A model generated the notes under the pieces. That model searched no databases. It was given only the letters and a program-made list of their open reading frames with translations, and was not told where the DNA came from. The translations under genes were made by a program, and so were the position numbers. Below, piece by piece: positions 1 through 64,000 of a stretch of 64,000 nucleotides of DNA; the stretch's first letter is position 1; every line of letters begins with the position of its first letter. The stretch comes from Octopus vulgaris (Eukaryota): assembly GCA_951406725.2 (NCBI GenBank), contig OX597842.1, positions 11,470,001 through 11,534,000 of the forward strand, given 5' to 3'.

Positions 1-44
1 ACAACCACAGGCTCTGTGACACGCATATATATGTGTACGTACAC

Positions 45-272
<228 letters not shown>

Positions 273-277
<5 letters not shown>

Positions 278-495
278 CTTTATTTTAAGCAGCAGAAAAT
301 TCAACGAAATCTGTTACTCTGAGTTTCTCGTTGCCGTTCATCAGACAGTTTTTGCTAGCAAAAACTGTCTGATGAACGATGAGAAACTCAGAGTAACAGA
401 TTTTGTTGAATTTTCTGCTGCTTAAAATAAAGCATATTACTCTACCACTGGTATTTGAGTACTCTTTTTTCCACCTTGTTTCACATTTATGTGTT

Positions 496-499
<4 letters not shown>
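273..499. mobile_element. Palindromic hammerhead-containing element (Penelope-like terminus) in (TA)n
   Basis: Spacerless inverted repeat 273-356/357-437 centred on GCTAGC. Each arm carries ctgt-CTGATGA-..-GAAA-ctcagag-TA-acag. Confidence 0.8.
311..348 (-). ncRNA. Minimal type I hammerhead ribozyme motif
   Basis: Reverse complement reads ctgt CTGATGA acg-gcaa-cga GAAA ctcagag TA acag: stem I ctgt/acag, short stem II with GCAA loop, stem III actc/gagt, GUA cleavage triplet. Confidence 0.75.
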
Positions 500-534
<35 letters not shown>

Positions 535-814
535 CATATACTTATAGGCATATACATAGGCGCATACACACACACATGCGTATATGTATACATAAACAGA
601 AATGCACACATACCTATACAAATATACACACAGACACATGCAGACATATACACAAGCACAAACACACACACACACATATATATGTACATACTCATACACA
701 TAAGCATACACATAGAGACAGTCATATGTATACATACACATACACATATATACCAATACACATACACACACACACATACACAAATATTCTTATTTTTCCC
801 TCTGTTCTTATATT

Positions 815-1015
815 TGTTTGAGTCATTTGACTGCGGCCATGCTGGAACACCGCCATGCTGGAGCACCTCCTTTAGTCGAGCAAATCGACCCCGGGACTTA
901 TTCTTTGTAAAGCCTAGTACTTATTCTATCGGTCTTTCTTGCCGAAACGCTATATGACGTGGACGTAAACACACCAGCATCGGTTGTCAAGCGGTGTTTG
1001 GGGACAAACAGACAC
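815..1015 (-). mobile_element. SINE family A, 3' half
   Basis: Reverse complement of the family A 3' body (ggcggtgctccagcatggccgcagtcaaatgact). Confidence 0.85.
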
Positions 1016-1041
1016 ACAAAAAAACACACATACACACACAC

Positions 1042-1082
<41 letters not shown>

Positions 1083-1141
1083 AATATGTATATATATACA
1101 TATACATATATATATATATATACATATATATATTTATATAT

Positions 1142-1553
1142 AGGCACAAGAGTGGCTGTGTGGTAAGTAGCTTGCTAACCAACCGCATGGTTCCGGGTTC
1201 AGTCCCACTGCGTGGCATCTTGGGCAAGTGTCTTCTACTATAGCCCCGGGCCGACCAATGCCTTGTGAGTGGATTTGGTAGATGGAACCTGAAAGAAGCC
1301 TGTCGTATATATGTATATATATATATATATGTGTGTGTGTGTTTGTGTGTCTGTGTTTGTCCCCCTAGCATTGCTTGATAACCGATGCTGGTGTGTTTAC
1401 CTCCCCGTCACTTAGCGGTTCGGCAAAAAGAGACCGATAGAATAAGTACTGGGCTCACAAAAGAATAAGTCCCGGGGTCGATTTCCTCGACTAAAATGCG
1501 GTGCTCCAGCATAGCCGCAGTCAAATGACTGAAACAAGTAAAGAGTAAAAAGA
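1142..1553 (+). mobile_element. tRNA-derived SINE family A, full length
   Basis: A box TGGCTGTGTGG, B box GGTTCAGTCCC, internal (TA)/(TG) tract, GTAAAAGA-type tail. More than 20 copies or fragments occur in the window. Confidence 0.9.
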
Positions 1554-1618
<65 letters not shown>

Positions 1619-1994
1619 TGTATACATATATATATATATATATATACATGTATATATATAAATATATATACATATATATATATACGTATATATAGATACA
1701 ATGTACACACATAACCATTCTAATATACAACCATACACACATAGACATAGAGACATAAGGACACATATGTACACATACATATATATATACGAATACGTAC
1801 ACACATACACACATATATATACGCACACATTCTCATTTCGTTTATATACCCACACTCACACACACGTATATATATATATATACATATATATAACATATCC
1901 ATACAACTAGATTACAAGAATTTTTATTGATTCGACGTTTTACAAATGTTGTTCTTGTTACTGATGTTGTTGTTATTGTTGTTATTGCTTATTA

Positions 1995-2027
1995 CGACAA
2001 CGATGACGACGACGATGATGATGATGG

Positions 2028-2062
<35 letters not shown>

Positions 2063-2087
2063 GTGAGGATGATTACGATTATGATGG

Positions 2088-2152
<65 letters not shown>

Positions 2153-2262
2153 ACGATTATGATGGTGATGATGATGGTGATGACGGTGATGATGATGACG
2201 ATGATGATGATGATGACGATGATGATGATGATGACGATGATGATGATGATGATGATGATGAC

Positions 2263-2341
<79 letters not shown>

Positions 2342-2521
2342 TTGATGATGATGATGATGATGATGATGTTGATGATGATGATGATGATGGTGATGATGAC
2401 GATGATGATGGTGATATTGGTGGTGGTGATGGTGGTGGTGGTGGTGGTGGTGATGGTGGTGGTGGTGGTGGTGATGGTGATGATGATGATGATGATGATG
2501 ATGATATTGGTGGTGATGATG
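1995..2521. repeat. (GAT)n/(GGT)n trinucleotide array
   Basis: Read directly. Confidence 0.97.
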
Positions 2522-2571
2522 TTGCTGCTGCTGCTTTTGTGTGTTGTTTGTTTTAGTTGTTTGTTTGTTGT

Positions 2572-2734
2572 TTAGTGGAAGTCGAGTTCCGCTACAGCAG
2601 CCATGTTGGCAAGGTCGCCGCCGATCGATACATCCGTTCGATCTGCCAGCCACAGATCCATGCCAAAATCTCCACAAACATCGCAACACTTCGCACAACC
2701 ACCGGCACGAGCAGAAAGGCAGTCGATCGACCTC
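2572..2734 (-). other. Possible terminal exon of a minus-strand gene
   Basis: Unique GC-richer island. Minus-strand acceptor ggttgttatttctAG|GAGG followed by ~50 open codons and a stop in two frames. No recognisable homology. Confidence 0.25.
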
Positions 2735-3042
2735 CTAGAAATAACAACCAAGTCTCACTTCAATCACACATAAATGCAGTTAACGATAGCAATTATCTTT
2801 TTACCTTTTTACTTGTTTCAATTATTGGACTGCGGCCATGCTGGGGCACTGCCAAGAAGTTTGAATCGAATGAATCGACTCCAGTCCTTAGGTTTTTTTT
2901 TCTTTCTTTTTTAAGCCTGGTGTTTATTGTATCGATCTCCTATGGCAGAACCGCTAAGTTAAGGGGACGTAGACACATTAACACTGGTTCTCAAGCAGTG
3001 GGGGGGGGGACAAACACAGACACACAAACACACACACACTCA

Positions 3043-3085
<43 letters not shown>

Positions 3086-3087
3086 TA

Positions 3088-3157
3088 TGAATTTTTATTG
3101 GGAATTATTTTCTCTGTTTTTGGATTCCTAAAAAGTTTCAATTGTTCTATTTGAACT

Positions 3158-3192
<35 letters not shown>

Positions 3193-3234
3193 GCACACAC
3201 ACACAGACACACACACTCACACATCTATCTATCC

Positions 3235-3328
<94 letters not shown>

Positions 3329-3634
3329 ATACATACATATATATATAGGCGCATGAGTGGCTGTGTGGTAAGTAGGTTGCTTACCAACCACATGGTTCCG
3401 GGTTCAGTCCCACTGCGTGGCATCTTGGGCAAGTGTTTTCTCCCATAGCCTCGGGCTGACCAAAGCCTTGTGAGAGGATTTGATAGACGGAAACTCACAG
3501 TTGAAAAAGTCGAAAAGACTGAAACCGGTTCTAAAATGTTCTTCATGATAAAATTATTTTAGCATTTTCTACTTTGTCTTATACATGTGCACTCGTGTGT
3601 TACTTTTCAACTTTATCTCTCTTTCTCTCTCTCC

Positions 3635-3680
<46 letters not shown>

Positions 3681-4027
3681 GTATATAACTGGAACAAACA
3701 ACAATTAGAAGGACAAGCACAAAAAGACGGTCATTCTTGGCTTTCTTTCATCGGTCAAGTTCCAGTAGTCACGACTATTTCGGGCAGTTACACTTGAGAT
3801 GGTTCGATCTAGTTTCCTCCCAAAAAGTCCAAGCTAAGAGTATTAGACTCCTTTGTAAGCAAGGTAGTGAATGTGTACGGGAACGAAGACAAAAAGCAAA
3901 CAAACAAACAAACAAATGGACCAAATGGTACACAATTACGAATACAAACAACAAGAAATAACAACAGACGTCTTTCGACTGAGAGCGAATTGAATTGAGC
4001 TGGCGTGTATGAACTGAAAACCTACAT

Positions 4028-4067
<40 letters not shown>

Positions 4068-4147
4068 GTATGCATATAAATATATGTATATATCTGTATG
4101 TATGTGTATACACACACAAACATATATATATAGATATATATATATAT

Positions 4148-4200
<53 letters not shown>

Positions 4201-4221
4201 TACATACATATATATTTATAC

Positions 4222-4266
<45 letters not shown>

Positions 4267-4292
4267 CATATATATATATATATATACATATG

Positions 4293-4371
<79 letters not shown>

Positions 4372-4427
4372 GTTTGTGTGTGTGTATACACATACATACA
4401 GATATATACATATATTTATATGCATAC

Positions 4428-4465
<38 letters not shown>

Positions 4466-4809
4466 ATGTAGGTTTTCAGTTCATACACGCCAGCTCAATT
4501 CAATTCGCTCTCAGTCGAAAGACATCTGTTGTTATTTATTGTTGTTTGTATTCGTAATTGTGTACCATTTGGTCCATTTGTTTGTTTGTTTGTTTGCTTT
4601 TTGTCTTCGTTCCCGTACACATTCACTACCTTGCTTACAAAGGAGTCTAATACTCTTAGCTTGGACTTTTTGGGAGGAAACTAGATCGAACCATCTCAAG
4701 TGTAACTGCCCGAAATAGTCGTGACTACTGGAACTTGACCGATGAAGAAAGCCAAGAATGACCGTCTTTGTGCTTGTCCTTCTAATTGTTGTTTGTTCCA
4801 GTTATATAC

Positions 4810-4870
<61 letters not shown>

Positions 4871-5173
4871 TAAAGTTGAAAAGTAACACACGAGTGCACA
4901 TGTATAAGACAAAGTAGAAAATGCTAAAATAATTTTATCATGAAGAACATTTTAGAACCGGTTTCAGTCTTTTCGACTTTTTCAACTGAGAATTTCCGTC
5001 TATCAAATCCTCTCACAAGGCTTTGGTCAGCCCGAGGCTATGGGAGAAAACACTTGCCCAAGATGCCACGCAGTGGGACTGAACCCGGAACCATGTGGTT
5101 GGTAAGCAACCTACTTACCACACAGCCACTCATGCGCCTATATATATATATATGTATATATATATAGATAGAG

Positions 5174-5269
<96 letters not shown>

Positions 5270-5393
5270 GTGTGTGTGTGTCTGTGTGTGTGTGCGTGAG
5301 AGAGAGAGAGAGAGAGAGAATAAGTTCAAATAGAACAATTGAAACTTTTTAGGAATCCAAAAACAGAGAAAATAATTCCCAATAAAAATTCAT
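3088..5393. repeat. ~2.3 kb inverted duplication (palindrome) centred on a TA microsatellite
   Basis: 3088-~4130 is the reverse complement of ~4370-5393, including unique sequence and a SINE A head (3347-3495 / 4990-5139). There are a few substitutions and indels between arms. Confidence 0.93.
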
Positions 5394-5443
5394 GATATTC
5401 ATAATAGTCAGCCAGAGTAAGTAGTAAGAATATGAAAATAACA

Positions 5444-6016
5444 ATTGAAAAGTCCGTTGTAGGTATAAAGATACCATAAACAAGTATAAACATGGAGAAA
5501 AGATGTTAAAAAATCAAAATTAGATTCAATACATAAGTACGTTTCAAAAGACAATACAAATATGTAAGAAAAATTATAATAATAATTATTATAATTAAAG
5601 AAATCTATTGTCATTCTCTCCAATGTGGAGAATTTTAGGATGAACATCAAAAAAGTGATTAATAAAAGTCAATGAGGAAAAATAAATGGGGAAATGAGGA
5701 AAAATTCGACCGGATATTTACAAATATGTTTTAAAAGTGAAAAATAATAAAAGAATCGTAAAAGAAAGACATATCAATGTATATGCAAGTCTATTTCTCC
5801 TTATTGACTTTTATTAAGTTTTTTGATGTTTTTCCTGAAATTTTTCACACTTGTGAGAATGACTACATAACTTTAATTATAACAATAATTTCTTTTTTGT
5901 ATTGTCCTTGGAAACGTTCGTATGTATAACATCCAATTTTGACTTCTTAACATCGTTTCTCCGTTTTTTTTATACTTGTTTACGATATCTTTATACCTAT
6001 AACGAACTTTTTCAAT
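5444..6016. mobile_element. Old diverged inverted-repeat element with degenerate hammerhead remnants
   Basis: Arms ~5444-5690 and ~5790-6016 are diverged reverse complements. The right arm reads aca CTTGTGA gaatgac...gtcctt gGAAA cgttc GTA tgt. Confidence 0.6.
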
Positions 6017-6100
6017 ATATATATATATCTATGCATATATCAGACCGACCAAAGACTTGTGAGTGGATCCGATAGACGGATATATATATATATACATAGT

Positions 6101-6137
<37 letters not shown>

Positions 6138-6148
6138 ATACACATAGT

Positions 6149-6179
<31 letters not shown>

Positions 6180-6212
6180 ACATATATATATATATATATA
6201 CATAGTTATATA

Positions 6213-6262
<50 letters not shown>

Positions 6263-6359
6263 GGAGCATAATTCAACACTTACAGGGAAAAATTCAATTT
6301 AGTATTAAATTAAATTTCACAATAGAGATATATAAAGTATAAATTAGAGATAAAACCAC

Positions 6360-6508
6360 TATTATGCAATTCAAACAATGATAGACACAAACCAAAGAAT
6401 AACAAATAATATATATTTTTATAAGACATAATTAGATCAGTTATATGTTTCATAAAAATATATTTCATTTGTTATTTTTGGGTTTGTGTCTATCATTGTT
6501 TGAATTGC

Positions 6509-6514
<6 letters not shown>
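6360..6514. repeat. Inverted repeat (hairpin) in (TA)n
   Basis: tattatgcaattcaaacaatgatagacacaaacc... pairs with ...gggtttgtgtctatcattgtttgaattgcataata. Confidence 0.85.
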
Positions 6515-6558
<44 letters not shown>

Positions 6559-6562
<4 letters not shown>

Positions 6563-6785
6563 AGTAGTTGAATGAATTATCTTGTTATGGATAATTCGGT
6601 TAACCGATACCTGGGTAGCAAATTCACATCAGAGAAGACACGTTTGAAGTTACGTGCTTTCGTGTGGAAATTTGTATGTTTTTTTTTAAATATAAATTCC
6701 TTCGCAATTAGGAATATGTAGCCATCGAAACATATGTCGAAAATAAAGGAATTTTGTTAATTCGTCGTTCAACTCCATTCTTTCA
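6559..6785 (+). mobile_element. Degenerate copy of the hammerhead element at 14524-14800
   Basis: Shares both ends with the reverse complement of 14524-14800 (agtag.tgaatgaattatc... and GAAAcatatgTCga..taaaggaattttgttaa...ctccattctttcat). The CUGAUGA half is decayed. Confidence 0.7.
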
Positions 6786-7076
6786 TATATATATATATAT
6801 ATATATATACCCACAGAAGCACAGTTAAACGTTACGAACCTCATTCAATGATAACAAAAGCCCATGAAAGTCGTGGTTACTTACCTATACAAAGATTATT
6901 GGATGTTAAATTTAATACTCCACTGCGAGGTAACTATATAAACCATGGTTTATATATATTGCATTTATTATAAGATGAGATAATAGAAATGTAATTAATA
7001 AATTATTATTTATTTGTCAATTTTTAATTAATAAATGATAATCTATTAATTACCTCTCAATTTTCTCATCTTATTA

Positions 7077-7537
7077 TATATATTTATAAGACTGCCATAT
7101 TAGTATGGCGATAACTATTAATTTCCAGTAACGCTGCCGTAATCTCCTTTAGAGAGACTTAGTAATTTTAATATTTCTATTAGAGAAAACAAGTGGATGT
7201 ATTCCACCGAAACTAGGTAAATAAAGCCTTCGAACTGAGACGATCAGTAGCGACACCTGCAAGTCTGACTACACTGCATTGATAAGGGCAACAACCCTGA
7301 AACGTCGTCTGTAGCTGTCTGACTGGCAGGATGAAGCGACTGAACTCCCTTGTTCGAAGGTTTTTTAATGGACGCAGGTTCGTGTGTCATATAGCTAGCT
7401 AGAGGCGGTGGCCTCATGGAGCTAACCAGCGACAGCTTTAGTCTTATATTTATAAGACTGCCATATTAGTATGGCGATAACTATTAATTTCCAGTAACAC
7501 TGCCGTAATCTCCTTTAGAGAGACTTAGTAATTTCAA

Positions 7538-7545
<8 letters not shown>
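7077..7545 (+). mobile_element. Partial-tandem element (366-bp period, ~103-bp terminal direct repeats) with a hammerhead-like core
   Basis: 7077-7179 is repeated at 7443-7545. 7274-7314 reads ctgca TTGATAA ggg-caacaa-ccct GAAA cgtc GTC tgtag. Confidence 0.65.
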
Positions 7546-7619
<74 letters not shown>

Positions 7620-7622
<3 letters not shown>

Positions 7623-7925
7623 AGGCGCAATGGCCTAGTGGTTAGGGCAGCGGACTCGCGGTCGTAGGATCGGGGTTTCGATTCCTAGACCGGGCGTTGT
7701 GAGTGTTTATTGAGCGAAAACACATAAAGCTCCACGAGGCCCCGGCAGGGGGGGTGGCGGTCTCTGCTGTACTCTTTCGCAACAACTTTCTCTCACTCTT
7801 TCTTCTGTGGGCCTGCTCGCTTAGCCAGCGGGGTGGCGTCATTTGAAGGTTAAAACAATGCGAAGCGCATTGTGACCAGCGATGTGTAGCAACATCTGAT
7901 AGCCTGGTCGGTCACGGTGATCACG

Positions 7926-7930
<5 letters not shown>
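7620..7930 (+). mobile_element. tRNA-derived SINE family B, RTE-tail variant
   Basis: A box TGGCCTAGTGG, B box GTTTCGATTCC, tail ggtcggtcacggtgatcacggtgat. Further copies at 12141-12443 (+) and 50890-51120 (-, truncated). Confidence 0.88.
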
Positions 7931-8002
<72 letters not shown>

Positions 8003-8006
8003 GTGT

Positions 8007-8390
8007 TGGCTGTGTGGTAAGTAGCTTGCTTACGAACCACATGGTTCCGGGTTCAGTCCCACTGCGTGGCATCTTGGGCAAGTGTCTTCTGCTATAGCCC
8101 CGGGCCGACCAATGCCTTGTGAGTGGATTTGGTAGACGGAAACTGAAAGAAGCCTGTCGTATATATATATATATATGTGTGTGTTTGTGTGTCTGTGTTT
8201 GTCCCCCTAGCATTGCTTGACAACCGATGCTGGTGTGTTTACGTTCCCGTCACTTAGCGGTTCGGCAAAAGAGACTGATAGAATAAGTACTGGGCTTACA
8301 AAGAATAAGTCCCGGGGTCGATTTGCTCGACTAAAGGTGGTGCTCCAGCATGGCCGCAGTCAAATGACTGAAACAAGTAAAAGAAAAAAA
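8007..8390 (+). mobile_element. SINE family A
   Basis: Near-identical to 1142-1553. Confidence 0.9.
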
Positions 8391-8400
8391 GAAAGAAAAA

Positions 8401-8462
<62 letters not shown>

Positions 8463-9044
8463 GTGTGTATATGTGATGTAATGCCGTCTATTCCAATATA
8501 AGTTATTCCAACCGCTGATTCACATAAATACCTGCATCTATAATGTGTCTTCGACGAGAGACACGAAGCCAGCTTTTATTCACCAGCCGCCGCTACGACA
8601 GCCAACGTCGCCGTCACAAGTCGCACGATTGAAAGAGCCAAGCTTAGAGTTGGCTTCCAATTTCCGCCATTTTTGCCGATTCTTTTCATCTCCTCAAACT
8701 TTGAGGAATCCCATTATTTTATAAGATTCCGAACCAATTTTCTCGATAATATCCTATCCTCCACCATTCTTTCCAAAATCGTTATGGACACACTTAAAAG
8801 ACAGGAATTCGATTTTAGGTTTAACTTTCTCTCACATGTCTGAGCTTTTATTGTATCTTATTCCATCTTTAAAAGTTGGTTATATAGGTGCGGCTGTGAC
8901 TCTGTGGTTAATAAACTTGCTTCTCAACCGTGTAGACATGGTGGGATTCAATACCACTGCGTGGCACCTAAGACACATGTCTTCTACTAAAGCACTGGAA
9001 ACTGAAAGAAGCCCGCCATATATATTACTTTACTTCTTTTTTTT

Positions 9045-9454
9045 TACTTTTTTACTTGTTTCAGTCATTTGACTGCCGCCATGCTGGAGCACCGCCTTTA
9101 GTCGAGCAACTCGACCCCGGGACTTATTCTTTTGTAAGCCCAGTACTTATTCTATCGGTCTCTTTTGCCGAACCGCTAAGAGACGGAGACTTAAACACAC
9201 CAGCATCGGTTGTCAAGCAATGCTAGGGGGACAAACACAGGCACACAAACATATACACACACACTTATATATATATATATACATATATACGACAGGCTTC
9301 TTTCAGTTTCCGTCTACCAAATCCACTCACAAGGCATTGGTCGGCCCGGGGCTATAGCAGAAGACCCTTGCCCAAGATGCCACGCATTGGGACTGAACCC
9401 GGAACCATATGGTTGGTTAGCAAGCTACTTACCACACAGCCACTCCTGCACCTA
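9045..9454 (-). mobile_element. SINE family A
   Basis: Reverse-complement full copy. Confidence 0.9.
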
Positions 9455-9529
9455 TAGATATATGGCGGGCTTCTTTCAGTTTCCATCAACAAACTTAACA
9501 CTTTGGCTACCGGTCACTCTAGACACTCT

Positions 9530-9763
9530 AGACGTCGCCCGGCTCACCGATAATCGGTGGACCCGTGAAGTTGTCGAGTGGTACCCGCGCGAGCGGAAAA
9601 GACCACCCGGAAGGCCTCCACGACGGTGAGTTACGATTTCAGGAGGACGATTGGGATCACGTGGATGAGAAAGGCGCGATCCAGAGAGGAGTGAACAGCG
9701 TACTGTGACCAGCGGTGTCAAATGGACGCCTGACGGACTGGTCGGTCAAGGTGATCAAGGTGA
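9530..9763 (+). mobile_element. RTE-clade LINE 3' fragment
   Basis: Encodes VARLTDNRWTREVVEWYPRERKRPPGRPPRR, a typical RTE ORF C-terminus, and ends in a short tandem tail (tcaaggtga)2. Confidence 0.8.
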
Positions 9764-9769
9764 GATATA

Positions 9770-10167
9770 TCTTTATATATAAAAGTAAGGTTGTGTGTCT
9801 GTCTCCTACGATTTAGATTCCTAACTACTCCCACATTTTGCGGTGCAGTTTAACCAAAAGCGGGTATCTTATAGTCGTGATTTATATCGAGCCCTTCTGG
9901 GTATTAGCGCGCGTCTACGATGAGTCTACGATTAAAAAAAAAATTACCATCATTTTTTTCCATTTTAATGCATTTTTTCGCTATTATATAAGGGAAGTAA
10001 CTCTCCAAAAATGTCTACGATGAGTCAACGAACAATTTTTAAAAAAAATTACCATCATTTTTTCCATTTTTAATGCATTTTTTGCTATTTTTTGGCTATA
10101 ACTCTCTAAAAATGCTTATATAGTTATTTCCCTTACAAACCCGAGCAACGCCGGGCGATACTGCTAG
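9770..10167 (+). mobile_element. Non-autonomous Helitron
   Basis: 5' A|TC start, subterminal GC hairpin cccgagcaacgccggg, 3' CTAG|T end, no TSD, internal partial duplication. Confidence 0.8.
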
Positions 10168-10276
10168 TATATATATAAACAAGGATAAGATCGTTAATTT
10201 AAAAATAAAATAACGATTTTATCAAGTGGTCAGCATGGAAAAAATAACCTTCAAAGGTAATAATTATTAAAATTAT

Positions 10277-10489
10277 AAATTAGGGTATATACGCGATACC
10301 ACCATGCTAAAACCAGCAGCCATGATCTGACTCTAAAACCACCTAAATTTTCCATATATCAACACAGAGAAAAAACAAAGGGACAAGATAAAACTAGTAA
10401 AAAATTACTGGATAATTCTAGGTGGTTTTGAAGTCAGATCATGGCTGCTATTTCCAGCATGGTTGTATCTCGTAGATACCCTAATTTAG
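10277..10489. repeat. Inverted repeat (~75-bp arms) in (TA)n
   Basis: taaattagggtat..ccatgct..gcagccatgatctgact..aaaaccaccta pairs with taggtggtttt..agtcagatcatggctgc..agcatgg..ataccctaattta. Confidence 0.85.
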
Positions 10490-10510
10490 AATTTATATAT
10501 ATATACATAC

Positions 10511-10585
<75 letters not shown>

Positions 10586-10601
10586 CATACATATTATATT
10601 T

Positions 10602-10659
<58 letters not shown>

Positions 10660-10695
10660 AACGCATACATACATACAAGAAAGAGTTTTTGAAGA

Positions 10696-10915
10696 CATAC
10701 AGCCTGTCCATAAATTATCTTTATAACTTGCATTATTTATTGTATCTATTTATTGTGTGAAACTAACAGAGACAACCTGGAAAAGTGTTGGAATATTTCT
10801 AATAAAACTTTATGTCTTTGACTATGTTTTCCACTAAATTTGTCTGAGTTATTTTTATTTGTAATTTTTTTCTGCCACTTTCAAATTGTAAAGATAATTT
10901 ATAGACAGCTTGTAT
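10696..10915. mobile_element. MITE-like element, Tc1/mariner-type ends
   Basis: ~30-bp imperfect TIRs tacagcctgtccataaattatcttta / taaagataatttatagacagcttgta. Confidence 0.55.
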
Positions 10916-11799
10916 TTAGAAACGCAGGTATGGCTACGTGATTAAGAAACTCGCTTTACATCCGTGTGGTTTCGGTTTTAGTCCCACTCCGTGGAAACTT
11001 GGGTAACAGGCTTCTACTATGGCTCCGGGCCGATTAATATCGTTGTGGGTGCATTCGGTAGACGGAAGCTATATATTTATAATTCTAGACCACATGAAGA
11101 CGGAATAAGCAAGCTTTAATTACAATATACAGCTGTTTCTTACTGCACTTTCAGTATCATACTATAACACAAATTATTTTATACATAATTGCATAAGTAA
11201 ATGTATATCAAATATGTTACGTAAAACCCAGTAACTAACAGTTCCTACCACTGCACTAAAACAATTGTTATCTTTTGTAATGAATGCGTGTTTGTTCGAT
11301 ATTTTTGTATAAATTTTATATAAATTCTACACACTAACCGAGTTCCACATGAATATCCAGTATAAGGCTAAACCTGGTACAAGATAGCATATGGTAGCCG
11401 ATATCTGTATAGAAGCTTTGATGTACACGTTATAATTATTCCTGCTAAGACAACATCCCTTCAAATATCGCACGGTACAATGGACACAAACACACCACTT
11501 CACAGACTCATATCCACATTTCAACAGGTCACTGTCGAAATCTTATCAATTCCCACTAGGAGCATCCTGCTTCTCAAAGGTTATTTGTTTCAAATTATCC
11601 GACGGCATTACAAGACACAACACGGGAGCATGACAACCAATAATTTAAGGAAAGATATATACAGCATATGCACTCCTTCGGGTACAGAGATGGAGAAAAA
11701 CTCCACATTCCTTTCCCGTTTCATCTGGAGACTCCACAATCATCGGAACGACATCTCCAGCATTGACTATCATGGACAGTACCATGGACAGGGCATCCC

Positions 11800-11975
11800 T
11801 TAAGGCATTCCGCATGAGGAGGATAGGGCCGCGACCATTTCATGCCAGAGGACTCGATCTTGGACAACCTCTTTCGTTTCAGACTAATTGCTTTCACTTT
11901 ATCCTCCACGCATCCTTTCCAGGTCTTCTTAGGTCATCCAACTTGCCTCTTTCCTTCAGGTTGCCAGTGTAATAC
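11800..11975 (-). mobile_element. Decayed RTE-like LINE 3' fragment
   Basis: Minus strand reads LHWQPEGKRQVG*PKKTWKGCVE...VQDRVLWHEMVAAL. Confidence 0.7.
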
Positions 11976-12140
11976 ACCTATACCTCGGTACTACGGACTA
12001 CAAACGGGTAACATCGGTCCGATGAAACCGATTGTCCGTAGATACCAACACTAAGGTAAAATTACGTTAGGAGTGGCTAATATCAACAATTACATCACGA
12101 AAGACAGAGGAAGAAATACAGTACCGTACTTTATAATCAG

Positions 12141-12443
12141 TGGAGGCGCAATGGCCTAGTGGTTAGGGCAGCGGACTCGCGGTCGCAGGATCGCGGTTTC
12201 GATTCCCAGACCGGGCATTGTGTGTGTTTATTGAGCGAAAACAACTAAAAGCTCCACGAGGCTCCGGCAGGGGGTGGTGGCGACCCCTGCTGTACTCTTT
12301 CGCCACTCTTTCTACCACTCTTTCTTCTGTTGGCCTGCTCGCTTAGCCAGCGGGGTGGCGTCATTCGAAGGCTAAAACAATGCGAACGCATTGTGACCAG
12401 CGACGTGTAACAACATCTGATGGTCAGGTCGGTCACGTGATCA
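12141..12443 (+). mobile_element. SINE family B, RTE-tail variant
   Basis: Homologous to 7620-7930. Confidence 0.88.
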
Positions 12444-12691
12444 CTTTGTAATCAAACACACTATCCAATCTGACAGTGTAAAATACCTGTACACTGTAAA
12501 TATACACTTATAATACAGTAAATTCACCATTTTTAATTTGAAGTCAGATTTACCATGGTTAGTGAAGGTGCGTTGTTGATATAACGTGGTTTTACCCGCT
12601 GCTTCCGAAACCCGTTAAAGGGACGACCGTAGTATTGACATATCAGTGTATTTGTTTTGTAGTGCTACTTGGAGGACTCTTTAGAGTGTGA

Positions 12692-57315: not shown

Positions 57316-57549
57316 AAGCTGAAATGAAGGCAGCATGTTTTTGTCTATCTCCTTACCTTCTTGGAGATTTTAAGTAAATTTTACTAATGTGTCCATCTGT
57401 TTTAATTTAATTAAATTCTATGTCTTAGTGCAGCTGAGGATTGCTCTGCATTTAAATTGTTGTAATGGTTGCATTGTTCAATTCAATGGAGTTGCATGAA
57501 ACGATCGTACTGCATTACCTCTGGATATCCTTGTTGCTTATTTTGATTG

Positions 57550-57580
<31 letters not shown>

Positions 57581-59351
57581 CGTGTGTGTGCGTGTGTGTG
57601 TGCGCGCGTGCGTGCGTGTGTGTATATGTATATCTATAGGGCGAGAGAGAGAGAGAGAGAGAAACTGAGTGAGTGCTTGAGTGATTGAGTGAGTGAGCGA
57701 GCGAGAGAGAGAGAGAGAGAGAGTATGTCTTGTGCATAAAGGCTGAAGTAAATTGTGATGAACTGTTGTGATTAAGCTCGAAATTGCACTCGGTGCATCC
57801 GGCGCACATGTTCCAAACAAGCGCAACGTTGAAACGTACGTAGGATACAAATTACATAAACATTTGTTTCTCATACACACACACACATTTTCTTAAAATA
57901 TTGGCTTTCCTCTTAACGTTCTCTTTGTAGGCTTTCGTCTGTAAGAGATATTTTCTTAGTTCACTTTGAGTTTAACCAATTTTGGACCACCTTGATAACA
58001 TTGTGTTAAAAGATATTTTCGAATAGATTAAATTCACAGATATTTTCTTCTCTAAATCTACTGACACAACAGAAGCGATCGTCCGCATTGAATGATGCAA
58101 TCACCTATTAAACACGTGGTTCTCTCCATTCTTATTCTCATTGTCTTTTGCTCAGAATTACTTAAAATTCTTCTAAACGATATTTCGATTTACCTGTCAT
58201 ACAGGAAAAATGACCTTGTATGTTTAATCTCCTAGCATTTATTGGTATCAGATCGCTGGATATAGTTAAGCAAATTCGCTTAACACTGACTGCTTTACAG
58301 ATATTTGCCTGGGTTTATTAATCTCTTTTAGTTGTAGCTTTAAGTTTTTTAATTAAGATATTTACATAAGAGTCCTTTGCAGGTTCTTTGCCGCTATAAA
58401 GCTTCTACATCCATTATCACAATTTCAAGACCATCACAGTTTCATTATCAGGAAGCGATGTTTTTATTGACGTATGTAATTCTCTCTCTTTATGACAGGA
58501 AAACAGGATCTGAGCAGAATTTATTGCTGGAATATATTAACAGTAATCCCGGAGATAATATTTGTCACAAAATACACCACACATTGCTCGCTTTAAAAAT
58601 ACACAACCACATATAATTTGTGCTATATGAATGAAATACATGTTAGCTATAAAACAGATGAGCATATCATCCGGCTTCTCATAAACCGAATATAAAATAC
58701 ATCACATAGCAACTACAACTTATCCACAATAATTCAAGAAATAAAGTGTAAAATCAAAAACTTCTTTGTCAGCAGCAAACCTCGAGCGTAAAAACCCAAA
58801 AGGAAGCCACAAATGGCCAAAGTGATTTATAAATATGATTGTAAAAATGGCATTTGCTGGCATCATGGCTACAATAGTTGGAATAGTCATACAGCTACAA
58901 TGTTGTCTCGCGTGTTTACTATGCACATGCAGTAAGGAGTAATAGCGATGGATTACATGGCGTAACATAAAACGGAATTAAATGGAAGGACTTTTATGAA
59001 TAATAACTTCATATTTTGTAGGACTCCACTCAGGAATGCGCGATTAATTATGGACGCAACACTTGCAAAGATGGCAGCTTCTTCTTGCCAGAACATCATG
59101 AGAAAGAGCAGCATGCATTCAAATGGCTATGAAAAGCAATCCTTGATGTTGTAGGTCTTTTTACTTTTTTCCTGTCTTAAAAGTGAGAGTCACTTCACAC
59201 AATCTCATTCCTCTCTTTAGAGCTGGACGTCTGCTCACCAATGGCTTAGCAGACGACAACGAATGCGGTGATCAGCAAGCTGTAGGCTTTACATGGAAAT
59301 GGCCTTCACCCGACGTCAATTACACTACACTTATATACACACATACACTTG

Positions 59352-59381
<30 letters not shown>

Positions 59382-59382
<1 letters not shown>

Positions 59383-59617
59383 ACTCTTTTACTCTTTTAC
59401 TTGTTTCAGTCATTTGACTGCGGCCATGCTGGAGCACCGCCTTTAATCGAGCAAATCAACCCCGGGACTTATTCTTTTGTAAGCCCAGTACTTATTCCAT
59501 CGGTCTCTTTTGCCGAACCGCTAAGTTACGGGGACGTAAACACACCAGTCTCGGTTGTCAAGCGATGTTGGGGGGACAAACACACAAACACAGTCACACA
59601 AACATATACACACATAC

Positions 59618-59681
<64 letters not shown>

Positions 59682-59847
59682 TACGACGGGCTTCTATTAG
59701 TTTCCGTCTACCAAATCCACTCACAAGGCTTTGGTCGGCCCGAGGCTATAGTAGAAGGCACTTGCCCATGGTGCAACACAGTAAGACTGAACCCAGAACC
59801 ATGTGGTTGGTAAGCAAGCTACTTACCACATAGCCACTCCTACGCCT
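59382..59847 (-). mobile_element. SINE family A
   Basis: Full reverse-complement copy. Confidence 0.88.
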
Positions 59848-59853
59848 ATATAA

Positions 59854-59967
<114 letters not shown>

Positions 59968-60346
59968 AAAATAGAAGATAGACCATTTTAAAAAAAGATT
60001 TTATCCGTGGCGAGCAGAACATATATAATGAAACTGATTAAGGTGAAAATATTTCGTATAATTATAACAAGGGTTAAGAAACGAACACAGAAATAAACAG
60101 AGAAATTTTTTTTTATGTTTGTACGTGTGTGTGTGTGTGTGTGTGTGTATTTGTCATACACACGTGTGTGTATGTGTTTGTGTGCCTGCGTGTCCGTCCC
60201 TGCTGTGATGATCTGATGAAATTTTCACAAACAGTTTGTTGGTTCCGCATAAACACAACCTGAGCTATTATTACTCAACAACCACACACCCCAATGTCGA
60301 CAGCGAACCATCAATAAAGTAGGAGAATCTAAAGATAAAAATAAAT

Positions 60347-61622
60347 GGATCTTTTCGGTTTGAACGGCAGTTTTTACATAATTCGTAGGTAACTAAAACA
60401 TTTTAAACTTCGTATGCTGGTAGAATGTGTTTATAAAACATCTTTTTCTCTTGGCTTTATTGAGAAAATTCTATAGTTTGTAAGATGTTTGTGGGTTTTT
60501 CCTTCAATTTCTGCAATTTCAACCAATCAATGACGTCCATTGAGGTAAAAAATATTCTGTCAGTATGAATATGTCCCTCTTTTAAGAAACCGACTGGGTT
60601 TATTTACGTTTGTGAAGAAAAAAAGATACCCTTCGCCCCACCCCTAACCCTAACCCTAAAACAGATTGAAATGCAATAGATCGATACTAGGGTCATAATA
60701 ATGGGTGACAATTTCATATGACACCGCTAGAAAAATCTGCCGTTCAAACCGAAAAGATAAAAATAAATAAACCAGAGTAAAAATCACGAAGCCAAGGGAA
60801 TCAGTGGTGGTGGTCTATGTTGGAACAATCCGTTTTCTCCAGCAGTCGGTAATTTGGTAGCGTTTATTTATAGCGATGAAGCTAGAATATATTGCTTTTT
60901 GCTTTTCAGTCGCCTCCTCATCAATGGGTTTTTCCTTCAATTTCTGCAATTTCAACCAATCAATGACGTCCATTGAGGTAAAAAATATTCTGTGCCGTAT
61001 GAATATGTCCCTCGTTTAAGAAACAGATTGGGTTTATTTACGTTTGTGAAGAAAAAAAGATACCCTTCCCCCCACCCCTAACCCTAACCCTAAAACAGAT
61101 TGAAATGCAATAGATCGATACTAGGGTCATAATTATGGGTGACAATTTCATATGACACCGCTAGAAAAATCTGCCGTTCAAACCGAAAAGATAAAAATAA
61201 ATAAACCAGAGTAGAAATCACGAAGCCAAGGGTATCAGTGGTGGTGGTCTATGTTGGAACAATCCGTTTTCTCCAGCAGTCGGTAATTTGGCAGCGTTTA
61301 TTTATAGTGAGGAAGCTAGAATATATTGCTTTTTGCTTTTCACTCGCCTCCCCGTCAGTGGGTTTTTCCTTCAATTTCTGCAATTTCAACCAATCAATGA
61401 CGTCCATTGAGGTAAAAAATATTCTGTGCCGTATGAATATGTCCCCCGTTTAAGAAACAGATTGGGTTTATTTACGTTTGTGAAAGAAAAAGAGATACCT
61501 TTCCCCCCACCCTAACCCTAAAACAGATTGAAATGCAATAGATCGATACTAGGGTCATATTTATGGGTGACAATTTCATATGACACCGCTAGAAAAAACT
61601 GCTGTTCAAACCGAAAAGATCC
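60347..61622. mobile_element. Unclassified TIR element with a ~430-bp internal tandem x3 and (CCCTAA)2-3 motifs
   Basis: TIRs ggatcttttcggtttgaacggcagttttt / aaaaactgctgttcaaaccgaaaagatcc; TAAAT on both flanks (putative 5-bp TSD). Confidence 0.8.
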
Positions 61623-61963
61623 TAAATGACTTGCTATTAATATATATATATGTTAATCTCTGCTTCCATAAATGATACCATTTCTAAACGTTTGCGTCCC
61701 TCTCAGCCATTACCAGAACCGTTTGAACGACGAGCAAAATGCTTAGCGGCATTTCGTCTCTATTTTACGTTCCGAGTTCAAATTCAGCTGAAGTTGATGT
61801 TGCCTTCCATGCATTTGTGGCCGATAAAACTAGTACCAGTTGAATACTGGGATGAATGTAATCGACTTACTCCACTCCGAAATTGCTGGCCTTCACACAC
61901 ATATACAGACATATATACACACATATACACACGCATATACACACATTTATGTATGTATATATA

Positions 61964-62012
<49 letters not shown>

Positions 62013-62015
<3 letters not shown>

Positions 62016-62065
62016 CTTCCTGAAGATTTCATCTGAATGAAACAGTTCTAGACCTGTAGAAGCTC
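62013..62065 (+). ncRNA. Stand-alone type I hammerhead ribozyme motif in (TA)n
   Basis: gagcttc CTGAAGA tttc-atct-gaat GAAA cag-ttctagac-ctg TA gaagctc: 7-bp perfect stem I, 4-bp stem III, GUA site. Confidence 0.85.
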
Positions 62066-62069
62066 CTTC

Positions 62070-62139
<70 letters not shown>

Positions 62140-62751
62140 TGGGTGACAATTTGATATGACACCGCTAGAAAAATCTGCCGGTCAAACCGAAAAGATAAAG
62201 ATAAATAAACCAGAGTAAAAATCACGAAGCTAAGGGAATCAGTGGTGGTGGTCTATGTTGGAACAATCCGTTTTCTCCAGCAGTCGGTAATTTGGTAGCG
62301 TTTATTTATAGCGAGGAAGCTAGAATATATTGCTTTTTGCTTTTCACTCGTCAGTGGGTGAGAAAATTACTGCTGAAAACCAAACGATTTTGATGAATTG
62401 GTTCGGAGCGGGAAAGTTTGTCAAAGATGGTGGCGGAGTTTGTGAAGATAAGAAAGGAAAAGGCTATGAAGCGAATGGGAGAATGAGATCAAAAAGTTCG
62501 ACTGAGGCTTGACAGACACATGTTTCACACTGGCATAACATTAATTATTATAGTTAAGATAAGAGGCGAAAGTGCAGGGCGGAACGTAGAGAAGGATACG
62601 GCGGGAGACAGGTACAATATATCAAACAGCCTCACAACAGTGCTTCAGTTACGATGATAAGTTAATGTAGAGTAGGCGTGAAAGCGAGGGCTGGCGGTTA
62701 GGGGTGAGAGACAAAGTGACAGGGGGGTGGGAAAATATGCAAACACACATT

Positions 62752-62786
<35 letters not shown>

Positions 62787-62973
62787 TACATATATATATA
62801 CGTATATAAACGTGTGTGTGTGCGCGGGTGCGTCTGTGCGTTTATCGGTTGTGCTTGAAGAACATAAAGCTATATATAATGCCATATGACGTAAACATAT
62901 ACACATTCATATATACACTTGCATGTGTATATATGGATATATATTGGTACGTCTATATATGTATGAATGCATG

Positions 62974-63004
<31 letters not shown>

Positions 63005-63048
63005 TATGTATATATATATATGTACGTGTATATATATATGAATGCATG

Positions 63049-63083
<35 letters not shown>

Positions 63084-63304
63084 TTATATATATATATATA
63101 TATATAATATATGTGTGTGTGTGTGTATACGTGTATATATGTATGAATGCATGTCTGTATATATATATATATACAGCTTTACATATATATATGTGTGTGT
63201 CTGTGTGGTGTGTGTGTGTGTATGTCTGTATGTATGTATGTATGCATGCATGTATGTATGTATGTATTATGTCTGTATGTATGTGTGTATATATATTTAT
63301 ATGT

Positions 63305-63602
63305 TCAAGGTGCAATCGGCCCAAACAGCTGGGAAACAAAAGACCTCCGACCGTCCATCATGGCGAAGAGCAATTCGTCATTTCGACTGTTCCATTTCGG
63401 AGGAGAGGGGGAAATCTGAAGAATAAGCAAAAGGGAAGCAACTCAAGACTTGACCAACTCCGGCCACGACCATCACCCACCCTGCCATGCGATCAATGCC
63501 CGACTCTGTGACATTTGACCTCGAGAGCCATGTCAGTTTTAAACATCGTGAAGGCACCGGATGAACCAAATTCGGACACGAGCAATGCAGACAATGGCGA
63601 TG

Positions 63603-63603
<1 letters not shown>
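63305..63603 (+). mobile_element. RTE/BovB-like LINE 3' remnant
   Basis: Frameshifted [10 protein letters not shown] / [12 protein letters not shown] / [13 protein letters not shown] / SHVSFKHR, a terminal C2H2-like motif. Confidence 0.7.
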
Positions 63604-63642
<39 letters not shown>

Positions 63643-63684
63643 GGGGAGTGAGAGAGAGAAGGAGAGAGAGGGAGAGAGAGATAT

Positions 63685-63766
<82 letters not shown>

Positions 63767-63770
63767 GATG

Positions 63771-63846
<76 letters not shown>

Positions 63847-63847
<1 letters not shown>

Positions 63848-64000
63848 GGTGGCTGTGGGGTAGGTAGCTTGCTAACCAACCACATGGTTCCGGGTTCAGT
63901 CCCACTGCGTTGCACCTTGGGCAAGTGTCTTCTACTATAGCCTCGGACCGAACAAAGCCTTGTGAGTAGATTTGTAGACGGAAACTAAAAGAAGCCCGTC
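63847..64000 (+). mobile_element. SINE family A, 5' part (runs off the window)
   Basis: A and B boxes and head sequence. Confidence 0.88.

What the first reader, a model, noticed from the sequence alone, without database searches (positions are those of the whole stretch)
62013..62065. A naked 53-nt hammerhead as the entire insert in a TA tract
Between two pure TA runs there is essentially nothing but the ribozyme. Stem I is 7 bp and perfect, and stem III has a real loop that is also near-palindromic, so it could fold as monomer or dimer. The pair closing stem II is U-U rather than the usual G-C, which may lower activity.
Basis: partly seen in the sequence, partly recalled or inferred. Interest (0 to 1): 0.7.

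Follow-up and report, generated by a model that had tools for sequence, protein, structure and literature searches.

The report
Hammerhead stub of a Penelope retroelement
This 63-base insert in a TA repeat is one of thousands of related scraps of a Penelope-type jumping gene in this genome; it carries a hammerhead ribozyme motif predicted to cut poorly, and is likely a copy of the capped front end of the element's RNA rather than a free-standing ribozyme.

Summary
The hammerhead motif is real, but it is not a lone ribozyme. It is a short end-piece of a Hydra-clade Penelope-like retroelement. The genome holds 345 exact matches to its 32-base core and 8,592 to a 20-base family anchor. Longer copies link the motif to an RT plus GIY-YIG reading frame. 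The insert is 63 bases (62013-62075), including 10 bases of tail. Cleavage is untested, and the catalytic fold is predicted at 0.5%. One further observation: 5' ends pile up at the hammerhead's first base, 29 bases after a TATA box, often with one extra G (48 of 86 bare starts). This likely marks a capped transcription start, so such stubs would be complete copies of the RNA's front end. No RNA data confirm it. The scan noted similar Penelope stubs elsewhere in this genome.

The parts
61967..62012 (.). Left (TA)n run, the insertion target
   Evidence: 96 of 100 family arms are followed by (TA)4 or more
62013..62013 (+). Extra G at the 5' junction, not in the element; likely copied from the RNA cap; supplies the 7th pair of stem I
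   Evidence: native base is C or T; G in 48 of 86 bare starts (hand count)
62014..62064 (+). Native type I hammerhead motif of the element's pseudo-LTR (6-bp stem I, CUGAAGA, U-U plus 3-bp stem II, GAAA, 4-bp stem III with 8-nt loop); 62014 is the inferred transcription start
   Evidence: 345 exact core matches
62058..62059 (+). Predicted self-cleavage site (after GUA), untested
   Evidence: sequence layout; hammerhead consensus as described in PMC4209133
62052..62052 (+). Near-private T-to-A substitution that lengthens the loop III palindrome to six bases
   Evidence: 2 of 161 copies
62057..62071 (+). Hairpin over the cleavage site predicted to compete with stem I (0.6-0.99 in native RNA, 0.12 in this copy)
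62065..62075 (+). Element sequence after the ribozyme, ending near the upstream ('short') of the family's two 3' ends (here +62; modal +67/68)
62076..62135 (.). Right (TA)n run

Best explanation
The insert is the hammerhead-bearing end-piece of a Hydra-clade Penelope-like retroelement sitting in a TA repeat, likely made when the element's reverse transcriptase started about 65 bases inside a capped transcript and copied it back to the cap. Shown: family membership, link to an RT plus GIY-YIG frame, two fixed 3' ends, TA targets, pile-up of 5' ends at the hammerhead's first base, extra G there. Inferred: the endonuclease nicks (TA)n on both strands; each nick primes cDNA at one of two internal sites (+67 and +137) on uncut RNA; RNA made from the pseudo-LTR promoter begins at +1, so the cDNA ends there with a cap-templated base. 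The two cDNAs usually join head to head; here only the short arm was fixed, or the partner was lost. The TATA box is left behind, so the copy is likely a promoterless dead end. The ribozyme is predicted to be weak alone and would need a second copy or the element's protein.
For: Family: 345 and 8,592 exact matches, controls 0. Parent: frame upstream of the motif in L077; motif plus tail running straight into the frame's start in L106, L107, L112; Hydra motifs RWR/RWK, DKT, CxCX5C, CxxC, CxH. Two 3' ends: 30 of 30 head-to-head pairs among the first 100 anchor matches are one long plus one short arm, as expected from two internal initiation sites (PMC11167929). Start site: 26 arms carry a TATA-type box, all with a 22-base spacer across 7 spacer variants. 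Of 100 arms, 46 end at +2 to +39, 19 of the 54 left end at +1, 9 end at -1 to -16 and 26 run past -90. Extra G: 48 of 86 bare starts at +1; 14 of 17 at +1 against 2 of 46 at +3 to +25 (hand count of the first 100 of 298; Fisher p 2e-9). An extra G marks capped full-length L1 insertions (PMC11702581).
Against: No RNA evidence for the start site or cap. Stem I can fold back in the cDNA and would also add this G; 30 of 38 GG-starts carry the whole inverted tail, which fits fold-back. The self-complementary four bases at +1 could attract junctions on their own; 19 arms at +1 come from about 14 insertions, since palindromic joints count twice. Arms with the TATA box were selected by that box (spacer 20-23 allowed), and two more have spacer deletions. 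The 100 arms are from 29 Mb of one contig and include a few duplicates. The second family in the window shows no fixed TATA box. Drosophila Penelope has a TATA-less promoter. Pfam does not recognise the parent protein, and no tree was built. Stems show no compensatory changes.
Confidence: 0.75

Rival explanations
1. Same element, but +1 is a template-switch hot spot and not a start site: once the cDNA completes stem I it folds back or anneals through the four-base palindrome, and the G is the first base of fold-back extension.
For: Fold-back predicts exactly this base. 30 of 38 GG-starts show the full inverted tail. Perfectly palindromic joints are common. Palindromic joints were read as self-priming in rotifer Penelopes (PMC3846280).
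Against: One-base additions (48) far outnumber two- to four-base ones (at most 8 of 38 rows). A TATA box sits at the usual distance with fixed spacing. Bare G starts need no partner arm.
Confidence: 0.18
2. An autonomous minimal ribozyme or retrozyme-like RNA that cuts itself, circularises and is reinserted as a unit.
For: Complete core and all three stems; 48 copies start with the same junction base; animal retrozymes derive from PLE pseudo-LTRs (bioRxiv 10.64898/2026.07.22.740005).
Against: No tandem array here. A unit cut at the site would be permuted around it, but these copies span it intact. Only about 10 of 55 listed matches are bare starts at the cut site, and these fit TA microhomology (hand count). 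Identical-start copies belong to different subfamilies and have either 3' end (10 short, 9 long among 19 G starts in 30 loci), so they arose separately from the parent.
Confidence: 0.03
3. A longer insertion later trimmed to the hammerhead by TA slippage or deletion, or kept for a host function.
For: The 3' end is 5 bases shorter than modal, so some erosion is possible.
Against: The 5' junction is the commonest single bare junction in the genome sample (14 of 100), which trimming would not repeat. One substitution from its subfamily is no sign of special conservation.
Confidence: 0.04

Closest known systems
Hydra clade of Penelope-like elements (Craig et al. 2021, PMC8557442), e.g. Hydra-1_Obim
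   Same: C-terminal GIY-YIG, RWK-type, DKT and CxCX5C motifs, no CCHH, (TA)n target, type I hammerhead near the 3' end, often with U opposite U at stem II.
   Different: A different family: the listed Hydra-1_Obim hammerhead is unlike this one. Loop III here is 8 nt against 1-3 nt in the listed Hydra motifs. The 3' region holds over 1 kb of simple repeats in L077.
Solo and opposite-strand minimal hammerheads of truncated PLEs (Cervera and de la Pena 2014, PMC4209133)
   Same: Dispersed single motifs and close pairs on opposite strands; palindromic helix III; low predicted activity.
   Different: No G10.1-C11.1 pair; stem III is a true 4 bp plus loop. The paper calls such motifs truncated; here many look complete to a start site.
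PAc Poseidon element of the green anole (Frangieh et al. 2024, PMC11167929)
   Same: Two internal initiation sites defining a tail, both strands primed, AT-rich target, uncut RNA used, protein-assisted hammerhead.
   Different: Other clade; the two ends here are about 70 bases apart; the reading frame starts after the tail and not inside the ribozyme.
Non-LTR retrozymes
   Same: Type I hammerhead, non-coding, PLE-derived.
   Different: Not tandem, not unit-length between cut sites.

Membership tests
Type I hammerhead ribozyme | CUGANGA, GAAA and UH core with three helices, helix I open | tested here: met
   N7 varies A/U and loop II varies while stems stay fixed
Type I hammerhead ribozyme | G10.1-C11.1 closing pair | tested here: not met
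   U-U in 160 of 161 copies; same in 14 of 26 published Hydra rows
Type I hammerhead ribozyme | Covariation in stems or Rfam model match | tested here: inconclusive
   no compensatory changes within the family; no hammerhead model hit
Type I hammerhead ribozyme | Self-cleavage | not testable with these tools
   catalytic fold predicted at 0.5% of the ensemble
Endonuclease-positive PLE | Single frame with RT and C-terminal GIY-YIG linked to the motif | tested here: met
   587-residue open frame in L111 with YRDD and YIG; one homologue named GIY-YIG by its source; no Pfam match
Endonuclease-positive PLE | Partial tandem pseudo-LTR, inverted 5' copy, optional tail | tested here: met
Hydra clade | RWK, DKT, CxCX5C linker, CxxC and CxH, no CCHH | tested here: met
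   RWR (RWK in homologues) and DKT in L106/L107; the rest in alignment A1; definitions
Hydra clade | (TA)n insertion | tested here: met
   96 of 100 arms
Hydra clade | RT phylogeny | not tested
   no tree built; likeness to the published Hydra-1_Obim protein judged by eye
Non-LTR retrozyme | Tandem hammerhead-bearing units | tested here: not met
   single copy here; 30 of 30 neighbouring pairs examined are head to head

The most novel reading that the evidence does not exclude
The solo hammerheads strewn through animal genomes are, at least in this family, not random truncations but complete reverse transcripts of the capped front end of Penelope RNA. The promoter starts the RNA at the ribozyme's first base and the enzyme primes 67 or 137 bases downstream, so promoter-made RNA can only yield ribozyme stubs, and gene-bearing copies need read-through RNA from an upstream copy. 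The cap-derived G even adds a pair to stem I and is predicted to flip the stub from the masking hairpin towards the ribozyme fold.
Probability: 0.55. Interest if true: 0.5.

Novelty: new member of a known kind. Interest (0 to 1): 0.3.

Why it matters
The locus itself is ordinary: one of thousands of Penelope stubs. The family's junctions matter more. They give genomic support, in a second clade, for two-site, two-strand internal priming shown in vitro for one lizard element. They also suggest a testable reason why Penelope elements scatter bare hammerheads and need tandem copies to spread. I found no paper stating the start-site and cap reading in six full-text searches; that library lacks most subscription journals.

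Tried and rejected
Rfam at both thresholds: no hammerhead model. The 779-residue frame in L061 looked like the parent but is a nested, different element with its own ends; rejected. Naiad and Nematis were considered; domain order and motifs fit Hydra. Pfam and PDB gave no useful match for the parent. RNA search: no RNA holder listed on record, contigs only, so no start, end or strand could be read. One search's end-mapping had an offset error and was redone; only its spacer and 3'-class counts are used. A search for copies beginning at the cut site showed no clear excess and is confounded by TA microhomology. Four family motifs were not found in the held supplement text of PMC8557442; line breaks and cuts make this weak. 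Look-up of earlier findings by sequence was empty. Supplements of the bioRxiv preprint were not seen.

Full report
Observation. On its own it is barely beyond chance: fold z-score -1.4, core pattern matched as often in 17 of 100 shuffles, no Rfam hammerhead hit. The predicted lowest-energy fold pairs part of the GAAA core; the catalytic fold is put at 0.5%.

Copies. The genome (2.8 Gb; likely an octopus, from a 92% match over a quarter of the parent protein to one labelled Octopus vulgaris) holds 345 exact matches to the 32-base core and 8,592 to a 20-base anchor, with 0 for reversed controls. These are arms, not insertions. Among 161 full motifs collected from fetched loci (a set enriched for the window's subfamily), position 7 and loops II and III vary while the stems are nearly fixed; there are no compensatory changes. 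The window's copy differs from its subfamily by one base, at 62052.

Parent element. In L077 an RT and GIY-YIG frame, broken by frameshifts, lies upstream of the motif, separated by a simple-repeat-rich region. In L106, L107 and L112 the motif and tail run directly into the start of the frame, the partial tandem typical of Penelope-like elements. L111 has 587 open codons. The protein shows the features given for the Hydra clade: RWR/RWK, DKT, a CxCX5C linker, CxxC and CxH, no CCHH, and TA targets (definitions in passages of PMC8557442). No tree was built. The paper's supplement lists another octopus Hydra family with a different hammerhead, and U opposite U at stem II in 14 of 26 Hydra rows (parts 2 and 53 of 59 and search hits seen; hand count).

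3' ends. Among the first 100 anchor matches on contig C1, arms end either near +67 or at +137, counting the first base of stem I as +1; 96 are followed by TA runs, and 30 of 30 head-to-head pairs join one short and one long arm. This matches the two internal initiation sites and two-strand priming shown for the anole element, where uncut RNA was the template and the ribozyme needed protein (PMC11167929, parts 1-2 of 4 read). The window's copy is a short arm ending at +62.

5' ends. Of the same 100 arms, 46 end inside +2 to +39, 19 of the remaining 54 end at +1, 9 end at -1 to -16 and 26 run past -90. The 19 come from about 14 insertions. Twenty-six arms carry a TATA-type box 29 bases before +1, all with a 22-base spacer in 7 variants; they were selected by that box, and two more have spacer deletions. 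Genome-wide, 86 motifs start at +1 after eight A/T bases and one free base: G 48, T 18, C 13, A 7 (hand count), whereas the native base is T or C. In a position-free control, a foreign G stood at 14 of 17 direct starts at +1 and 2 of 46 at +3 to +25 (first 100 of 298; the other 37 rows were inverted arms, +2 starts, upstream starts or unclear and were left out; the pattern cannot see clean joins at +1, of which one search shows 11; p 2e-9). Six of the +2 rows also have extra bases, four of them starting with G. An extra G at full-length L1 junctions is ascribed to the cap (passage of PMC11702581).

Reading. Shown: this is a Hydra-type Penelope end-piece with a recurrent junction. Inferred: RNA from the pseudo-LTR promoter starts at +1, is primed internally and is copied to its cap, leaving a promoterless stub. 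In native RNA a hairpin over the cut site is predicted to beat stem I (0.6-0.99), in this copy not (0.12), which fits use of uncut RNA. Only about 10 of 55 matches are bare starts at the cut site.

Against. Fold-back on stem I would add the same G, and 30 of 38 GG-starts carry the whole inverted tail, though short extensions are rare. No RNA ends could be read. A second family in the window shows the same two-ended pattern, with 12 of 30 arms running far upstream and 18 ending in or just before the motif, but no fixed TATA box. Drosophila Penelope has a TATA-less promoter (passages of PMC2377424). A TATA and initiator in a pseudo-LTR, and palindromic joints read as self-priming, were already described in rotifers (passages of PMC3846280).

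Known and new. Solo and opposite-strand hammerheads from truncated Penelope elements are known and cut poorly in vitro (PMC4209133, parts 1-2 of 4); retrozymes as PLE derivatives are proposed in a preprint (part 1 of 5). Two earlier notes of this scan reached the Penelope-stub reading for other loci in this genome. The locus is a new member of a known kind. The start-site and cap reading is the only part I did not find in print, and it remains inferred.

Noticed in passing
window 279-499: Head-to-head pair of hammerhead arms of a second family in a TA tract, one short and one long arm; 4,340 exact matches to a 23-base anchor. Its motif resembles the published Hydra-2_aMil motif; parent frame not sought.
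   Followed up: partly
L061 (G000:C2:117303500-117312500): A different Penelope-like element with a 779-residue frame, CxxCxxC linker and inverted end is nested in the simple-repeat region of this family; its end has a hammerhead-like motif with an altered core.
   Followed up: partly
window 60492-61620 and from 62135: A 434-base tandem repeat (2.6 copies) containing short telomere-like hexamers is interrupted, and resumes right after the TA tract that holds the insert.
   Followed up: no
L077 4840-6000: The element carries over 1 kb of TA/TG-rich repeat between its frame and the hammerhead, itself a target for nested insertions.
   Followed up: no
family loop III: One subfamily (19 of 161 copies) lengthens the loop palindrome from four to six bases, strengthening the predicted dimer from -12.8 to -15.2 kcal/mol.
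   Followed up: partly
window 29751-31043 (+): A 431-codon open frame that looks by eye like a non-LTR retroelement fragment; not scanned.
   Followed up: no
PMC8557442 supplement, part 53: By eye, TATA-like runs lie roughly 26-37 bases before stem I in three published Hydra consensus sequences but not in Hydra-1_Obim; untested lead for generality.
   Followed up: no
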